Positions 1-64,000 of a DNA stretch of 64,000 nt are shown here, piece by piece; positions within the stretch are counted from its first letter, which is position 1; each line of letters begins with the position of its first letter. The notes under the pieces were generated by a model that saw only the letters and a list, made by a program, of their open reading frames with translations, was not told where the DNA came from and ran no database searches. Position numbers and translations under genes: made by a program. The stretch is from Promethearchaeota archaeon. Its GTDB lineage: Archaea > Asgardarchaeota > Heimdallarchaeia > Hodarchaeales > Hodarchaeaceae. Location of the stretch: assembly GCA_048938105.1 (NCBI GenBank), contig JBHLMN010000007.1, positions 160,001-224,000 on the forward strand. Reading direction: 5' to 3'.

Positions 1-595
1 ACACGCTGCTGCTCCTCACCAAGCTGTTGATCCAACTGCAGTCTTAACTGATATCTACAATGCCCTTCAGAAATTAATCAGCCGTGAAATTGATCCATTT
101 GCAAATGCTGTGCTTACTGCACCTGTATTTGAAGGGAGTGATGCTTTTAATGTTATCCCTCCTCAAGCAACTCTAAAGGGTACTTTCAGAACCATGGATC
201 CAGAGGTTCGAGATCATATTATTAAACGAATGAAAGAAATTGTACAAGGTTATAGTAAAGCTTGGCGTTGCGAAGGAAACGTTGATTTAGGTAAGATAGC
301 GGCTTATCCACCATTAATAAATAACGTCCAAGCTGTTGATGAGCTAAAAGTGATTCTTTTCGACTTGGATACTGTTGTAACAATGGAGCCCACTATGGGA
401 GGAGAAGACTTTGCTTTCTACCTTGAAAAGACTAAAGGTGCATTCCTAGGATTAGGAATTTATAATGAAGAAAAAGGTATAATCTACCCTCATCATCATC
501 CAAAATTCGATGTAGACGAGGCGATTCTTTGGAGAGGAACAGCAATCCATTCTCTATTAGGCTTTTATTCATTACTTAGCAGTCCTAATGAGTAA
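1..595 (+). CDS. M20D family amidohydrolase/carboxypeptidase, 5'-truncated by window edge
   Basis: The frame is open from the window start (HAAAPHQAVDP...). Motifs AFNVIP, MGGEDFAFY and HHHPKFDVDE are typical of M20D. Confidence 0.9.
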   Translation, partial: HAAAPHQAVDPTAVLTDIYNALQKLISREIDPFANAVLTAPVFEGSDAFNVIPPQATLKGTFRTMDPEVRDHIIKRMKEIVQGYSKAWRCEGNVDLGKIAAYPPLINNVQAVDELKVILFDLDTVVTMEPTMGGEDFAFYLEKTKGAFLGLGIYNEEKGIIYPHHHPKFDVDEAILWRGTAIHSLLGFYSLLSSPNE

Positions 596-597
596 AT

Positions 598-1458
598 TCA
601 CTCTTTTTTCCTAGTTTCCATCCCCCAAAAGAAAATCCAAGAGAAAATTATCGCAAGGATTATAATTAAACTAAAAAAGTTGAAAGCGTTGTTTACATCA
701 GCACTTGTAACAATACGCTCATCCTCGGTCATTAAAAAGAAGTTTGTAATAAAAAACACCCGAAAATAGGTCGAAAATTCTAGTATGTCTTCTGTGGCAA
801 ACCCCAAATAGATTGAACTGAAAATAAAGAATGGAATGACAAAAAAAACGAATATTGGAAACCCACTACCCATACCGCTCAATGACCTAAATTTCATAAC
901 CATAGTATTACCTAAAATGGTGATGGTTAAGGGAACAAGGGATACCACAACTAAGATCAGAAATGCAGATAAAAATTGATCTAAGGTTATAGGTAGATCT
1001 TGTTGCACAGCCAAGAATGCTATTACGCACGCAATCCATGTAAAAATGCTTGTTACTATTAACACAATCAGTGCTGTAACTGTTTTTCCTATAAAAAGCT
1101 CGAATCGTTTTGTAGATGAGAGTAAGATTTCGATAGCTGATTCATGGAGAAATAATTCTTGAATTACGACAATAGAAACAAGAATATTGATTATGTAAGC
1201 AAAAGTAACATAAATTTGCAAAACATATCCAACAAACCATTGGTAGCCATTCTTATGTAAATAGATCTCTAACGTGGCAGTCTCTCCAGCAAAACTAACA
1301 TACAAAAGAGTGGGGACAAAACAAAAAGCTAACAGAAATAATATTCGGTTTGATAGTAAATATCGTGTTGTATCATATTTTAAAACAATAAAACAATTTC
1401 GAATGGAAAACCACGCCTCAAAGAAAAAATTTCTAAGAAATAAAGCTACGTTGACCAT
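598..1458 (-). CDS. ABC-2-type exporter permease
   Basis: Multiple TM segments. The likely start MVNVALF at 1458 abuts the upstream ATPase stop at 1460. Confidence 0.7.
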   Translation of the reverse strand: MVNVALFLRNFFFEAWFSIRNCFIVLKYDTTRYLLSNRILFLLAFCFVPTLLYVSFAGETATLEIYLHKNGYQWFVGYVLQIYVTFAYIINILVSIVVIQELFLHESAIEILLSSTKRFELFIGKTVTALIVLIVTSIFTWIACVIAFLAVQQDLPITLDQFLSAFLILVVVSLVPLTITILGNTMVMKFRSLSGMGSGFPIFVFFVIPFFIFSSIYLGFATEDILEFSTYFRVFFITNFFLMTEDERIVTSADVNNAFNFFSLIIILAIIFSWIFFWGMETRKKE

Positions 1459-1459
1459 A

Positions 1460-2116
1460 TTATTTCCCCTTCTCGATCGGAAAACGTATTTCACGAAAAT
1501 TGGTGAAATGCTCTTTATTGTGAGAAGCTGCAATAACAATTTTACCGTTTTCTACATATTCTTTTAAATATCCTTTCAGTTTCGTCCTCATCTCCAGGTC
1601 TAAGTTATCGTATGGTTCATCGAGAAGTAATATTTTTGGTTCATTTAATAATGCGGAACATAATCCTAATCTTTGACGCATACCTTCACTATAAACACTT
1701 GTATCTATATTACGCCATTTAGTTAGACCAAAATCTTCGAGTATTTCTGTAGCTCGTTTTTTCGGCTCCCTCATTCCCATTAATTTACCTAGATAAAATA
1801 AGAAAGTTAAACCAGATATTCCAGCGTGAAATTTACACTCTTCAGGCATAAAACCAAGTAAGTTCAGCAGAGCTCTACTTCTTCGTCTTGTATTATGACC
1901 GTAAATCAATATTTTTCCTTTAGAAGGCATTAATAATGTAGCTATCATTCGTAAAAGAGTGGATTTTCCAGAGCCATTAGGGCCTAGAAAGAGTACTGAT
2001 TCACCTCCAGAGATTGTTAAAGACAAATCATCGATTACTCTCACTTTAAGACTAGCCTTCCAAATACGGAAAATTTTACTGACATGTTGAACATCAATTT
2101 CAGTCAATATTTTCAT
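1460..2116 (-). CDS. ABC transporter ATP-binding protein
   Basis: Walker A GPNGSGKS, signature YSEGMRQR, Walker B LLLDEP, H-loop SH. Confidence 0.95.
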   Translation of the reverse strand: MKILTEIDVQHVSKIFRIWKASLKVRVIDDLSLTISGGESVLFLGPNGSGKSTLLRMIATLLMPSKGKILIYGHNTRRRSRALLNLLGFMPEECKFHAGISGLTFLFYLGKLMGMREPKKRATEILEDFGLTKWRNIDTSVYSEGMRQRLGLCSALLNEPKILLLDEPYDNLDLEMRTKLKGYLKEYVENGKIVIAASHNKEHFTNFREIRFPIEKGK

Positions 2117-2242
2117 CCTAAAGCGAGTGATTTTTGATTATCCTCCAAATGCAATAAGCTTTTTGAAGTATTCTCAACTAGTAATAAGTACAATCAGAAT
2201 TAATTAGTTACAATTGTTAAAAGAGAAAGAGTTATTCTTTCA

Positions 2243-3091
2243 ATGGATAAATCAATAATAATGAAATCATATAATAGATTGATAACAATCTCATTAATTT
2301 TTCTCTTTCTTAGCGTTTTTTATCCCCTTCGAGAAACCTCTGCAATACCTGAAACAAATCAACGATTGATACCTTTTATTGGGATGGTAGTTGATTATAA
2401 ACTGAATGTTATTATTGAAGGTATTACTTTTCTTCCTATTCCTGTTACAGCAAATTGGACTGTCACTTGGGAACAATATAATAGATCAACCCCTAGTATC
2501 TTTATCTCTAATCTCACAGTGAAATCTTCTCATATTCTCTCCTTCAGTATTTTGGAACAAGAATCAGGCATCATTGTGGAGAACATTACTTCACGGCAAG
2601 TGTTATATGTCGATTTAGCAAACACAACATTTTTACAACTATTATACGATGTTTATTATTCTCCCACTAAACCTAATTATTCACCTTTTTACATTAACAC
2701 GACTGGAATTAATATTGATGATCATATCAATATTTACAGTTTTATAATGACTGTTGTTACCACTGATCGGATATTAGTACCAGATTTTGGATATAGGGAT
2801 GTCTGGGTTATACAAGTAAATGTAACAGACCTCAGTTATGTTGAACACTTTATTAGCTTGGTTTATGATGATATTTCTGGTGTACTAGTAGGAGGAAGTA
2901 TATATACCCGTTGGTTTTCTGACAATCGCATTTATCGTGTAAAGATTATCTGTCAATATACTAATGCATTAGAAAGGCATCTGATAGTAATTGATACGAA
3001 TAGAATTTTAGTAATCTTAGTAAGCTGTGTACCGATCATCCCTTCACTTGTTAAGATCTCACGAATGAAAGAAATTAAAGGGGGATTATAG
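2243..3091 (+). CDS. Secreted/membrane-anchored hypothetical protein
   Basis: N-terminal hydrophobic signal, beta-rich body with several N-x-S/T sequons, C-terminal TM followed by a basic tail. Confidence 0.65.
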   Translation: MDKSIIMKSYNRLITISLIFLFLSVFYPLRETSAIPETNQRLIPFIGMVVDYKLNVIIEGITFLPIPVTANWTVTWEQYNRSTPSIFISNLTVKSSHILSFSILEQESGIIVENITSRQVLYVDLANTTFLQLLYDVYYSPTKPNYSPFYINTTGINIDDHINIYSFIMTVVTTDRILVPDFGYRDVWVIQVNVTDLSYVEHFISLVYDDISGVLVGGSIYTRWFSDNRIYRVKIICQYTNALERHLIVIDTNRILVILVSCVPIIPSLVKISRMKEIKGGL

Positions 3092-3110
3092 AACATCAGG
3101 AGGAGATAAA

Positions 3111-3935
3111 TTGCCACAGATCAGTGTTAACGACATCGAGATTTATTATGAAATTCATGGAGAAGGCCAACCACTGGTTTTTATTCATGGAGCTTTCGTT
3201 AGTTCGACAATGTGGAAACCACAAATTGATTTTTTTATTGAAAGATTTCAAGCTGTAATTTATGATATCCGAGGGCATGGGAAAACGGGTCCATCTTCTA
3301 CGAAAAAATACTCCATACAACTTTATGCAGATGATTTATATAATTTACTTAACAAATTAAACATTGATAGGCCAATAATATGTGGACTAAGCCTTGGAGG
3401 TATGATCGCTCAGGTTTTCGCAACAAAATATCCAGAGAACTGTTCTGCCTTGATTTTGGCAGATACAGCGGCTACTATTACCCTCACACGATGGGATTAC
3501 ATCATGCGCTATCTTATTGGCCCTAAATGGTTGATGTTACTTACTTTAAGAATAATGGGAGTTAAGAGATTCATTAGATTTTCATTTTGGTTAGCAAAAT
3601 TCACACGAAGTAAAGAATGGGTTGGAAACGAAGAGATCATAGAATATGAAAAAAGAGAAATGCTAAACTTAGATAAAAAAGAATATCTTAAGATTTTCGG
3701 GTCTTTATATGATTTTAAACTCCAAGAATTATTTAGAATCAAAGTACCTACTCTTGTGTTAAATGGGGAATACGAATCGAAAAGTATTTTTAAACATGCG
3801 GAGAAAATGAGAAGTTTAATTCCTAATTGCGAAGTAGATATTATAAAAGAGGCTGGACATACTTCAAACATGGAGAACTCTGAAGAATATAATAAGAGGA
3901 TTGCTGATTTTTTAAAGAAAAATGATTTCCATTAG
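3111..3935 (+). CDS. Alpha/beta hydrolase
   Basis: FIHG, DIRGHG, GLSLGG nucleophile elbow, AGH. TTG start preceded by a GGAGGAG RBS. Confidence 0.92.
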   Translation: MPQISVNDIEIYYEIHGEGQPLVFIHGAFVSSTMWKPQIDFFIERFQAVIYDIRGHGKTGPSSTKKYSIQLYADDLYNLLNKLNIDRPIICGLSLGGMIAQVFATKYPENCSALILADTAATITLTRWDYIMRYLIGPKWLMLLTLRIMGVKRFIRFSFWLAKFTRSKEWVGNEEIIEYEKREMLNLDKKEYLKIFGSLYDFKLQELFRIKVPTLVLNGEYESKSIFKHAEKMRSLIPNCEVDIIKEAGHTSNMENSEEYNKRIADFLKKNDFH

Positions 3936-3986
3936 ATCGGAGAATGTAAATTCCTTCAATTTCAAAATAAAGGAAAGGTAGAAGCA

Positions 3987-4241
3987 TTAACCCGTAAGTG
4001 TAATAAGGGGAGGATTAGTCGAGAAAGTATCACTAATGGTATTTTTGAAGCTATCAATAGTATGAGTATTACCAGCTTCATCTTGGATCGTAAACTGAGC
4101 TTCTTTCACGAGAATCTCAAATACTTCATAAGCCATAGTAGGATAGAAAGTGTTACCTGTGAAAGTTCCTAAAGAAATAATCTGAGGAGGTTCTTTAAGT
4201 GATTTTCTTTCTAAATAATAACTAGGACTCATTTTTTTCAT
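3987..4241 (-). CDS. Small hypothetical protein
   Basis: Open frame. The start is probably the ATG at 4241 or 4232 rather than 4346, which lies inside a palindrome. Confidence 0.4.
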   Translation of the reverse strand: MKKMSPSYYLERKSLKEPPQIISLGTFTGNTFYPTMAYEVFEILVKEAQFTIQDEAGNTHTIDSFKNTISDTFSTNPPLITLTG

Positions 4242-4331
4242 GCTCCATTTGGTAAGATAATTTAATTCCGCTATCAACAAGTTTAAACAAAAGATATCAT
4301 CATACAAAGAATTCTGGGATATCCAAGTAGC

Positions 4332-4359
4332 AAAAAAAGATAACATGAGATGTTATCTT
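4332..4359 (-). terminator. Perfect inverted repeat plus T-tract (candidate terminator or operator)
   Basis: The + strand reads AAGATAACAT-GAG-ATGTTATCTT (4337-4359). On the - strand it ends in T7, about 80 bp after the permease stop at 4439. Confidence 0.5.
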
Positions 4360-4438
4360 GAGAATACAGAGATAACATGTAGAAAAAGGGGTGAAATATA
4401 AAAAAAAAGAGGATTAGACATCAAGATTGTTGAAGATC

Positions 4439-6847
4439 TTAATTGACCATCCGATTATAAAGCATATCAGGTAGAGAGCTTCGCCAGGTTCTCCAAGCAA
4501 TAAGACTAGTCGCCAAAAACACGCAAATACCGATTATAACAAGAATAATAATCCATAATTCTATTGGTACAAGTGCAGGGAGATACAATTCAGGAAGAAT
4601 ATATTCATATGTGGGCTTTAATAAGACGATGCTCAGCGGAACACCAATGAAAAATCCAAAGATGCCATAGATGAGGTTTTCTGTGAAAATGATTTTCAAA
4701 ATTGTTCTATGTTTAGCTCCCATTGCTCTTAATGCCAAGAATTCCATTTCTCTCTCCATCATAGCTAGTGACATGCTAGAAAATGAAAATAAAACAAGTG
4801 TAGCTAAGCCTAGAAAAGCAACAAGCAATAATAACTGCATAAGCATACTTAATAATTCTATTATCGTTTCCTTTGCCTCATTACTATCAACATACACATA
4901 AGGTTTGAATTCTTCTTGAATTAGCTGTTTAATCTGTTCCTTTTCAATATTAGATATGATCTTACTGAATTCAAATGCAAAACCAGTTACATTTTCTGTA
5001 ATCCCAATGTGGTGTACATCTGATACAGAATTCTGAATTCCTTCGATAGTCCAGAAAAAAGCATTCTCTGCTATTTCTCCTGTGATGCCTACTACTTCAA
5101 CAGTTACATTTGACTGCAAATCAAAAGTTAAAGTGATTTCATCCCTTTTTTCTAACTCTAAGTCCTTGGCTAAGTTATTACTTATTAGAATTTTATTTTT
5201 ACTGAGTTCTTTCTCTCCAGTTATTACATTATAGTCTCTTAAAGACGAGTTTTGATGAAAAGCTTGTAATGGAACTCGTTGATTACCAATCCAAACAGTA
5301 GTATACAAGAACCCTTCTACATTAGTGATTCCTGATACATTTCGATGAATCCACTGTTTAATTTCGGTTTCATCAATCGATTTCGGTAATAAAACCTTAG
5401 CGTCATATTTTTCGTACAAAGAATAATTTTGATCTAAAGCATATATATAATCATAAAATAAGCTAGCAGAGATAACTAAAATCACCATGGAAGCCGCAAC
5501 AACCATTGCAGTCGATAGTGATCGTCTCTTATTCATGAAAACTGACCTGAGAGGAATTTTTGAAGCTAAGCCTGTAAAGAATTTTAATGGTCTGAGTATC
5601 TGTTCTAAAAGCGGCTCACGACCAAGTTCACTAGTAGAATATGCAGCTTTTAAGGCTTCATGAGGAGTCAAATGCGTAACTGGGAATGTAGCTAATATAG
5701 AGGATGTTAAAATTAGTATTACTGCTAAAAGGGTGATAGTAATCCAATTTAAAGGATTAGAGGATATTGTAATCATGATTAAACCAAAAACACTAACACC
5801 GACATTTACTAAAGCAAATGTTGTTATTGCTGCTCCCAACCATCCGAAAAGTATCCCGATTAATCCGAGTAGTAAGCCAAAACTGGTATAATGGAAGAGT
5901 ATTGAACGATTTTTCAATCCTAATGCTCCATATAAGCCAATATGCGTCCTTTGAGCCATTATTAATTTACTTAAGGAATTATAGATCGCAATAGATCCAA
6001 CTATCAGAGCAAAAAGACCAAAGACTACTCCTATTTTTTCCATAGCATCAGTTCGAAGCTCTAACCAGCCTCGTTCCATTGATTCATCCCAATAGATTAC
6101 ATTTTGAATTTTATCTTCACCTAAAGCAAAAGAAAGAGCTTGATCCGCTCTTTGATTGGCAGCATGTGACCTTTCCTTAGTTTTAACTAAGATCTCATTA
6201 ATTCCAGTTTGGTTGAATTTATCCTGGAGCATATCAAGAGGCATATAGATTATACATAATTCTCCGAAGGTTATAACATTTGTTTGCTCATCTACCACAA
6301 AGATATATTCAGAATCAGCAACAAATCCTGCTATTGATACATTGACAATAGTATTTCCAAAAAAAATCGATAATTGGTCCTTTAATTCAGCCTGGGCTCC
6401 TAATAAGATGATATTACCAAAATGCTGTTCAATAAATACTTGGTCATCAGATAATTGTTCGCTACCAGCTCTTACTTTTAATTTGTTTATTCTATTTTTT
6501 TCAAAATCGATTCCTATCAAATATGCTTTGTGGAGTTTATCATTCAATTTCACTGTAGAATACTCAAAAATTCGGCCCTCAAGGTCAGTGATTCCTGCAG
6601 CTTGCTTCTCTGATTCAGATAATAGGGATGACACATTATTTTCTGAGATGGATTCTTTCAAACGAATTCTTAGATCAGCATTATTTAGTAGCTTATTTGA
6701 TGCTTCTACTGATGCCATTGCAGAATCTCTTAAATTCATTAGTCCTAAACCCAAGGAAAGTGCGAGGAAAACTGTTAAAATTATCATGATTGAGCGGAAC
6801 TTATTGAATCGAATATCCCGAAAGATCTTCTTGGTAAGAATTTTCAA
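4439..6847 (-). CDS. MacB/FtsX-family ABC permease (duplicated architecture)
   Basis: Two repeats of TM + extracytoplasmic domain + 3TM. Motifs QRTHIGLYGALG and EREMEFLALRAMGA. Confidence 0.92.
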   Translation of the reverse strand: MKILTKKIFRDIRFNKFRSIMIILTVFLALSLGLGLMNLRDSAMASVEASNKLLNNADLRIRLKESISENNVSSLLSESEKQAAGITDLEGRIFEYSTVKLNDKLHKAYLIGIDFEKNRINKLKVRAGSEQLSDDQVFIEQHFGNIILLGAQAELKDQLSIFFGNTIVNVSIAGFVADSEYIFVVDEQTNVITFGELCIIYMPLDMLQDKFNQTGINEILVKTKERSHAANQRADQALSFALGEDKIQNVIYWDESMERGWLELRTDAMEKIGVVFGLFALIVGSIAIYNSLSKLIMAQRTHIGLYGALGLKNRSILFHYTSFGLLLGLIGILFGWLGAAITTFALVNVGVSVFGLIMITISSNPLNWITITLLAVILILTSSILATFPVTHLTPHEALKAAYSTSELGREPLLEQILRPLKFFTGLASKIPLRSVFMNKRRSLSTAMVVAASMVILVISASLFYDYIYALDQNYSLYEKYDAKVLLPKSIDETEIKQWIHRNVSGITNVEGFLYTTVWIGNQRVPLQAFHQNSSLRDYNVITGEKELSKNKILISNNLAKDLELEKRDEITLTFDLQSNVTVEVVGITGEIAENAFFWTIEGIQNSVSDVHHIGITENVTGFAFEFSKIISNIEKEQIKQLIQEEFKPYVYVDSNEAKETIIELLSMLMQLLLLVAFLGLATLVLFSFSSMSLAMMEREMEFLALRAMGAKHRTILKIIFTENLIYGIFGFFIGVPLSIVLLKPTYEYILPELYLPALVPIELWIIILVIIGICVFLATSLIAWRTWRSSLPDMLYNRMVN

Positions 6848-6866
6848 TAGTTACACACCTTTCTAA

Positions 6867-7559
6867 TTAATGATTATTAACAATTTCAATCTGGCCATCC
6901 CGAAGGTGGAACACACGTTGAGCTTTTTCAGTTAAGCTGATATCATGAGATACAACAAGATAGGTTCCACCAAACTTTTCATTGAGCTGCTTCATTAAAT
7001 CAGCAATTTTCTCTCCCGTGACAAAATCAAGGTTTCCAGTGGGCTCGTCCGCAACAACAATTTCAGGGTTTTTTACCAGTGCTCGGGCAATGGCGACTCG
7101 TTGCTGTTCTCCTCCAGATAATTGACTTGGAAAACGATCTGTTTTATCACCAAGACCCACAGCTTCTAACATATCACAAGCCCGATTTTTAATGTTTTTT
7201 CGATCTCCCTTAAATTCAAGAGCCAATGCAACATTCTCCCAAGCGCGAAGAGAAGGAATGAGGTTGAAGAATTGAAAAATCCATCCAACTCGGTTCCGAC
7301 GATATTCTCCTAACTGTCCAGTTCCCCATTCAGTGATTTCTTCGCCTTTGATCTTAATAGACCCTTTTGTTGGGGAATCAATTCCTCCGATTTGGTTAAG
7401 TAAAGTTGTTTTTCCTGATCCTGATGGTCCAAGTACAACAACAAATTCACCTTCAAATATTCTCATTGAAACCCCACGTAAAGCATGAACTATATAATCA
7501 CCTAATGAAAATTCACGATGTACATCTGATAGAACTACCATAGGTTCTTTTAATGCCAT
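6867..7559 (-). CDS. LolD/MacB-type ABC ATP-binding protein
   Basis: GPSGSGKT, LSGGEQQRVAIARAL, ADEPTGNLD. Confidence 0.96.
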   Translation of the reverse strand: MALKEPMVVLSDVHREFSLGDYIVHALRGVSMRIFEGEFVVVLGPSGSGKTTLLNQIGGIDSPTKGSIKIKGEEITEWGTGQLGEYRRNRVGWIFQFFNLIPSLRAWENVALALEFKGDRKNIKNRACDMLEAVGLGDKTDRFPSQLSGGEQQRVAIARALVKNPEIVVADEPTGNLDFVTGEKIADLMKQLNEKFGGTYLVVSHDISLTEKAQRVFHLRDGQIEIVNNH

Positions 7560-7580
7560 TATAAGCCACTCTCATTCGTT

Positions 7581-7618
7581 TTCCAAATTTTGGAATTTCT
7601 ACTTTTTCACTTTTGGAA
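7581..7618. promoter_or_regulatory. Palindromic operator candidate TTCCAAA-T-TTTGGAA plus degenerate second copy
   Basis: Perfect palindrome at 7581-7595 and a repeated TTTTGGAA half-site at 7611-7618. Both lie between the ABC start codon and a minus-strand TATA-like element at about 7622-7630. Confidence 0.55.
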
Positions 7619-7777
7619 AACATTTAAAAACTTATAGATTTAAGCAATCATAACTAATGATATTTTAATTATTCACTTATCAATATCTTTAACAATAGAT
7701 TCGCAGTTATATAGCCTTGGGTCTTTCTGGAGGAAAATAATCTGACTGAAAAAACTTCATCCTTAAAAAACATTCAA

Positions 7778-8641
7778 TTGTCTTTGACAGACGTAGTAGA
7801 TTTGTCATTTGTCCAGATATACTTACTTAACATTTTGATTTCTTATTCAACAGGAGCTATTCGATTTACGTTATTAAATCAAATCAATGATGTTTTCTTT
7901 CATGAAAAACCTTTAGCACCATCTACGTTCTATAATAGTTTACGTAGACTTGAGAAAAAAGGGTTTGTTTCTTTTCAAGAGGATGACAAGAGTTCAAAAG
8001 GAAAAAGTGTCCAGGCGACACTCTTAGGTAAAATAGCTATCCAGATGATCACTCAAATGATGATTTTCAACATTTGGGACATAGGAACGATTTTAAAAGA
8101 GATTGTTCCAGAAGTAATTGCAAAAACTGAATTAAAACCAGTTCATTCTTCTCTTCTAATCCATTTTGATGAATTATTAAATGTGGAATTATTTGATGAA
8201 TTCTATTATCCATACTCTGAAGAACTTTATGTCTTAGCTAGTGATGAATATTATGATAGATACTTAAAACGAGGAATAACAGAGGTACACCAATCAAAAT
8301 TCCGAAATAAGAAGATTCGTGAACCTAATAACTTTTTTGATGCTACATTCTTAGTACGTTACCGAAAAACGGATAAATTCGGGATCTCAGAAATTGAAAT
8401 GCTTCAGGAAGCATTAAGGGTTACAAAGCCAAAAGGAAAGTTAATAATCATATCAATTAATGACATTCCTCAATCGAATCACTTTATTCCAGACGCCATT
8501 GGACAATTTGTAATTCAAAATCCATTCTTTTTTTCAATAAATGAACAAGATTTAAGATCGGATTTTAATGAGGTAGGTATTCAAAACCTGAATGTGCATA
8601 ATATCAATGGAATGATAGTTGCATGGGTAAATATTTTGTGA
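7778..8641 (+). CDS. PadR-like wHTH regulator fused to a methyltransferase-like domain
   Basis: N-terminal PSTFYNSLRRLEKKGFV...TLLGK resembles PadR. C-terminal FFDA...LQEALRVTKPKGKLIII resembles the tail of a class I SAM-MTase. Confidence 0.7.
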   Translation: MSLTDVVDLSFVQIYLLNILISYSTGAIRFTLLNQINDVFFHEKPLAPSTFYNSLRRLEKKGFVSFQEDDKSSKGKSVQATLLGKIAIQMITQMMIFNIWDIGTILKEIVPEVIAKTELKPVHSSLLIHFDELLNVELFDEFYYPYSEELYVLASDEYYDRYLKRGITEVHQSKFRNKKIREPNNFFDATFLVRYRKTDKFGISEIEMLQEALRVTKPKGKLIIISINDIPQSNHFIPDAIGQFVIQNPFFFSINEQDLRSDFNEVGIQNLNVHNINGMIVAWVNIL

Positions 8642-8773
8642 AAAAAAACTGGTGAATGCTCCATCATTGAATGATTAAAGTCCCTTGAATTTTTTTACCT
8701 AATGTCCACTGTCAATAGACATATTCCAACTTGGTAACGCTGTTCAAAGGAAAACAGAGATAGTAGAATTGAT

Positions 8774-9037
8774 TTATTCAACTTTTCCAGCAGCAAGTCG
8801 AATATCGGAGTCTTTTATGGTTTTACGCCCCGAATGACCAGCAATTTCCACTGCATAGCGAGCAATTTCTAGGCCTCTATTAACGATGATTTGATTCAGA
8901 CTTGTAATAGCATCAGCTGAAACCCGAAAAGCTCCCGCATCTCTTATGAGTCTCTCAACACGAGCTCCTGCAAAACTTGCTTCTCCTTTTGCTGGCTTTG
9001 GTGCTGCTTTCTTCGCAGGTGTTTTCTTTTTTGCCAT
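8774..9037 (-). CDS. Archaeal histone with Lys-rich N-terminal tail
   Basis: Histone fold ARVERLIRDAGAFRVSADA...AGHSGRKTIKDSDIRLA, preceded by MAKKKTPAKKAAPKPAKGE. Confidence 0.95.
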   Translation of the reverse strand: MAKKKTPAKKAAPKPAKGEASFAGARVERLIRDAGAFRVSADAITSLNQIIVNRGLEIARYAVEIAGHSGRKTIKDSDIRLAAGKVE

Positions 9038-9063
9038 TTTAAATCACAATTTCTCACTATATG

Positions 9064-9115
9064 AAGTCTTGAAAGACTTAAAAATAAAATTAATCACCCT
9101 TTATAAACATTTATC
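9064..9115 (-). promoter_or_regulatory. Histone promoter: BRE/TATA and palindrome near the predicted TSS
   Basis: TTTATAAA at 9100-9107 with a purine-rich BRE-like stretch upstream on the - strand. AAGTCTT-GA-AAGACTT palindrome at 9064-9079. Confidence 0.55.
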
Positions 9116-9236
9116 CAGTATTAGCACGAAAGAAGAATATATTGAAAAATTAGAGTTCTTTCGTATAGATTATATTCTTTTTACAATTTTCCCATAGTAA
9201 TCTTACAAGGATCGATGAATGAAATCTTATTTTCCA

Positions 9237-10505
9237 TTAAAATGGTTCAAACGTAAAAGGGGATTCTTTGGTCTTAAAAAGCTCATTTAGACTATTAAGA
9301 TATGTCTTATTAGTTATTTGAACTAATCCATATTCGTAAAGCTTTTTTAGATCAATAGTTCCCATTACTAGACTAGAAAACCGCGCAATGTCAATGGATA
9401 ATTCTACATTATAATCTTCTCCAACTGGAATCACTTTTGGTCTTCCTTTTTGAAAATGGATTATTAGTTGACTATCGTTTTCAGGTATGAATGAATCAAT
9501 GATGGTTAACTTCAATTTGATACTCTGGTTTCCAAAATTATGATCAGATAATAAATTAAAGAATTTTGAAGAATTAATTACTCTGTACATAATCCCTACT
9601 CCTTGAATGTTACTCTCCTGAAAGATATGAAAGATATTTTCATTACCTCGGCTTCTTGGTTCCATCAAAAAATGATGAAAATAATGATCGTGAGTATTAT
9701 AGCGAATTCGATGAACTTGATCTTGTTGAGTAGCAAGAAATGATAACAAGCCCAAGAAAGCTTGTGGTGATTCATAAATAAATTCCATAATGTGTAGATC
9801 ATGTTGAAGCCAACTCCCACCTTCCACACGTTTCAAACGAAAGGCTAAATAACCTACTAAAATATTATTTTCCCAATAGCCAATAATTTTCATTCTAAGC
9901 AATTGTTTAAAGGCATCACTTTCCTCTTCCCGTAAAATCATACCATGTGTTGTTGTTGCATATCTGTTAAAGCATTCTGAAATGGCTTTTATATCTTTAA
10001 TAGATAAATAGGATATATTTCCTTTTGTGGTTAATCGTAATGCTTTTGGTTCAAAACTGTATTGATTCATCTTATTTCCTAAACCATAACCCATCCTCGC
10101 ATAAAAATCTGGTGCAAATGGATATAAACATGTTAAACAATACCCACGATCGTAATAGTGTTTATGAGCAAATATCATTAGATCTTTAGCAACATGTTCT
10201 TTCTTATGTAGAAGATCAACGCACACTTCCCCTATTCCACCACATTTAACAATATTCTTTGAATATAAGTTCATTTCAAAATCGTATAGAATCATTCCTC
10301 CCAACAATTTGCTATCTTGAAAACATCCATAAAAATTCACTTTAGTATTTTCATCATTAGTTTTAATCCATTCAGCTTTTTTCTCTCTTTTCATATCTTC
10401 CGTAAAATTATCTGGTACTTGTCCAGGATATGCTCCTGCCCAAATATCTAAAAAAAAGTTAAAATCATTGTCAACTAACTTTCTAATTGTTCTTTTTTCT
10501 TTCAT
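9237..10505 (-). CDS. Eis-like GNAT acetyltransferase (tandem GNAT + SCP2-like domain)
   Basis: About 420 aa. GGIGEVCVDLLHKKEHVAKDLM and LYPFAPDFYARMGYG, plus a C-terminal SCP2-like IDIARFSSLVMG segment. Confidence 0.88.
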   Translation of the reverse strand: MKEKRTIRKLVDNDFNFFLDIWAGAYPGQVPDNFTEDMKREKKAEWIKTNDENTKVNFYGCFQDSKLLGGMILYDFEMNLYSKNIVKCGGIGEVCVDLLHKKEHVAKDLMIFAHKHYYDRGYCLTCLYPFAPDFYARMGYGLGNKMNQYSFEPKALRLTTKGNISYLSIKDIKAISECFNRYATTTHGMILREEESDAFKQLLRMKIIGYWENNILVGYLAFRLKRVEGGSWLQHDLHIMEFIYESPQAFLGLLSFLATQQDQVHRIRYNTHDHYFHHFLMEPRSRGNENIFHIFQESNIQGVGIMYRVINSSKFFNLLSDHNFGNQSIKLKLTIIDSFIPENDSQLIIHFQKGRPKVIPVGEDYNVELSIDIARFSSLVMGTIDLKKLYEYGLVQITNKTYLNSLNELFKTKESPFTFEPF

Positions 10506-10522
10506 ATGAATTTTCCAATCCT

Positions 10523-11119
10523 TTAACCTTGTAATGATGAGAATGTCACTCCTTTTTCCGTTATCATGATTATAGGGCTACTTATAGCTGCTGATAGTGT
10601 TATAACAAGTGTTTTTTCTGTCTGCTCCTTCTGGAAATGATGAACGTGTCCAGCTACTAGAATTGCTGGATGATATTGGTCAACAAGCTTTCTTATTTTC
10701 TTATTACCACAATGGGGAATCATTTTTGTATGAAATGGATCACTACACTGGTCTGCTAAACCGAATGCCGGTTCATGAGAAACTAAGACATCAAGATTTT
10801 TTGGAATAGAAACTGGTTCACATTGATAATCAATACCGAAGAATCGTAATCCAGTTAATTCCTTGAGTTTATCTAGATGATTGTTTAACCAGAAGAAATT
10901 TGGTATTCTCTCCAGTTTTTGATGGAGTTTTTCTTTCCCCCAGGTTTCTTTATTTCCTTTTATGCTAAAAAATGGCAAAGGGAATTCAAAATTATTGTGC
11001 GTTGGATATTGGTGATAGTTAAAGATATCTCCACAGCAAATACAAAGGTCAACTGTCTCTGCGATTTGAAATAACCTGGTGAAATCTCCCTCAAAATCAG
11101 TACTAAGAAGAATTTTCAT
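10523..11119 (-). CDS. Calcineurin-like metallophosphoesterase
   Basis: D-x-E, CGDI, GNKE, SHEP and GHVH motifs. Two canonical His positions are altered. Confidence 0.85.
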   Translation of the reverse strand: MKILLSTDFEGDFTRLFQIAETVDLCICCGDIFNYHQYPTHNNFEFPLPFFSIKGNKETWGKEKLHQKLERIPNFFWLNNHLDKLKELTGLRFFGIDYQCEPVSIPKNLDVLVSHEPAFGLADQCSDPFHTKMIPHCGNKKIRKLVDQYHPAILVAGHVHHFQKEQTEKTLVITLSAAISSPIIMITEKGVTFSSLQG

Positions 11120-11300
11120 TTTAATGACACATATTCATAAAATAATGTTTGTCTTGGACTTATAGAAGTTTTTTTCTAAAGATTCTCATCTCTTTATATG
11201 AACATCTTAATCGACTGTTTCCGTACTATATTAAAAGAATATCTTCTTTAATTTATCATTAAGACTCTGAGGAATTGCTAGAGGCATTAGATGATAGTTT

Positions 11301-12053
11301 ATGCTAAAGAAAAAAGAAATTGCTTTGTTAAATTCAAATGTTAAAAGCTGTTTTAATTGCAACCTTTCTAGAACCCGAAACAATCCCATTTGTGGAGAAG
11401 GAAACTTAAACGCAAAAATCTTGCTGATAGCACAAGCTCCAGGTATTCAAGAAGATAGCAAAGGAAAGATGTTTGTTGGTCCATCAGGTCAGGTACTAAA
11501 TGAGCTCCTGAAAGGAGCTAATATAAACCGAGAAGATATCTACATGACCAATTTAATAAAATGTATTCTTCCAAAGTATCGGAAACCAAAAGCAAAAGAA
11601 ATTACATCTTGTAGTCAATATCTAGATAGAGAGATTGAAATAATTAAACCACAAATCTTGGTACCTTTAGGATTCCGTGCAATAAGATATATTTTTACTA
11701 AATATTGTCAAGAAATTCCTTCAAAGGAGGAGTATAACACAATCTTTGGAAATCTCTATTTATCTCCCAATAAAAAAATTTTACCTCTTCCTCATCCTGC
11801 AACATTATTACATAATCCATCTAATATAGAGGAAGTAAAATATCATTATTATAAACTTAAAATCGTTTCAAAAGATTGTAAATGGTACAGAGTTTGCCCA
11901 ATAAAACATTTTTATGAACAAGGGAAAATCCCAAGCATCTGGGTCAAACTATATTGCAAAGGGGACTGGTCTAGTTGTGTTAGGTTCCACATGGAAGAAG
12001 AGGGAAAGTATCATTCTGATTATATGCTCCCAGATGGAACATTAATAGAATAA
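11301..12053 (+). CDS. Family 4 uracil-DNA glycosylase with extra Cys-rich C-terminal domain
   Basis: CxxCxL Fe-S motif, AQAPG, FVGPSG, TNLIKC and HPA, then CKWYRVCP...YCKGDWSSCVRF...MLPDG. Confidence 0.88.
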   Translation: MLKKKEIALLNSNVKSCFNCNLSRTRNNPICGEGNLNAKILLIAQAPGIQEDSKGKMFVGPSGQVLNELLKGANINREDIYMTNLIKCILPKYRKPKAKEITSCSQYLDREIEIIKPQILVPLGFRAIRYIFTKYCQEIPSKEEYNTIFGNLYLSPNKKILPLPHPATLLHNPSNIEEVKYHYYKLKIVSKDCKWYRVCPIKHFYEQGKIPSIWVKLYCKGDWSSCVRFHMEEEGKYHSDYMLPDGTLIE

Positions 12054-12134
12054 TTATACAATAGTAAAAATAATGCAAGAGTCCACCTACAAGAAACAAC
12101 TTATAAAAAAAACGATTAAGAGGGATTTTCTTAA

Positions 12135-13115
12135 TTACTCCCATAAATCAGTGCTTAAGTACTTCAAACCACTATCAGGTAGTAAAACGACGATAGTTTT
12201 ATCCCTTAAATCTCCTCTAAGTAATTGAAGTGCTGCAGCAACATTTGCTCCTGAAGAGAAACCAGTAAATATTCCTTCCTCTTTAGCTAACCGACGTGAA
12301 ATTTCAATAGCCTCATCATTGCTTATCTGAAGAAATCCATCTATTTGGACTCCTTTTAGGAACTCTAGATCAACGATTGAATATCCTCCTCCCTGGATTT
12401 TATGGTTTGTATTGCTAATTTTTTTACCAGCTAGGACAGCAGCTGTTTCTGGTTCTACAATATAACATAGTATCTTGGGATTATGTTCCTGTAAAGCCTT
12501 CGATACACCCTTAAAGCTCCCCCCTGTCCCAACGAAGTCGCAGAATGCATCAATTTCCCCATCAGTTTGTTCAAGTATTTCCCTGCCTGTATCTAGATAA
12601 TATGCTCTCCAATTACCATCCAAGATAAATTGATCCGCTCTAAAGGCATTTAATTGTTTTGTTAAGCGCTCTGCCTCTTTTTCAACAAGTTCCAAAGATT
12701 CTCCAGATACCTGTCCCGGTGGTGCGCCAGGTGCTTGATCAACAAGGACTACTTTCGCTCCAAAGGCTCTCATCATTCGTGCTCTTTCTTCTGTATTACC
12801 TTTACTCATTACTGCCACAAAAGGATAACCTTTTATAGCACAAACAATGGATAACCCCGTTCCAGTATTTCCACTGGTGAGTTCGATAACAGTTTGACCT
12901 GGTTTTAATGATCCTAATTTTTCTGCATCTTCAATCATTTGTAAACCAATTCTATCCTTTTTTGAATATCCAGGATTGAAATACTCTAGCTTAGCTAATA
13001 TACGTCCTTTAACGCCAGCATTAGCTACTAATCTTGAGAGGTCTACAAGTGGCGTTTGCCCAATTGTTTCTATAATTGATTTACAAATTCCTTGATTACG
13101 TTTCAAATGCTTCAT
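12135..13115 (-). CDS. Cysteine synthase-family PLP enzyme
   Basis: IGQTPLV, KLEYFNPGYSKKDR, TSGNTG, GTGG, GFSSGAN, DSGLKYLST. Confidence 0.9.
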   Translation of the reverse strand: MKHLKRNQGICKSIIETIGQTPLVDLSRLVANAGVKGRILAKLEYFNPGYSKKDRIGLQMIEDAEKLGSLKPGQTVIELTSGNTGTGLSIVCAIKGYPFVAVMSKGNTEERARMMRAFGAKVVLVDQAPGAPPGQVSGESLELVEKEAERLTKQLNAFRADQFILDGNWRAYYLDTGREILEQTDGEIDAFCDFVGTGGSFKGVSKALQEHNPKILCYIVEPETAAVLAGKKISNTNHKIQGGGYSIVDLEFLKGVQIDGFLQISNDEAIEISRRLAKEEGIFTGFSSGANVAAALQLLRGDLRDKTIVVLLPDSGLKYLSTDLWE

Positions 13116-13175
13116 CTTAAAATTGTCTTCCTAAAGAATAAGATTGTTATTGATTCTTAATAATATTTTAATTAT

Positions 13176-13772
13176 CTAAGAGAATTGATCAGCAATGCAA
13201 TCATAACAAAGAGTTATTTTTACATTATCTGGTTTCGTAATAATCTCTGCACATTCTGTACAAAAAAGTTTCAAACACTTCGAACATTTCATTATTCCAG
13301 GTACGCTTTTACAGCGTTGGCAATAATAATCGGAAGAGTCACTCCCTAATTTTATTACGAGTGATTCCAAGATTTTTTTTATAGTTTGAGGGTTTTTAAT
13401 TACGCTAGAATTAACCCAAAATCTTTCAGTGAGTTGAGGAAAATCCTTTTCTACCAATTCAGAAGGAAGGAAGTCTTGCAGCGAATTTGTCTCAACAAGA
13501 TCAAGATCAATCCTCCAAGTCGCTTTTGGATAGACAAAAACATATTTTCGACCTTTAATCTTTATTTCTAATAACCCAATTAATCCTGCTTCTTCCAGTG
13601 CGGTTAAATGAAAATCAAGCCCTGCTCTTTGAAGATTAAAATGAGTGATTAAGTCAGTTTTAATTAAGAATTTTTCGTTTGTAATATAGTTAAAGATTTC
13701 TAATCGTTTCTTGTTAGAAATTGCTTTTAATATCGGTTCAAGAGAAGTGTTGGATTTCATTCTTGTACACAT
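13176..13772 (-). CDS. ArsR-type HTH regulator with C-terminal B-box-like zinc finger
   Basis: LKAISNKKRLEIF...HLTALEEAGLI, followed by CxxC-x7-CxxC-x4-CxxC...CxxC. Confidence 0.8.
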   Translation of the reverse strand: MCTRMKSNTSLEPILKAISNKKRLEIFNYITNEKFLIKTDLITHFNLQRAGLDFHLTALEEAGLIGLLEIKIKGRKYVFVYPKATWRIDLDLVETNSLQDFLPSELVEKDFPQLTERFWVNSSVIKNPQTIKKILESLVIKLGSDSSDYYCQRCKSVPGIMKCSKCLKLFCTECAEIITKPDNVKITLCYDCIADQFS

Positions 13773-13968
13773 TTATATAAAACTTTTAGTCTTAGTAATT
13801 CAACGATAAGTAACTTAAAATCATATTTTTATTAATCATTGGTTTGGGTAAAAATAATTTTACGTTAAGTTGTTCACATTGGTTAACTTTTTTTTAACTG
13901 TTCCAATAATAAGCTTAAAATACTTTTTACTGTCAAAACTTAAATGTCCTAATTTTAAAACTTAAACA

Positions 13969-14673
13969 GTGAGAATAATGAGTGAACTAATTGTTGAAAT
14001 TGATTCTCTTTCTAAGGATTATCAAAGTGGTGAGATCACTGTCCGTGCTCTAAGTGGTGTGGATTTAAAGATTAAAAAGGGGGAATTTATAGTAATTCTT
14101 GGGCCTAGTGGTTCTGGAAAAACCACGCTACTTAATTTAATCGGCGGAATTGATGTACATACTAGCGGATCAATTAGAGTCAATGCTAGAGAAATAACGA
14201 AGTTAAAGGAAAAAGAACTTACTGAATTTCGTAAAGAAGATGTTGGTTTTATATTTCAATTCTACAATTTAATTCCAACACTCACCGCAGTTGAGAACGT
14301 CGAATTAGCTGCTCGACTGAAATTCTCACGACGTTTGGCTTTTAAGAAATCCTTACAGATGTTAAAAACCGTTGAGATGGAGGACAAAGCCCATAAATTT
14401 CCTTCACAACTTTCAGGAGGAGAACAGCAACGGGTTGCCATTGCACGAGCTCTTGTTAAAGAACCAAAGATAGTTTTAGCAGATGAGCCCACTGGAAATC
14501 TTGATACAAAAACAGGAGAGAAAATATTAACTGAAATGTTAAAAATTTGTAAAGAGAAAGGTACGACGTTCTTGATAGTTACACATAACGTTTCAATTTC
14601 AAAACTCGCAGATTATATTATATATTTGAAAGACGGTCAAATTTTCGGTACCTCAAAAGGTCAGTCTGAATAA
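13969..14673 (+). CDS. LolD/MacB-type ABC ATP-binding protein
   Basis: GPSGSGKT, LSGGEQQR, DEPTGNLD. Paralogue of 6867-7559. The start may be the ATG at 13978. Confidence 0.96.
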   Translation: MRIMSELIVEIDSLSKDYQSGEITVRALSGVDLKIKKGEFIVILGPSGSGKTTLLNLIGGIDVHTSGSIRVNAREITKLKEKELTEFRKEDVGFIFQFYNLIPTLTAVENVELAARLKFSRRLAFKKSLQMLKTVEMEDKAHKFPSQLSGGEQQRVAIARALVKEPKIVLADEPTGNLDTKTGEKILTEMLKICKEKGTTFLIVTHNVSISKLADYIIYLKDGQIFGTSKGQSE

Positions 14674-14685
14674 GGAGGGTCAATT

Positions 14686-17109
14686 GTGTTATTCTTAAGG
14701 AAAATTGTACGAGATCTTTGGAAAAATAAGGCTCGATCCTTACCTATCATCGTTCTAATAGCAGTTAGTCAAACTGCCAGTATCCTCTACATTGAAGCAG
14801 GGGTATTAATGGATGTCAGCTGGCATAAATATTTCCAAGAAGGAAATGTAGGAGATGTTTGGGTAGATACAGTTCCCATATCCCCAGCTATTTTTAATGA
14901 ATCAGTTATTTCTCAATGGGAAAACTCATATTCAATCACAGCAATTCAACCACGTTTATATTTTAAAGGTCATATTTTAGTACAAAATGAGAAGGTGCCA
15001 GTTGAAGTTGTCTCTTTTCCTTTAAACAATTCAGAATCAATCAACAACATCATAACAAAAGATGGAACATATTTTACAAATTATTTCGAGACCAAGAATG
15101 GAGTATATATTGAGCAATCGTATTTAGAACTACATGACCTTGAGGAAACAAAAGAAATTCCGCTTACAATTGATTTTGGAGCTGGATCAAGAGATTTAAA
15201 TCTTACATTATTAGGAGGAGCCTTTAGTCCAGAATATCCAATGAAAGCAGGTGAGGGAGGATCTCAAACACAGTTTGAATTTTCAGCAACCTTTGCTCAA
15301 TACTTGACAATGAGCATTTTTCTAAGGACGGACTATCTACAAGAAGAATTATTTCAAGGCCAAGAAATCTATAACCAAATCTGTATTTCCATTACTGACA
15401 AAAGTGAAGTAAATTCTTTTATTCATTATCTAGAGACAGACAAATCACCTCTAAATATATACACTATTGATGTGAGGAAATATCCCGCGTTAATCGAAGA
15501 TATGGCCTTTCTCATGATTTGGGTTGGATTTGGAGTGGCCTTTTTCTTTCTCCTAATTTCCATGTTTTTAACTTATACGGTGGTCAATCGATTTATTGAT
15601 GAGCAAAAACCTCAGATTGGAGTTATGAAATCATTAGGATACTCTAACAGGTATATTTTGACAAGGAATTTGTTATATGGAATTATTTTAGGTTTTATAG
15701 GTTCTATTCTTGGGATTCTTATTGGAGGATGTATTGGAATAATTTTTGGAGATTTTGCACTAAGATCTTGGCTCTCGATACCCTATATTGTGATTGTTTT
15801 ACCAATCAAAGAGTCCTTCCTAATGTTGAACATGACACTAATAATTTCAACATTTTCATGTTATATCTCTGCTCGTCGAATCCTACGAATTTCACCTCGG
15901 GCTGCTATCCAACCAGTCATTCATGAAAGAAATATTACTACCTTTATTATAGAAGATATTTTTAAGAAAATATTACGATTTCGTCTATCTATACCCGCTA
16001 AATATTCCATTCGCAATGTTTTCATTAATCCCAAAAGAACTCTAACAACAATTTTCTCATTACTCATGGCTGTTGCTCTTGTTGGAGGAATTTTAACGAT
16101 AGTTGCGAGTGTTTTCGAAGGGGGTTCTCTAATGTTTGAATCAGAAAATTGGGATGCTCAAATCACTCTTACATATGCTCAAGAATTTGCAGAAGTTGAA
16201 TCCGACATTTTAACTCAATTTCCTAATCCTGAATCAATCACTCTAGAACCTATGTTAATTCATATAGCTTGGATAAAAGATCTCACTGACAATTCTTGGA
16301 CAAAAATCACATTTACTGCATTAGTTCCCAATCCTAGCTTAAAAATCTTTAACACAATCCCTACGGGATTTTCAAGCGAAACTTCGGCAATAGTTTCGCC
16401 AGACCTTGCTAAACAACTAAAACTTGAAGTTGGAAATAGCTATACATTACGTGGGATAAATGGAACCCAAGAGGAAGTTATTATCCAAAAAATTCTTGCA
16501 GAACATCATGTTTCAAGTTTCTATATCCCTATTTCTTTAGGAAATTATCTATCATTTGGAAATAACACAAATGAGATGGTAAATGGGGTTCTTCTCGCGG
16601 GCCTGTCATCTGAGGATGAAATTAAACCATTGACTAGAAATTATTCTGTAATCTTAAAATCTGATCTAATAGAACAAACAGAATCTTGGCATATGACAAT
16701 GAGTTCAATTCTATTTGTTATACTATTCCTAGTATTAATTATTGCTGGGATGATTATCTATGCGATTATGTCTATTAGTATTGCAGAACGTAAGGATGAT
16801 CTCACCATAATGCGATCAGTAGGTACCCAGAATCAGAATATTTACCTTTGGGGATTACTTGAAGTCATAATTTACTCACTATTGGCAAGTGTAGGATATT
16901 TCATTGGATTCTTCATATCAGTTTGGTATATGGACATTCTTCAACAACTTATGCAACAACCGCAAGGAGTATTCAACCTATCATTTACTCACTATCTCTT
17001 GTCTTTGGGCTTTGGATTTGTTGCAGCAACATTAGGCCAATTCTTCGCATTACGTTATGTCCTAAAACAAAGAATAGCTACAGTTACAAAAGAAAAGATG
17101 TTTGGCTAG
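14686..17109 (+). CDS. MacB/FtsX-family ABC permease
   Basis: EQKPQIGVMKSLGY and ERKDDLTIMRSVG motifs, duplicated 4TM architecture, GGAGG RBS. Confidence 0.92.
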   Translation: MLFLRKIVRDLWKNKARSLPIIVLIAVSQTASILYIEAGVLMDVSWHKYFQEGNVGDVWVDTVPISPAIFNESVISQWENSYSITAIQPRLYFKGHILVQNEKVPVEVVSFPLNNSESINNIITKDGTYFTNYFETKNGVYIEQSYLELHDLEETKEIPLTIDFGAGSRDLNLTLLGGAFSPEYPMKAGEGGSQTQFEFSATFAQYLTMSIFLRTDYLQEELFQGQEIYNQICISITDKSEVNSFIHYLETDKSPLNIYTIDVRKYPALIEDMAFLMIWVGFGVAFFFLLISMFLTYTVVNRFIDEQKPQIGVMKSLGYSNRYILTRNLLYGIILGFIGSILGILIGGCIGIIFGDFALRSWLSIPYIVIVLPIKESFLMLNMTLIISTFSCYISARRILRISPRAAIQPVIHERNITTFIIEDIFKKILRFRLSIPAKYSIRNVFINPKRTLTTIFSLLMAVALVGGILTIVASVFEGGSLMFESENWDAQITLTYAQEFAEVESDILTQFPNPESITLEPMLIHIAWIKDLTDNSWTKITFTALVPNPSLKIFNTIPTGFSSETSAIVSPDLAKQLKLEVGNSYTLRGINGTQEEVIIQKILAEHHVSSFYIPISLGNYLSFGNNTNEMVNGVLLAGLSSEDEIKPLTRNYSVILKSDLIEQTESWHMTMSSILFVILFLVLIIAGMIIYAIMSISIAERKDDLTIMRSVGTQNQNIYLWGLLEVIIYSLLASVGYFIGFFISVWYMDILQQLMQQPQGVFNLSFTHYLLSLGFGFVAATLGQFFALRYVLKQRIATVTKEKMFG

Positions 17110-17294
17110 AAGGTATCATAACTGTAGATTCAACGTTATCAGAGAATCCAGATTGAATCGGTAATACCATGCTTCCCTTTTAAGAATTTTATCAGATTTA
17201 TTGATTATTCAAACAACCTAGGTGTTAACAAACACCCCTCATTGTGTGATTATCTACTCAAATTATCTTTTATGAAAAATATACTGAAGAATAG

Positions 17295-17855
17295 GTGGTG
17301 ATTGAAATTATTTTTCCGAATCAAACTCCAGCTATTTTTCTTCCTGAATTTATGGTTCTAATACTCTGTGAAATTGCCCTTTTCTGGTTTTTTATGCCTA
17401 AACAATCCCTTAGACAGATATCTCCTATGATCGTGGCAATTAATCTCATCAAGGTAGGAGCTTTCAGTTTAATTACGCCAGTTTTTCATCCATATTCCTT
17501 TTATTATAATCCATTAATTGAGATCACTATTTTGATCGTTATTGGAACAATTTTTTCCACAATAGTCTATGAACGTGAACAGGTTGAGCTTTCCCGTAAT
17601 CAAGCAAGTTCTATCGCCTTTCGTGTTACAAGTCTTTCTACTTTTAGTTACATTAGTCTGAAATATTATGATTTTCAACCTTCCTACATCTTATTAGATT
17701 CATCAGGGTGGAGATTACCTGAATCAATGGCATCAATACAACAACCATTCTTAGTACCTAATATTTTATTGCTTATCGGACTCGTTATTGGGTTATTAAT
17801 GATCTTTTTCCGTTACAATAAAAAGAATTTAACAACTTCCTCCTCTATTCCTTAA
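17295..17855 (+). CDS. Hypothetical membrane protein
   Basis: About 5 hydrophobic segments. Confidence 0.6.
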   Translation: MVIEIIFPNQTPAIFLPEFMVLILCEIALFWFFMPKQSLRQISPMIVAINLIKVGAFSLITPVFHPYSFYYNPLIEITILIVIGTIFSTIVYEREQVELSRNQASSIAFRVTSLSTFSYISLKYYDFQPSYILLDSSGWRLPESMASIQQPFLVPNILLLIGLVIGLLMIFFRYNKKNLTTSSSIP

Positions 17856-18098
17856 GTGTACTCTATTGCAGTTAGTTTAACGATTCTTGATCCCCTTAAA
17901 GACATTCTTAATATCTTTGGCTATCATCTTTCTTTTACTTTTTTCAATAAGGAATTTTTCCCCTGTTTGTAAACATGATGGAAACACGTGTTTATCGGGA
18001 AAAAAGAAATTTACGACCAATGTCAGGTATATTCAAATATTATCTTCGTTCTTCTATCTATCTTCTATCATACACGGGTAATAATAGATTTTTTCTCT

Positions 18099-19343
18099 CT
18101 ATATTAGTAAAAGTACAAGCCAGTAAGCTCCACACAGAATAAGAAGAAGAAATGATAGAATTAGGATTGTAAACCCGTATTTAGCGAAGAATCCTGGAGA
18201 ATATAGTTCTGGTAGACCGAAATGTTTTAATGGCTTATTTTCATCAAAAATCATTTCAATATTACGTTTTTTCAGGTCTTCGAAAAATAGATCAGGGGCA
18301 CCAGCAGGTAGAGCTTCTGGGGGGAGAACTCCAGTTCCAGTTATTTTTCCTTCTGCATAAAGGTGGGCTGCAATAGCTGCAGGGTAACCTGTAAGTTTGC
18401 CCATGGTGATACTTGGTGTACAATAAACCCAATGGACTGGACTATCCTTATAGGTTCCATGAATATCTACACGTACTGAAGACGCAGCAACTCCCCCAGT
18501 CGCAAAGAGCTTCTCTGTCGCATGAATAACTCTTGCCCAAAATTTTTGGCGAGATTTACCTTGGATCAGATGGAGTTGCTTAAACGACTCTAAAAACTTA
18601 TTATTCCAATCAGGTGTTAATCCCCCCTTGAGTGTGCACTCTGTAACATTAGGTAAAAATCTGGGAATTGTAACTGGTTCTGGATGACCACAATCAAAGA
18701 CACTCACTGTTTTTAGAGGTAGTGGAAAATCTATTTTGATATTTCCTTTCCCAGCAGGCGCGTCTATAAATTTTCCATCTTGATAGGATGGGAAACTCCC
18801 AGTTACAGCATAATAAACGTGGAGGATAACTGCAAATCCCTCGGAATCTGCAGCCCCTCCCGCCCATGCTATATTCAGTTTTACAGGACCACGATCTAGT
18901 TTGTTATATGCCTTTAACGCCATGAGGTTAGACAAACCAGGAGTCCAACCATATCCAAGAAAAATAGGAACATTGGCCTCCTTAGCAGCAGCATCCATTT
19001 CAAGGACTTCTTGGGTTGGATCAGGATCATCACAAATATCTACAAGCGGAATCTTAGCTTCAATTGCTGCACGAGCGATTTTTGGGCCGAAAAAATAAAA
19101 AGGGCCAATTGCAGAACATGCGATTTCATAGTGCTTCATTAAATTAACCATTTCGTCATGATTGGTAGCATCAACCTTAATAAACTCTAAGCGTGAATCA
19201 TTCAGCTGAGACATTATTCTCTTGGCCTTTTTTTCATTAATATCAGCAATAGCTATTTTAGTCCATATTGTACCAAATTTAACAGCATCTTTGACAATGT
19301 AACTACCCATATCCCCAGCTCCACCTAGAATTAGTAATTTCAT
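18099..19343 (-). CDS. Saccharopine dehydrogenase-like oxidoreductase with C-terminal TM
   Basis: LILGGAGDMG, SAIGPFY, GWTPGLSN, GHPEP and a hydrophobic C-terminus. Likely start MKLLIL at 19343. Confidence 0.85.
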   Translation of the reverse strand: MKLLILGGAGDMGSYIVKDAVKFGTIWTKIAIADINEKKAKRIMSQLNDSRLEFIKVDATNHDEMVNLMKHYEIACSAIGPFYFFGPKIARAAIEAKIPLVDICDDPDPTQEVLEMDAAAKEANVPIFLGYGWTPGLSNLMALKAYNKLDRGPVKLNIAWAGGAADSEGFAVILHVYYAVTGSFPSYQDGKFIDAPAGKGNIKIDFPLPLKTVSVFDCGHPEPVTIPRFLPNVTECTLKGGLTPDWNNKFLESFKQLHLIQGKSRQKFWARVIHATEKLFATGGVAASSVRVDIHGTYKDSPVHWVYCTPSITMGKLTGYPAAIAAHLYAEGKITGTGVLPPEALPAGAPDLFFEDLKKRNIEMIFDENKPLKHFGLPELYSPGFFAKYGFTILILSFLLLILCGAYWLVLLLI

Positions 19344-19473
19344 GATTGTCACCACAAAAATACGAATTAGAATATTCATATAACCAGTTAAATTAAACAT
19401 TTTGTTCTCATAGTATTTATTCTTTTAATATAGTTAATGACAGTAAATTGCGCTAGAAAAACCTGGTGTTCTC

Positions 19474-20340
19474 ATGAAACTCAAAGGAATAGAAAAATGG
19501 AATGAAAAACTTCCAACGTACCAGGGTAGACGTATTTTATTAATACCTGCTCTATTTATCATTTTATTGATTTTGGGTTCTTCATTTACAATCTTACTAT
19601 ATATTTCACCAAGTTTTTTCCCAGAAAGTGATCTTCTTTATCTTCTTGAACCATTTTTACCTTTTATCGGGCCACTTATTCAAATAAGTATTGGATTATT
19701 TTTAGTTTCTAAGGTTTGGAGTAAGAGGAACACATTACTTGAACAATCACGAGAGTACGCCTATCAAAGAGGTTTCACACTTGGAATCTTTGGAATTCCA
19801 CTTATAATTACGACAGCAATACACAATTACATTCCAACTGAAGTGCTCCTACTTTGGCAACCTCTAAATCCGACAACATCCGTGCTATATTCTTCTCTTT
19901 TAACTGTGGTTCCAGGTTGGTCTGCGTATGAACTTATCATACGGATTGTACTTGGTCTTATCTTTCTCATGCTAGGGGTTCTTACAATACTGCGGGCCTT
20001 TTTCACTTTTGGTATTGATTACATGGCAGTGGTTTATTTATACTATCCTGAAGAGTCTGAATTGCAAAACCACCAAATATACTCTGTATTACGTCATCCA
20101 ACATACTTTGGTGTCATTCTCACAGCATTCGGAAGTTGTTGTATGAAATTCTCGGTATATTCTATTTTTTCCTTCATTCTAGTAGTGGTTGGTATGCTTT
20201 TTCATATCAACTTTGTTGAGGAGAAAGAACTCCTAGAACGGTTTGGTGACTCTTATCGCAATTATCGCAAACAGACTCCAGCTCTACTCATCAAACCAAA
20301 CCAAATAGGTTTGTTTCTCAAGTTTATTTTCAATAGGTAA
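19474..20340 (+). CDS. ICMT/PEMT-family membrane methyltransferase
   Basis: IYSVLRHPTYFG, EEKELLERFGDSYRNYRKQTP. Confidence 0.85.
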   Translation: MKLKGIEKWNEKLPTYQGRRILLIPALFIILLILGSSFTILLYISPSFFPESDLLYLLEPFLPFIGPLIQISIGLFLVSKVWSKRNTLLEQSREYAYQRGFTLGIFGIPLIITTAIHNYIPTEVLLLWQPLNPTTSVLYSSLLTVVPGWSAYELIIRIVLGLIFLMLGVLTILRAFFTFGIDYMAVVYLYYPEESELQNHQIYSVLRHPTYFGVILTAFGSCCMKFSVYSIFSFILVVVGMLFHINFVEEKELLERFGDSYRNYRKQTPALLIKPNQIGLFLKFIFNR

Positions 20341-20590
20341 TAATTATCAGAATATTAAATTATATTAATTATAAGTGATTTTTCCTTGATTAAGTCTCTA
20401 AAGATTGAAGGACTGCTTTAATATACTCTTATAGCTTTCCTTCTTGTTCTTCTGGATCGATAGTTGTTTTCATTTTCAAAAAAGAATATTCGTTCTTTAT
20501 GTGAGTAAAAATCTTCTTCTCTTTCATAGCATTATAGTATCATTAAGGTTAGCCATACTTCCAAAGTTAAACTCTTGAAGGTTGCATGGT

Positions 20591-21460
20591 TTATGATTTA
20601 TTGAACCATGGAAGTTTTGGTTTGATAAGATAGAAAAGTCCAAACCAAGCCAAAATTGCCAAAATGGGAAAGATAATAAGCCCTTCAGGCTGAACCATTG
20701 GATCTCCGCTCAGTACCATTACTATAGCCATTGCTACAACAGCTGAAGACAAAGTAACGAAAAACCCATAAAAAGCTAACATGATTGGGTAAGCTTGCTT
20801 AGGTCTCGTCCCTAATAGATATAATCCAATAAATCCGAGAGGAAGCGTAATTCCTAAATCAAAGTAACGTATCACCCAAAATACATTGGGAGATTCCTGA
20901 TAAGAACCAGTAGATGTGTCTCCCGTCAAAACTACTTCAATGATTTCTTGAAACCACATCAAAGAGAATATCAGAAGAAAAATGACCATTAATATGATAT
21001 ATATCCTAAGGTTTTTGACATTAAAGTCAGGCGCATCATCTTCAGTAAACATTGACAGACTACCAATCAAGAGGATGAGGCCACCAATTATGAGTACTAA
21101 AAAGACCCAAAAGAATGTTTCAACATTCCCAGGATACATTGTCCACTCCTGTCCAATACCATATGCTAATCCTGTATATAGAAAAATGTACACTCCTACT
21201 AGTATCAAAAAGTATTTTGAACTCCCTTTTTTTTGGAGATGAAGTATTCCCCCAATGAAACAAAGTGGCGCTAAAAGTAGCAAATTAATTAGATCTTGCC
21301 CTTGGGTTTGATAAATTGCTGATTGTGATGTCCTATGTTCAATCAGCTCTAGTCCTAAAGGCCCCATGAGCGCTAAGAAGACCAGTGCGCCAGTACAAAT
21401 GAGTGCAGTTATACTTATTACATATCTTTCAAAAATATCTTGTTTTGTTTCAACACTCAT
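20591..21460 (-). CDS. Hypothetical polytopic membrane protein
   Basis: About 8 TM segments, with GQDLINL and DLGITLP motifs. Confidence 0.7.
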   Translation of the reverse strand: MSVETKQDIFERYVISITALICTGALVFLALMGPLGLELIEHRTSQSAIYQTQGQDLINLLLLAPLCFIGGILHLQKKGSSKYFLILVGVYIFLYTGLAYGIGQEWTMYPGNVETFFWVFLVLIIGGLILLIGSLSMFTEDDAPDFNVKNLRIYIILMVIFLLIFSLMWFQEIIEVVLTGDTSTGSYQESPNVFWVIRYFDLGITLPLGFIGLYLLGTRPKQAYPIMLAFYGFFVTLSSAVVAMAIVMVLSGDPMVQPEGLIIFPILAILAWFGLFYLIKPKLPWFNKS

Positions 21461-21502
21461 TGTTTATTCCTCATTATGAGCTTCAAAGTGAAATTCTATT
21501 TA

Positions 21503-22714
21503 TTATTTTAACTCTAACGTTTTCTCTAAAGTAGAAAAGTTTCTAAGGCCTGTCTTTCGCACTGTAACGGTATCCTCAATACGAATCCCCCATTTACCGG
21601 GGTAATAGACACCTGGTTCAACAGTAACAACATCTCCTTCCGTTAATACACATTTTCTCATCAAACTCAAATAGGGCATTTCACCAATGGTTAATCCAAC
21701 TCCGTGTCCTAGACCATGAATGAACCCTTCTTCCATAGCCATGCCAGGATGCTCCATGTAATATAGGAGAGTTTTATGATTCCTTGCTTGAAGAGTTTCA
21801 CAAACACTCCTGGAAATCACCTGACCATCAGCACCTGCAGTGATTTGGTCAAGAGCAGTTTGTTGAGCCACAGCAACATCTTCAAACATAGTTTTAACTT
21901 CTTCAGAAGCGTTTCCAATGACAAAAGTTCGAGTAGTATCAAAACAATATCCAGTTGAGACATCCTGTGGAAAAATATCAAAAACTATTGGAACTCCAGT
22001 TTTGATTTTCCTTTCAGCTGTTCCATGATTATGGGGATCTGCTCCATCGGGCCCTGGGGCAAAGATTGTATCAGACACTGCTACAAGATTTTCTTCAGCA
22101 AGATTTCGATTAATGAAAGCTTTGACATCTACAACTGTTAATGAGGTATTTCCAGATTGAACTGTGTCCCCAGAAACAGAACAATTCCTAAGCATTTCAA
22201 GGGTTTTACACACAACTGTTTCAGTTCTCTCAGCTACTCCCGCAATTAAATCTAGTTCATGAGAACTCTTCGTTCGACGAACTCGTTCTAAAAATTCAGG
22301 TTCCGCGAGTACTTCGTATCCGTGTTGCTCTAAACGACGTGAAACATCGATAGCTTGACCTGCTTCTACCATTCCACTTAGAATGATTCTTTTTTGAGCG
22401 CCCAATTCTTTGAGTACTTTTGTAAATACTCTAATACGAGCTTCCTCAACTCCATGTTCTTTAATTAACTGAGGATAATTATATTGAGAATAAGGCGTGA
22501 TATTTTTTACTAGTCCTTTTTTCGCACTCCCAACATCGAGATCACCTACTATCAGTACGGCTTCCTGACCTGTTTTCTTAATATATACTCCTCCCCGTGG
22601 AATGTTACAACCACAGACATAAGCAAGGGAAGGATTACCAGAAGTACTCTCCCCAATAATGAGGATAGCTTCAACATCAATATTATCCAATTCAGTGTCT
22701 AAATCATCAATCAT
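21503..22714 (-). CDS. Xaa-Pro aminopeptidase (M24)
   Basis: DPHNHG, DIFP, DTTRT, HGLGHGVGL, TVEPGVY, GIRIED. Confidence 0.93.
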   Translation of the reverse strand: MIDDLDTELDNIDVEAILIIGESTSGNPSLAYVCGCNIPRGGVYIKKTGQEAVLIVGDLDVGSAKKGLVKNITPYSQYNYPQLIKEHGVEEARIRVFTKVLKELGAQKRIILSGMVEAGQAIDVSRRLEQHGYEVLAEPEFLERVRRTKSSHELDLIAGVAERTETVVCKTLEMLRNCSVSGDTVQSGNTSLTVVDVKAFINRNLAEENLVAVSDTIFAPGPDGADPHNHGTAERKIKTGVPIVFDIFPQDVSTGYCFDTTRTFVIGNASEEVKTMFEDVAVAQQTALDQITAGADGQVISRSVCETLQARNHKTLLYYMEHPGMAMEEGFIHGLGHGVGLTIGEMPYLSLMRKCVLTEGDVVTVEPGVYYPGKWGIRIEDTVTVRKTGLRNFSTLEKTLELK

Positions 22715-22859
22715 TGCTAATCCAATTCCATTATTTCATATTTAGTGTTCTTTTAAGCCCACAATATGACAGCATAAAAATCTCACTTAGTAAATTATTA
22801 GAAAAAATAGATTTATACCTCTTACATTAGAACCAGTCATTTTAATTGGAAATATTCTT

Positions 22860-23405
22860 CTACAAACTCTTCTTCATGATATACGACATCTCGGTCTTTC
22901 CAATGACCGAGAAGTCGTATTTATCATAAATCGACTTAAATCCCGTATGAGGAATCACTTCAGGATCGTCTAACTTTTCGTCTAGAGTTGGAATTGCATA
23001 AAGAGTCTCAATTCCATGTGCCTGACACTGTTCTATCACAAGGGGTAATATTGATTTTATCAATCCTCTTTGACGAAATCCTTGTTTAATGAAATAACAT
23101 GAAATTATTTTGACATTATCAGACTCTTTTGGTTTTATTATGGATGTTAATGCATTAGAACATTTGGGTTCAACACATTGACACCATCCAACGGGTTGAT
23201 CATTGTAATAATAGATGTAACCATCAGAACATGTCTTGATAAAATCACTACGCCATTGTTTTGAATCTTCTACATTAATGTTTTCCCAATCAATATCTTC
23301 ACGTATAAAGCAGGTACATTGATATGCTTCCCATTTATCATTGACAAATAAACTCTGAAAATCAGTCATTGTAGACTCTGTTAATGGTTTTATATAATCA
23401 CTCAT
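22860..23405 (-). CDS. GNAT family acetyltransferase
   Basis: PVGWCQ, ISCYFIKQGFRQRG, HTGFKSIYDKYDF. Confidence 0.8.
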   Translation of the reverse strand: MSDYIKPLTESTMTDFQSLFVNDKWEAYQCTCFIREDIDWENINVEDSKQWRSDFIKTCSDGYIYYYNDQPVGWCQCVEPKCSNALTSIIKPKESDNVKIISCYFIKQGFRQRGLIKSILPLVIEQCQAHGIETLYAIPTLDEKLDDPEVIPHTGFKSIYDKYDFSVIGKTEMSYIMKKSL

Positions 23406-23635
23406 CTTAAAAACACCTACAATAGTGATTTTTTGATAATAGGTTCATAATCTTAATCAATTCTCACATGAAATGTTAAATTTCATGTCTATCAAAACTA
23501 AATTCTATCCTTGATATGATTTATTACAGTGCCAAAATTTAAAATAGTTCTATAAAAGGTAAAACTTCTACTTTAGAAATGAAAAAAAGGAGGAAAACAC
23601 CCTTTCAATAGGGAAAGGATGTTATTTTAGCTCAT

Positions 23636-26635
23636 TTAACGTCTTCTTCGCAAAAAAACAAGAATTAATAACATGGTTGAACCTACTATTAAATAAGAAA
23701 ACCCTGGTGATACATTAGGCTGTTCACTAGTCGTTGTTGAGGTGGATTCTGGCTCTGTCGTAGTAGGTTTCGTAGTTGTAGGTGGAATTGTAGTTGTAGG
23801 TCCGCTGGATTCAGGCTCAGGTATCTCAACTGTGAACCAAATAACAATAGATTTACCAGTATTACCCATAAGATCGCTGGCATAGAGAACAATCCTATGT
23901 GAACCTTCTGATAATGACTCTAACAAAGTGTTCCCTGTGATAGTCACATTAATGGATCTATCGAGAGAGTACCCGATCCAGGAAGTGGGTTCGTCGATTG
24001 TGAAATTAAGCCATATGTCAGTCATGTTATATGTTGTACTATTGGTCGGATTGGTTAAGATTATACTTGGAGCAAGAGTGTCCACTGTGAACCAAACAGT
24101 GCTAGATTCACCAGTATTACCCACAAGATCAGTTGCATAGAGAACAACCCTATGTGAACCTTCTGATAATGACCCTAACAAAGTGTTCTCTATGATAGTC
24201 CCATTAGCAGATCCATCAAGAGAGTACCCAATCCATGATGTAGGTTCATTAATTGAGAAATTTAACCAGATGTTACTTTCTGCATAAGAACTATTGGTTG
24301 GACTGATGATGACAATTTCTGGTGAAATTGGGTCAAAAAATTGGCCCCAAGTTCGGAATTCAAAGTCGAAATCTAGAAGTGGCGAACTGCTAACACCACG
24401 ATAATAATTAGATCCTGAATATCCACGCCAAAAATATCGATTATCGACATTGGGAGATGGGCTATCACTCCAAACATAGATGAAATAGGATTGACCTGGA
24501 ATCAGGGAGAGCGATGAAGGTACTAAAATAGGAACCCAACCTGTGACACTATCTGCTTCTAACACAGTGGTTTGCCATAGGGTATTTTGGCCATCAGTGA
24601 TGTTAACCAGCACATTCCCAGGATTTCCATTTTTCTGCAGATAGAGATCAATTTGAGTAAGATTAGCATACAAGGGAACAAATTCTTGCCACTGAATAAC
24701 TGTCTCCTCAAACCAATAACCGTAGTTTAATCCATCTTGTGCCTGATCTAGATATACACTTCTATCACAGACCAAACTTACTGTTCTAAATGTGAAATCA
24801 AAATCTGGAGCTGAAGTAATACTACTAATACCTCGTGTATAATTAGAGTTAAGATGTCCATCCCAAAAATAGCGATTACTTGCAGATGCGGAATCTGTAT
24901 CACTCCCTACGTAAATATAATAGGACTGATCTGGAATCAAAGGGATTGTTAAATTTGTTGGAATAATTACCCATCCGCCAGTAATATCAGCTTCTGATAG
25001 AAGAGTCTGCCATATAGTTTTTTGACCATCGGTAATATTTACTAACATGTTTCCAGGATTTCCCGATTTTTGGATGTTGAGATCTATCTGAGTTAGAGTA
25101 GGATAAAAGGGTTTAAACTCTTGCCATCGAATAACTGTGTCATCAAACCAATATCCATAATCCTCTTCTTCTTGTACTTGATCTAAGAATAAACTAATAT
25201 CACTTGATTGAGTCCATACCCGAAAAGCATAATCATAGGTCGGCCAACCTGATTGGACATTGGTGTCACCAAAGGTATAACTGGAAGTTATATGACCCAT
25301 CCAAGCATAATAATGTGTTCCTGGAACGTGAGGATCCACACTACGGACATAAATGTAATATGAATTACCTGGAATTAAGGGAAGGGTTGATGGGAAAGAA
25401 ATACTTACCCAACCTCCAGGCGCGGGAATCTCTGCTTCTAAGATAGTGGTATTCCAGATGGTAGCTTGACCATCTGTGATATTGACTAGAACATCCCCAG
25501 GGTCACCTGTCCTCTGGATATTAAGATCAAGTTGAGTTAATGTTGAAAATACTGGTTTAAATTCTTGCCATGCATTCCATGAATCACTAAAAACAAACCC
25601 ATAATTCACATCTTCCTGTGCTTGATCAAGGTAGGTAGCTGGATCACTGGGAATACTCCATGTTCTAAATGCAAAATCGAACGTTGGCCAACCAGCTGCT
25701 ACGCTATTTGTCCCACGATAATAATTTGAATTAGTGCTACCGTCCCAGAAATATTTATCCGTTGTGGTACTATTAGTATCACTATTTACATAAATAAAAT
25801 AGGATCGTTCTGGAATCAGAGGGAGTGCAGGATTTATTGATATATTTAACCAACCCCAAGGAAGTACAATATCTGCTTCCAACACAGTAGTGTGCCACAA
25901 AGTCCTTTCTCCATCTGAAATGTTAACTAATAAATTCCCTGGATTCCCATTTTTAACAATATAGAGATCTAAACGTGTCAAAGTTGAATATAATGGTTTG
26001 AATTCTTGCCAGCGGAATCCGTTAGCGTCAAACAAAAACCCATATGTATGTGAATTCTGGATTTGATCTAAATAGATTTCTCTGTCATTTGAGAGACTCC
26101 ATGTTACAAATGTGAAATCAAAATCTGGAGCTGAAGTAATACTACTAATACCTCGTGTATAATTAGAGTTAAGATGTCCATCCCAAACATAGCGATTACT
26201 TGGTGAAGTGGAATCTATATCACTCCTTACGTAGATGTAATATGACTGCTCTGGGATCAAGGGAAGAGCTGATTCCAGTGAGATATTCACCCATATGGCT
26301 CCACTGGCAATATCTGCTTCTAAAACAGTAGTATTCCAAAGACTTTTGAGGCCATCAGTAATATTGACGAGGATATTTCCAGGATTACCATTCTTATCAA
26401 CATTTAGATCTAGGCGAGTTAAAGTAGAATAAAGTGGTCTGAACTCTTGCCAGCGAATTGCTGTGTCATCAAACCAATAGCCGTAGTTCTCTTCCCCCTG
26501 CGTTTGGTCTAGATCTTCACCAATCTCATATGCACCTAGTGTTTGAATTGCAGATAAACCAGATAAAATTAATGAGAACATTACTAAAATCATAAAATTT
26601 GATTTTTTTTGTCTTTTGTTAAAGAATTTTAGCAT
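23636..26635 (-). CDS. Cell-surface glycoprotein: signal + 5 x ~147-aa repeats + 2 Ig-like repeats + Thr/Pro linker + PGF-CTERM
   Basis: Repeats begin LDQxQ and carry WQEFxP, GNPG, VNITDG and DFxFRTW. The C-terminus is SPGF-TM-RRRR. Confidence 0.9.
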   Translation of the reverse strand: MLKFFNKRQKKSNFMILVMFSLILSGLSAIQTLGAYEIGEDLDQTQGEENYGYWFDDTAIRWQEFRPLYSTLTRLDLNVDKNGNPGNILVNITDGLKSLWNTTVLEADIASGAIWVNISLESALPLIPEQSYYIYVRSDIDSTSPSNRYVWDGHLNSNYTRGISSITSAPDFDFTFVTWSLSNDREIYLDQIQNSHTYGFLFDANGFRWQEFKPLYSTLTRLDLYIVKNGNPGNLLVNISDGERTLWHTTVLEADIVLPWGWLNISINPALPLIPERSYFIYVNSDTNSTTTDKYFWDGSTNSNYYRGTNSVAAGWPTFDFAFRTWSIPSDPATYLDQAQEDVNYGFVFSDSWNAWQEFKPVFSTLTQLDLNIQRTGDPGDVLVNITDGQATIWNTTILEAEIPAPGGWVSISFPSTLPLIPGNSYYIYVRSVDPHVPGTHYYAWMGHITSSYTFGDTNVQSGWPTYDYAFRVWTQSSDISLFLDQVQEEEDYGYWFDDTVIRWQEFKPFYPTLTQIDLNIQKSGNPGNMLVNITDGQKTIWQTLLSEADITGGWVIIPTNLTIPLIPDQSYYIYVGSDTDSASASNRYFWDGHLNSNYTRGISSITSAPDFDFTFRTVSLVCDRSVYLDQAQDGLNYGYWFEETVIQWQEFVPLYANLTQIDLYLQKNGNPGNVLVNITDGQNTLWQTTVLEADSVTGWVPILVPSSLSLIPGQSYFIYVWSDSPSPNVDNRYFWRGYSGSNYYRGVSSSPLLDFDFEFRTWGQFFDPISPEIVIISPTNSSYAESNIWLNFSINEPTSWIGYSLDGSANGTIIENTLLGSLSEGSHRVVLYATDLVGNTGESSTVWFTVDTLAPSIILTNPTNSTTYNMTDIWLNFTIDEPTSWIGYSLDRSINVTITGNTLLESLSEGSHRIVLYASDLMGNTGKSIVIWFTVEIPEPESSGPTTTIPPTTTKPTTTEPESTSTTTSEQPNVSPGFSYLIVGSTMLLILVFLRRRR
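23830..24320 (-). repeat. Two 85-aa Ig-like repeats (255-bp offset)
   Basis: IWLNFxIxEPTSWIGYSLD...LSEGSHRxVLYAxDLxGNTG occurs twice. DNA from 23881 and from 24136 is highly similar. Confidence 0.9.
24345..26512 (-). repeat. Five intragenic tandem domain repeats
   Basis: LDQ starts at 26512, 26071, 25630, 25186 and 24751 (spacing 441/441/444/435 bp). Confidence 0.92.
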
Positions 26636-26831
26636 ATTTATTATAATCTCCTTTCAAATAAAGTGTCGGGTTTGGACTTCTCTTTCTCGATGTTTAAAAA
26701 ATTTACCAAATGAAGAATTTTCCATTATTTGAAAAATCATGGAATCCCAACACTAAAGAGTTTGGATTGATCTTTAGTAGTAAAGATAGTGCTACGAGAA
26801 AGTGAAAAAATAAGTGTTATGGGGAAAATTT

Positions 26832-27872
26832 ATGCCAATTAAAACCAATATTACTAAAATGTTGGGGATTAAACATCCTATTATTGCAGCACCAATGGCT
26901 CCTTTCCATACCACTGAGTTAACTATTGCTGTTTCTGAAGCGGGGGGATTAGGCGTACTCTCTCAAATTGGCCTCCTAGACGAAGACAGAAATCCTGTTG
27001 ATGAAATGAAAAAGAATATGCTATATATTGTTGATCATACAGACAAGCCATTTGGATTTAATGTTCGAACTTCTAGATTAGAACCCTTTGCATCTGCTTT
27101 ATGCTCAGAAATCCCTAAATTTATTCTAGAGAATCAAAGAATTAGAGAGCAGTGTGTATATGCTTTAACAAGCGCAGGATCAGCAAAACCACTTCCAAGT
27201 TCTAGATCTTTTCAGGAGTTGAAAAAGAATTCTCAGATTCAGCATTTTCATGTTGCACCAGCCTTATGGTTAGCTGAAAAATGTGTGGCTGCTGGAGTAG
27301 ACGGATTAGTAGTTACAGGTAATGAGGGGGGTGGACACCAATCATATGAAAAAGTGAGTACCTTGGTGCTTCTTCAGCAAGTACAGCAACAATTTCCAGA
27401 CATACCACGAATTGCTTGTGGTGGATTTGCTTCAGGTGAGGGATTAGCTGCTGCTCTATCACTTGGGGCAGGTGCAATAGCGATGGGATCCCGATTTATT
27501 GCTTCCAGAGAATGTGAATTTCATGATACATATAAAAGCGTTATTCCACCTGCTAAAGCTCAAGACACCATACTGGTTACAGGAATATTAGGGCCTATTC
27601 GTCTCTGGAAGAATAAATATAGTCTTCATCACGATTTGGTCGCTAATCGAGAAGAAAAATTGGTTAAAGAATCAAGAATGGCCACTGAAGAACTTGCATC
27701 AGCTGCAAGGGCATATGACTTGGCTTATCAGGGGAATGTAGAGGATGGAGCTGTTCTTCTAGGCCAATCGATCGGTCTGATAAATAGGATTGAAAGAGTG
27801 TCAGATATAATTGAAAGAATAGTGAAAGACGCTGAAAAAGCTATCAAAAAGGCAAAAAGTTATTTTAACTGA
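26832..27872 (+). CDS. Nitronate monooxygenase / FabK-like flavoprotein
   Basis: LGIKHPIIAAPMA, AVSEAGGLG, GNEGGGH, ACGGFASG, AMGSRF, GQSIGLI. Confidence 0.9.
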   Translation: MPIKTNITKMLGIKHPIIAAPMAPFHTTELTIAVSEAGGLGVLSQIGLLDEDRNPVDEMKKNMLYIVDHTDKPFGFNVRTSRLEPFASALCSEIPKFILENQRIREQCVYALTSAGSAKPLPSSRSFQELKKNSQIQHFHVAPALWLAEKCVAAGVDGLVVTGNEGGGHQSYEKVSTLVLLQQVQQQFPDIPRIACGGFASGEGLAAALSLGAGAIAMGSRFIASRECEFHDTYKSVIPPAKAQDTILVTGILGPIRLWKNKYSLHHDLVANREEKLVKESRMATEELASAARAYDLAYQGNVEDGAVLLGQSIGLINRIERVSDIIERIVKDAEKAIKKAKSYFN

Positions 27873-27985
27873 AATAACCGTATCCCTTTTTAGAATTATT
27901 AAAACCATGAGAAATTAGATCACTCATCAACCATCAAATCCATTTTTTTATACCTCTTACTAAAGAACTTCCAGCTATTGGTCTT

Positions 27986-29962
27986 TCAAGTATTTTGAAA
28001 AAGAACCTGGTGAAAAAAGGCTGCTTCTCTTGTCAATGCATCAATATTATTTTCCTTTTTCCTAAAACCATGAGCCTCTCCTTCATATTCAATGTACTCA
28101 TTAAGGATTCCTTTTTCTTTAAGAATCTCTGCCACCTCACGAGATACTTCAGGTACGACAACTTTATCATCTTTACCTTGAAATAAAATCATCGGTGATT
28201 TTAATCTATCTAAGTGATTAATTGGTGAACGTTCTTTGTAGATTTGTTCACCCTCAGGATCGGACAGAGGTTTTCCCATTAACCAATCAATGTATCTTGA
28301 TTCAAATTTATGAATTAGTTTAGTTAGAGTGATTAAATTCCCAATTCCATAATAACTCGCTCCTACTTGAAATGTATCTGGGAATAATGTTAATACACGT
28401 TGTACTGCATATCCTCCTGCGCTTCCTCCTGTGATAGCTACTTTTTGAGTAACAATTCCTTGTTGCAGTAGGTAATCAACGGCATCTTTAATGTCTTGAG
28501 CATCGATGACACCCCATGTTCCTTTTAATGCGTCTCTATACTGTCTTCCATAAGATGTACTTCCTCGATAATCAAGATCAATGATAGCATATCCTTGATT
28601 AGTCCAAAACTGCTTTGTTAATGTATACCCTCTCTTTGCTCTTGCGGTAGGCCCTCCATGAACCATAACGATTAATGGTGGTTTGTCTCCTTCAGGGGCA
28701 ATATAATTCTTATTTTTTGGCAAATATAATAGACCATAGGCTCTCTTTCCATCGGAAGTTGGATATTCAAGATGTTGAGGTATAGAGATGTCCTGTTCTG
28801 AAAGAGGATTTGTGAAACATGATTTAATAATGTCATAAGTCATTGATTGAAGATCAAGCTTAACAAGAGTAGAAGGTTTATTGAAACTATTACCAAAAAA
28901 TACAATTTCATGTTCCGAATAAGCCTGAATTCCATAATAGTCATCAAAAGGTGACTGGAGTGTTTCTAAAACCCTTGTTATAGGGTCGATTAAGGCAAGA
29001 AAGCTTTGCCCTTTCTTTTCATAATTTGCTACAATTCGTCCACTACTAGGCAAAAAATCCCAGCTCATGAATCGAAAAACCCACATTGGTAATCCAAACT
29101 CTGCAAGTTCCTGTGTGATCGCTCTTATTTCACCATCATCATACTGGTAGAGATTCCACCAATTTTTCGGGCTTTCTTCTGGTTGACCCTCTTCGTCCAT
29201 GACAAAGAAGACACTCCCGCTACGGTTGAATCGAATTGCACCGACAGAAATCCCATTTCCCCCTATAATAATTTTCTCAGACCCTGGTACAATAGACTTG
29301 TCCTTAAAATCAGCCAGTACGAGTTCTGTGGAGTTCCATGGCATATTAGGATGATTAAATTGTATCCAAGCAATTTGCCTCCCATCTGGAGAGATTATAG
29401 GATCAAAATAGAAGTCTTTTCCTTCCACTATAACTGTAGGCTCTTGAATAACATTTTTAGTAATATCAAGGTAAGCAATATAGTTTTCATTCTCTTTTTC
29501 TACGAATTCTTTCTCATAAACAAAGATAAGCACATTCTCATCTGGGGTTAAAACTGGGGCTGCATATTTCCCTAAAGAGCCATCCTCATTTTTCTCGGGG
29601 GTTAATGGGACTGGTGATTCGTTTATTCCAATTTTTTTTTGATAGAGACGCTGATCATTGAAATTAACATAGAAGACATTCCTTTCACCTACCTCCCAAC
29701 ACATGCCACCATATTCATGAACACGAGTTCGGACATTTGCATCTGTAGGTAAGACATCAAAAACACCCCCCTTATCGTTTTGACAAACGAGGGCGACTCT
29801 ACCATTCTCTGCAGGACGCAATTCAGACCAATAGATATTATCATTAACAATTTTAATATCATTGAAAGATATTGTATCTTCAAAAACCTGTTCGGGTGTT
29901 ATATTGGAAATCCATTCATGATAAGGTTTCATCTGTTTATTTTTTACCATCTTAAGCACCAC
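27986..29962 (-). CDS. S9 prolyl oligopeptidase/acylaminoacyl peptidase
   Basis: VHGGP, DYRGS, GGSAGG, DKVV and EAHGF triad motifs, with an N-terminal propeller. Confidence 0.93.
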   Translation of the reverse strand: MVLKMVKNKQMKPYHEWISNITPEQVFEDTISFNDIKIVNDNIYWSELRPAENGRVALVCQNDKGGVFDVLPTDANVRTRVHEYGGMCWEVGERNVFYVNFNDQRLYQKKIGINESPVPLTPEKNEDGSLGKYAAPVLTPDENVLIFVYEKEFVEKENENYIAYLDITKNVIQEPTVIVEGKDFYFDPIISPDGRQIAWIQFNHPNMPWNSTELVLADFKDKSIVPGSEKIIIGGNGISVGAIRFNRSGSVFFVMDEEGQPEESPKNWWNLYQYDDGEIRAITQELAEFGLPMWVFRFMSWDFLPSSGRIVANYEKKGQSFLALIDPITRVLETLQSPFDDYYGIQAYSEHEIVFFGNSFNKPSTLVKLDLQSMTYDIIKSCFTNPLSEQDISIPQHLEYPTSDGKRAYGLLYLPKNKNYIAPEGDKPPLIVMVHGGPTARAKRGYTLTKQFWTNQGYAIIDLDYRGSTSYGRQYRDALKGTWGVIDAQDIKDAVDYLLQQGIVTQKVAITGGSAGGYAVQRVLTLFPDTFQVGASYYGIGNLITLTKLIHKFESRYIDWLMGKPLSDPEGEQIYKERSPINHLDRLKSPMILFQGKDDKVVVPEVSREVAEILKEKGILNEYIEYEGEAHGFRKKENNIDALTREAAFFHQVLFQNT

Positions 29963-30089
29963 GTAAGGAAGTCTTGTAGAATGTATGTTAATTCATGAAG
30001 CTTTTTACATGATTTTAATTGAAATTGGTTATTAATATATTAGACATATTTAGAATTATAATCCTAGAGCTGAAAAATCTGGATCCTCT

Positions 30090-30260
30090 TTAGTAGCTAA
30101 AATGTTGTTCATCTAATTTTTGACACACATTATCAACTTTCACACGAGTATGGCTAACAGGAACAACTATATGACCATGTTCTGCTAATCCAATGGTAAG
30201 AGCTTCTCCTATTCCACTAGATCCACCGAATATAACTATAACATTCTCATTGGTTTTCAA
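30090..30260 (-). pseudogene. Truncated short-chain dehydrogenase (N-terminal Rossmann fragment)
   Basis: VIVIFGGSSGIGEALTIGLAEHGHIVV, then a stop after about 55 aa. No SDR remainder follows. Confidence 0.6.
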
Positions 30261-30626
30261 ATACAATCCTCCAATAAATTGTGCTTCAAAACACAAAATA
30301 GATGATAAGATTTTTCTTCATTGATATTGAATCCTTTGCTGTGATAATTTCCATCTTCTTTGCTTTATTCAACCATTCTTCTATTTCTTCTCTAATAAAG
30401 GGCCAAGATTCGCTCAATATGAAAACCTTTATGAATTCTAGATTAATGTTTCACTTTCTACTTCTCAATTAGCTATAATTTCACATGTTAATCTGTTCCA
30501 GATCAAAATATAGATAAAATATGCCAAATGATATGGGAGCTCTATAAAAATAATAAACATAATCTTCGCTTAGAAATATTCCTCTCGGAAATCCAAAAAT
30601 AAATATCCTATTTATGTGATAAAATT

Positions 30627-32345
30627 ATGAGATCAGCCAATTCTGACGAAGCTACATCTTCTAAAGATTTTATTCGAAAAATGATTTCAGAAGATGTTAA
30701 AAACAATAAAAATAATGGCCGAGTCCATACTCGATTCCCTCCTGAACCCAATGGTTGGTTACACATTGGTCATGCGAAATCAATTCATCTCAATTTTAGT
30801 ATTGCAAGTGAATTCAATGGATTATGCAATTTACGGTTTGATGACACGGATCCTGCTAAAGAAAGCATGGAATATGTAGAGGCAATTAAAAAAGATATTC
30901 AGTGGCTCGGGTTCGATTGGGAAGATAGACTCTATTTTGCATCGGATTATTTTGAACAATTATATCAATTTGCTATAGAATTAATTAAAACTGGAAAGGC
31001 TTATGTTTGTGATTTAAGTGTAGAAGAAATTAAAGCTCAAAGGGGAACATCAGATGAGCCAGGGAAAGAAAGTCCATATCGTAACCGATCAGTAAAAGAA
31101 AATCTTGATCTATTTGAAAAGATGCGTAAGGGGGAGTTTAAGGATGGTTCCCGCGTATTGAGGGCAAAAATAGACATGAAATCTCCTAATATGTTAATGC
31201 GTGACCCAATAATGTACCGAATAAAGAGGGAACCGCATTATAGAACAGGGGACAAGTGGGTCATATATCCCAGTTATGATTATACTCATGGTCAATCAGA
31301 CGCCATCGAAGGAATTACTCATTCAATCTGCTCATTAGAATTTGAAACACATAGACCTCTATATAATTGGTATAGGGACCAACTCCTTTCTTTAAACATG
31401 CTTAAATACTGTCCAGAACAAATTGAATTTTCACGACTAAACTTAACATTTACGGTTATGAGTAAACGACGTTTATTAGAATTAGTTGAAAATAGGCAAG
31501 TATCAGGATGGGATGATCCTCGAATGCCCACACTTGCGGGTTTACGTAGACGTGGTTTTCCTCCAGAAGCAATCAGAAATTTTTTAGCTAAAGTCGGAAT
31601 ATCAAAAAGAGAGAATTACATAGATGTAGGCCTTTTAGAAGCCTGCGTCCGTGAAGAAATGGATAAAAAATGCGATCGTGTAATGGCTGTACTGCATCCC
31701 TTAAAGATTGTGATTCAGAATTATCCAGAGGATAAGGTTGAAGAACTAGATGCCCCTAATCATCCCAAAAATCCAGATAGAGGTTCACGGAAAATACCAT
31801 TTTCACGAGTACTATACATTGAACATGGCGATTTTCTTGAAGAACCTCCAAAGAAATTCTATCGACTTGCGCCTGGAAGAGAGGTTCGACTTCGATATGC
31901 ATATTATATAAAATGTATTAATGTAATTAAAGATGAAAAATCGGGGGAGATAATAGAATTGCATGCAACATTTGATCCTGAAACCAAAGGAGGATTTGCT
32001 CCAGACGGGCGAAAAGTAAAAGCTACTCTCCATTGGGTCTCAGCTGAACATGCAATTAAGGCAAAAGCACGTCTGTACGACAGACTTTTCATTAAAGAGA
32101 ATCCTCTGGAAGATGCAGACTTTTCAAAAAGTTTAAATCCCAAATCATTAGAGAAGGTATCATGTTATGTGGAACCGAGTCTTCAGACCGCAAAACCAGG
32201 GATGACGTATCAATTCGAACGTTTAGGATATTTTTGTGTCGATTCAGTGGATACAACACCCGAACAACTAGTTTTTAATCGCACGATAACTTTACGGGAT
32301 CCTTGGGCCAAGATTAAGAGATCTCAAAAAGTAAAAACAACATGA
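30627..32345 (+). CDS. glnS: Glutaminyl-tRNA synthetase (bacterial-type)
   Basis: [10 protein letters not shown]..., [50 protein letters not shown]. Collinear with E. coli GlnRS as I recall it. Confidence 0.92.
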
Positions 32346-32379
32346 CACATTTCTTGACAAGAGAATAAAAAAGAAATGA

Positions 32380-32451
32380 CAGCCCCGCCCAGAATCGAAC
32401 TGGGGTTATCGGATTCAGAGTCCGAAGTGATAACCGCTACACCACGGGGCT
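32380..32451 (-). tRNA. tRNA-Gln(CUG)
   Basis: AGCCCCG acceptor stem, TCGGA-CT[CTG]AA-TCCGA anticodon arm, CCCAG-TTCGATT-CTGGG T-arm, G73, no encoded CCA. Confidence 0.96.
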
Positions 32452-32502
32452 TGTTTTGAATTTTTAAGTTTTTATATTTAAGTGAGAAAGAGAAGAAAGA
32501 AG

Positions 32503-32609
32503 CAGCCCCGCCCGGATTTGAACCGAGGTCGAGAGGGTCAAAGCCTCTTATGCTAGTCCACATTGCCTAATTGTGGATGATAACCACAATGTGTCTACAC
32601 CACGGGGCT
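32503..32609 (-). tRNA. tRNA-Gln(UUG) with ~34-nt D-loop insertion (putative non-canonical intron)
   Basis: AGCCCCG acceptor stem, AGAGG-CT[TTG]AC-CCTCT anticodon arm, CTCGG-TTCAAAT-CCGGG T-arm. Extra sequence lies at about 32561-32594. Confidence 0.9.
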
Positions 32610-32697
32610 TAAGAATAGATATTCTCTCAGGTCTTTATCAAATTAATCTTCTTTTGAAAAATTTTATTGGATATTTTCTTTTATTAAAAACTAATAT

Positions 32698-34182
32698 CTA
32701 TTTTGGAATTGAGAAATAAAATGTACTACCCTTCCCCTCTCCTTCTGATTTCACCCATATCATTCCCTGATGTAATTCTATAATTGACTTCGAAATATAT
32801 AGACCTAATCCAAGACCTTGGCCATGAATCTTTGTATTTCCTTGTGGTTCAAACAGACTGAAAAGCTGATCAAATTTATCTGGATGTATCCCTATTCCTT
32901 CATCTTTAACTGAGACAATATATTCATGTGGTTTGTTTCTTAACGTAACAATAATTTCTCCATCATTTGAAAATTTTACTGAATTTTCTATTAAATTTCG
33001 AAGTACCTGATCAATTCGATCCGCATCAACCATAACTTGGTCAGGTGCTTCATTACCCTCTTTCATAAATGTAATCTTTAAATTGTTCTTTTCTACATAT
33101 TTTGTTATATCATTTACAAAATTCTCTACTATTTCTTCCAAATTAGATTGCTTTTTATTGAGTTCGAATAAATTTCTTCTTATACGAGATAAATCAAAAC
33201 TTGCATCGAGGAGCTTTTCGATTCGATGATAATTTCTATTTATGGAGTCATATATTTTCTTCCGCTGTTGTTTAGTTAAATTTCGACCAGTTTCACCTTG
33301 TTGCAATAATTCTATATTTCCCCACATTATGGATAGTGGTGTACGTATTTCGTGAGAAACAAAATCAATAAATTGACTCTTTAGAACATCCAATTCTTTT
33401 AATTCCTCCATTTGTACTTCGATAATTTTCCATGCAATATCTCTTATATGTTCACGTGTTCTAAAGATAACTAAGATAGTAATGGTCAGGCCAACGGTAT
33501 AAGTAATACCTGCTATAATTAAGATCTCCACAGTCGACCCAGTGACCTTAATTAACTCACTAATCCCACCTAACAATCCTCCAAGTCCGAAGTATTTTAA
33601 ATACTGGCGTCTGATTAAAGTTGACATGGTTTTTGGAAAGAATATGTCAGTTAATGGCTTAGCAAAGAAAACTATGACTGTAAAGCCAATTAATAGTTCA
33701 GCTAACAGAAGAAAAGAAAAAAACCATATATCGGATAAAAATAACTGATATAGGGAGTCAAAAATCATACTTCCCATATCAAACATTAAATATCTTACTA
33801 TGGTAAAAAAGCCGAAAAATAAACAAACTCCTATAATTACTTTTGTTGTTAAGGTATGATAAGGATAATTAGTATCAACGACAACAAAAATACACAGAAA
33901 AACCAGGAATGTGCTAATTGAAGCAATTGTTAATATACTAACAATTGAGTTCAACACCTCAACACCCTCCTGATTTAGAAAAGAAATATAAAGAAAATAA
34001 GAAAAAGAATAACCAGTTATACCTCCATACATGCCTAATAGTGCTTTATTTTTCTGTGTACGAAGATCTTTACTATCAATGAGATAGAATAAGACGATAG
34101 AGAAGAATAATAAAGGAAGAATTGTATTCAATGCATAAATAAGCTCTAAAAATAGATTTGTGAACACCATAGAATTATCCAC
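32698..34182 (-). CDS. Membrane sensor histidine kinase
   Basis: Multi-TM N-terminus, SHEIRTPL H-box, NLIENSVKF, DEGIGI, GLGLGLYI, GKGSTFYF. Confidence 0.95.
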   Translation of the reverse strand: MDNSMVFTNLFLELIYALNTILPLLFFSIVLFYLIDSKDLRTQKNKALLGMYGGITGYSFSYFLYISFLNQEGVEVLNSIVSILTIASISTFLVFLCIFVVVDTNYPYHTLTTKVIIGVCLFFGFFTIVRYLMFDMGSMIFDSLYQLFLSDIWFFSFLLLAELLIGFTVIVFFAKPLTDIFFPKTMSTLIRRQYLKYFGLGGLLGGISELIKVTGSTVEILIIAGITYTVGLTITILVIFRTREHIRDIAWKIIEVQMEELKELDVLKSQFIDFVSHEIRTPLSIMWGNIELLQQGETGRNLTKQQRKKIYDSINRNYHRIEKLLDASFDLSRIRRNLFELNKKQSNLEEIVENFVNDITKYVEKNNLKITFMKEGNEAPDQVMVDADRIDQVLRNLIENSVKFSNDGEIIVTLRNKPHEYIVSVKDEGIGIHPDKFDQLFSLFEPQGNTKIHGQGLGLGLYISKSIIELHQGMIWVKSEGEGKGSTFYFSIPK

Positions 34183-34412
34183 ATCTTTTTAAGCAATTAT
34201 AATTACAATTCTTTTTCAATTAGTGTAGAATCCATTTGATTTTCAATATCCTCTGTTATCTATCTCATTGATAGTTTATTAAACTACCTAAACATTACTA
34301 GAGAATCTATCTTGATGAAAAGATTGCATAATCTGACTAGTACCCAAAAATGGCATCATAAAAACTAAGACATTAACTGAAGGTCAAACTTTCAATAGAA
34401 AGCTTCTTTGAT

Positions 34413-35636
34413 TTATGCTCCAAATTTATGAACTCTTCCAGCAATACCTAGCATTAGAGGAATTATTTGTTGGCCTATTAAATGACCTAATCCTCCTCTC
34501 ATGGTTGGCCGCTCACCGAATTCAGTTACTTGATCCGAACGAACACCCTCACCAGCTATTAGAACTGGTACTGGATCAGATGAATGGTCTCGCATTACAC
34601 AAGGAGTGCTATGATCACCTGTGATGCAAATGATCGTATCTGACAGTATCTCAAAAAAACGTTCAATTGCAATGTCTATCTCATCAATGAATTCCATTTT
34701 TTGAATGGGTTTGTTGTCATGGCCGAAATTATCTGTCCCCTTTACATGTAAAACCACAAATTGAGCTCTTTTAAACGAGTCCATGACTGCATTAACTTTA
34801 GAATTAAGGTCGGTTGGAACTCCTCCCGTACCTCTATGATCATTATTAATTCTCATACCACAAATAGAGGCAACTCCTTTATACAATCCACCACCAGCAA
34901 CACATTCAGAACTAAGACCAAATTTAGTTTGAAAGCTTTCTAAGTGAGGGGCTATACCTGCGCCTCTGACTAATAAATAGTTTGCAGGCAGCTTATTTTT
35001 ACTGATTCTCTTTTTATTTATCTCGAGAGATTCCATTATCTCCGAAGCTTCTTGAATAAACCGTTTTAATATCCGAGCTGTTTTCTCTGCTTCAGAACTC
35101 GTGGGAATAATGGGTTTTGGTTTTTTATTTTCAATTTTCGGATCATTACCAGTCACATGATGCGAAAGGCCAGGACCTCTTAAAACTAGAGCCGCACGAT
35201 GGTCTATTCCAACTTTAAATATTGTTTCTATATCATCTATTGTTATATTCTGAAGTGCTTGTTCAATTTCTTGGGTACCCTCAGAAATTCGACCAGCACG
35301 ACGATCAAGTATTATTCCATCCTCAATTGTAGCCATATTTGTTCGAAAAGCGATATCGCCTGGTCTCACTGGTACATCAGTTCCAGCAGCTTCAAAGGGC
35401 CCTCTTCCAGTATATACTTCATAAGGATCGTACCCGAAGAGTGCAAGGTGAGCAGTATCACTGCCCGGAGTGATACCTCTACCAATCGTATGTAAATGAC
35501 CAGTTATACCCATCTGGGCCAACCTGTCCATTGTGGGTGTTTTAGCGGCCTCCAAAGGTGTTTTATTACCTAATTCTGGTATTGGGCGATCGCCCACGCC
35601 ATCCATAATGAATAAGAGAAGTTTTCTTTCCTGCAT
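34413..35636 (-). CDS. apgM: 2,3-BPG-independent phosphoglycerate mutase, archaeal type
   Basis: [47 protein letters not shown]. Likely start MQERK at 35636. Confidence 0.95.
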
Positions 35637-35682
35637 ATCAATAATTCCTTTATTATAAATTCTGTAGAACCAAAGTCTAGTT

Positions 35683-36831
35683 TTAAGAAACAGGTTTCCA
35701 GAGGATCCCAAGTTTATCTGCTTTATTTCGAGCCAATGTCAATTCTTCATATGTAATGCCTCGGTTGATGTCTTTATACTTATCAGGATTCTTGCGAACC
35801 TTATGCATCGGCCTGTACTGACCCATGACATTAACCAAGGCCTTGGGAACATTGTTATTACACCATTCAAGGATAGGGTAGCTATCTGCTTCTATCCGAC
35901 CAGGCATTACTAGATGCCGAACTATCATTTCCCCAGAACCTTTATCATGAGCCATTTTTATGTTGCGAGTGATTACTGCCCAATAATTCGGGATTTTCGA
36001 CATTCGTTTGGCAAAATCATCATTGGCGTATTTTAGATCCGGTAACCAGAAATCCATAACTTCCAATAATAATTTCATTCCCTCAATACTTAGATACATA
36101 TTTGAATTCCAGAGCTGACAAATATTTGTTTCGAAGTATTGAAGAACATGGAGAATTACATGAAGGTTGGAGGTGGGATCTCCACCAACCCAATTTATAT
36201 TTCGAGCACCTTCCCTTGATAATGCTCCAGCAATAAGAGCAATTTGTTGAGGGGTTCGTTTGACACCATCACGAATTTCCCCACTTTCACGATCCCTCCA
36301 TTCTTGACTTATAGAATGATTTTGGCAGAAGACACATTTAAAGGTGCATCCTGAAAAAAAGATCGTCCCAGAGGGCACAAGCACAGTTTCCTCTCCCGTA
36401 TGTAAAAAAGCAGAACTGATAATTGCTTCTTTACCAACTTTACAAACACCAAGTTCTCCTGCTTCTCGATTTTTTTGACATCGTCGTTCACAAAAACAAC
36501 ATTCCTTAAGCATTTCATCAGCAATTTTAGTCTTTAAATCAAGAAAAGATGGGTTCACTGACTCTGGGACAACGCTCGAATTAGCTCCTTCATCGTATTC
36601 ACTTAGGAAGATATTGAATTCTGATGCTAATCTATCATGTTCACGCCAAAGCACTGGTAAATCAGTTTCTAAATCAATATCTATTGGTAATGCCTTTGTT
36701 AAGAGGTAACGTGCAATTTTCTCTTCATGAATTAGCTGATAATAGCGGTTAAGTCTATTGACAACTTCGGGGTTTTTCCAAACAGAGACTCTGTCAGGTC
36801 GTATTCGCCACATCTTTCTCAGAATATTCAA
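35683..36831 (-). CDS. PflX-like radical SAM protein
   Basis: CCFCERRC, HTGEE, SGTIFFSGCTFKCVFCQN, VRHLVMPG, NVMGQYRP. Confidence 0.9.
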   Translation of the reverse strand: MNILRKMWRIRPDRVSVWKNPEVVNRLNRYYQLIHEEKIARYLLTKALPIDIDLETDLPVLWREHDRLASEFNIFLSEYDEGANSSVVPESVNPSFLDLKTKIADEMLKECCFCERRCQKNREAGELGVCKVGKEAIISSAFLHTGEETVLVPSGTIFFSGCTFKCVFCQNHSISQEWRDRESGEIRDGVKRTPQQIALIAGALSREGARNINWVGGDPTSNLHVILHVLQYFETNICQLWNSNMYLSIEGMKLLLEVMDFWLPDLKYANDDFAKRMSKIPNYWAVITRNIKMAHDKGSGEMIVRHLVMPGRIEADSYPILEWCNNNVPKALVNVMGQYRPMHKVRKNPDKYKDINRGITYEELTLARNKADKLGILWKPVS

Positions 36832-36930
36832 ATCCTACAAGTTAATAAATGTCTTGGAAGATCTTACGAAGATAAAAACGAACTTAAGTATTATTTCAAT
36901 AATTTGAATTCAAGATTATAAAAAAAACTG

Positions 36931-38145
36931 GTGATTGATTTGATCAAATTAACTCTAGATGATATTGTTGAAGCCCAGAAAACACTTGAAGGAAAAGTAA
37001 AACGAACTCCACTTAATCCGTCCACCACATTCTCTAAAATGACTGGTTGTGAGGTTTATATCAAGCATGAAAATTTACAAAAGGCAGGATCGTTTAAAGT
37101 CCGGGGAGCTTATAACAAGATCGCTAACTTAGAAAGAGACGAGAGAAAGAGAGGTATCGTTGCAGTTAGCACAGGTAATCATGCACAGGGCGTAGCGCTG
37201 GCAGCAACAATATTTGGAACTCCCTCGACCATCGTTATGCCCAAGGGGGCCCCAATTTCAAAAGTTGAGGCGACAAAGGGATATGGGGGGCAAGTTATTC
37301 TATGGGGTGATAGTTTTGAAGAAGCCTTCACAAAAGCAAAGGAAATCAAAGAGAAAGATAATTTAACATTAATTCATGCATTTGACGATGTAGATGTAGC
37401 TGCAGGTCAGGGAACCATTGGTTTGGAAATATTAGAAGATCTTCCCGAGGTAGATTTAGTAGTATGCCCAATTGGAGGAGGGGGGTTAATCTCAGGTATT
37501 TCTACAGCTATCAAAGCAAAAAAACCAGAGTGTCGTATTATTGGGGTTCAAGCCAAGAAAATGGATGCAGCTTATCGATCCTTCCAAAAAGGAACTTTAA
37601 TTCATACCGAGAAAGGTAATACAATTGCAGATGGAATTGCCATTAAAAGTCCTAGTAAGTTCACTTTCTCGATAATAAAATCACTATTAGATGGAATTGT
37701 CATAGTTGAAGAAGAGGAAATAGCTCAAGCAATGCTTCTCCTTCTAGAACGGTGTAAATCAGTAGTAGAAGGAGCGGGAGCAGTAGCTTTAGCAGCCTTA
37801 TTATACCAAAATATTGCTAAAAAGGGAGAAAAAGTTGTGTTAGTTGTTAGTGGAGGGAATGTAGATACAACTATCTTAAGTAAACTTATTACTCAAGGAT
37901 TAATAAAATCGGGCCGCTATAGAGAACTGAGAGTGTTAATGGAAGATAAGCCAGGTAAACTTGAAACCCTGTTAGAGATTATTTCAGACTTAGAAGCAAA
38001 TATTATTGATATAAATGTAGATCGTTTTTCTCCTGATTTACCTTTTAATCACGTAATAGTACAATTGGCAGTAGAAACAAAAAATCTTGATCATTCTGTA
38101 GCTTTGTTAAAAGGAATCAAAAAACAATTTCAAATCCAGAGTTAA
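36931..38145 (+). CDS. ilvA: Threonine ammonia-lyase with C-terminal ACT domain
   Basis: ENLQKAGSFKVRGA, STGNHAQG, IGGGGLISG, SGGNVD, EDKPGKL. Confidence 0.92.
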   Translation: MIDLIKLTLDDIVEAQKTLEGKVKRTPLNPSTTFSKMTGCEVYIKHENLQKAGSFKVRGAYNKIANLERDERKRGIVAVSTGNHAQGVALAATIFGTPSTIVMPKGAPISKVEATKGYGGQVILWGDSFEEAFTKAKEIKEKDNLTLIHAFDDVDVAAGQGTIGLEILEDLPEVDLVVCPIGGGGLISGISTAIKAKKPECRIIGVQAKKMDAAYRSFQKGTLIHTEKGNTIADGIAIKSPSKFTFSIIKSLLDGIVIVEEEEIAQAMLLLLERCKSVVEGAGAVALAALLYQNIAKKGEKVVLVVSGGNVDTTILSKLITQGLIKSGRYRELRVLMEDKPGKLETLLEIISDLEANIIDINVDRFSPDLPFNHVIVQLAVETKNLDHSVALLKGIKKQFQIQS

Positions 38146-38201
38146 CAATATAACCTGAAAAAGTTAAAGAAAACAACTTACCTTAAAGGAAAAAATAGTT
38201 T

Positions 38202-40100
38202 TTAAAGGAAAGCAATCAGAACTAATGGTATTAGAACAATACTTGCGCCTACACTCAATCCTGTAACGATGGTAATACCTACATCCTTAACCTTTTCTTT
38301 CCCAAATCGCTTATTGGTAAATATTCTTACTATTCCACCTATCGAGAGCGAAATTCCCATGTGTGGAGGGAAAAAGAAACCAAAGAGAAGACCAATACCA
38401 ATATTTGGCCCGATCAATGACCCGAGAAATCCCCCAATAATCATTTCCACGAAATTAAGTACTGCTTCAATGTTTCGGGCAGCAAACGCCGTGATAATTG
38501 CAGCATTAAAAGGAAAAGCAGGAGCAGGAAAATCAGGTGTCCCAATACCGAGACTGAACCACAATAAGAGAGCGAAGAAGGGAGTAGTAATCACAGCACT
38601 TAAGTAACCCACAATGAATGAAACGAACATTGCTTTATTATCAGTATTAGTCATCAGAGCTAATTTCGAATAATTAACAATTTGAATACCCTCACGTATT
38701 TCTGCTACTGGCATTGCTAAGTATGGAACATAGGTCTTTCCTGATGTCCCCAAATATGTTGGGAGTAAATCAAAGATAAAAGGGGGGGAAAAAATAGTAG
38801 AACTCTTTGCTGAAGTTGAAACAGCTAAATAAATCAAAAATATTGTGCCTAATCCCATTATCCAAAAAACAATTATGAATGTGAGGATAAAATTGTCTCC
38901 TAATAATTTAAGATAATAAACAAATCCAACACACAGGAAAAATAGCACTGAATATAAAAAAATGAAATTCCAAGCTTTTCTTGTTCGTAAAGTTGCTGTT
39001 ATCTGTTTTTTAAGCGAAACCTTTTCTTCTGTTAGATTCTGTTGGGATTCTTCATTATTAACACTTGACTCGGAGGGATTTTGTTCCTTATTGTTTGAAT
39101 TATTTTGCTTGAAGTTGATTCCAAAACGCTTTAATATTGATTTTCCAACTTTATGTACTATTCCTCCTATTAGAATAGCTCCAAGGATAAATCCAATGAC
39201 AAAAGACAGATAGATATCTTGAAATCCATTCACAAAGAAGGAATAGAAATCTGTTTTTTCCGAAATATCAGCTAAGAAAATTGGACCAAATATAGGACCA
39301 TAGAATAAGATTGAACCAATCGCTGCGGACAAAGAAATTATTGGACGATCAATCAAAAAACCAGCTGAAAATAAACTAATCCCTACAATACCTAATGAGA
39401 TCCCAAAAATCCAACCATTTTCAGGTTGAGAAACATCTAAATAACTAAATCCAGCAAAAGTCGTTATAGCACTAAATAGAAAACCAATTAATCCAGCTTT
39501 CAAGAAGATAGGTAATTTTTCGGCTTTTTCAGTCATCACATTAATTGTTTCAGCCTGTTGGATCTGACTAGGAAAGGGAAATTCGTCATCATCGTGAATA
39601 AAATTATTTCTTATCTTTAAGGCAAACAAAATACCCATAATACCAGGTATGAGCATTAAAAACCAATGAACCATTAAAGGAGTCAACCATGCAGGATTTA
39701 GAATGTCACGACTGTTAATTATTTCTTGTGAAGGGAGTAACCAAGAAGGAACATCAAATCCAATTGATGCGTCGTGATTTTGGGCAAACCAGATCAGAAA
39801 TAATAGCGCGGTACTGGCCTCTGCGGCAATTGAGGCGCCAAAAGAAACTAATACTAGCGTCAAGTTTGATTTGTTATCTAAACCCTTCTGGTTTAAGATA
39901 ATTTTCCCCAGTAATAAGGCAAATATTGCCCCTATTCCAATAGAGACAAATCCCATGGTGATTGACAAATAGAGATTGATGAAATTAAAGAATAACCCAA
40001 TTGGTATACTTATTAATAATACCCAGGTGAGATTGTGGTTCTTTGACTCAAATTGTTCCATCATTTCGGAATTCTGCATGGTTTTCTCCATATAAAACAC
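38202..40100 (-). CDS. OPT-family oligopeptide transporter-like membrane protein
   Basis: Many TMs. NLYLSITMG, FPFPS, FPAPA and TGLSVGAS resemble OPT/YSL motifs. Confidence 0.7.
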   Translation of the reverse strand: MFYMEKTMQNSEMMEQFESKNHNLTWVLLISIPIGLFFNFINLYLSITMGFVSIGIGAIFALLLGKIILNQKGLDNKSNLTLVLVSFGASIAAEASTALLFLIWFAQNHDASIGFDVPSWLLPSQEIINSRDILNPAWLTPLMVHWFLMLIPGIMGILFALKIRNNFIHDDDEFPFPSQIQQAETINVMTEKAEKLPIFLKAGLIGFLFSAITTFAGFSYLDVSQPENGWIFGISLGIVGISLFSAGFLIDRPIISLSAAIGSILFYGPIFGPIFLADISEKTDFYSFFVNGFQDIYLSFVIGFILGAILIGGIVHKVGKSILKRFGINFKQNNSNNKEQNPSESSVNNEESQQNLTEEKVSLKKQITATLRTRKAWNFIFLYSVLFFLCVGFVYYLKLLGDNFILTFIIVFWIMGLGTIFLIYLAVSTSAKSSTIFSPPFIFDLLPTYLGTSGKTYVPYLAMPVAEIREGIQIVNYSKLALMTNTDNKAMFVSFIVGYLSAVITTPFFALLLWFSLGIGTPDFPAPAFPFNAAIITAFAARNIEAVLNFVEMIIGGFLGSLIGPNIGIGLLFGFFFPPHMGISLSIGGIVRIFTNKRFGKEKVKDVGITIVTGLSVGASIVLIPLVLIAFL

Positions 40101-40328
40101 TCCATTTAGCCATTACTCTTTAAAAATGAACCTATCTTACAAAAATAAGTATTAAATCAGAATTTTTATAATACAATAATTGTGTATAAAACTTACATTG
40201 GATTATATAAAAGAGGGGAAATCGGCAAAAAATGTTCTAGCTATCTAACCCACGTGAACAATATCTTCATCGATAGTTTGGATCAACCATTTGTTTTCCA
40301 TTTGTATAGTGGAGAATGAGTTTACATC

Positions 40329-40949
40329 CTAACAACATCTACATACTAACATCCACATAGTATGATATTCTGTATCAGCTGGATAATTCTTCTGATAGTA
40401 TTCTTGCAAGTCTATTACTTTTAGAAAACTAAATTCTTTCATGATTTCAGCTTTACTAGCAAAGTGAAGATAAGTTATACCATTAAAAGAATTGGGATCG
40501 TTGGGGACTGGCATTCCTACTCCATAATATTGTTTATCATTGCTGGAAAGAGTACTAAGGAAAAACCACCCTTGTAATTTAAGGAGTCTCTTAACTTTTT
40601 CTCTAAAGAGTTCTCGTTCGGTTTTATTGAAAAAATGATAAACATTCGAGATAAGAATGACATCGAATTGCTCATTTTCACTTAATTCTTTGAAACCAAT
40701 AGACTGTAATTCAATATCATTTTCTCCTGATAGAGTTACTCGTGCTTTCTGAATTTTCTCTTGAGAAGGATCAATGGCAACTATTCGCCTATTTCTCAAA
40801 TTTTGAGCTAAATAAAGAACATCACGTCCATCTCCACACCCAATATCTAAAATATTAATTTTCTCATTATCAACAATGTTTTGCAGGTTTTCTATTACAG
40901 TTAAAGCCATTTTACTTGGAAAATGTGAAGAATCAAAGATCTTAATCAT
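40329..40949 (-). CDS. Class I SAM-dependent methyltransferase
   Basis: ILDIGCGDGRD, FDVI, LKLQG. Confidence 0.9.
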   Translation of the reverse strand: MIKIFDSSHFPSKMALTVIENLQNIVDNEKINILDIGCGDGRDVLYLAQNLRNRRIVAIDPSQEKIQKARVTLSGENDIELQSIGFKELSENEQFDVILISNVYHFFNKTERELFREKVKRLLKLQGWFFLSTLSSNDKQYYGVGMPVPNDPNSFNGITYLHFASKAEIMKEFSFLKVIDLQEYYQKNYPADTEYHTMWMLVCRCC

Positions 40950-41336
40950 TTAATCCCCTTCATCAAGTATTTAGTCCGAATTAACATCGATGATACGAAC
41001 TCAGGCCCGATCTTTTCTTGTGAAAAAAAAATTATAAAGAGATTACAGTAATGAACCACCCCCAGTATCTTTATCTAAGGCTCTTGTAATACTCAGATAC
41101 CAGAATAAGTCCTTTTTTTTCCTTTTCTTCCATTTCTTATCCTTCTTCTTAGTTCTTAATTCTTCTTCATCATATTTATCAAATTGATAACCCAACTCTC
41201 TAAACTTCCCAAGTATTTAATAGTAACAGATTCTAATAAAGTTTCTGAAATCAGAATATTTCCCCCTTCATCAAATAATAAGTCATTAGAAGGAGATAGT
41301 GGGGAGTATATTACTCCCATTTTGCGTTATCATCCG

Positions 41337-44300
41337 TTAACTACGCTTGCGAACCCAGTATATGATAGCAGCGGTAACACCAACAATTACGATACCCGTC
41401 AAGGCAAGAATGATGAATTCGACTGGTAATCCCTTTTGTGGTTGATATTCAAAAGTGAATATTGCATCAGATGTATCACTGGTTTCAAATATCTTATCCG
41501 TAGCATTAACACGTATGAGGTATTGATCACTAGGATTCAAACCATAATGAGAACTCAAAGGATCCCATTCGACTTGTGTGTCTTTAGTGCGGGTAGTAAC
41601 TATCGCCCAGTGTTGACCTGAGTCATTACTAACCTCTACAGAGAAGAAAAGAGTATCTTCGATGTTTGGATCATTTGCCGTCCACGTGATGTTGATTGGA
41701 TCCGCACCCACTGTTTCCCCTCCATTTGGATATGTTACTTCAACATTTGGGGGAAATAAATTAGTGATAGTTACATCTGTCACTGTGTACTGCACAAGAG
41801 GTAGCCAATCAAGTGATGTTCCAGTATATCCTTTGACAACGATATCGAATGCAGCGTTTTGGTCTAGAACATGGCTATCGATTACACTACTCATTCCAGT
41901 TGAGCGTTGTGAGGCTACTAATGATGCCTTAGCAGTAACAATAAATGGAAGCCCACCAGCCCAGTCTCCCCACACATGGTAAGGTGAGGCATCGATACCC
42001 CAGTAATCAACTCCGATTATGTAGTTACCATCTTCTGGAGCTTTTATTGAAATGAGCTCTTCACTACCCTCTTCTGTACTAGTATAAATTTTTCCACTAG
42101 GAGTAATCAATACAAGCTCCAAGTCATGAGGAGGATCTCCTGGAACCCCTGGAGGATCAGGAACCGTTAACTCCATTTTAATTCTCTGGCCAGCTATTAT
42201 CCCTCGCCATGTGTACGTATAATCTAAATCAGAAGGAGTAGGTCTTACAGGCATATCACCTGGTGTAGCATTAGTAGCTGTAAAAAGACCTTCAAGAGTA
42301 ATTGAATCTGTTAACTCGATTCTGATTTCTGTGTCACGGATTGAGATTGTTGAGAAGCCAGATAACGACCAAACATCAAATGTACCACTAAAGTTAGCGT
42401 GAGGTCCACTCCACAAACTTCCACTATAAACGGGTGCATCATCGTTATCAATTGAACGAACCATAGCAGTAGGCGCGTTAGACATAAGTCCGTCTATTGC
42501 ATTATGACTTATGTTTTGATATGGAGATGGAGGATATCCGCCTATTAAAGACGGATCCCAGCTATCATCAATAGTTTGAAGTCCAGACGCGCGGTAACTG
42601 GTCAAAGTGCTGTTACTAACACTAGTTACTGTAATACTAAAGTTCTCATAAGCCGCCATTGATCCATATTCTATGGTATGTAAGGCGATGCCAAGATACC
42701 CGAGGTGCCCACAGGATCCAGTGGAATTATCGTGTTGCCACTCTAAATCATTCATTCCTGTGGTGTTCCAACCCCACCAACCGCTGATATCCCATGTGAA
42801 ATCAGTAAATAGTACATTCTGACAGGACCAAGTTGGTGTACCATCAGTTCGACCTGTCAAATCGAAATTCTCTGATTCAGATTGTGTTGCACTATACGGA
42901 CCAAAGTAATTCATGCTGCCATAACCACTCATAAAAACATAAACATCAATCACAGTTTCGGGATCTGTCCAAGTCACATTTGTCATAACCCAAGTGGTAA
43001 AGTCATCTGATCCATTGTTAAGGAAATAATCGATGTCAACATAGTAGAATCGCCAATCACCACTTATTGGGGTTTGCCCATACCAATTCACCGCACCATA
43101 AGTAACCCCATTATCATAAGGATGACTATCAGTACCACCCCATGTCAAAGACAGATCAGGAGGCGCTTTACCATCAACTCTGACAGATACAGGGGTGAGG
43201 GCAGCAACTACTCCTCCTTTAGTCCATTCAATAAACCCACCATACACCCCTGGAGTTGTTGAGGTTCCGATTGTGATTGTGACATTCCAAGTAGTCAACG
43301 CATTATAAGTAATATCAATTGGGGTTTGTTGCCATGGGATCTTCTGGTAGAGACGGATAGTGACCAATACATCAAGAGACGGCCAAAGCTCATTTTCGGC
43401 CCCCACATCACGGTAATAGATAGTTGGTCCTCTACTTCCTGAACCAGTCTTGTAAAAAGCGTCACCTGGTTTTCCAACATGAAGCTGATGGTTATTGCCG
43501 CTTGTAGTGTCACTTGTAACTCTACGTACCTCCCCAGAAGTCAGGGGAGAGGTGAAATCAATTCTATTATTGTTATTTAGATCATTCCAATCATGTAGAA
43601 AGACATAATTGCTATCATTGGCATTTAAATAAACATTTTCAAAAGCACTCTTTGGATAAGTGAGATATATTACAGCGTAATCACTATTATTCCACTGGTT
43701 CATAAATGACTCATCAAAATTGTCTGCAAGAGGCCAGGTGGTATTCGCTGAAGTTGAATGTAAGATACTAGACGATTCATTCCAGAGGACAAGTTCATAA
43801 GCTACACCTTCATCCGCAGTAGTTAAACTATTGATAACCTCAACAGTCATTTGAGTTGTCTGTGATTCACCTGGGAACAGGCTCCCCGTAAATAAACTGT
43901 CATCACCAACACTTTTTCCAAATTCTGATGGATGGGATTGCCTACGGTTTAATAAATCCTGTTTTGGAGTAAAACCATAATCAGTCCCATTATATAAGCC
44001 CATATAGTAACCCAACCACCCTGAAGAACGATCATCTTTTGTTGCTACCCGATCAAAAGAGGATGTGCTGTATGCAATAAGTAGTGGGTCTATTCCGTCT
44101 GTTGCGTTTTCATATATTGCATTGACAGCTCGCCATGCGTCAACACGTCCTGCACCTTGCCGAAAAGGATCATAACCGAGGTCAATTGCAGTTGATTCCA
44201 TTATAGCTTTTACAATCCCTGGAGTATCTGTATGGGGTAAAACACCACAGTCCAAACCAGCTTGAAACATCAATGCGGCAACTCCAGCCGCTAACGGGCA

Positions 44301-46259
44301 AGCTAGGCTTGTACCACTAAAGATACCAACCGCATTTGACCCATCTCCTTGTCCATAATCCAATGCGTCTACAGTAAATGTCCCTGCGCCTATAGCAACT
44401 ATGTTTGGTTTTGGAACACCAGAGGGCATGGGCCCACCACTTGAAAAACTGACAATCTGATCTGTACCTTGTTCCCAATAGCTGTTATTATCATAAACAT
44501 CTTCAAAGATATGAAAACTAGTACTAGCCCCAACCGTCAATGCTCCAGCACTACTTGGTGAAAATCCAGTCCCATATCCTGGTCCATCGTTTCCAGCAGC
44601 CATGAGAATCAATGTGCTGTTCCAACTGGAGAGGTAATCAATAAACCAACTATTCCAATCATATCCCCACACAAAATCAAACGTCTCGAAACCTATCCAC
44701 CCCCAAGAATTACTTAGAATGTCAGCTTTGTGATTCCCAGTATATGTCCAGTTAAGGAAATTTAGGTTTGGTTCTTGACTAACTATTGGATCCCACCCTG
44801 TTCCCCAGAGCCAACCCCAAGGAACGATGTTGCGGATCGCCATTACTTCAGCTGCAGGAGCTATGCCTGGAAGCTTATACATCGTTCCATTTCCGTACAC
44901 ATCATAATCAATGATTCCTCGACCTGCTGCTGAAGCGGCTGTACTAGTGCCATGACCGTCATAGTCATTTATAAAAGCAAATCCAACCCCAGTATCATTA
45001 ATTCCCCTCACTAATCCTCCAGTCATGATGTCGAAAATATCATATGTATTCGCCAAGCAACCTAAACTGAAATCATTAATACCATCCTTATCAAAATCAG
45101 TAGCTAATACCTCAGTTCCATCTCCCCATCGATGGGGATCATCAAGGTTATTAGTAAAATCCCAATCTGCTATTGGTCCAGCTGATAATTCATTCCATTT
45201 TGCAGTTAAATTCCAGGATGTTTCCCAATCGATATAGAGAGTATCATATACAGAGGAAGTAGTTGTGTCACTAAGGATGAAGAGGAAGAATTGAAGCAAA
45301 TATGGCATACCAGATGCTATAGCTGAAGCTATTCCAACCTTGAAAGTACCAGATAAGCTTGGAACCCCAGTGCTTGCATTTCCAATATAAATATCCTCAG
45401 AATCAAAAATTAAACTCGAATTTAAAAACGATGCTATGTCTCCGACCCAAATCGAGTAGCTATAGTTATTCAGGGGTAAAATTTCTTCAGTCCGAGAAAC
45501 AGATACATTTGTAATAGCTATTCCAACCCCCTCACCATCAAAACTTGTTGGATAGCCCGAAGAATCGACCGCATAGGCTGTACTAAGATCAGTAACGCCA
45601 AAATCGGTTCCTGAGTCAACAATACCGATTGTGATACCTGTACCGTCTATTGGATAACTAAATTCACCTTTTCCTGTAACATTATTGACTCGATCAGCCC
45701 CCATTATTTTTTGTGTAGAGAATTGTTTATCGATTATCTCGGGTTCATTTTTCTTAAATTCTGTTTTTCTATCGGCAATTACAACCCCAACATCAGGTCT
45801 CGAATATACACGTCGCAATGCTTTAGGACTTGTAACATATCCTTGTATGATGTAACCACCGTTGAGTTTAGCTGCTTGGACGACTGTCATGTGCTCACTA
45901 AGGGTATTAAAATCAACTTCAGGTGTAGCCCCCATAAGAAAATAAATTCTATTCTTGTACGATCGAACGTCCTCAGGAATTTCATTAGTATCGAGGTAGG
46001 AACGAAGTAGGGGATCTAGAAATTGATACTGATCATATTGTGGTTTTGAATAGCTACTAGGAGGAGGATTTCCAAAAAAATTACTAGAGAAGATCTCAGA
46101 AGGTGTACTACTAAATGATGGGGTAGAAAAAATCAAAGCTGGCATGTTTGCGCAAATTGTGATAATGAAAATTGTTATGAGGGTCATTGAGACTGATTGT
46201 CTCTTCTTAAGAATTTGGAATTGATGGATCATTTTTCTCGTCTCTTTACAGTAGAGCAT
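41337..46259 (-). CDS. Large membrane-anchored S8 (pyrolysin-like) serine protease
   Basis: Triad IVDSG / GHGTSTA / GTSLACP, AAGNDG, large insert between D and H, PPC-like and Ig-like domains, C-terminal TM + RKRS. Confidence 0.93.
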   Translation of the reverse strand: MLYCKETRKMIHQFQILKKRQSVSMTLITIFIITICANMPALIFSTPSFSSTPSEIFSSNFFGNPPPSSYSKPQYDQYQFLDPLLRSYLDTNEIPEDVRSYKNRIYFLMGATPEVDFNTLSEHMTVVQAAKLNGGYIIQGYVTSPKALRRVYSRPDVGVVIADRKTEFKKNEPEIIDKQFSTQKIMGADRVNNVTGKGEFSYPIDGTGITIGIVDSGTDFGVTDLSTAYAVDSSGYPTSFDGEGVGIAITNVSVSRTEEILPLNNYSYSIWVGDIASFLNSSLIFDSEDIYIGNASTGVPSLSGTFKVGIASAIASGMPYLLQFFLFILSDTTTSSVYDTLYIDWETSWNLTAKWNELSAGPIADWDFTNNLDDPHRWGDGTEVLATDFDKDGINDFSLGCLANTYDIFDIMTGGLVRGINDTGVGFAFINDYDGHGTSTAASAAGRGIIDYDVYGNGTMYKLPGIAPAAEVMAIRNIVPWGWLWGTGWDPIVSQEPNLNFLNWTYTGNHKADILSNSWGWIGFETFDFVWGYDWNSWFIDYLSSWNSTLILMAAGNDGPGYGTGFSPSSAGALTVGASTSFHIFEDVYDNNSYWEQGTDQIVSFSSGGPMPSGVPKPNIVAIGAGTFTVDALDYGQGDGSNAVGIFSGTSLACPLAAGVAALMFQAGLDCGVLPHTDTPGIVKAIMESTAIDLGYDPFRQGAGRVDAWRAVNAIYENATDGIDPLLIAYSTSSFDRVATKDDRSSGWLGYYMGLYNGTDYGFTPKQDLLNRRQSHPSEFGKSVGDDSLFTGSLFPGESQTTQMTVEVINSLTTADEGVAYELVLWNESSSILHSTSANTTWPLADNFDESFMNQWNNSDYAVIYLTYPKSAFENVYLNANDSNYVFLHDWNDLNNNNRIDFTSPLTSGEVRRVTSDTTSGNNHQLHVGKPGDAFYKTGSGSRGPTIYYRDVGAENELWPSLDVLVTIRLYQKIPWQQTPIDITYNALTTWNVTITIGTSTTPGVYGGFIEWTKGGVVAALTPVSVRVDGKAPPDLSLTWGGTDSHPYDNGVTYGAVNWYGQTPISGDWRFYYVDIDYFLNNGSDDFTTWVMTNVTWTDPETVIDVYVFMSGYGSMNYFGPYSATQSESENFDLTGRTDGTPTWSCQNVLFTDFTWDISGWWGWNTTGMNDLEWQHDNSTGSCGHLGYLGIALHTIEYGSMAAYENFSITVTSVSNSTLTSYRASGLQTIDDSWDPSLIGGYPPSPYQNISHNAIDGLMSNAPTAMVRSIDNDDAPVYSGSLWSGPHANFSGTFDVWSLSGFSTISIRDTEIRIELTDSITLEGLFTATNATPGDMPVRPTPSDLDYTYTWRGIIAGQRIKMELTVPDPPGVPGDPPHDLELVLITPSGKIYTSTEEGSEELISIKAPEDGNYIIGVDYWGIDASPYHVWGDWAGGLPFIVTAKASLVASQRSTGMSSVIDSHVLDQNAAFDIVVKGYTGTSLDWLPLVQYTVTDVTITNLFPPNVEVTYPNGGETVGADPINITWTANDPNIEDTLFFSVEVSNDSGQHWAIVTTRTKDTQVEWDPLSSHYGLNPSDQYLIRVNATDKIFETSDTSDAIFTFEYQPQKGLPVEFIILALTGIVIVGVTAAIIYWVRKRS

Positions 46260-46368
46260 ATTATATTCTATCAGAATGATAAAGCTGACAGGGTCTTGGG
46301 TGGATTTCTATATAAGCTATTGCTACTAAACTAAGAAATAAAATGGAATTTCTTAATATTTTCTAGGT

Positions 46369-47205
46369 CTACTGGTTCAGAAAATTAATGATAAGCTGAA
46401 AATATTCATCGTGCTTTGTGAGACTAAGAATATGGCCACCACATTCGAAATTATGAAATTTTGCTCCAGGAAAAACTGATTGTAATGCGGCACTAGTGTC
46501 TTTTCCAACGAATGTATCGTCTTCAGCATTTATAATTAAAACCTGATTACTATGGTGCTCTAGTATAGATGAGTCAATCGAAAAGTGAGTATGAAAATCT
46601 ACTAAACAATCATAATGACAAAGTACGACATCTTTACTGAATGCCTGATATAGAAATTGCTCATAAAAAGGTTTAATTTCTTCAGAAAAATCTATCCCTT
46701 TAAGAAACAACCTTTTTGCGATAGTTCTAACGACTTTGTCAGGTGTAAATTGTATCACCCTCCGAAAACGTTTTAATCTCTTCGGAATCTTACTATCTTT
46801 AACAGCTGTCCCTGTATTACTCAAAATGACCTTAGAGATCTTATCAGGAGATTCTTTTAATAAAAATTGCGCTACAAGTCCTCCAAATGATGCTCCAAAC
46901 ACATTAACATTATTTACTGATTCATTGTCAAGGACAGCTATGATTCCATCTATTAATGATTTCATCCGACAGATTAGAGGATAAGATGGAGAAATAACTG
47001 TATATTTTTCTTCTAATTCCATTAAGAACTGGAACCTCATTCCAGGACGTCGTGGGCCTCCTGGAAGGAGGAGTATAACTTTACCAGCTAATCCTCCAAT
47101 AATATACTTCCATTCTATGCCATTAACCAAAATAGTTTTTTCTGGATGTTTAAGTTTAAAATTTTCATATTGAGCCATTGTAGATAGGTTTTGAGCGTTA
47201 TTCAT
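46369..47205 (-). CDS. Alpha/beta hydrolase
   Basis: LLPGG, GASFGG, EDD, GGH. Confidence 0.88.
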   Translation of the reverse strand: MNNAQNLSTMAQYENFKLKHPEKTILVNGIEWKYIIGGLAGKVILLLPGGPRRPGMRFQFLMELEEKYTVISPSYPLICRMKSLIDGIIAVLDNESVNNVNVFGASFGGLVAQFLLKESPDKISKVILSNTGTAVKDSKIPKRLKRFRRVIQFTPDKVVRTIAKRLFLKGIDFSEEIKPFYEQFLYQAFSKDVVLCHYDCLVDFHTHFSIDSSILEHHSNQVLIINAEDDTFVGKDTSAALQSVFPGAKFHNFECGGHILSLTKHDEYFQLIINFLNQ

Positions 47206-47222
47206 AGCGATTCAGCTTTAGT

Positions 47223-47783
47223 TTAGAAAAACAAAAAGTATCTGGGCACTTTTTTCATATATTCTCTATAATCATCCCCATATTCCTTTAAACAAGCTTC
47301 TTCTTGTGCAAGAATATGAAAATGATTGAATATTCGCGAAAAACCAAAAAAGAAAATGAGAAACCAAGATCCCACTGCAAAGCAAATACCAAAGAACACT
47401 ATTGTAAGCATTGTTTCTTGGGGATTACGTGAAATTTTATAAAACCCTCGGGTTACTGGTTCGTCCAAAGGGGTCATTTTAAAGTTAATGACGGCTATAA
47501 CTTCTCCTACTATTCCTAATATGAATAAGCTTATTCCAATAAGGAATTCGATGGATCCAATAGCCAATGGAGTCAGTATTATAAGAATCTGGACTATTAG
47601 AACGATAAGCTTTGACACTCCAGTTAAGATTTTTTGATTCTTTGTAAAAGTAGAGCGATCTAACAACCGAGAGCGGACTTCTTTAGGCATTATCAACAAA
47701 ATTGTGGGTTGTAAAACCCAAATCCATATCAAAAGCAACCATCCACCAAACAGACTTAGTTGAAGTGCAGGAAAGAATTCCAT
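47223..47783 (-). CDS. ICMT/PEMT-family membrane methyltransferase
   Basis: TRGFYKISRNPQ, EEACLKEYGDDYREYMKKVPRY. Confidence 0.85.
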   Translation of the reverse strand: MEFFPALQLSLFGGWLLLIWIWVLQPTILLIMPKEVRSRLLDRSTFTKNQKILTGVSKLIVLIVQILIILTPLAIGSIEFLIGISLFILGIVGEVIAVINFKMTPLDEPVTRGFYKISRNPQETMLTIVFFGICFAVGSWFLIFFFGFSRIFNHFHILAQEEACLKEYGDDYREYMKKVPRYFLFF

Positions 47784-47927
47784 TTGAAACAGCCATTAAT
47801 TGTTTATATTTACAAAACATTCTCTTCCAATTTAAAAAGTTTTCAGTTGTGAACATTTCAATTTTATGAATAGTTATTTCTATTATGCGAAGAATGTTTT
47901 ATTAATAAGGGTAGACATTATTCGAGA

Positions 47928-49025
47928 ATGCAGTTAGATTCATCATTGATAATTTCGAAACCTAAAAGCATGGAAAAACGGTTGGTGTATGAAATGAAGA
48001 TAGTAACAATTGAGGATGTGAAAAATCTTCTTAGAATGTACATTCCCTCTGCAGCTTTAAGCGCAGCATTAGAGTTACATCTCTTCAAACAACTAAACGA
48101 AAGTCCACAAAGTGTTCAAAGTATATCTAAGACTTTTGATATTCCATTAGATCGTTGTCGATGTTGGCTTGACCTGTTAGTTGGATTAGATCTTCTGGAA
48201 AGGAAAAATGGAATTTATTCTCCGTCTTCTGTGGCGCAGACTACCCTTATTCAAACTTATAGTCATGAAACATGGTCACAATTGGCACAGGAGGGTCGAG
48301 AACGATACCTATTAGGAAATGATTTAATATTGCACATTTCACATCCCAGATCAGTTTGGGAAGCACAAGGAAAAAAACCACCTGATTGGTTTAAACAGAT
48401 CGAGGAGGATACAGAACGCGCAAGGCGATTTACTAGGATGTTGTACGAACTCCATCAACCCCTAGGAAAGACATTAGCTCAAATTCTAGATATGTCTGGA
48501 GTGAAAAGACTCATGGATCTAGGAGGTGGATCGGGGGTGATATCATTAGCACTACTAGAGCAGAATCCTGATTTAACCGCTGTTGTCGTTGACATCCCGA
48601 ATATTTGTATTGTTGGGAGAGAGATTGCAGCTACAACTACAGCGGAGGATCGTATCATTTATCATGCTGCAAACATCCTCCAAGATGAATTACCAACTGG
48701 ATTTGATATGATACTTGATTGTGATGCTGGATTCTATTCAGAAGAGATATTATCCAAGTTATATGGTGTTTTGAATAAAAATGGTCATTTAGTAATTGTT
48801 GATTGGTGGAATAGAGGAATTACAGATTCACAACCAGCAGGGGAATCATCTCTGCAGCATTTGATGCAAAGATTTGAATCGTCATTAGAGGTTTCTAGTT
48901 TCACCTATACTGTTAATACATTAGTAAAGGAGATAAAAAATCGTTTATCTAAAGCAGGATTTAGTAATATCACAGAGCAGACATTAGAAGATAAAACAAT
49001 GATTATTCGGGCTCGAAAAGTCTGA
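47928..49025 (+). CDS. O-methyltransferase (dimerisation + Methyltransf_2)
   Basis: AALELHLF wHTH and LMDLGGGSG. The start may be downstream (about 47970 or 47994). Confidence 0.88.
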   Translation: MQLDSSLIISKPKSMEKRLVYEMKIVTIEDVKNLLRMYIPSAALSAALELHLFKQLNESPQSVQSISKTFDIPLDRCRCWLDLLVGLDLLERKNGIYSPSSVAQTTLIQTYSHETWSQLAQEGRERYLLGNDLILHISHPRSVWEAQGKKPPDWFKQIEEDTERARRFTRMLYELHQPLGKTLAQILDMSGVKRLMDLGGGSGVISLALLEQNPDLTAVVVDIPNICIVGREIAATTTAEDRIIYHAANILQDELPTGFDMILDCDAGFYSEEILSKLYGVLNKNGHLVIVDWWNRGITDSQPAGESSLQHLMQRFESSLEVSSFTYTVNTLVKEIKNRLSKAGFSNITEQTLEDKTMIIRARKV

Positions 49026-49105
49026 ATTGTTATAAAAACCTAAGATACATCAACCACTAATGTGGTATTCACAATCTTTTCTTACAAAGTTTCGGAAATG
49101 TTAAC

Positions 49106-50269
49106 TTAAGTTTCTTTTAGAGTAAATCGGCTGCCAATAAGAAATAATCCAAAGAATAGAAGCATTGCAATTAGATCGATGTTGAAGAGCTCTAAAATAT
49201 ATCCTTCGATAGAAATTTGTCGCAACAGATGAACTCCATACGTCGTAGGTAGTAAATAACAGACCCATCGAATAATCTCTGGGATTTGACTAATTGGAAT
49301 GATTATTCCTGACAATAATAATGCTGGTAAAATCACTATCGGAACAAATTGGATCGCTTGAAATTCGGAACGAGCAAAAGAAGACAAAAAAATTGCTAAA
49401 ACTAACCCTGTCCATCCAAGGATGACCGCACCAATATAAAGTGAGATATAATGTGCGAAAGTAGTTCCAAATGATACATTAAACATGGCTCTTGCCACGA
49501 TTATTATCACAGTCGTTTGAACCATACTAACTACTGAAAAGGTGGCAAGATAGCCAATAATAATCTGACCCTTATCATAAGGACACTGTAGAAGTAATGG
49601 TAATGTTCCCCCTTTTCTTTCCCCTATCAAATTCATCATAACGAGTATGAAAGAGAAGAAAAATACACCGAAGATAATCATTGCAGGAGCAAAAAAATCT
49701 AGCGTTTTCAAATCCTCTCCATAAGCATATTCTACATCCAATTTGAGATTTTCTTGAAATTCACCCGTAGCCTCTTGAAATGCCTCCTGAAACGCCTGAA
49801 TTATTACCCCTCCTTCTTGAGGATTACTATTGTCTAAAAATAGCTTGATTGTAAGATTTTGACCAGACCGCGAAGCCAGATTCTGTGTAAAGTTTTGAGG
49901 AATCCAAATAGCACATCGGTATTGCTTTTCGTTAACTAGTTCCTTAGCATCAGTATACTTAAGAGAACTGAGGGTAATATCCACTTTGACCGAATCGTTT
50001 AGTGAATTTACAATTTTAGCTCCGAGAGAAGATACATTCTGATATGACATCTTTATGTATTCAGGAGGAGGAACTAGTTCTATTCCCACTACTTGAGCAT
50101 CAGTATCCTCATTGATGACAATTATTGGCTCATGTTCGATTTCTCCTCCGAATGCAATACCAAAAACTATTATGTAAATAATTGGGGCGAATAATAACAG
50201 TCCTAATGTTCGTCTATCCCGTAGGAGTTGTTTCCACAATCTTAAAGCTATTAAATAAGCAAATCTCAT
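49106..50269 (-). CDS. ABC-2 permease
   Basis: QLLRDRRTL, ERKGGTL, LLSGIIIP, LPTTY. Confidence 0.92.
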   Translation of the reverse strand: MRFAYLIALRLWKQLLRDRRTLGLLLFAPIIYIIVFGIAFGGEIEHEPIIVINEDTDAQVVGIELVPPPEYIKMSYQNVSSLGAKIVNSLNDSVKVDITLSSLKYTDAKELVNEKQYRCAIWIPQNFTQNLASRSGQNLTIKLFLDNSNPQEGGVIIQAFQEAFQEATGEFQENLKLDVEYAYGEDLKTLDFFAPAMIIFGVFFFSFILVMMNLIGERKGGTLPLLLQCPYDKGQIIIGYLATFSVVSMVQTTVIIIVARAMFNVSFGTTFAHYISLYIGAVILGWTGLVLAIFLSSFARSEFQAIQFVPIVILPALLLSGIIIPISQIPEIIRWVCYLLPTTYGVHLLRQISIEGYILELFNIDLIAMLLFFGLFLIGSRFTLKET

Positions 50270-51018
50270 GCCCTATCCCCCTTGATTAACTCAAAAAACA
50301 TATTCTCCATATTTTGTTGTCCAGTTCGCTTCAATAGGTTTTCTGGTGTGTCAACTGCTAGGAGGGATCCATTTCTCATCACCCCCACTCTGTCAGCCCA
50401 CTCTGCTTCATTTAAGTAATGTGTAGTGACTAATATTGTGGTTCCTTGTTCATGAGCTATTTCTTTGAAATAATGCCAAAATTCTCGGCGCAGTACAGGA
50501 TCAAGACCAACTGTTGGTTCATCAAGAAACGCAATCTCTGGCCTATTTACCATTGCTTGCGCCAGAGCAGTTCTTTGTTGTGTGCCTCCTGATAAATGAA
50601 GACCTAACTTATTTTGATGTTCATTAAGAGAGAGTTTATCAATCATAAGAGAGGTGTTTTTGTCTGCTATTGTACCTGAAAGGCCTTTGGCCTGCGCGAA
50701 GAATTTAATATTCTCTTTAGTAGTCAAAAGATCATAAAGTGCCCTCTGTTGGGGGAGGTATCCCATTATCCGTCTGAGCTTCTTCTTCTCTTGAGGAATA
50801 CGATATCCCTTAACTAAAATGTCTCCTGACCCCTTCTCAGACTTTAAAATTCCTAATAACAAACGAATAGTAGTGGTTTTCCCTGCTGCATTAGGTCCTA
50901 CAAGACAAAAAATTTCTCCTCTATTCACTTGGAGATCCAAGTTATCTACTGCAATAACATCTCCAAATCGCTTGGAAACTTGAGACATTTCAATATCAAA
51001 TGCCATAAAACTCACCAA
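50266..51018 (-). CDS. ABC ATP-binding protein
   Basis: GPNAAGKT, LSGG, LDEPTVGLD, TTH. 4-bp overlap with the permease. Confidence 0.95.
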   Translation of the reverse strand: MVSFMAFDIEMSQVSKRFGDVIAVDNLDLQVNRGEIFCLVGPNAAGKTTTIRLLLGILKSEKGSGDILVKGYRIPQEKKKLRRIMGYLPQQRALYDLLTTKENIKFFAQAKGLSGTIADKNTSLMIDKLSLNEHQNKLGLHLSGGTQQRTALAQAMVNRPEIAFLDEPTVGLDPVLRREFWHYFKEIAHEQGTTILVTTHYLNEAEWADRVGVMRNGSLLAVDTPENLLKRTGQQNMENMFFELIKGDRA

Positions 51019-51085
51019 AACATACTTACAAGCATTAATTTCATTTTTTAGTTCTAATATTTAATTATTAATAATAATTAATCTT

Positions 51086-51145
51086 TGTTACCCCTCAAGG
51101 GGAAACATTTATAAGCTTTTGGTTTTTGATACCCCTCAAGGGGTA
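51086..51145. promoter_or_regulatory. Two copies of palindrome TACCCCTCAAGGGG(T/A)A flanking a TATA box
   Basis: Copies at 51089-51104 and 51130-51145, with TTTATAAG at 51108-51115 between them. GC-rich words in a very AT-rich spacer. Confidence 0.8.
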
Positions 51146-51156
51146 AATTATATACA

Positions 51157-52056
51157 ATGAGTATTGATGAATTATTAATTGAGGATTTTCAAACGCTTGG
51201 GTTATCACAAAACGAAAGTAAAACTCTCTTAGCTCTAGTTCAACTGGGTGGATTGGGCGAAGTATCTAAAATCGAAGAAAGAACAGATATCAGACGTAAT
51301 AAAATCTATCAGGCACTTGGGGGCCTTATTTCTAAGAAATTAGTATTGAAAGGAGAAATTAAGGGGAGTGCTAATACATTTCGTCTTCTTTATAATAATC
51401 CATCTGATCTTATATCATATATGCAAAAAGCACTTATTGATCCAATTGAAAAAGCAGTTGAAAGGTCAACCCAGAATTTAGTAAAAATCACTGAAACTGT
51501 TGAGAAAATACCTCAAGAGATATGGATGATTAAAGGGAATTCTGATATTGAGCGAATTGAAAAAGAAACCATTGATTCTGCAAAAGCTTCGATATTTAGT
51601 AATTTAATCCCAGAATACATTGAGCCTGTTGTTTCTAATCTTCAAAATGCGATAAAAAGAGGAGTAAATGTATATCTAATTATGTTAGAAGAGGAAACTG
51701 AACAACTGAAGGTTCCTTTAAGTACTATTTGCTCAGAACATTTAGGAATAAACGCAAGTAAATTAGGAACTCTTGGAAAAATGATCCCAGTAGACGCAAA
51801 TCCAATGATCAGTCCGATTTTAGATAGTCTCGGTCAATTCTTATCAATCCGACCCAATTTCCTTTTTATTGATTCAGAAACAGAAAATCCATCAGGATTA
51901 TTAATTATTAAGTCCAGAAAAGATACTTCTTATTCAATTGCCTTACAAACTTATAATCAAGATTTTATAAGTTCATTTATGTACTTAATAGAGTTTATTC
52001 AAAACATAGCATTGAATTTGAAGATGTTACAAGATGAATTCATTCCTAATGATTAA
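51157..52056 (+). CDS. TrmB-family transcriptional regulator
   Basis: LGLSQNESKTLLAL...RNKIYQALGGLISKKLV, followed by a WMIKG...IDSAK effector domain. Confidence 0.9.
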   Translation: MSIDELLIEDFQTLGLSQNESKTLLALVQLGGLGEVSKIEERTDIRRNKIYQALGGLISKKLVLKGEIKGSANTFRLLYNNPSDLISYMQKALIDPIEKAVERSTQNLVKITETVEKIPQEIWMIKGNSDIERIEKETIDSAKASIFSNLIPEYIEPVVSNLQNAIKRGVNVYLIMLEEETEQLKVPLSTICSEHLGINASKLGTLGKMIPVDANPMISPILDSLGQFLSIRPNFLFIDSETENPSGLLIIKSRKDTSYSIALQTYNQDFISSFMYLIEFIQNIALNLKMLQDEFIPND

Positions 52057-52087
52057 TTTAGATTGAATACTTGGTTATTACTAAGGA

Positions 52088-53023
52088 TTGATTGTAATGA
52101 CAAAGAATGGATTAATTCTAGTCTTGGGAGGCACAGGGCACTATGGTAGACATATTGTAAAAGCCCTGACCTCTAATAATCATAAAGTAAGAGTTCTATC
52201 TCGAAATATGGCAAAAGCAAGGGAAATTCTTGGAGATGAACCTGAAATTGTAGAAGGAGATATTATTTCCAAAGAGGTAGTAATCAAAGCTCTTGAAGGA
52301 GTAAAAGCAATAATTATCAGTATTTCTGCCTTCAATCGAAAAACAATTCGTAAATTAAAGCTCATTGAAAGAGATTCTGTGTTAATGGTTCTTGAAGAAG
52401 CAGAAAAACTAGGGATAAGCCGTATTGTGTATATTTCTGTTTATGAAAAACCAGATGCGGATATAGATATGCTTCAAGGCAAGATCAAACGAGAAATTGA
52501 AGATACATTAGAAAAATCAAGTTTCAATTATACAATCCTTGGAGCTCCTCCTTCAATGGAAATCTTCTTTGCTATGATTCGTAATGGAAAGATGACTGTC
52601 CCTGGGGGAGGCCCTCCAGCATTACCAACAATTTCCCCGATTGATCTGGGTATAATAGCGGCACAAACTGTAAGTCGATTTGATTTAAATGAAAAACGTT
52701 TCAGTTTGGTTGGTTCTGATGTGATATCCTTTAGAGAAGCTGCAGAAAGAATATCAAATATCACGGGGAATAAAATTGGCTTTCGAAAGGTGCCACTTTT
52801 TCCAATAAGGATTGGAGCAGCTATCACGGGGTTATTAAGTCCAATTTTTCCGTATATTTCTCAAATGTTAAGATTCATAATACTAATGAATACTGCATTT
52901 ACAGCTGAGATTATAGATCAGGTTTATGAGCACCAAAAGCTACTTCAAGAGACCTTTGATTATCAACCAATGACTATAGAAGAGTTTGCAACAAGATATC
53001 ATTGGAAAATCAAATCACCTTGA
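52088..53023 (+). CDS. NmrA-like/atypical SDR NAD(P)-binding protein
   Basis: LVLGGTGHYG, VLSRN, VEGDI. Confidence 0.88.
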   Translation: MIVMTKNGLILVLGGTGHYGRHIVKALTSNNHKVRVLSRNMAKAREILGDEPEIVEGDIISKEVVIKALEGVKAIIISISAFNRKTIRKLKLIERDSVLMVLEEAEKLGISRIVYISVYEKPDADIDMLQGKIKREIEDTLEKSSFNYTILGAPPSMEIFFAMIRNGKMTVPGGGPPALPTISPIDLGIIAAQTVSRFDLNEKRFSLVGSDVISFREAAERISNITGNKIGFRKVPLFPIRIGAAITGLLSPIFPYISQMLRFIILMNTAFTAEIIDQVYEHQKLLQETFDYQPMTIEEFATRYHWKIKSP

Positions 53024-53065
53024 TAAGGACTTATTTTTTTATCATTTCATTATTGGTGATCATTT

Positions 53066-53644
53066 TTGGACTCAAATGAAGGAAAATTAATTATCCCCAA
53101 AACAGGTAGAATCGGAAGATTGGCGAAGATAATCGAATCTGAAACAAATCAGGATATCTTATTTAAAGTAATGCATGGCGTCGAGCAATACACATCAACT
53201 TCTAATTATAAACAAAAGGCTTCATGGGTACGAGGTGCGATTGAACGATTAGAACTTGAGGTAGGTGTTGAGAAGAGTAAAGCGATATTAGAGCAATGTG
53301 GGAGAAAATGTTGCGGAGTAACCAGTAGAAAGCGTGCAAAACAAGCTATGAATGAGTCAACATCACTTAAGGAATTCATAGAAAAATTAAATGCTAGAGG
53401 TATTGGGGGAGGTAGACTCAAACTTGAAGATAAGAACATAATTACTGGAGGGTATGATATATGTTATTGTGGGCAAGTTAAACATACTCAAGAACCTTTT
53501 CTTACTGATACATACTGCCATTGCTCTGTTGGTTGGTATAAACAATTATTTGAATCTACTCTAAATAAGTCTGTGAATGTTGAACTTGTGCAATCCATTA
53601 TTAGAGGATCAAAGACCTGTGAATTTGTTATTCATATAGAATAA
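53066..53644 (+). CDS. V4R-like Cys-rich protein (DUF6144-like)
   Basis: CGRKC, CYC, YCHCSVGW, VELVQSIIRGSKTCEF. Confidence 0.7.
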   Translation: MDSNEGKLIIPKTGRIGRLAKIIESETNQDILFKVMHGVEQYTSTSNYKQKASWVRGAIERLELEVGVEKSKAILEQCGRKCCGVTSRKRAKQAMNESTSLKEFIEKLNARGIGGGRLKLEDKNIITGGYDICYCGQVKHTQEPFLTDTYCHCSVGWYKQLFESTLNKSVNVELVQSIIRGSKTCEFVIHIE

Positions 53645-53730
53645 TTTAATTATCCTTTCATATCCTATAATCGTATTTTTCTACTTATCATTGTTTAGCC
53701 AATTCAAAAAAAGATTATTCAGTTTTCAAC

Positions 53731-54591
53731 CTATCTTTTAGCTCTTAGAAATGTCCCTTTATGATATTCTTCAAAAGCGGTTTTAATTTCTTCTTGTGTA
53801 TTCATAACAATAGGACCGTACCACGCAACTGGTTCTTTAATCGGTTTCCCCGAAACCAAAAGAAATCGCACATGTTCATCTTCTGATGCTGTAATTTGTA
53901 CCAATTCACCTTCCCTGAAGATTATGAGATGTTCTTTGGAAACTAGTTGTTCTTTATTTGGTTCAAAATAGCCCTTTCCCTCAAAACAATATGCAAAAAC
54001 AGTATAATCTTTATTAACTCTGTGTTCAAATGTTGTATTCTCAGGGATGAATACATCAATGTATTCAGGATTAGTTACAATATTTTGAACAGGTCCCTTG
54101 ATACCATTGATTTCTCCAGCTAAGATTCTAATTTTAATCCCATTATTAATCATGATTTCAGGAACCATATCTGCAGGAATATCTTGGTAGCGAGGTGGCA
54201 TCATTTTATTAGTTGCTGGAAGATTAACCCAGAGCTGGAACCCCCATAATAGGCCATCCACTTGTGCTGGCATCTCTGAATGAATGATACCAGATCCAGC
54301 TGTCATCCACTGGATATCTCCACTCTTAATGACACCTTGATTACCAATAGAATCTTGGTGTTCTACTTTTCCTTCAAGCATATAAGTAACAGTTTCAATA
54401 CCCCGATGGGGATGATTAGGAAATCCTGCAATATACTCATCTGGATTGTCAGAATGAAAATCATCAAATAAGAGGAATGGATCGAGTATTACTACTTCCC
54501 GATGAGCAAATGCACGTTTCAAATGAACACCTGCTCCCTCAATTGTCGGTTTACTCTTGGAAACTCTCCGTATTCTTCTAATTTTGTTCAT
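53731..54591 (-). CDS. Pirin family protein
   Basis: EGAG, DPFLLFD, HPHRGIETVTY, WMTAGSGIIHSE, QLWVNLP, YGPIVMNT. Confidence 0.96.
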   Translation of the reverse strand: MNKIRRIRRVSKSKPTIEGAGVHLKRAFAHREVVILDPFLLFDDFHSDNPDEYIAGFPNHPHRGIETVTYMLEGKVEHQDSIGNQGVIKSGDIQWMTAGSGIIHSEMPAQVDGLLWGFQLWVNLPATNKMMPPRYQDIPADMVPEIMINNGIKIRILAGEINGIKGPVQNIVTNPEYIDVFIPENTTFEHRVNKDYTVFAYCFEGKGYFEPNKEQLVSKEHLIIFREGELVQITASEDEHVRFLLVSGKPIKEPVAWYGPIVMNTQEEIKTAFEEYHKGTFLRAKR

Positions 54592-54822
54592 ATGGTCCCA
54601 AATATTTCAATTAATTTAAATTTAATTTTGCATTATTCGTATTAAACCAAGAAAATCACTCTAGGCACCCCTTGAATTTTTAAACTAATGGGGATCATAT
54701 CTATACTGGTTTATGTTGAAATATTATTCAACCGCAAGTTAAGAATCTTCAATCCTATCAAAGTCATCTATTTATCTTCAATAAGAATTATCCCAAAAAA
54801 GAGCTTCAAGTGATAGAAAACA

Positions 54823-55995
54823 ATGAGACCAGATATTTCTTCTTTTCATATCATGATCAAACCGCATAGTTCTATTTGCAATCTAAATTGCCAGTATTGT
54901 TATTATCTGTCTAAAAAAAGACTTTATCCTAATTCCAATTACCGAATGAATGATAAAACATTGGAAGAATTCATAAAACAGTATCTTGAAGCACAAAAAA
55001 CACCTGTTGTCTCGTTTGGGTGGCAAGGAGGAGAACCAGCATTAATGGGCATAGATTTTTTTGAGAAAGTGATCCATTACCAAAAGAAATACAATAAGGA
55101 GGGAAAAAAAGTCGAGAACACTTTTCAAACCAATGGAACTTTACTCAATGAAGATTGGGGGCGTTTTTTCAAGAAACACAATTTCTTAATCGGAATTAGC
55201 ATTGATGGTCCTCCGAAAATGCATGATGTGTATCGAGTTGATCGAAAAGGGACTCCCACTTTTAACAAAGTGAAATTAGGGCTTGACATTCTTAAAAAAT
55301 ATGAAGTAGAATACAATATTCTCACCTGTGTCCATTCTGTGAATGTAAATCACCCATTAGAAGTGTATAAGTATTTAAGAGACGAATTACAAGTTAATTT
55401 TATCCAATTTATTCCTGTAGTTGAACGAAATATTGATGGGAGAGTTTCAGATTTTTCCACAACTGGAAGCCAATATGGTACTTTTTTACAGACTGTCTTT
55501 GATGAATGGGTTAGACATGATGTAGGAATGATTTTTATTCAAATTTTTGAGGTCGCTTTAGCTGCTTGGTTAAATTTACCCCTAAATTTGTGTACTTTCG
55601 CACCAAACTGTGGAAATGCGTTAGCTTTAGAGTACAATGGGGATATCTATGCTTGCGATCATTTTGTTACACCAGAGTACTTTCGTGGTAATTTATTATC
55701 ACAATCACTTAAAGAAATCGTAAATTCACTAGATCAAAAGGAATTTGGGTTGAAAAAATCTAGGTTACTCCCTCAAGAATGTCAGCAATGTGAAGTGAGA
55801 TTCGTATGTAATGGTGGATGCCCAAAAAACAGGTTTATTTCAACTGAAGAAAGAAACTCTGGATTAAATTATTTATGTGAGGGTTATAAGACTTTTTTTT
55901 CCTACATCGATCCTTATATGAAGTACATGGCAGATCAACTAAAGAGAAATAGACCTGCTACCAATATCATGGAATACTTAAAAGAGAAATCATAA
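54823..55995 (+). CDS. Anaerobic sulfatase-maturating radical SAM/SPASM enzyme
   Basis: CNLNCQYCYY, WQGGEP, QTNG, CDHFV, CNGGCPK, YLCEG. Confidence 0.95.
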   Translation: MRPDISSFHIMIKPHSSICNLNCQYCYYLSKKRLYPNSNYRMNDKTLEEFIKQYLEAQKTPVVSFGWQGGEPALMGIDFFEKVIHYQKKYNKEGKKVENTFQTNGTLLNEDWGRFFKKHNFLIGISIDGPPKMHDVYRVDRKGTPTFNKVKLGLDILKKYEVEYNILTCVHSVNVNHPLEVYKYLRDELQVNFIQFIPVVERNIDGRVSDFSTTGSQYGTFLQTVFDEWVRHDVGMIFIQIFEVALAAWLNLPLNLCTFAPNCGNALALEYNGDIYACDHFVTPEYFRGNLLSQSLKEIVNSLDQKEFGLKKSRLLPQECQQCEVRFVCNGGCPKNRFISTEERNSGLNYLCEGYKTFFSYIDPYMKYMADQLKRNRPATNIMEYLKEKS

Positions 55996-56087
55996 TAAGA
56001 AATATTATTAATGTTAAAAATAATACAACCAGTATTATCAACCTAGAAGATGTATTTTCGTCTCAAGTCTCATTAATTTCCAATAAG

Positions 56088-57398
56088 ATGAGGAATATGA
56101 ATCAACCATCCGAATCTAATCCAAATATCTTATTTATCATCACTCATGATACTGGGGATCTTTTTTATGACAAAGGGATAGAAACACCAAACCTAGATCA
56201 ATTGGCTCGAACTGGTGTAATGTTTACAAATAATTTTTGCATAGCTCCCCAGTGTTCTCCTTCTCGTGGTAGTATTCTCACTGGACAAGTGCCACACACA
56301 CACGGATTAATGGGATTAACAAACTATGGCTGGAATTTGGATTCAAAGATCACAATTGCCAAAATTCTTGCCAAAAACGGCTACTCAACGCATTTAATTG
56401 GATTACAGCATGAACATGAGGATGCAAAAGAACTCGGTTATCAAAATATCTCTGATCGTAACATCATGCCTTGGGTAGATAACGTCGTTCCCCAAGTAAA
56501 CGAATTCTTAACAAGAGCTAATCAGGGGAAGGTTCCACAACCATTCTATTGTGCCATTGGCTTTTTTGATACCCATAGGCCCTTCATTTTTCCTGAGGAT
56601 ATTTCTGTTCCTTTCAAAAACGAAATTTTGGTTCCTAGTTTTCTACCAGACACACCTGAAGTGAGAACGGATATTTCAGAATTATATTCATCGATTAAAA
56701 CAGTAGATAGAGGAATTGGACATATCCTTGACATTTTAAAATCGTGTTCTTACTATGAAAATACAATAGTTATTCTTACCGTTGATCATGGACCAGCTTT
56801 TCCACGAGCGAAATGTACTCTGTATGACACAGGAATTCGGACTGCGCTCATTTTCAGCTGGCCAAAAAAGATTAAGCAAGGAATGATACGGACTGAATTG
56901 ATCTCTAACATAGATTTATTACCATCAATCTTAGATATTGTCGATATTCCGATCCCCGATGAAATACAAGGACATAGCTTCAAAAATCTTCTTTTTAATG
57001 AAGAATATAAGGAACAGGAGTGCATTTTTGCAGAATTAACATATCACGATATTGGCTATAATCCTATCAGAGCAGTTAGAACAAAAAAATGGAAATATAT
57101 CAAGAATTTTAAAGCTCTTGACATATTATTCGAAATACCTGAAGATGTGATCGAAAGTCCATCAGGAAAAGCTTGGCTTAGCAAACATCCTGAATATTAC
57201 TCCACTAGACCAAACGAAGAGTTGTATGATCTGATGACTGATCCAATGGAAGTAATAAATTTAGCTAATAATCCCCAATATCAATCTATCAAACAAAAAT
57301 TAGATAAGAAACTTATGGATTGGTTGAAAAAGACAAATGATCCAATTTTAACGAAGAACTTTATTGAGGACACTTCAAGGAGAATGAAGATTGAATGA
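56088..57398 (+). CDS. Cys-type sulfatase (sulfamidase-like)
   Basis: CSPSRGSILTG, DTHRP, DHG, ELYDL. No signal peptide. Confidence 0.95.
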   Translation: MRNMNQPSESNPNILFIITHDTGDLFYDKGIETPNLDQLARTGVMFTNNFCIAPQCSPSRGSILTGQVPHTHGLMGLTNYGWNLDSKITIAKILAKNGYSTHLIGLQHEHEDAKELGYQNISDRNIMPWVDNVVPQVNEFLTRANQGKVPQPFYCAIGFFDTHRPFIFPEDISVPFKNEILVPSFLPDTPEVRTDISELYSSIKTVDRGIGHILDILKSCSYYENTIVILTVDHGPAFPRAKCTLYDTGIRTALIFSWPKKIKQGMIRTELISNIDLLPSILDIVDIPIPDEIQGHSFKNLLFNEEYKEQECIFAELTYHDIGYNPIRAVRTKKWKYIKNFKALDILFEIPEDVIESPSGKAWLSKHPEYYSTRPNEELYDLMTDPMEVINLANNPQYQSIKQKLDKKLMDWLKKTNDPILTKNFIEDTSRRMKIE

Positions 57399-58008
57399 AA
57401 TTATTTGGGCTACCCCACTTTATTTATTCTTAAAATATTGCAATGAGAGTTCATTAGATAAAGTAATTCTTGATTGCGGTGCAGGAGGAGAATCTCCTCC
57501 ATTAGCCCTTTTCTATCAATACGATTACGAAACAAATGGAATTGATATTTCTGATAAAGCTTTAGAGGAATCTCATCTATTTTGTAAGGAGAATAACATA
57601 AATTTAAATATTACAAAAGGAGATATGAGGAAAATTCCGTTTGAAGACGAGTCTATGAGTTTTGTTTATTCTTTAGATTCGATTATATTTTTATCAAAAG
57701 ATGACACTCAAATAGCTATTAAAGAGATTGAAAGAGTCTTGAGAACAGATGGACTGTGTTTTATAAATTTTAAATCGATTGATGATGAAGATTACAATAA
57801 AGGGGAGCCAATGGGCAATAATGAATTTAAACTTGATAATGAATGGACAGAAGGGGAGATGGTATGCTCTTTCTATGAAGATAATGAACCTGATGCTTAT
57901 TTTGGCAATTTTGAAATTCTCCGCAAAGAAAAAAGGATTGTAGATTGTTTTTGTATTGAGAATGGTCACAGAATTGGGTATATTGATTATATTGGTAGAA
58001 AAAAATAA
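57391..58008 (+). CDS. Class I SAM-dependent methyltransferase
   Basis: LDCGAGG, GDMR, EIERVL. Confidence 0.9.
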   Translation: MNEIIWATPLYLFLKYCNESSLDKVILDCGAGGESPPLALFYQYDYETNGIDISDKALEESHLFCKENNINLNITKGDMRKIPFEDESMSFVYSLDSIIFLSKDDTQIAIKEIERVLRTDGLCFINFKSIDDEDYNKGEPMGNNEFKLDNEWTEGEMVCSFYEDNEPDAYFGNFEILRKEKRIVDCFCIENGHRIGYIDYIGRKK

Positions 58009-58155
58009 TCTATCGTTCAATCACTCATTTTCCCTTTCATAACTTATTTAAAAAGAAATTAAAGGATTTTTAGGGGAAAGATTCAATTCGGGAAGATTTA
58101 AAAAATTCTTTCTCTATAATTACATATTTTCAGGAAGAAAAGTGGTGACAATAGA

Positions 58156-58776
58156 ATGAAAACAAATCAAATTATTAGAATAATAATTCCTTTGGTACTC
58201 CTTTTAGGGGCTGCCACTACCTTTTTTGTGGCAGTTCTGGGCAACCAACAGGCAAATACCTCAGCAGAGGATATACAAAAGGCAAATACAACCACAAGTA
58301 GTTTTATTATGTACCTATATGTAGAAGGCATCCCTGGAGAAGTTATAGAACAAGATCATGAAGAATGGATTGAAGTACTCGCTTATTCCCATAATATACA
58401 AACCCCCTATAATGTTGGCACAGGACAAACTGCTGGAAGCGTAGAGAACGCCCCCCTCCGAATCACTAAGATGGTAGATAAGGCATCTCCCAAATTATAC
58501 CAAGCTTGTTATACTGGAAGTGTGAAACCTTTAGTTGAACTAGATTTCTGCATGACTAATACTGCCCAAGATGTGTTTTACAACATTGAACTTGAAAATG
58601 CCAAAATTGTGTCCGTCCAAGACTTTGGAGTATTATCAGGAGACTATCCAACAGAAACAGTTTCATTCACTTACGAAAGATTCAAATGGACATATATAGA
58701 GTACGATGCTCAGGGACAACCCAAAGGACCTATAGAATCAGGTTGGATCTATTGGAGTGACGAAACCCCTATTTAA
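58156..58776 (+). CDS. hcp: Hcp (T6SS tube)-family protein with N-terminal signal/TM segment
   Basis: MYLYVEGIPGE...HEEWIEV, LRITKMVDKASPKLYQAC, IELENAKIVSV, ETVSFTYERFKWTY and GW, all preceded by a ~48-aa extension. Confidence 0.88.
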   Translation: MKTNQIIRIIIPLVLLLGAATTFFVAVLGNQQANTSAEDIQKANTTTSSFIMYLYVEGIPGEVIEQDHEEWIEVLAYSHNIQTPYNVGTGQTAGSVENAPLRITKMVDKASPKLYQACYTGSVKPLVELDFCMTNTAQDVFYNIELENAKIVSVQDFGVLSGDYPTETVSFTYERFKWTYIEYDAQGQPKGPIESGWIYWSDETPI

Positions 58777-58811
58777 CCCTTACAAACAAATTATATAGCT
58801 GTTGAATTACA

Positions 58812-59552
58812 ATGAAAATGTCTAAGACATTTTTAATTCCCTTACTCCTATTGATTTTAGCCATTGGTACCTTTCCTACACTAGCTTTCGCAAATACTTC
58901 CAATGAAGAATATATTGAAGTTCACCAAGTGATTCAGAATGGACCTAATATATTGATTGAATTAGATTATGACTTGAGTTCAACTTCTTTACTTGATACT
59001 AATGAATCATTGGCAGTCTTAGTAATATTTAGTGATTCTACAAACGAGGATACTCTCACCATTCAAGCAGCGATGTTATTCTTTCACACGGATGACAATC
59101 AATTTCTCCTTTTTTGGATGCTTGGAGACCCCTTTAAACAAGCCCAAAACTGGCAGGAAGGTACTGAAAATGAGCACTTTCAGACTGATGGTGACCAATT
59201 AACACTCACTTTCATCGAATTCGTAGGTGCTCAGGAACCAGAGATTACAGTCTCAGTATATGCCAGGATTACCTCTAGTGAAATAAATGCCTATACGACC
59301 GATTTTCGAATAGTTCTAGATCAATTCATTGAGGAATTGACAACACAAACTACATCTGAGGAGACTTCTGGCCCCCTGACTACAGGAAAAACAACTTCAT
59401 CAACTACAGGAACAGGAAAAACAGAAAGAACCACATCTACAAAAGAATCATCTCAAACAAAAACGGATATTGCATCAGGATTCACTATCCTCTCAATTTT
59501 TGGTATTCTCCTTTCAGTGGTCATCATAAAAAGATTTACTCGGAAAAATTAA
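58812..59552 (+). CDS. Secreted surface protein with Thr-rich linker and SGF-TM-basic C-terminal anchor
   Basis: Signal ending ...LAFA, acidic domain, TTQTTSEETSG...TTST linker, ASGFTILSIFGILLSVVIIKRFTRKN. Confidence 0.85.
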   Translation: MKMSKTFLIPLLLLILAIGTFPTLAFANTSNEEYIEVHQVIQNGPNILIELDYDLSSTSLLDTNESLAVLVIFSDSTNEDTLTIQAAMLFFHTDDNQFLLFWMLGDPFKQAQNWQEGTENEHFQTDGDQLTLTFIEFVGAQEPEITVSVYARITSSEINAYTTDFRIVLDQFIEELTTQTTSEETSGPLTTGKTTSSTTGTGKTERTTSTKESSQTKTDIASGFTILSIFGILLSVVIIKRFTRKN

Positions 59553-59663
59553 GGTTTATTAAAACCTATTGATATCAAAAAGGCGTTAAGCACCAGCTAA
59601 ACTCTTTTGGACAAATACAGGCTTAGCATGCAATTTACTTATGAGTCTGTACTCTAAGATTTA

Positions 59664-60290
59664 TTATAAAGTCTGAATTTTCGTTCCAATATAACTAATT
59701 TCACCCAATTTAAGTTGAATTTCTCCTTCATTATATCTATAAATCACTCTATTTTCTTTATGAAGGAGCTCAAAATTTTTAAAATATGCATCAGCCTCAT
59801 TAATGGTATGAAAAGAATGGAGTGCTGTTTCATTCTCACCTATGGGCAATAAATATTCTCCCTCACCGATTTTTTCACCTCGTTCACCGATCTCTGAATC
59901 TTCCGACATAAAATTGACATAGCATAATCCATTTATTACCAAGACTCTTTCGATTTCTTTCATTGCAATAGAAATATCTTTTTTCGATAGATGCATGATT
60001 GTATTATATGAATAAACAAAGGAAAAACTTTCATCATCAAAATTTAAATCTCTCATATCACCTATCTTAATATTTAGGTCAAGATTATACTTATCACAGA
60101 AATCTTTTGTGTTCTTGATTGCTTGTTCACTAACATCTATTCCAAAGGTTTTATAACCATTTCTGTAAAACAAGTAAAGAGGGGACTCCCTTCCACCAGC
60201 TCCACAATCAAGTACTTTTTTTTCTAGGTTTGTTTTGTTGCATAATCGTAAAAACTCATATAAGGGAGTTGCACGAGAAATAAATTCCAA
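59664..60290 (-). CDS. Class I SAM-dependent methyltransferase (paralogue of 57391-58008)
   Basis: ATPLYEFLRLCN, LDCGAGG, GDMR, EIERVL. Confidence 0.9.
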   Translation of the reverse strand: MEFISRATPLYEFLRLCNKTNLEKKVLDCGAGGRESPLYLFYRNGYKTFGIDVSEQAIKNTKDFCDKYNLDLNIKIGDMRDLNFDDESFSFVYSYNTIMHLSKKDISIAMKEIERVLVINGLCYVNFMSEDSEIGERGEKIGEGEYLLPIGENETALHSFHTINEADAYFKNFELLHKENRVIYRYNEGEIQLKLGEISYIGTKIQTL

Positions 60291-60317
60291 AATACCATCT
60301 TCTCTTTGGACATGAGT

Positions 60318-61328
60318 TTACTTCTCTACAGTGTCTACAACTTCCTGTGGTAAATGCAAAGCAAACTTACAAACTGAGTCCCCTTTAAGCACTGATTTTA
60401 CTAATTCGACTTTCACGGATTGATCTAAAACCGCCTCCCAGAAGTTCTTGTAATACCCTGCACTACAATTACAAAATATCGGATCAACAGGTTGATCTTC
60501 CTCCAAAAGTGCTTCTCTCACCCAAGGACAGTGACAATACCAATACTTCTTTTTCTTATCATCTGTTTCTTTAAGAAATTGCTTTGTCATATAAGGGATC
60601 TTAATCATAATGACTTTATTTCCTTCTCGAATCCCCGCTTCAGTCATTCCTTGTTGACTCTTGACATATTGAAGGACTTCCTCGTCAATCTCTTGAGTAA
60701 AGAAAAGAGAATTTTCTTGGAAGTGTTTTGTTAAAGTGTTAATAAAATCTTGGCGTTGAATTTCCAAGAATTCGTCGATGCTTTTTGTTTTTAGATATTT
60801 TTTTCTTGCTGATTCATAAGATTGTGGATATTTGTCCCTTAATCCGTGTGCAAGGAATGCAGTGCACTTTTCATGATCAACTTTAGCGTGAAATCTCTCA
60901 ATCACCTTTCTAGTAATTTCAGGTTTCTTTTTGGGATGAAAACCTAATGGTGGAACTTCAATATCTTCAAAAATTTCATTTCTTACTTCTTCACCGAATT
61001 CCTCTACTAATCGTTTTGAGAAATTTACCATTACTTCGCTTCCATCAATGTTCTCCATTGCAGCAATAATTAATTGGTTATTCTTCTTGAAATAGCCATA
61101 TCGGAGAAGATTAACATAGTTATCGAAAGAATTCTTTTTATTCTCTATTAAATAGGCAGAAAAATCATGAAGATCGTTATATGTTGCATCCTCAACTGAT
61201 TTGTTGGATTTAGAAAGAAAATCATCAAACTCACTAACGATATTAATAGCAGCAGGTATTATATCAATAGCAATATTTCGTTCCTGTAAATACTCCTGCA
61301 AATATTCCTTGAAACCGTCCTGTTCCAT
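60318..61328 (-). CDS. V4R-like Cys-rich protein (DUF6144-like, long form)
   Basis: YCHCPWVR, FCNCSAGY, VELVKSVLKGDSVCKF. Confidence 0.7.
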   Translation of the reverse strand: MEQDGFKEYLQEYLQERNIAIDIIPAAINIVSEFDDFLSKSNKSVEDATYNDLHDFSAYLIENKKNSFDNYVNLLRYGYFKKNNQLIIAAMENIDGSEVMVNFSKRLVEEFGEEVRNEIFEDIEVPPLGFHPKKKPEITRKVIERFHAKVDHEKCTAFLAHGLRDKYPQSYESARKKYLKTKSIDEFLEIQRQDFINTLTKHFQENSLFFTQEIDEEVLQYVKSQQGMTEAGIREGNKVIMIKIPYMTKQFLKETDDKKKKYWYCHCPWVREALLEEDQPVDPIFCNCSAGYYKNFWEAVLDQSVKVELVKSVLKGDSVCKFALHLPQEVVDTVEK

Positions 61329-61629
61329 AAAATCACCAAATTCTTTTCGTAAGTCTCAATATATAAACTAAATGATGTGTGCATTCCGATTATATATGGA
61401 AAATTCAATGTATCATATTACTCGAATTATCTTTCAATTTTTAGATAGAGTCTCAAATATAATCAAGCTATATTTTCATAAAGAAGCCACAGACTGATTA
61501 ATAGGCAACACATTCGATTTTATCTTAGTATAGAAACTAATAAATCAAAAACACAATTTTTACCTACATGATAAGATATATATACTTAATATATACAATA
61601 TCTATATTAAAAATATATATGGTGATACT

Positions 61630-62100
61630 TTGGTAGAGGATGAAGAAATACCCTATTTAGAAAAGATTTCTCTAAATATCGCAATAACAGAATTAGGTCG
61701 AATTGATGCATTAATAGAAGCAGGTTATGCAGCGAATCGAACCGAATTTATACGTAGATCCATTAGAAAAGAATTATCTCGCTATAAAGATGAGATTGAA
61801 TCCATCACTCCACGAAGAAAGTTTAGAGCAATGGTTTTATACCTTAACAAAGACGATATCGATGAATGTTTAGAAAAAGGCCAAAAAATTGATATTAGAG
61901 TTCTTGGTTATCTACGTTTAGCTAGAGATATTGATCCAGAAGATTTGGATGCAGTTGTCAACTCATGTAGGGTTTATGGAAGTATTTCAGCACCTAAGAA
62001 ACTAAAAGAAATTCTTTTAGACAAAAGACCGAGATATTCCTTACTAGGACACGACTATTATCAGGGTAGCGAGGAGAAGGAGGATAATGAATTAGAATGA
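61630..62100 (+). CDS. CopG/ribbon-helix-helix regulator
   Basis: EKISLNI...GRIDALIEAGYAANRTEFIRRSIR. Confidence 0.8.
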   Translation: MVEDEEIPYLEKISLNIAITELGRIDALIEAGYAANRTEFIRRSIRKELSRYKDEIESITPRRKFRAMVLYLNKDDIDECLEKGQKIDIRVLGYLRLARDIDPEDLDAVVNSCRVYGSISAPKKLKEILLDKRPRYSLLGHDYYQGSEEKEDNELE

Positions 62101-62207
62101 TTTTCCTGTAAAAATGTATGAATTCGAAAGAGAATATTTAATTCATCTTAAATTATATAGATTGCTCATCAATAGAACCCTGAACAAGAAATTGAGAGGA
62201 AATCGCA

Positions 62208-63149
62208 TTGAACGAAGAAATCTCTCTTTGTGGATTTAATTGTGGTATCTGTCCAGCCTACAAGGTCAACCTCAAAACCGATGAAGATCGGAAATTGGTG
62301 GATGAAGGATGGAAAAAGTTCCATCGAACTGGTGGATGGATTTATAAGGAACCTTATTGTGAAGGGTGTTTTAATGTTCCTGAAAAAGCACCCCTATGGA
62401 GTAGGTGCCCCATTAGAAGATGTGTTTTAACCAACAAAGTAGAGAATTGTGGGTATTGTCCTGATTATCCTTGTTCACGCCTTAAAAATATAATTTACAT
62501 AACTAAAAAGATCGCTGAAAGAACTAAAAAAAGCGGAACTAAAGATGATTTCGAAAAATTTGCGTTGCCTTTCTTAGGGGAACAAAAATTGGAGGAAATG
62601 CATCAAGAATTCATTAAAACTGTCCAAAACAACGAGTTTCAACCAGTGAATGCTCATACTATAATTTTTCCAGAAGAATTGAATCTGAAGACCTTTTCAG
62701 AAACGCAAATTGAACTAGAGAAATCCATAGAGACTCTTCAATATCTACATACAACTCTCGAAAGTATGTTGACATTGCATTGTAAAACACCTGGTGGGCA
62801 AGAACAAGAATTAAAGCAAAACAAAGAAAATTTGAAGTTTCTTTGGGTTATTGGGAGGTATGGGAAACTCATAACAAGCACTGATGAGTCTTCAATCGAG
62901 ATCACAGCAAAGGAAATCAAAAAATACCTTAAGTATGGAAAATACAGGACAACGAACAAACTAGAGACATTAGCAAGACATGGAATAAAGGGGGATTTTA
63001 TTGAAGATAAAATCACGATAATGTTCACAAAGAAACCAGATGCAGCTTTTGCACTCCAAAAATACATAACGACGCTCCTTGAAAACATCAGCGAAAGAAG
63101 GGCGTTTACAAAATTTTGGAAGGCTGATATGAACGTTTTTTGTAGTTAG
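62208..63149 (+). CDS. DUF3795-like Cys-rich domain protein
   Basis: CGFNCGICP, CEGC, CPIRRC, NCGYCPDYPC. Confidence 0.75.
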   Translation: MNEEISLCGFNCGICPAYKVNLKTDEDRKLVDEGWKKFHRTGGWIYKEPYCEGCFNVPEKAPLWSRCPIRRCVLTNKVENCGYCPDYPCSRLKNIIYITKKIAERTKKSGTKDDFEKFALPFLGEQKLEEMHQEFIKTVQNNEFQPVNAHTIIFPEELNLKTFSETQIELEKSIETLQYLHTTLESMLTLHCKTPGGQEQELKQNKENLKFLWVIGRYGKLITSTDESSIEITAKEIKKYLKYGKYRTTNKLETLARHGIKGDFIEDKITIMFTKKPDAAFALQKYITTLLENISERRAFTKFWKADMNVFCS

Positions 63150-63192
63150 ATGAAACGAACTTCGACCCCCAAAATTTCGTTCAACTTAAGCA

Positions 63193-63948
63193 CTATTCTG
63201 TGGAATCCGATTGAGGTTCACGGAACTCTCCAAGAATCTCCTTTGGTAAAGCGTAAAATCCGGTTAAAAGAATAGCTAGTGCAACTAAATATATGTGAAA
63301 CCATACATACCAGACATATTTCAGTTCTTCAAAGTGCCAAGGAGCCCAAGCAAGATACGCTATCCCAAAGAGCGTGAATCCTATTGTTATAACCTTTGGT
63401 GAATTTAACCCTGCACCTTTACCATAGTGATACCATAGAAGAGCCAAAATAAAGGCCATTGGTACAAATTCCCAATATAAAAAGCCATACATTGTCAATT
63501 CAATGTCATCAAGCAATACTAAACCTATGAAAAACCAGATTTCTCCTACTAGAAAAATCAAAAGAGCAGCAAGGTAGGTACATTTAGGACAATCTGTCAT
63601 AAGTTTAGTTACACCAATCCACATTCCCGCGACCCAGAGGATCATGGGCGTTCGCCATATTAAAAAGATTAATGGATCAGTCATATCTGCAAACCCGAAA
63701 CCCCAGGCTTGTAATAATAAACCAAGCATAGTTATTGAATAAACAAGGAAAGAAGAACCCCATATGAGCTGAAAAGGAGCTTGTTCTAGGGGTCTAGCTT
63801 TAGTAAAATAACGATAAAGTAAGTACCCTCCAATGATAAGGAGGAGTATAAATCCCACCAAGGAAACCCCAAATAAATCATAAGAAGTTGTTATCTCAGG
63901 AACAGAAAACCCATGGGGTTTAGCTATAACTATAAGAGTAGTAACCAT
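63193..63948 (-). CDS. Hypothetical 7-TM membrane protein
   Basis: About seven hydrophobic helices and no soluble output domain. Confidence 0.7.
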   Translation of the reverse strand: MVTTLIVIAKPHGFSVPEITTSYDLFGVSLVGFILLLIIGGYLLYRYFTKARPLEQAPFQLIWGSSFLVYSITMLGLLLQAWGFGFADMTDPLIFLIWRTPMILWVAGMWIGVTKLMTDCPKCTYLAALLIFLVGEIWFFIGLVLLDDIELTMYGFLYWEFVPMAFILALLWYHYGKGAGLNSPKVITIGFTLFGIAYLAWAPWHFEELKYVWYVWFHIYLVALAILLTGFYALPKEILGEFREPQSDSTE

Positions 63949-64000
63949 ATATATTATAACTATTATAACAATATACCCGCTATTTCGGGTAATAAAATCA

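Follow-up and report, generated by a model that had tools for sequence, protein, structure and literature searches.

The window, a stretch of 64,000 nucleotides from a 5.85-Mb Hodarchaeales MAG (source genome G000), harbors three consecutive genes on its minus strand, which lie where the original prediction had placed them. In the direction of reading they encode a small metallophosphoesterase (MPE) of 198 amino acids (10523-11119), an Eis-family GNAT acetyltransferase with three domains and 422 amino acids (9237-10505), and a tailed nucleosomal histone of 87 amino acids (8774-9037). The stop codon of the MPE is separated from the start of the acetyltransferase by a 17-bp spacer (10506-10522, minus strand), and the gap between the acetyltransferase and the histone, first given as about 200 bp, measures 199 bp (9038-9236). 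The locus had been put forward as a possible site of histone modification, in which a writer of acetyl groups and an eraser of phosphate groups sit beside a substrate that bears sites for both.

The histone is of the Hodarchaeales long-tail type (HMpB-like). It is recognized by both the Pfam histone profile PF00808 (2.5e-11, 44.1 bits against a cut-off of 21.4) and the NCBIfam archaea_histone model NF043032 (1.8e-24, 85.9 bits against a cut-off of 50), and its fold carries IRD[AM]GAFRVS, the signature of the long-tail type. The loop and DNA-contact residues of HMf-type histones are kept, including an AGA-type L1, RKT in L2 and the Asp that follows, and R26, G35, R38, S40, G70, R71, K72, T73 and D78 are invariant in the histone alignment (A3). 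The N-terminus ahead of the fold is MAKKKTPAKKAAPKPAKGEAS, and as read from the sequence it forms a K/A/P-rich tail of 21 residues (8975-9037, minus strand) with 7 Lys, 3 Pro and one TPAK. Orthologues are found in 14 of the 21 genomes of the genus, and also in metagenomes, with tails that are likewise K/A/P-rich and are 12-32 residues long; a Lys-rich extension ahead of helix 1, the feature by which the tailed class is recognized, is conserved among them. No long-tailed histones of the same family were found in G021 and G022, which belong to other families of the order or class, and searches of G023, G027 and G033 for the family gave no matches. The source genome itself contains around 10 histone paralogues.

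The histone gene appears to be transcribed from its own promoter. A TATA-like box, TTTATAAAG, is located 70 nt ahead of the start codon of the histone (9099-9107, minus strand), and an alignment of 12 related loci (A4) shows the corresponding element, TTT[AT]T[AT]AAG, to be conserved in every one of them (12 of 12) regardless of which gene lies upstream, in agreement with the earlier observation of a TATA box for the histone. A likely Shine-Dalgarno element, GTGAT, is found 6 nt upstream of the ATG (9043-9047, minus strand), and either GTGAT or GGGAT precedes the ATG in the class-A histone orthologues. From these elements we infer that the histone is a single-gene transcription unit, separate from the MPE/GNAT unit upstream. 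The latter two genes probably constitute one two-gene operon, judging from their spacing and from the conservation of the tandem, together with the histone, in four genomes (G003, G009, G011 and G014) and two metagenome loci (L116 and L120).

Profile searches and structural modeling both indicate that the 422-amino-acid protein is a true Eis-fold protein, as had been proposed. All three domains of Eis are detected by Pfam (Acetyltransf_9 at 7e-25, Acetyltransf_17 at 4.4e-10 and SCP2_2 at 3e-13), and a profile search against the PDB returns 3n7z at 1.2e-19, followed by further Eis homologues down to 4.5e-4. The top Foldseek matches of the single-chain AF2 model are all members of the Eis family (3n7z, 2i00, 3sxn, 3r1k and 6b0u, the last being Eis with a Lys peptide), and they extend over the full length at TM scores of 0.65-0.71. 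In Eis, which is a hexamer, the catalytic Tyr is found within an FY-x-x-x-GY motif, and the carboxylate of the C-terminal Phe reaches the active site. The window protein has an FYxxMGY motif that aligns with 3n7z and 2ozg; Y135 of this motif and Y140 are invariant in the GNAT alignment (A1), and the last residue, F422, is at least 90% conserved, the archaeal orthologues ending in ...E[PQ]F. The NCBIfam Eis models give 20-50 bits against cut-offs of 259-788, with a best score of 50.4 against 259, and the Eis equivalogs give 19.9-23.5 bits against cut-offs of 576-701. Since these scores fall so far under the cut-offs, the protein is best regarded as a distant member of the family and not as an orthologue of Eis.

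Genes of this kind are, as had been cautioned, widespread, with homologues at 37-43% identity in Bacillota, Thermotogota, Chloroflexota and Bathyarchaeia. The bacterial and Bathyarchaeia homologues have no histone nearby, and a search of their neighborhoods for a shared partner gene found none. Histone-linked and unlinked orthologues do not differ in net charge or pI. Identity between the Hodarchaeales and bacterial proteins (40-43%) is close to that found within the genus (41-46%, to the class-B and the G001-type orthologues), and this similar degree of conservation suggests a substrate that is not specific to the lineage. It is one of the observations that speak for neighborhood without any enzymatic link, in which the substrates of the GNAT, alone or together with the MPE, are small polycationic amines, such as polyamines and aminoglycoside-like compounds, or other proteins, and the gene order reflects common ancestry, short intergenic distances and rearrangements nearby. 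The probable histone promoter, which makes the histone a unit of its own, is consistent with the same explanation.

The MPE belongs to a family that is found only in the Hodarchaeales. It matches Metallophos PF00149 at 1.5e-6, scoring 29.2 bits where the profile requires 21.5, in keeping with its identification as a phosphoesterase, and the metal ligands D8, D31, N56, H115, H158 and H160 are kept. Of the five motifs of calcineurin-like enzymes (DxH, GD, GNH[DE], H and GHxH), the protein retains GD, H115 and GHVH. The motifs, D-F-E / GD / GNKE / H / GHVH, are atypical and are accompanied by four invariant Cys residues (A2). Motif III is GNKE, and not GNH[DE], in all 16 aligned members, and motif I is D-F-E in the window subclade and D-F-H in most of the family. 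The AF2 model (pLDDT 88) lies nearest to Dbr1, aq_1956, SbcD, GpdQ and MPPED2, which are phosphodiesterases or nucleases; no chains of PPP phosphatases are among the Foldseek matches listed, and a direct sequence search of the PDB gave no match. The PPP-type core of around 280 residues, with its GDxHG, GDxVDRG and GNHE motifs, is not found in this 198-amino-acid protein. Both the sequence and the model point to a phosphodiesterase-like enzyme with no likeness to the PPP family and no sign of a histone phosphatase.

A role for the locus in defense was also considered and rejected. PADLOC returns no match for the GNAT and none for the histone, and for the MPE it returns a single match, to the candidate family PDC-S10 (near full-length, 3.6e-15). 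The MPE, moreover, is inherited vertically as a single-copy gene in 17 of the 21 genomes, unlike typical defense genes.

These properties of the MPE bear directly on the reading in which all three genes form one module, with the GNAT writing acetyl marks and the MPE removing phosphate from the Thr of the TPxK motif in the tail. The contiguity of the three genes in the window, and in the six loci mentioned above, agrees with such a module, as do the single TPAK in the window tail and the arrangement in G012 and L128, where the MPE is again close to the GNAT but differently oriented. However, those six loci are the only others in which the triple is kept, and the MPE lies on a different contig from the GNAT-histone pair in G008, G018, G020 and all class-B genomes. 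The phospho-acceptor motif, proposed from the window tail, is also inconstant, with [ST]-P-x-[KR] occurring in just 2 of around 16 distinct orthologous tails, namely that of the source genome (TPAK) and that of metagenome locus L117 (SPKK). Proteomics of Asgard histones, furthermore, detected no phosphorylation (bioRxiv 10.64898/2026.07.02.735847). Together with the small size and atypical motifs of the MPE, its phosphodiesterase- and nuclease-like fold and PDC-S10 as its best family match, these observations make a three-gene module very improbable indeed, and the phospho eraser, its acceptor site and the three-gene locus of the original prediction are not upheld.

The pairing of acetyltransferase and histone has fared better. 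Across related genomes it is this pair that recurs, and not the three genes as one conserved unit, and it is found in at least five different flanking contexts. Gene order in the four genomes that keep the MPE/GNAT tandem is collinear with that of the window. The pair is kept among other flanks in G008 and as a tandem in metagenome locus L121, and in G018 and metagenome locus L128 an ORF with TM and Zn-ribbon features is inserted between the two genes. In L117 and L118 the histone is inverted, so that it converges on the GNAT at a distance of 141 bp, and the two are flanked on one side by a citrate transporter and on the other by a DNA methylase. The GNAT of L117 groups with those of G001 and G016 in the GNAT tree (98 SH-aLRT), outside the class-A clade, which means that the pairing is found on both sides of the deepest division among the GNATs of the Hodarchaeales clade. 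In the class-B genomes G002, G004, G013, G017 and G019, and in metagenome locus L137, it is an FR47-like GNAT that divergently adjoins the tailed histone. As the histone appears to have its own promoter, and as the orientation of the pair may be tandem, divergent or convergent, co-transcription cannot account for the linkage.

The association is not universal. The GNAT is present without a long-tailed histone in G001 and G016, and in G010 and G013 the tailed histone is present and no Eis-GNAT was found. G020 speaks neither for nor against linkage, as its contigs break close to both genes: the GNAT is followed by a radical-SAM gene that is cut by the contig end, and a second contig opens with the tailed histone. 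In G017 the gene downstream of the Eis-GNAT was checked for a relation to Roadblock proteins or histones, and none was found. The occurrence of one gene without the other in G001, G016, G010 and G013, and the fact that one GNAT clade holds most of the adjacent cases, again favor neighbors without an enzymatic link. Yet in G018, L128, L121 and L117 this pair is all that survives of the 22-gene neighborhood of the window, and in class B a different GNAT has taken the place beside the histone, and both observations count against that explanation.

Counts of GNAT genes, made with a home-made GNAT HMM applied to the retrieved loci, can be set against a background of 66 among the 5112 ORFs of the source genome (1.3%). 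Among the first neighbors of Hodarchaeales histone genes in a metagenome sample taken without selection, GNATs account for 7 of 60. By distance, they make up 9 of 103 neighbors at ranks 1-2 and are absent from the 73 at rank 3 and further out (Fisher p=0.007), counts that are not phylogenetically independent and represent perhaps 3-5 independent contexts. No GNATs were found among the 190 neighbors of 32 histone loci from outside the Hodarchaeales. The restriction of the enrichment to ranks 1-2, without extension into the wider 5-kb flanks, argues against a mere GNAT-rich island and also counts against an adjacency devoid of function. Comparison of gene order indicates that the acetyltransferase-histone adjacency is conserved beyond background synteny, with the reservation that the counts are phylogenetically dependent. 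Neighborhood without an enzymatic link is nevertheless a serious possibility, to which we would give somewhat less than an even chance.

The strongest association with GNATs is shown by the histone with the long K/A/P tail, in 6 of the 7 metagenome loci with enough flank. Untailed Hodarchaeales histones also adjoin GNATs (L139, L143 and G012:C237), and a 176-amino-acid GNAT adjoins short-tailed or Arg-tailed histones (contig C27 of G000 and contig C306 of G014). These further cases would fit an enzyme that is related to chromatin without writing on tail lysines, its target being the alpha-amine at the N-terminus of the histone (on Ala2 or Pro2 once Met is removed), lysines of the fold, or another abundant DNA-binding protein. 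Such a target seems improbable, both from the predominance of the long tail and from the behavior of characterized Eis enzymes, which acetylate lysine epsilon-amines and multiple amines of polycations (PMC6363676).

The recurrence of the GNAT-histone pair amid changed flanks, together with the enrichment, suggests that adjacency most likely marks functional coupling. The leading reading, which we hold tentatively, is that of two units, an MPE/GNAT operon and a tailed histone with its own promoter, whose non-chance adjacency marks acetylation of the tail by the Eis-type GNAT. The enzyme would transfer acetyl groups from acetyl-CoA to the lysine epsilon-amines of the K/A/P tail, which would lower its positive charge and weaken its hold on DNA. 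The model for this action is mycobacterial Eis on the K/A/P-rich tail of HU/HupB. In the window subclade the MPE would then be a partner transcribed together with the GNAT, and not a phosphatase of the histone tail. The acetyl writer of the original prediction accordingly stands as a candidate with a putative substrate link, now with comparative support from the persistence of the pair, the enrichment beside histones and the Eis fold. A more general proposition, possible but on the unlikely side, is that in the Hodarchaeales the genes of tail writers are coupled to that of their substrate, with an acetyltransferase dedicated to the long K/A/P tail, of Eis type or, in a sister group, FR47-like, kept and moved with the histone as a unit.

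Of the archaea known so far, the Hodarchaeales are the most closely related to eukaryotes, and tailed Asgard histones hold a central place in questions about the origin of modification-based chromatin in eukaryotes. In the literature that we found on Asgard histones, no histone-tail writer is named for the Hodarchaeales. The recurrent pairing of a tailed histone with a member of Eis, a family known for acetylating the K/A/P tail of mycobacterial HU, names a concrete candidate. If true, a coupled writer and substrate would represent an archaeal counterpart of Eis-HU and an early kind of chromatin regulation through histone tails. The first reading of the locus is also corrected, in that the MPE is not to be read as a phosphatase of histones and the TPxK motif is not conserved.

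Each of the three proteins can be compared with known systems. The MPE has the fold and metal ligands of the YfcE/MJ0936-type, Dbr1, GpdQ and MPPED2 enzymes, and differs from small calcineurin-like MPEs in the replacement of the motif III His by Lys throughout the family and of the motif I His by Glu in the window subclade. The histone shares a Lys-rich, disordered N-terminal tail on a nucleosomal fold with the HLoB/HMpB class (bioRxiv 10.64898/2026.07.02.735847) and with HA of Heimdall LC_3 (PMC6136690). For the tailed histones of cultured relatives, DNA wrapping, abundance and in vivo tail modification have been shown, with tail methylation frequent and acetylation seen once in cultured Asgard archaea (bioRxiv 10.64898/2026.07.02.735847). 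The same work describes a Lokiarchaeal GNAT, LoHAT2, that acetylates histone tail peptides in vitro. LoHAT2 appears, from the residues quoted, to be small and single-domain, in contrast to the three-domain Eis-type GNAT of the window, and it was chosen from an AlphaFold-Multimer screen in Lokiarchaeum and not via an Eis-type fold; neither Eis nor synteny occurs in the text of that report.

The closest parallel is with Mycobacterium tuberculosis, in which Eis acetylates HU (HupB/MtHU) on several lysines, thereby lowering DNA binding and decompacting the DNA (PMC6363676), a modification that is reversed by the sirtuin Rv1151c. In mycobacteria eis and hupB are not known to be neighbors, whereas in the window it is gene adjacency that points to the histone as a putative substrate. 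The substrates differ in that HU has a C-terminal tail, and the window protein an N-terminal tail on an archaeal histone fold. Common to both systems are the three-domain fold of the acetyltransferase and a basic tail rich in Lys, Ala and Pro.

The histone locus lies in a genome of 5.85 Mb (65 contigs, G+C about 34%), and re-reading of the sequence returned three minus-strand open reading frames at the same coordinates as the original prediction. The 87-aa histone (8774-9037; PF00808, 2.5e-11; NCBIfam archaea_histone, 1.8e-24) carries, ahead of its fold, an N-terminal tail of 21 residues rich in Lys, Ala and Pro. It is separated by 199 bp from a 422-aa acetyltransferase, Eis-GNAT (9237-10505), which harbors the three Eis domains Acetyltransf_9, Acetyltransf_17 and SCP2_2. 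A further 17 bp separates the latter from a 198-aa metallophosphoesterase (MPE; 10523-11119), assigned as calcineurin-like by its domain match. The genome encodes about ten histone-fold proteins, among which are untailed 67-aa forms, a doublet, the product of a contig C27 gene, whose tail is short, and a protein of 364 aa in which the histone fold is part of a fusion; it also encodes two more distant Eis-like paralogues.

Two further genes flank this group. A 287-aa ORF (7778-8641, plus strand) is convergent with the histone, 132 bp apart, and adjoins it elsewhere only in the congeneric genomes G003 and G011. It has no Pfam or NCBIfam match; its ESM-Atlas look-alikes (0.95-0.96) are archaeal fusions of a PadR/ArsR winged helix with a Methyltransf_11-like domain. 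The ORF product shows no recognizable GxGxG SAM motif, and its methyltransferase portion is therefore possibly degenerate. Methylation is reportedly the main modification of Hodarchaeales tails, which makes the protein worth noting. On the other side, a family-4 uracil-DNA glycosylase (11301-12053, plus strand) matches Arch_udg at 4e-46, under the model cut-off, and TIGR00758 above it; roughly 65 further residues at its C-terminus, several of them Cys and His, lie outside the UDG models.

Gene order was compared across 21 genomes of the genus and metagenome loci. Eis-GNAT has orthologues in 14 of the 20 other genomes; 19 genomes of the same class but of different families yielded none. The long-tailed histone was found in 14 of the 21. 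Co-occurrence is loose, with both genes in 12 genomes, the GNAT only in three, the histone only in two and neither in four; G001 and G016, for example, retain the GNAT, and no long-tailed histone was found in them. Four kinds of arrangement are seen, one of them a set of exceptions (G001, G016, G010 and G020, the last broken by contig ends). In class A, the two genes share a strand, Eis-GNAT first and then the histone, as in the window's genome, G003, G009, G011 and G014; the whole neighbourhood is collinear here, and the adjacency in these five therefore says little alone. The same order is found in metagenome loci L116, L120 and L121, and also in G008, with other flanks and the MPE absent from the locus. 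A membrane/Zn-ribbon ORF separates the two genes in G018 and at metagenome locus L128. None of the window's other 20-odd neighbour genes lies beside the pair in G018, L121 or L117, and at L128 the MPE alone is still adjacent, a CysK homologue being about 3 kb distant. At loci L117/L118 the histone is inverted and convergent, at 141 bp, with a 422-aa Eis-type GNAT of 43% identity to that of the window, the pair being flanked by a citrate transporter and a DNA methylase. In the GNAT tree the L117 protein, on a long branch, is joined to those of G001 and G016 (98 SH-aLRT) and falls outside the class-A clade. Finally, in class B (G002, G004, G013, G017, G019 and metagenome locus L137) Eis-GNAT is on a separate contig with no histone near, and the tailed histone is divergent from a different, FR47/GNAT_acetyltran-like protein of about 290 aa; the histone's other neighbour is a pirin gene.

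The Zn-ribbon small membrane protein of the G018-like lineage, with its ribbon C-terminal, sits between Eis-GNAT and the tailed histone at L031:2414-2749, L152:552-899 and L128:4439-4783, the last copy appearing frameshifted at its C-terminal end. A pirin gene is also present in the window (53737-54591, minus strand), at a distance of 45 kb from the histone; an orthologue with 59% identity to it is directly downstream of the tailed histone in class B and 5 kb off in G010.

The original prediction allowed that the adjacency may be chance. Over the independent contexts counted below, chance is still an unlikely explanation, at roughly 1e-3 to 1e-2 in a post hoc estimate that takes two neighbours at 1.3% each. 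This background rate comes from a GNAT profile built on the window's genome, which matches 66 of 5112 ORFs of at least 100 aa; PF00583 is matched 29-65 times in each genome of the genus. When metagenome histone loci were taken regardless of their neighbours, GNATs made up 7 of 60 first neighbours at 38 Hodarchaeales-like contigs (binomial p=1.3e-5 vs 1.3%); they account for 9 of 103 ORFs at ranks 1-2 and for none of the 73 from rank 3 outward (Fisher p=0.007). Such restriction to the nearest ranks argues against a merely GNAT-rich flexible region. Of seven long-tailed loci whose flanks are long enough, six carry a GNAT at rank 1-2, and 32 non-Hodarchaeales histone loci have none among 190 neighbours. 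Shared ancestry inflates these counts. The independent contexts number about five: class A, L117, class B, and L139 and L143, in which a GNAT is beside an untailed histone.

Co-transcription does not appear to be what holds the pair together, given that orientation varies and that the histone has its own predicted promoter. The TATA box already remarked upon recurs in relatives: a TTTATAAAG-type box about 55-85 nt 5' of the histone ATG aligns in 12 of 12 loci, whether the gene upstream is Eis-GNAT, the Zn-ribbon ORF, the FR47-like GNAT or an ArsR-like gene. The histone is thus predicted to be a separate transcription unit, and its own box agrees with published work, according to which archaeal histone genes as a rule form operons of one gene (PMC10919886).

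Other GNATs also lie near histones. A third, of 176 aa, is divergent from the short-tailed histone (tail MTKKPKRKAG) at C27:209139-212163 (L115:3139-6163), the 2.27-kb stretch between them holding no ORF longer than 62 aa. Its orthologues adjoin histones in G012 (C237) and G014 (C306, Arg-rich tail), and those in ten other genomes are not beside histones. In the 364-aa protein (C2:52046-53140; L011:1441-2535) the histone fold is N-terminal (PF00808, 3.6e-4) and the opposite end is strongly basic, with a K/R run. It probably represents the class of histone-fold fusions that PMC10919886 describes from Hodarchaeales, and the gene for a 212-aa GNAT lies 3 kb upstream of it.

Eis-GNAT is a true Eis-family protein, a distant superfamily member and not an Eis orthologue, for it scores far under the cut-offs of the NCBIfam Eis models. 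A profile of 15 orthologues matches crystallised Eis homologues, namely that of Bacillus anthracis (3n7z, 1.2e-19), Anabaena 2ozg, Enterococcus 2i00 and 2hv2, Mycobacterium abscessus Eis1 and Eis2 and M. smegmatis Eis, all nearly full-length. With the AlphaFold2 model (mean pLDDT 75), the top Foldseek matches are all Eis-family chains (TM 0.65-0.71), among them 6b0u, Eis with a lysine peptide. The Tyr of FYxxMGY and the C-terminal Phe, which we take to be catalytic as in Eis, are kept across the orthologues. As had been cautioned, Eis-like genes are widespread: homologues of 37-43% identity occur in Sporomusa, Tissierellales, Thermotogaceae, Chloroflexota and Bathyarchaeia, and their neighbours include no histone, no MPE and no shared partner gene. 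The basic function of the family therefore cannot depend on a tailed histone.

The MPE is a less constant companion, and the proposed three-gene module is not borne out. Its tandem with the GNAT is limited to the class-A core; in G012 and L128 it is close to the GNAT but oriented differently, and in G008, G018, G020 and class B it lies elsewhere in the genome. A gene for an ArsR-type wHTH fused to a Cys-rich B-box/FYVE-like finger (13176-13772, minus strand; L108:6799-7422) is directly upstream of the MPE in G009, G011 and G014. In G010 (87% complete), which has no Eis-GNAT or MPE match anywhere in its genome, the orthologue (52% identity) is directly upstream of the tailed histone, alongside an ABC transporter that also flanks the window locus. 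MPE-GNAT accordingly looks like a two-gene block, present or absent within a conserved ArsR/ABC-transporter/histone neighbourhood.

The role of phospho-eraser assigned to the MPE likewise finds no support, and a histone phosphatase is not a plausible reading. The family (45 clusters, 50-87% identity) is seen in Hodarchaeales only, and is single-copy in 17 of the 21 genomes. All aligned members have GNKE in place of the usual GNH[DE], so that Lys stands for the catalytic His, and four invariant Cys (C26, C28, C125, C137); the window's subclade has D-F-E for D-x-H. The model (pLDDT 88) weakly resembles Dbr1, aq_1956, SbcD, GpdQ, MPPED2 and purple acid phosphatases (E about 1e-6 to 1e-4), with no PPP-type protein phosphatase among the structural matches listed. 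The family that the MPE matches best is PDC-S10 (3.6e-15), a defence candidate from PADLOC, yet the gene is single-copy and vertically kept. The supposed tail phospho-site, S/T-P-x-K, is not conserved, being present in two of about 16 distinct orthologous tails (TPAK in the window, SPKK in one metagenome tail). In acid-extracted histones from Loki and Hod cultures, lysine methylation and acetylation were found and no phosphorylation was detected (bioRxiv 10.64898/2026.07.02.735847).

Our literature search found no paper tying an Eis-type enzyme to Asgard histones; neither Eis nor synteny occurs in the text of that preprint, nor "acetyl" in the Hodarchaeales histone review (PMC10919886). Eis-GNAT is a reasonable and testable candidate for an acetyl writer of the histone, which we advance tentatively, at somewhat under even odds. 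The window's tailed histone belongs to the described class of Heimdall LC_3 HA (PMC6136690) and HMpB (bioRxiv 10.64898/2026.07.02.735847). In cultured Asgard archaea, tail methylation was common and acetylation was detected once, and the Lokiarchaeum GNAT LoHAT2 acetylates Asgard tails in vitro (bioRxiv 10.64898/2026.07.02.735847). Mycobacterial Eis, for its part, acetylates several lysines of HU and loosens DNA compaction (PMC6363676).

What the first reader, a model, noticed from the sequence alone, without database searches (positions are those of the whole stretch)
30627..32609. Bacterial-type GlnRS converging on both tRNA-Gln genes
Seen: a full-length glnS ends 35 bp from tRNA-Gln(CUG), followed by tRNA-Gln(UUG). 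Known: archaea classically lack GlnRS and make Gln-tRNA through a non-discriminating GluRS plus GatDE. The protein has the short bacterial N-terminus and lacks the eukaryotic N-terminal extension. Inference: it was horizontally acquired and settled beside its cognate tRNAs, giving direct glutaminylation in an archaeon.
Basis: partly seen in the sequence, partly recalled or inferred. Interest (0 to 1): 0.7.

Follow-up and report, generated by a model that had tools for sequence, protein, structure and literature searches.

The report
Archaeal GlnRS with its own tRNAs
A Heimdall-group (Hodarchaeales) Asgard archaeon carries a bacterial-type glutaminyl-tRNA synthetase next to two duplicated glutamine tRNAs retuned to that enzyme's recognition rules, while keeping the normal archaeal glutamine tRNAs and the indirect GluRS/GatDE route, which shows how the barrier thought to keep this enzyme out of archaea may have been crossed.

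Summary
Window 30627-32345(+) encodes a true GlnRS of 572 aa. It converges on tRNA-Gln(CUG) at 32380-32451(-), after a 34-nt gap, and on tRNA-Gln(UUG) at 32503-32609(-). The UUG gene carries a 34-nt D-loop intron, and ARAGORN and Rfam miss it.

The host is a Hodarchaeales/Heimdallarchaeia MAG. Contamination is excluded: the same gene and layout occur in many relatives, including closed chromosomes.

- The enzyme is not a one-off. It occurs in three families of the class and was not found in about 155 genomes from other families of the phylum.
- It does not replace the indirect route. gatD, gatE and archaeal GluRS are intact here, and GatE is present in 37 of 40 relatives.
- The genome has four tRNA-Gln genes. 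The glnS-linked pair has G73 and A37, both bacterial GlnRS identity elements. An unlinked pair keeps the archaeal A73 and G37.
- Each linked gene is closest to its unlinked isoacceptor, so native tRNAs were duplicated and changed in parallel.

The trees favour a bacterial donor, but an AU test does not reject the alternative. The likely mechanism is two parallel routes to Gln-tRNA. GlnRS in this group is already annotated and mentioned in a preprint. I found no description of the dual tRNA sets.

The parts
30627..32345 (+). glnS: bacterial-type glutaminyl-tRNA synthetase, 572 aa, with no N- or C-terminal appended domain
   Evidence: It scores 723 bits against TIGR00440 (cut-off 426). The Pfam domains PF00749, PF03950 and PF20974 are all present, and bacterial GlnRS structures match at E of about 1e-200. 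The HIGH and VMSKR motifs, the Gln-pocket residues and the anticodon-reading residues are conserved. Asp235 is replaced by Thr and Leu136 by Ser.
32346..32379 (.). 34-nt spacer between the glnS stop codon and the 3' end of tRNA-Gln(CUG), in a convergent arrangement
   Evidence: Sequence read directly.
32380..32451 (-). tRNA-Gln(CUG), set B: A1-U72, G2-C71, C3-G70, G10, A37 and discriminator G73 (base 32380)
   Evidence: ARAGORN calls it and Rfam scores it at 63 bits. Model R1 scores it at 98 bits. Orthologues in relatives show compensatory stem changes, while the 1-72 to 6-67 pairs and G73 never vary.
32503..32609 (-). tRNA-Gln(UUG), set B, interrupted: exon 1 at 32595-32609, intron at about 32561-32594, exon 2 at 32504-32560, G73 at 32503; A37
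   Evidence: ARAGORN and the Rfam gathering threshold both miss it (26.9 bits). Model R1 finds it full length at 72 bits. The exon junction AG|UGGAC follows from intron-less orthologues in G008, G009, G011, G014 and G019. The same intron is present in G003 and G020.
32561..32594 (-). 34-nt intron in the D-loop (after position 15, give or take 1) of tRNA-Gln(UUG)
   Evidence: Defined by comparison with intron-less orthologues. It folds as a hairpin. A simple scan did not find a strict hBHBh' motif, though the same scan also missed the canonical intron of the set A CUG gene.

Best explanation
**Shown**
- The window holds a functional-looking bacterial-type GlnRS. It became fixed in an ancestor of three Heimdallarchaeia families (Hodarchaeales and relatives).
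- The genome still has the indirect route: archaeal GluRS plus GatDE.
- In this genus the genome holds two kinds of tRNA-Gln.
- Set A is the native pair (CUG and UUG). It lies on other contigs and has A1-U72, A73 and G37.
- Set B is a second CUG and UUG pair beside glnS. It keeps the archaeal acceptor stem but has G73 and A37. Both are identity elements of bacterial GlnRS.

**Inferred**
- The enzyme most likely came from bacteria.
- Set B arose by duplication of the native genes, and each copy then made the same two changes.
- GlnRS charges set B directly with glutamine.
- GluRS and GatDE keep serving set A. GatDE may also repair any Glu-tRNA-Gln that forms.
- If so, the cell runs a direct and an indirect route to Gln-tRNA-Gln in parallel.
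- The retuned tRNA copies, together with the change at enzyme position 235, are how the incompatibility between a bacterial GlnRS and archaeal tRNA-Gln was overcome.
For: **The enzyme**
- It scores above the glnS cut-off, and the catalytic, glutamine-pocket and anticodon-reading residues are intact.
- GC3 is 25.5%, like the neighbouring genes.

**Clade-wide presence**
- It is over the cut-off in 24 of 40 relatives, including single-contig genomes.
- In the phylum survey of 200 genomes it is over the cut-off in 25 (G000 included). Without G000 the counts are f1 6/9, f3 16/21 and f4 2/3, and 0 in every other family scored.

**The indirect route is retained**
- gatE and gatD lie at G000:C11:14030-17287, and archaeal GluRS lies on C49.
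- GatE is over the cut-off in 37 of 40 relatives, including almost all of those with GlnRS; only G039 had no GatE match.

**Four tRNA-Gln genes**
- Two are in the window. The others are at C11:135862-135968 (CUG, intron at 37/38) and C18:49691-49795 (UUG, T-loop intron).
- The closed genomes G009 and G015 show the same four.

**Set B derives from set A**
- B_CUG is 79% identical to A_CUG, and B_UUG is 79% identical to A_UUG.
- B_CUG is 69% identical to B_UUG, and set B is 48-56% identical to tRNA-Gln of the nearest bacterial relatives.
- This implies parallel A73-to-G73 and G37-to-A37 changes in both copies.

**Identity rules**
- G73 and A37 belong to the E. coli GlnRS identity set: G73, U1-A72, G2-C71, G3-C70, G10, U34, U35, G36, A37, U38 (PMC9976931 Table 1; PMC1865053).
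- GatDE reads A1-U72 and the D-loop (PMC2330236).

**Set B is under selection**
- 97% of cells are paired, and 8 pairs show compensatory changes.
- A1-U72, G2-C71, C3-G70 and G73 never vary.

**Co-occurrence and enzyme change**
- In the genus, all 12 genomes with GlnRS have set B. Of the 9 without, 8 lack it, and the ninth has a set B gene at a contig end.
- Asp/Asn235 reads G3-C70 in E. coli (from my own recall of the structural literature). It is Thr or Ser in f1 and Val or Ile in most of f3/f4, and these tRNAs have C3-G70.
Against: - No biochemical or expression data exist. Which enzyme charges which tRNA is inferred from E. coli identity rules, which need not hold for this enzyme.
- Set B lacks two E. 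coli identity elements: it has C3-G70 instead of G3-C70, and A38 or C38 instead of U38.
- Families f3 and f4 have GlnRS, but their glnS-adjacent tRNA-Gln keeps A73. The closed f3 genome G027 has only two tRNA-Gln genes. G73 is therefore not required by every Heimdall GlnRS.
- A37 also occurs in a genome without GlnRS (G033).
- Co-absence of glnS and set B is partly confounded, because the two are usually adjacent on one contig.
- The donor direction is not settled (AU p = 0.22).
Confidence: 0.6

Rival explanations
1. The routes are redundant rather than partitioned. GlnRS, and GluRS with GatDE, each act on all four tRNA-Gln species. Set B is just extra gene dosage that happens to sit near glnS. 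G73 and A37 would then be neutral, or would serve another partner such as a modification enzyme or EF1A.
For: - The f3 and f4 lineages have GlnRS with A73 tRNA-Gln only.
- The closed f3 genome G027 has two tRNA-Gln genes in total.
- A37 also occurs in G033, which lacks GlnRS.
- Set B keeps A1-U72, the GatDE determinant (PMC2330236).
Against: - The same two substitutions arose in both duplicates, each of which is closest to its own isoacceptor.
- Both changed positions are bacterial GlnRS identity elements (PMC9976931).
- G73 never varies across the 13 set B genes from eight species in alignment A2.
- Set B was found only in genus genomes that also have glnS; the one exception, G020, carries its set B gene at a contig end.
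- E. coli and yeast GlnRS cannot charge archaeal tRNA-Gln (PMC2330236).
Confidence: 0.25
2. GlnRS of this type is native to the Heimdallarchaeia-eukaryote lineage and passed from a Heimdall-like archaeon into bacteria, rather than the reverse.
For: - The three families with GlnRS form a single weakly supported GlnRS clade (81/97).
- A tree with all 52 bacterial rows held as one clade, leaving Heimdall outside, is not rejected (AU p = 0.22).
- On the first data set the constrained tree even scored better than the quick tree.
- Heimdallarchaeia are the reported sister group of eukaryotes (10.1101/2024.07.04.601786).
Against: - The careful tree puts Heimdall inside a 96/96-supported clade with Desulfobacterota, Planctomycetota, Nitrospirota-like and similar bacteria.
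- That clade is one of many bacterial lineages. Eukaryotes plus giant viruses form a separate 100/98 clade.
- Heimdall GlnRS is 62-67% identical to those bacteria. f1 is only 54-61% identical to f3/f4.
- The other Heimdall families (f2, f5, f6, f7) and all other Asgard families surveyed had no match.
Confidence: 0.1
3. GlnRS has replaced the indirect route. GatDE and non-discriminating GluRS activity on tRNA-Gln would then be relics or repurposed. This is the reading implied by the first reader.
For: In bacteria, GlnRS normally goes with a discriminating GluRS (general knowledge).
Against: - gatE and gatD are full length with no internal stops. They score 549 and 482 bits, above their curated cut-offs.
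- GatE is retained in 37 of 40 relatives across families that have carried GlnRS for a long time.
- A native A73/G37 tRNA-Gln set is also retained.
Confidence: 0.04
4. The finding is an assembly or binning artefact: a bacterial contig or a chimeric join in the MAG, which has 7% estimated contamination.
For: The genome's estimated contamination is 7.25%.
Against: - The contig is 269 kb, with GC like the rest of the genome.
- glnS GC3 matches the neighbouring genes.
- The gene and its tRNA neighbours recur in at least ten relatives, including closed chromosomes of 4.94 Mb and 3.16 Mb.
- The adjacent tRNAs have the archaeal A1-U72 pair, and one has an archaeal-style intron.
Confidence: 0.01

Closest known systems
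Bacterial GlnRS (E. coli GlnS, PDB 1QTQ/1GTR; TIGR00440)
   Same: - The catalytic domain and two beta-barrel domains have the same architecture.
- It is 53-55% identical to E. coli GlnS and 62-67% identical to Desulfobacterota and Planctomycetota enzymes.
- The HIGH and VMSKR motifs are conserved.
- The Gln-pocket residues (R30, D66, Y211, C229, F233, Q255) are conserved.
- The anticodon-reading residues (R341, R402, R410, R412, Q517) are conserved.
   Different: - The host is an archaeon.
- The acceptor-stem reader Asp/Asn235 is Thr here.
- Leu136 is Ser in half of the genus.
- There is a 4-5 residue insert after position 245.
- The presumed substrates have A1-U72 and C3-G70 instead of U1-A72 and G3-C70.
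Archaeal indirect pathway: non-discriminating GluRS plus GatDE acting on tRNA-Gln with A1-U72 and A73
   Same: The genome has all of its parts (gluRS, gatD, gatE) and a matching tRNA-Gln pair with A1-U72, A73 and G37.
   Different: Here it coexists with a direct GlnRS and with a second tRNA-Gln pair whose discriminator and position 37 have been switched. Reviews describe archaea as lacking GlnRS altogether (PMC9499178, PMC8762117, PMC2330236).
Helicobacter pylori GluRS1/GluRS2 and similar cases where a duplicated synthetase co-evolved with tRNA-Gln
   Same: Two charging systems for the Glu/Gln tRNAs sit in one cell. Acceptor-stem elements separate their substrates (PMC2777447; PMC9976931).
   Different: In H. 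pylori the enzyme was duplicated and the tRNAs stayed single. Here the tRNAs were duplicated and retuned, and the second enzyme appears to be imported.
Deinococcus radiodurans GlnRS-YqeY fusion and eukaryotic GlnRS with a GatB-like N-terminal domain
   Same: All are GlnRS that needed extra tRNA-binding help. P0001's best NCBIfam hit is the GlnRS/YqeY fusion model (838 bits). The sister families f3 and f4 carry an appended N-terminal domain.
   Different: The enzyme in this window has no appended domain: profile positions 566-769 are unmatched. The f3/f4 extension is homologous to the N-terminal domain of archaeal GluRS (41% identity, E = 2e-23), not to YqeY or GatB.

Membership tests
GlnRS (glutamine--tRNA ligase, TIGR00440) | Full-length match above the curated equivalog cut-off | tested here: met
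   723.3 bits against a cut-off of 425.8, covering profile positions 1-524. The archaeal GluRS model scores only 370, below its own cut-off of 402.
GlnRS (glutamine--tRNA ligase, TIGR00440) | Class I signature motifs HIGH and KMSKS (VMSKR in GlnRS) | tested here: met
   Both HIGH and VMSKR are present in the alignment with E. coli GlnS.
GlnRS (glutamine--tRNA ligase, TIGR00440) | Glutamine-pocket residues (E. coli R30, D66, Y211, C229, F233, Q255) | tested here: met
   All six are conserved in the f1 Heimdall sequences wherever the position is aligned. R30 falls in a gap in 4 of the 12 rows.
GlnRS (glutamine--tRNA ligase, TIGR00440) | Anticodon (YUG) recognition residues R341, R402, R410, R412, Q517 | tested here: met
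   All are conserved in f1.
GlnRS (glutamine--tRNA ligase, TIGR00440) | Acceptor-stem reader Asp/Asn235 for G3-C70 | tested here: not met
   Thr in 11 and Ser in 1 of the 12 f1 sequences. Among 68 bacterial sequences it is Asn (33) or Asp (21). The tRNAs have C3-G70.
GlnRS (glutamine--tRNA ligase, TIGR00440) | Charges tRNA-Gln with glutamine | not testable with these tools
   Needs an aminoacylation assay.
GlnRS/YqeY fusion protein (NF011291) | C-terminal YqeY domain | tested here: not met
   The score of 837.9 exceeds the cut-off of 681, but only profile positions 2-565 of 769 match. The protein ends at residue 572.
Eukaryotic GlnRS | N-terminal GatB-like domain, and placement in the eukaryotic clade | tested here: not met
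   There is no N-terminal extension. Human GlnRS scores 472 bits against 672 for E. coli. Eukaryotes plus giant viruses form a separate 100/98 clade.
Substrate of bacterial-type GlnRS (E. coli tRNA-Gln identity set) | G73; a weak 1-72 pair; G2-C71; G10; U35; G36; A37 | tested here: met
   Both window tRNAs have G73, A1-U72, G2-C71, G10, U35, G36 and A37. The identity set is taken from PMC9976931 and PMC1865053.
Substrate of bacterial-type GlnRS (E. coli tRNA-Gln identity set) | G3-C70 and U38 | tested here: not met
   The tRNAs have C3-G70, and A38 (CUG) or C38 (UUG).
Canonical archaeal tRNA-Gln (GatDE substrate) | A1-U72 first pair | tested here: met
   All four tRNA-Gln genes of the genome begin AGCCCCG and end CGGGGCU.
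Canonical archaeal tRNA-Gln (GatDE substrate) | A73 discriminator (PMC9499178) | tested here: not met
   The window pair (set B) has G73. The unlinked pair (set A) has A73, as do the tRNA-Gln genes of families f2 and f5, which lack GlnRS.

The most novel reading that the evidence does not exclude
The cell holds two naturally orthogonal glutamine-charging systems. An imported GlnRS would act only on a duplicated, retuned tRNA-Gln pair (G73/A37). The ancestral GluRS and GatDE would act only on the native pair (A73/G37). This would be the first archaeon shown to use direct glutaminylation. It would also be a natural record of how a foreign synthetase is domesticated by evolving its own tRNAs. The sister families would show a second solution: fusing the N-terminal domain of archaeal GluRS onto the same enzyme.
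Probability: 0.35. Interest if true: 0.85.

Novelty: new variant of a known kind. Interest (0 to 1): 0.72.

Why it matters
Textbooks and recent reviews state that archaea lack GlnRS (PMC9499178, PMC8762117). They explain this by the incompatibility of archaeal tRNA-Gln with bacterial and eukaryotic GlnRS (PMC2330236, citing Tumbula 2000).

This locus is in the archaeal group reported as closest to eukaryotes. It shows the enzyme fixed for a long time and beside tRNA copies altered at exactly two bacterial identity positions. That turns the barrier hypothesis into a testable case:
- four tRNAs, two enzyme systems and two nucleotide swaps can all be assayed;
- it offers a candidate natural orthogonal synthetase/tRNA pair;
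- it bears on how eukaryote-like direct glutaminylation could coexist with the indirect route during a transition.

Tried and rejected
- **Contamination or a chimeric contig.** Rejected on synteny in closed relatives and on composition.
- **Co-transfer of bacterial tRNAs with glnS.** Rejected. Set B is 79% identical to the native isoacceptors and only 48-56% identical to tRNA-Gln of the nearest bacteria.
- **The ARAGORN call 'tRNA-Pyl(cta)' at G000:C11:135861-135970.** Rejected. It is tRNA-Gln(CUG) with a 37/38 intron, as comparison with intron-less orthologues shows.
- **A strict bulge-helix-bulge motif for the D-loop intron.** My simple scan found none. It also missed the canonical intron of set A CUG, so the scan is uninformative.
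- **A37 as a universal marker of lineages with GlnRS.** Rejected, because G033 lacks GlnRS but has A37.
- **The first quick tree.** It was sub-optimal: a constrained tree scored 38 lnL units better. I replaced it with a careful search that included real eukaryote sequences.
- **A homologue search seeded with a giant-virus GlnRS, meant to fetch cellular eukaryote sequences.** It returned only viral and metagenomic proteins. Eukaryote sequences came from the representative search instead, and one was verified as a plant protein.
- **Whether the GluRS discriminates.** No sequence rule exists for archaeal-type GluRS, so this was not assessed.
Full report
**1. Observation**

The ORF at 30627-32345(+) encodes 572 aa.
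- It carries the three Glu/Gln-synthetase Pfam domains.
- It scores 723.3 bits on TIGR00440 glnS (cut-off 425.8). It scores below the cut-off on archaeal GluRS models.
- It matches bacterial GlnRS structures at E of about 1e-200: 697 bits for 5BNZ and 672 for E. coli 1QTQ. Human GlnRS scores 472 bits and archaeal GluRS 195 bits.

ARAGORN and Rfam both find tRNA-Gln(CUG) at 32380-32451(-). This is 34 nt past the glnS stop codon, in convergent orientation.

The second tRNA is real, but both programs miss it.
- The sequence at 32503-32609(-) has the same acceptor stem and a UUG anticodon arm, and is 34 nt too long.
- Orthologous loci in five relatives carry an uninterrupted tRNA-Gln(UUG) at the same place. 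This fixes the exon junction (AG|UGGAC).
- The intron therefore lies in the D-loop after position 15, give or take one base.
- A covariance model built from these genes (R1) recovers the window gene full length at 72 bits.

**2. Host and integrity**

The window is G000:C42:160001-224000, on a 269-kb contig. The assembly is 5.85 Mb and 35% GC, with 99% estimated completeness and 7% estimated contamination.

The closest GlnRS proteins (70-90% identical) are named Hodarchaeota, Hodarchaeales or Heimdallarchaeota. Two come from closed chromosomes of 4.94 Mb and 3.16 Mb.

glnS has 37% GC and 25.5% GC3, like its neighbours. Those neighbours are ordinary genes: an S9 peptidase, a histidine kinase, an archaeal-type phosphoglycerate mutase and a radical-SAM protein.

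The glnS-tRNA-tRNA layout recurs in at least ten independent assemblies. A chimeric or contaminant origin is excluded.

**3. Distribution**

GlnRS is over the cut-off in 24 of 40 relatives. It occurs in families f1, f3 and f4 but not in f2 or f5.

In a survey of 200 genomes of the phylum, 25 (G000 included) have it. Without G000 the counts are:
- f1: 6 of 9;
- f3: 16 of 21;
- f4: 2 of 3;
- all other families scored, including f5, f6 and f7 of the same class: 0. About 155 of these genomes belong to other classes.

This is therefore an old trait of part of the Heimdallarchaeia, not an acquisition by this genome.

In the literature library I could search, reviews up to 2022 state that archaea lack GlnRS (PMC9499178, PMC8762117). 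One 2024 preprint mentions GlnRS next to cox genes in Hodarchaeales and Kariarchaeaceae in passing (10.1101/2024.07.04.601786). No paper treats its tRNAs.

**4. The indirect route is still there**

- gatE and gatD are adjacent at C11:14030-17287. They score 549 and 482 bits, both above their cut-offs, and have no internal stops.
- An archaeal GluRS lies on C49 and scores 480 bits.
- GatE is over the cut-off in 37 of 40 relatives, including almost all of those with GlnRS; only G039 had no GatE match.

**5. Two sets of tRNA-Gln**

Model R1 finds four tRNA-Gln genes in the genome.

| Set | Location | Isoacceptor | Intron | 1-72 pair | Pos. 37 | Pos. 73 |
|---|---|---|---|---|---|---|
| B | window 32380-32451(-) | CUG | none | A1-U72 | A37 | G73 |
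| B | window 32503-32609(-) | UUG | D-loop, 34 nt | A1-U72 | A37 | G73 |
| A | C11:135862-135968 | CUG | 37/38 | A1-U72 | G37 | A73 |
| A | C18:49691-49795 | UUG | T-loop | A1-U72 | G37 | A73 |

- ARAGORN miscalls the C11 gene as Pyl/cta.
- All four share the acceptor stem AGCCCCG/CGGGGCU.
- The closed genomes G009 and G015 have the same four. In G015, set B lies 117 kb from glnS.

After intron removal, the identities are:
- B_CUG to A_CUG: 79%;
- B_UUG to A_UUG: 79%;
- B_CUG to B_UUG: 69%;
- set B to tRNA-Gln of the nearest bacterial relatives: 48-56%. Those bacterial tRNAs have U1-A72 and GGGG acceptor stems.

Set B therefore arose by duplication of the native isoacceptors. A73-to-G73 and G37-to-A37 then occurred in both copies.

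Both positions belong to the experimentally defined E. coli GlnRS identity set: G73, U1-A72, G2-C71, G3-C70, G10, U34, U35, G36, A37, U38 (PMC9976931 Table 1; PMC1865053). GatDE reads A1-U72 and the D-loop (PMC2330236).

Across eight species, set B shows:
- 97% paired cells;
- eight pairs with compensatory changes;
- invariant A1-U72, G2-C71, C3-G70 and G73.

In the genus:
- all 12 genomes with GlnRS have set B;
- eight of the nine without it have only A73 or set A-like genes;
- the ninth (G020) has a set B gene at a contig end.

This co-occurrence is partly confounded by physical linkage. Families without GlnRS (f2, f5) have A73 throughout, and G37 in all but one gene, the UUG gene of G033, which has A37.

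**6. The enzyme side**

Catalytic, glutamine-pocket and anticodon-reading residues are conserved.

Position 235 is Asp or Asn in 54 of 68 bacterial sequences. At this position:
- f1 has Thr or Ser;
- f3/f4 have Val or Ile in eight of nine sequences and Asn in one.

The tRNAs have C3-G70. Leu136 is Ser in half of the genus, including this genome.

**7. Origin**

A careful maximum-likelihood tree used 91 rows under LG+G4, with archaeal GluRS as the outgroup. It included real eukaryote sequences (one verified as a plant protein), giant-virus sequences, and 50%-identity representatives. It gives:
- eukaryotes plus giant viruses as one clade (100/98);
- all bacterial-type sequences as the other clade (82/98);
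- inside the latter, a 96/96 clade joining all Heimdall sequences with Desulfobacterota, Planctomycetota, Nitrospirota and related bacteria. The Heimdall sequences are monophyletic within it at 81/97.

This favours one transfer from such bacteria into an ancestor of f1, f3 and f4.

However, a tree that keeps all 52 bacterial rows together is only 43 lnL units worse and is not rejected (AU p = 0.22). An earlier quick tree was unreliable. The direction of transfer is therefore likely but not proven.

**8. Mechanism proposed**

What is shown:
- an intact bacterial-type GlnRS;
- intact GluRS and GatDE;
- two tRNA-Gln sets that differ at positions 73 and 37;
- linkage and co-occurrence of set B with glnS.

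What is inferred:
- GlnRS charges set B directly;
- GluRS and GatDE serve set A, and GatDE may also clear any Glu-tRNA-Gln;
- the G73 and A37 changes, together with the change at enzyme position 235, overcame the reported inability of foreign GlnRS to use archaeal tRNA-Gln (PMC2330236).

How strictly the two systems are separated is unknown.

Families f3 and f4 appear to have taken another path. Their GlnRS carries an N-terminal domain of about 90 aa that is 41% identical (E = 2e-23) to the N-terminal domain of the archaeal GluRS. Their glnS-adjacent tRNA-Gln keeps A73.

**9. Verdict**

The enzyme itself is a new member of a known family in an unexpected host. That much is already annotated in public records and mentioned once in a preprint. 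I could not find the duplicated and retuned tRNA-Gln pair, or the long-term coexistence with GatDE, described anywhere. Together they make this a new variant of a known kind.

Noticed in passing
L139:455-2413(-) (G023), also L009, L010, L015, L140-L142, L156, L157: GlnRS of families f3 and f4 is about 650 aa long. A bacterial-type core is preceded by an N-terminal domain of about 90 aa. That domain is 41% identical (E = 2e-23) to the N-terminal domain of the Heimdall archaeal GluRS, so the protein is a chimera of the two paralogous synthetases.
   Followed up: partly
L156:1162-1236(-) (G035), L157:5008-5082(+) (G039), L158:139-213(+) (G031): tRNA-Gln-like genes lie within about 5 kb of glnS in one f3 genus. 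They have A1-U72, A73 and an encoded CCA, but the anticodon loop has only 6 nt (UUUAGG or UUUCGG). Compensatory stem changes between species argue against pseudogenes. Their decoding role is unknown.
   Followed up: partly
G000:C11:135861-135970 (outside the window): ARAGORN calls this gene tRNA-Pyl(cta) with an intron. Comparison with intron-less orthologues shows it is tRNA-Gln(CUG) with a 37/38 intron. ARAGORN finds only 35 tRNAs and no tRNA-Glu in this 5.85-Mb genome, which indicates many atypically interrupted tRNA genes.
   Followed up: yes
window 30090-30296 (-): A 68-aa ORF matches only the first 47 positions of the short-chain dehydrogenase profile. It looks like a truncated gene remnant in the 660-nt gap upstream of glnS.
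   Followed up: no
L027:3302-3373(-) and L030:4552-4625(-): In 2 of 77 bacterial relatives (one Anaerolineae, one Syntrophales) a bacterial tRNA-Gln(CUG) lies convergently downstream of glnS, as in the window. The gene-tRNA layout may therefore predate the transfer, although the archaeal tRNAs are not derived from bacterial ones.
   Followed up: partly
G024, G026, G028, G030, G036 (f4), G032, G018: These genomes show two GatE-like matches per genome: one at about 640 bits (about 530 in G018) and one at about 360-440 bits. Within the genus, GatE scores split into groups at about 550 and about 340 bits. This suggests divergent gatE paralogues whose role is unknown.
   Followed up: no
L145:2816-2922(-) (G017), L014:3275-3390(-) (G018): The set B tRNA-Gln(UUG) gene carries introns at different places in different species. 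G000, G003 and G020 have one after position 15. G017 has one later in the D-arm. G018 has one in the variable or T region. This shows rapid intron turnover.
   Followed up: no
L151 (G009:C1:3963582-3963689): The set A tRNA-Gln(CUG) of the closed genome G009 appears to have C at the normally invariant U33, unless its intron boundary differs.
   Followed up: no

What the first reader, a model, noticed from the sequence alone, without database searches (positions are those of the whole stretch)
58156..59552. Orphan, signal-bearing Hcp paired with a sortase-type anchored surface protein: candidate T6SS-independent surface ring/tube system in an archaeon
Seen: a complete Hcp-like domain preceded by a basic-then-hydrophobic N-terminus (MKTNQIIRIIIPLVLLLGAATTFFVAVLG) and a polar linker with two N-glycosylation sequons (NTS, NTT). 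A co-oriented gene starts 35 bp downstream with signal peptide, acidic domain, Thr-rich stalk and SGF-TM-KR tail. No TssB/C, VgrG, PAAR or baseplate gene is recognisable in the 64 kb. Known: canonical Hcp has no signal peptide, forms hexameric rings that stack into the T6SS inner tube, and leaves the cell only through the T6SS. Inference: this Hcp has been rerouted to Sec export or membrane anchoring and repurposed as an extracellular ring, filament or scaffold, possibly docked on the CTERM partner.
Basis: partly seen in the sequence, partly recalled or inferred. Interest (0 to 1): 0.85.

Follow-up and report, generated by a model that had tools for sequence, protein, structure and literature searches.

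The report
Membrane-anchored Hcp with surface partner
An Asgard (Hodarchaeales-type) archaeon with no injection machinery carries the bacterial type VI "syringe tube" protein Hcp behind a conserved membrane anchor, always next to the same surface-tethered glycoprotein gene, so the tube fold seems to have been reused as a two-protein cell-surface device whose job is still unknown.

Summary
Window 58156-58776 encodes a 206-aa protein with a full Hcp domain (Pfam 119 bits, TIGR03344 95 bits) behind a basic N-terminus, a 21-residue hydrophobic helix and an acidic linker with an N-glycosylation sequon. A second gene starts 35 nt downstream (58812-59552). It encodes a signal peptide, an acidic beta-sandwich of no known family, a Thr-rich stalk and an SGF-TM-basic tail.

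The 99%-complete genome has one Hcp and no TssC, VgrG/gpD, gp25, TssF, phage sheath or T4-type tube. None of 21 genomes of the genus has TssC or a phage sheath.

The leader is translated and selected: dN/dS is 0.13-0.19, and the leader is more conserved than the Hcp domain. The internal Met is not conserved.

The gene pair is adjacent in every locus examined: 12 relatives, two paralogous second copies, two other Asgard families and a metagenomic outgroup. The Hcp and partner trees agree.

The tail is archaeosortase-type, not sortase-type. Two orthologous tails pass NCBIfam Heimdall-CTERM, and the genome encodes two heimdallarchaeosortases.

Ring formation and Hcp-partner binding remain untested.

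This scan found the same pair before in other genomes. I found no paper describing it. About half of the nearest Hcp relatives elsewhere also carry export leaders, and some are six-domain single chains.

The parts
58115..58122 (+). TATA-like box (TATAATTA), 34 nt upstream of the Hcp start codon. Candidate archaeal promoter element.
   Evidence: Read directly from the sequence. Its function is inferred and was not tested.
58144..58148 (+). Shine-Dalgarno-like GGTGA, 7 nt before the ATG at 58156.
   Evidence: Read directly from the sequence. It supports 58156 as the true start.
58156..58776 (+). Gene for the membrane-anchored Hcp-domain protein (206 aa).
   Evidence: ORF. PF05638 119 bits. TIGR03344 95.3 bits. 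About 40 homologues of the same architecture in Hodarchaeales/Heimdall-type MAGs.
58156..58242 (+). Codons 1-29. Basic cytoplasmic N-terminus (residues 1-8, net +2) and a 21-residue hydrophobic helix (9-29) with P12 nearly invariant and G18 invariant. Predicted uncleaved signal-anchor with N-in/C-out topology.
   Evidence: Helix 3-29 in the model. Pairwise identity 63% (1-8) and 60% (9-29), against 52% for the Hcp domain. Positive-inside charge pattern in all 38 members. Invariant G18 and nearly invariant P12. dN/dS 0.13-0.19 for codons 1-49.
58243..58302 (+). Codons 30-49. Disordered, net-acidic linker with sequons N34-T-S (58255-58263, conserved in most orthologues) and N44-T-T (58285-58293, not conserved).
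   Evidence: pLDDT below 50 for residues 28-47. Sequon and charge table.
58303..58773 (+). Codons 50-206. Complete Hcp (TssD) beta-barrel domain.
   Evidence: Full-length profile match. PDB sequence hits 7FCF 1e-26, 4W64, 1Y12. Structural match with TM-score by target up to 0.91.
58777..58811 (+). 35-nt spacer between the two co-oriented genes.
   Evidence: The same tight adjacency is seen in all related loci.
58812..59552 (+). Gene for the partner surface glycoprotein (246 aa), an orphan family with no Pfam or NCBIfam model for the ectodomain.
   Evidence: ORF. No family match. 29 homologue clusters, all 'hypothetical' and from Hodarchaeales/Heimdall-type MAGs, on the same contigs as the Hcp homologues.
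58812..58892 (+). Codons 1-27. Classical signal peptide ending in A-F-A.
   Evidence: Sequence. Helix 5-19 in the model. A signal-peptide-like N-terminus is present in all orthologues.
58893..59363 (+). Codons 28-184. Acidic (pI 4.05) beta-sandwich ectodomain plus helix 166-184. Invariant W102, W114, F134 and A151.
   Evidence: Model pLDDT above 90 over residues 32-170. Invariant columns. Only generic Ig-like or CBM-like sandwich matches: Z at most 6.6 and TM at most 0.59.
59364..59474 (+). Codons 185-221. Disordered Thr/Ser-rich stalk, probably O-glycosylated.
   Evidence: pLDDT below 50 for residues 183-221. 21 Ser+Thr in 40 residues. Stalk length varies among orthologues.
59475..59549 (+). 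Codons 222-246. Tripartite sorting tail: SGF motif, hydrophobic stretch 225-239 and a basic end. Heimdall-CTERM-like archaeosortase signal.
   Evidence: NF045529 scores 15.9 bits, below the 24-bit cut-off. Orthologous tails score 26.6 and 29.6 bits and pass. The genome has two heimdallarchaeosortases at 261 and 252 bits and 13 other tails above the cut-off.

Best explanation
This is a conserved two-gene operon for a cell-surface complex that works without any type VI or other contractile machinery.

Gene 1 gives a type II membrane protein. A short basic N-terminus stays in the cytoplasm. A conserved 21-residue helix spans the membrane and is kept, not cleaved. A roughly 20-residue acidic linker, N-glycosylated at Asn34, holds a complete Hcp domain just outside the membrane. 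By homology with every solved Hcp, that domain most likely assembles into a six-membered ring. The ring would then be tethered by six helices. The six linkers on one face should favour a single tethered ring over a long tube.

Gene 2 gives a Sec-exported protein. Its signal peptide is cleaved after A-F-A. Its acidic beta-sandwich head sits on a Thr-rich, probably O-glycosylated stalk. Its SGF-TM-basic tail is most likely cut by one of the genome's two heimdallarchaeosortases and replaced by a lipid, as ArtA does for PGF-CTERM proteins in Haloferax.

Both proteins therefore end up tethered to the outer face of the same membrane. They most likely act together as a structural, adhesive or binding element of the Asgard cell envelope.

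Shown: domain identities, the conserved and selected leader, absence of T6SS/CIS genes, strict pair conservation and co-divergence, presence of the sorting enzyme.

Inferred: topology, non-cleavage of the anchor, glycosylation, ring assembly, lipid anchoring, physical contact, and the biological role.
For: Hcp identity:
- Pfam, TIGR03344 and PDB sequence matches.
- Structural match to solved Hcp1.

The leader is real and selected:
- Conserved in about 38 members.
- More conserved than the Hcp domain; positive-inside charge pattern; a sequon directly after the helix.
- dN/dS 0.13-0.19.
- Shine-Dalgarno sequence before the ATG.
- The internal Met is absent in many orthologues.
- The hydrophobic run is 21 residues, which is TM length. 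No consistent small-x-small cleavage site follows it across orthologues.

No machinery:
- One Hcp, and no TssC, gpD/VgrG, phage sheath, gp25, TssF or gp19 tube in the 99%-complete genome. PAAR gives only an 18.8-bit sub-threshold hit.
- TssC and phage sheath absent from 21 of 21 genomes of the genus.

Pair coupling:
- Adjacent and co-oriented in 12 of 12 relatives, and beside both paralogous second copies examined.
- Adjacent in two other Asgard families.
- Adjacent next to the metagenomic outgroups P0208 (hhalign 96.7%) and P0110.
- Nothing else in the neighbourhood is conserved.
- The Hcp and partner trees share all well-supported groups, including {G015b, P0208, G062} at 97/97.
- Both genes are under purifying selection.

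Anchor of the partner:
- Heimdall-CTERM is the best NCBIfam hit for 7 of 11 tails tested, and 2 of them pass the cut-off.
- Two heimdallarchaeosortases.
- 13 other tails in the genome pass the cut-off.
- The ArtA mechanism is taken from PMC6098224.

Six-unit logic outside T6SS: among the nearest Hcp relatives, 19 of 34 multi-domain chains have exactly six Hcp domains.
Against: No direct evidence was obtained for ring assembly, for retention of the anchor or for Hcp-partner contact.

The window's own tail scores below the curated Heimdall-CTERM cut-off (15.9 against 24 bits). At E<=1 that model also gives sub-threshold hits in 11 of 14 control genomes.

No signal-peptide or TM predictor was available, so a cleaved long signal peptide cannot be excluded.

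The partner's fold gave only generic beta-sandwich matches, so it gives no functional clue.

Adjacent genes share history by linkage alone, so congruent trees are weak evidence for binding.

No expression data could be obtained.
Confidence: 0.6

Rival explanations
1. The N-terminal helix is a long, cleavable Sec signal peptide. Hcp is released as a soluble extracellular ring or stacks into free tubes or filaments. The partner is only the docking or nucleation site on the cell.
For: The basic-hydrophobic-polar layout also fits a signal peptide. Some orthologues have V-x-G or A-x-G before the polar stretch. Many bacterial relatives carry textbook cleavable signal peptides directly before the Hcp domain.
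Against: The hydrophobic run is 21 residues, which is TM length. The residues at the putative -3 and -1 positions are not consistently small across orthologues. The helix is more conserved (60%) than the Hcp domain itself (52%) and has an invariant G18 and a nearly invariant P12. That is unusual for a discarded leader.
Confidence: 0.17
2. The two proteins are independent surface proteins that merely share a transcript. They do not touch. Hcp has its own role, for example as a binding ring for some ligand, and the partner is one of many Heimdall-CTERM glycoproteins.
For: The genome has many Heimdall-CTERM surface proteins. No interface could be supported computationally.
Against: The pair is strictly adjacent in every locus across at least three Asgard families and two ancient paralogue lineages, while all other neighbours change. 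Partner-family homologues lie on the same contigs as Hcp homologues.
Confidence: 0.13
3. This Hcp still serves an unrecognised, highly divergent contractile or injection machine encoded elsewhere in the genome.
For: Profile searches can miss very divergent sheath or baseplate proteins. The genome is a 65-contig assembly with 7% contamination.
Against: Eight core families were searched in a 99%-complete genome and none passed. TssC and phage sheath were absent from 21 of 21 genomes, including single-contig ones. A membrane-spanning leader with an extracytoplasmic glycosylation sequon does not fit cytoplasmic tube assembly.
Confidence: 0.04
4. The pair is a decaying remnant of a horizontally acquired T6SS, eCIS or prophage tail module and has no present function.
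For: Hcp is of bacterial origin. The nearest relatives outside the Asgard clade are metagenomic proteins of unassigned origin.
Against: The frames are intact in all genomes. dN/dS is 0.11-0.49 for both genes. The pair is kept in 16 of 20 species of the genus and in two other families. It has been duplicated as a unit. No phage genes lie nearby.
Confidence: 0.02

Closest known systems
Hcp / TssD, inner-tube protein of bacterial type VI secretion (Pfam PF05638, NCBIfam TIGR03344; solved examples 7FCF, A. baumannii 4W64, P. aeruginosa Hcp1 1Y12, E. tarda EvpC 3EAA)
   Same: Complete Hcp domain by sequence (119 and 95 bits; PDB E down to 1e-26). Same predicted fold (TM-score by target 0.75-0.91).
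   Different: It carries a conserved N-terminal membrane helix and a glycosylation linker. The host is an archaeon. No sheath, VgrG, baseplate, PAAR or TssF is present in the genome or genus. It has an obligatory orphan surface partner. Canonical Hcp has no export signal, assembles in the cytoplasm and leaves only through the T6SS (established knowledge).
Heimdall-CTERM / heimdallarchaeosortase sorting system (NCBIfam NF045529 / NF045528), a relative of PGF-CTERM / ArtA of Haloferax volcanii
   Same: The partner ends in a small-Gly-Phe motif, a hydrophobic stretch and a basic cluster after a Thr-rich stalk. Two orthologous tails pass NF045529. The genome encodes two heimdallarchaeosortases.
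   Different: The window's own tail (SGF, 15.9 bits) is below the 24-bit cut-off. Some orthologues have variant motifs such as KGFPG, SGL or SGIG. Processing and lipid attachment have been shown only for ArtA substrates in haloarchaea (PMC6098224), not for any Asgard protein.
Leader-bearing Hcp proteins outside the Asgard clade, and six-domain single-chain Hcp proteins (metagenomic; at least one six-domain gene in Planctomycetota; no paper found)
   Same: Among the 150 best relatives of this Hcp domain, about 60 single-domain proteins have a signal peptide or TM helix directly before the Hcp domain. The two contexts checked had no T6SS genes within 10 kb either side. The rows nearest the Asgard clade in the tree all carry leaders.
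   Different: Most of these have short cleavable-looking signal peptides rather than a conserved anchor. The partner family was found only beside the archaeal-type members. Their taxonomy is mostly unknown here.
Tail-tube proteins of myophages and extracellular contractile injection systems (T4 gp19 family; Afp1/Pvc1-type tubes)
   Same: Same tube-protein fold superfamily as Hcp (established knowledge).
   Different: No gp19-family tube, sheath, gp25 or gpD homologue was found in the genome. No phage genes lie around the pair.

Membership tests
Hcp / TssD (sequence and fold family) | PF05638 and TIGR03344 matches above the curated cut-offs, covering the whole domain | tested here: met
   119 bits against 23.5, profile 1-129 of 129. 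95.3 bits against 58.9.
Hcp / TssD (sequence and fold family) | Hcp beta-barrel fold | tested here: met
   AlphaFold model pLDDT above 90 over most of residues 50-200. Foldseek against 4W64, 7FCF, 1Y12 and 8YUN: E 1e-14 to 1e-16, TM-score by target 0.75-0.91.
Functional T6SS inner tube | Genome encodes the T6SS core (TssB/C sheath, VgrG, TssE/F/G/K baseplate) | tested here: not met
   No TssC, gpD/VgrG, gp25/TssE or TssF in the 99%-complete genome. TssC absent from 21 of 21 genomes of the genus.
Functional T6SS inner tube | Cytoplasmic protein without a signal peptide or TM segment | tested here: not met
   Conserved basic N-terminus plus a 21-residue hydrophobic helix before the domain. Positive-inside charge pattern. 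dN/dS 0.13-0.19. Topology is inferred; no dedicated predictor was available.
Functional T6SS inner tube | Hexameric ring that stacks head-to-tail into a tube | not testable with these tools
Needs AF-multimer or EM.
Phage / eCIS contractile tail module | Sheath, gp19-type tube and baseplate genes present | tested here: not met
   PF04984, PF06841, PF04965 and PF05954 gave no hit in the genome. Phage sheath absent from 21 of 21 genomes of the genus.
Heimdall-CTERM surface protein (NF045529) | C-terminal tail scores above the curated cut-off of 24 bits | tested here: inconclusive
   The window tail scores 15.9 bits and Heimdall-CTERM is its only hit. Orthologues L015 (26.6 bits) and L024 (29.6 bits) pass. 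Four more orthologues score 13-15 bits with it as top hit. Four tails gave no hit.
Heimdall-CTERM surface protein (NF045529) | Cognate heimdallarchaeosortase (NF045528) encoded in the same genome | tested here: met
   Two intact genes at 261.4 and 251.8 bits, cut-off 130. A third exosortase-like locus has an in-frame TGA.
Heimdall-CTERM surface protein (NF045529) | Tail is cleaved and replaced by a lipid anchor | not testable with these tools
   Known only for ArtA substrates in Haloferax (PMC6098224). Needs mass spectrometry on Asgard material.
Archaeal type IV pilin-like (class III signal peptide) protein | [K/R]-[G/A/S] cleavage site directly before the hydrophobic stretch | tested here: not met
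   The junction is R8-I9 in the window and R/K followed by I/L in the orthologues. No Gly, Ala or Ser at position -1. The motif definition comes from my own knowledge.

The most novel reading that the evidence does not exclude
The Hcp ring has a second, widespread life outside the cytoplasm that is independent of injection machines. Bacteria (signal-peptide Hcps, and six-domain single-chain 'one-ring' proteins in Planctomycetota) and Asgard archaea (membrane-anchored Hcp plus a dedicated lipid-anchored partner) would all use exported Hcp rings as a cell-envelope module. In the Asgard version, six anchor helices and the partner would build a defined ring-shaped surface complex. That complex could correspond to some of the unassigned surface densities of Asgard cells.
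Probability: 0.35. Interest if true: 0.85.

Novelty: new variant of a known kind. Interest (0 to 1): 0.7.

Why it matters
Hcp is a textbook marker gene for type VI secretion. Genome annotation calls every copy a "T6SS effector/tube protein", as NCBI and JGI did for these archaeal genes.

Here the fold is complete and conserved in organisms with no injection machinery. It is wired for the outside of the membrane and has co-evolved with an orphan partner. This has three consequences.

- Hcp alone should not be read as evidence of a T6SS.
- It points to an undescribed surface complex in Hodarchaeales, the Asgard lineage currently placed closest to eukaryotes. Almost nothing is known of the cell envelope of that lineage.
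- It connects to a much larger, apparently undescribed class of exported Hcp proteins, including single chains of exactly six Hcp domains.

The two ectodomains are small and soluble-looking. Ring formation and binding can therefore be tested directly by expression, SEC-MALS and EM.

Tried and rejected
- Complex prediction of Hcp 48-206 with partner 28-184, both with alignments. Scores were 0.15 and 0.00 against a mark of 0.32, so there is no verdict either way.
- Fold searches with the partner model. Foldseek PDB gave nothing at E<=1e-3. VIA wide gave only generic Ig-like or CBM-like sandwiches at Z<=6.6. The ESM Atlas search by shape gave TM<=0.49. BFVD gave only overall 'signal peptide, Ig domain, stalk, TM' glycoprotein likeness at TM<=0.3. 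The Atlas protein look-up gave no hit by features and unnamed sandwich clusters at TM<=0.59 by structure. No fold family is assigned; this does not show that the fold is new.
No read laying was done.
- The first phylum-wide Hcp search failed. It was repeated with 150 genomes.
- PF09721 for archaeosortase gave one sub-threshold hit and missed Haloferax ArtA in the controls. It was replaced by TIGR04178 and NF045528.
- Literature. Searching Hcp + Asgard + type VI secretion found 0 papers. Hcp + Heimdallarchaeota found one unrelated paper. Neither '7FCF' nor 'orphan Hcp' + signal peptide gave anything relevant. Searching tandem Hcp domains + Planctomycetes found nothing on the subject.
- Lipobox rejected: the leader has no Cys. 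Class III pilin-type signal rejected: no G/A/S before the hydrophobic run.
- The apparent truncation of the partner in G015 is an N-run assembly gap, not a broken gene.
- Neighbouring genes (pirin, radical-SAM/SPASM maturase, sulfatase, two methyltransferases, DUF6144) are not conserved beside the pair in relatives. They are not counted as parts.
Full report
**1. What is there**

Two co-oriented ORFs lie at the stated coordinates: 58156..58776 (206 aa) and 58812..59552 (246 aa). They are 35 nt apart.

The first ORF carries a complete Hcp domain.
- Pfam T6SS_HCP gives E 2e-34, residues 53-180 against profile positions 1-129 of 129.
- TIGR03344 gives 95.3 bits against a cut-off of 58.9.
- The best solved relatives are T6SS Hcp structures: 7FCF (1e-26), 4W64, 3EAA and 1Y12.
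- The AlphaFold model built from 38 family members has a helix at 3-29, a disordered stretch at 28-47 and a confident Hcp barrel at 50-200.
- The barrel superposes on solved Hcp1 structures with TM-score by target 0.75-0.91 and rmsd 1.6-3.0 A.

The second ORF has no Pfam or NCBIfam family for its body. Its model shows, in order:
- a signal-peptide helix;
- a confident beta-sandwich (pLDDT above 90 over about residues 32-170; the 28-182 ectodomain has pI 4.05);
- a helix at 166-184;
- a disordered Thr/Ser stalk at 183-221;
- a terminal TM helix.

**2. Is the N-terminal extension real?**

Yes. About 40 homologues of roughly 200 aa share it. They come from MAGs labelled Heimdallarchaeota, Hodarchaeota, Hodarchaeales or Promethearchaeota. 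More distant leaderless Hcps in the same search begin directly at the Hcp domain.
- Mean pairwise identity is 63% for residues 1-8 and 60% for the helix 9-29. It is 40% for the linker and 52% for the Hcp domain.
- G18 is invariant and P12 nearly invariant.
- For codons 1-49, dN/dS against four orthologues is 0.13-0.19.
- A GGTGA lies 7 nt before the ATG at 58156, and a TATA-like box lies 34 nt upstream.
- The internal Met proposed as an alternative start is replaced by Ala or other residues in many orthologues.

The hydrophobic run is 21 residues. The N-terminus is always net positive (+1 to +6). The linker is neutral to net negative (0 to -5). An N-x-S/T sequon follows the helix in most members.

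I read this as an uncleaved signal-anchor with the Hcp domain outside. A long cleaved signal peptide is the main alternative, and I could not run a dedicated predictor.

**3. Is there any injection machinery?**

The window lies in a 5.85-Mb genome that is 99% complete with 7% contamination. That genome has:
- exactly one Hcp hit;
- no TssC/VipB, Phage_GPD/VgrG, phage sheath, gp25/TssE, TssF or T4 gp19 tube;
- for PAAR, only an 18.8-bit hit below the 27-bit cut-off.

TssC and phage sheath are also absent from all 21 genomes of the genus, including single-contig assemblies. These are profile searches, so very divergent machinery cannot be strictly excluded.

**4. Is the pair a unit?**

Yes, on every count I could test.
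- In 12 of 12 relatives the partner homologue lies directly downstream of the Hcp homologue.
- With 8-kb flanks, only these two genes are shared by all loci. The two paralogous second copies examined (G015, G004) also have their own partner beside them.
- In a sample of 150 genomes of the phylum, Hcp occurs in 5 of 6 genomes of this genus and in two genomes of other families. Both of those have a TM-Hcp followed by a gene with a signal peptide, a sandwich and a hydrophobic-basic tail; the G062 tail has a PGF motif.
- The metagenomic outgroup P0208 is followed by a protein that matches the partner profile at 96.7% hhalign probability.
- P0110 is followed by a partner gene interrupted by a sequence gap.
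- The protein after P0182 matches only weakly, at 26%.
- The Hcp and partner trees agree on every well-supported group. This includes a deep clade that joins G015's second copy, P0208 and G062 (97 in both trees).
- Partner dN/dS is 0.13-0.24.
- An apparent truncation of the partner in G015 is an N-run assembly gap.

**5. The anchor of the partner**

The tail (SGF, a hydrophobic stretch, then KRFTRKN) has Heimdall-CTERM (NF045529) as its only NCBIfam hit. The score is 15.9 bits against a cut-off of 24.
- Two orthologous tails pass, at 26.6 and 29.6 bits. Four more score 13-15 bits with Heimdall-CTERM as top hit. Four gave no hit.
- The genome encodes two intact heimdallarchaeosortases (NF045528, 261 and 252 bits).
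- It also encodes 13 other tails above the cut-off.

By analogy with ArtA and PGF-CTERM in Haloferax, the tail would be cleaved and replaced by a lipid (PMC6098224). For this protein that step is inference.

**6. What the partner looks like**

It is a beta-sandwich with no specific relative.
- Foldseek PDB found nothing significant.
- VIA-align wide gave only generic Ig-like or CBM-like sandwiches at Z<=6.6.
- The ESM Atlas, by shape and by look-up, gave unnamed clusters at TM<=0.59.
- BFVD gave only overall glycoprotein architecture.

**7. Wider context**

A full phmmer scan of 1.84 billion representatives with the Hcp domain gave 6,227 hits. Among the best 150:
- About 60 single-domain proteins carry a signal peptide or TM helix directly before the Hcp domain.
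- 34 are multi-domain chains, and 19 of those have exactly six Hcp domains.
- Many six-domain chains start with a Planctomycete-type leader. One sits among PSCyt2/PSD1 genes with no T6SS gene within 10 kb.
- A signal-peptide Hcp on a 121-kb contig sits beside a second Hcp gene, with no T6SS gene within 10 kb.

In a FastTree of 187 domains the Asgard anchored Hcps form one clade of 39 (support 95). The nearest outside rows all carry leaders. That tree is unrooted and its deep support is modest, so I draw no donor from it.

The six-domain chains suggest that the six-unit ring is also the working form outside T6SS. This gives indirect support for ring assembly here.

**8. Mechanism, with odds**

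- Both proteins end on the outer face of the membrane: about 0.85.
- The Hcp anchor is retained: about 0.7.
- The Hcp domain forms rings: about 0.6.
- The two proteins bind each other: about 0.55.
- A long tube or filament forms: about 0.1. Six linkers on one ring face would hinder stacking, though this is inference.

The biological role is open: a structural envelope element, an adhesin or a ligand-binding ring. My overall confidence in the tethered two-protein surface complex is 0.6.

**9. Known or new?**

The fold and both sorting signals are known. Several features were not described in any paper I could find:
- the combination of the two proteins;
- the archaeal host;
- the absence of any machine;
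- the dedicated partner family.

The library searched lacks most subscription journals. Public annotation names these genes 'T6SS effector/tube protein Hcp'.

This scan had already found the same pair in other Asgard genomes, and exported Hcps in Verrucomicrobiota, Omnitrophota and another archaeon. My tests agree with those notes and were made independently on this genome.

I class the finding as a new variant of a known kind and score interest at 0.7.

Noticed in passing
P0071-P0217; L033:10001-13300: At least 19 metagenomic proteins of 970-2164 aa hold exactly six tandem Hcp domains. Many start with a Planctomycete-type 'LE-x-LE-x-RRLLA' leader. One lies among PSCyt2/PSD1 genes with no T6SS gene within 10 kb. 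A single chain may fold into one pseudo-hexameric Hcp ring.
   Followed up: partly
P0099, P0103, P0104, P0109, P0112, P0119, P0121, P0126, P0127 and others; L032:9406-10768: About 60 of the 150 nearest Hcp relatives are single-domain proteins with a classical signal peptide or TM helix right before the Hcp domain. One subgroup shares a 'GGSLEP...PTMHTL..IY' linker. P0099 sits beside a second Hcp gene on a 121-kb contig with no T6SS gene within 10 kb.
   Followed up: partly
window 57391-58008 (+) and 59664-60290 (-): Two paralogous class I SAM methyltransferases, 49% identical, flank the Hcp pair in inverted orientation. In the closest relative (G003) the pirin gene lies directly upstream of Hcp. 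The radical-SAM/SPASM maturase, sulfatase and upstream methyltransferase (54823-58008) therefore look like an insertion or rearrangement in this genome.
   Followed up: partly
G000:C39:7848-8054 (L027): A third exosortase/archaeosortase-family match (TIGR04178, 37.5 bits) with an in-frame TGA and no long ORF. It may be a broken third archaeosortase gene.
   Followed up: no
window 23639-23710 (-): A near-threshold Heimdall-CTERM tail (23.4 against 24 bits) at the end of a 1005-aa open frame. This is another large predicted surface protein in the same window. Genome-wide, 13 tails pass the cut-off and dozens more lie just below it at the ends of long frames.
   Followed up: no
G015:C1:507519-508070, G004:C17:14092-14658, G003:C97, G018:C27, G012:C136; L024, L025: Several genomes of the genus carry a second, divergent Hcp copy (29-37% identity). 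Both copies examined (L024, L025) have their own partner gene beside them. G015's second pair groups with the pair of another Asgard family (G062) in both trees, so the pair has at least two old lineages.
   Followed up: partly
window 59552-59567: A perfect 6-bp inverted repeat (AGGTTT ATTA AAACCT) overlaps the last base of the partner's stop codon. It may be a transcript-end hairpin. It is short and was not tested.
   Followed up: no
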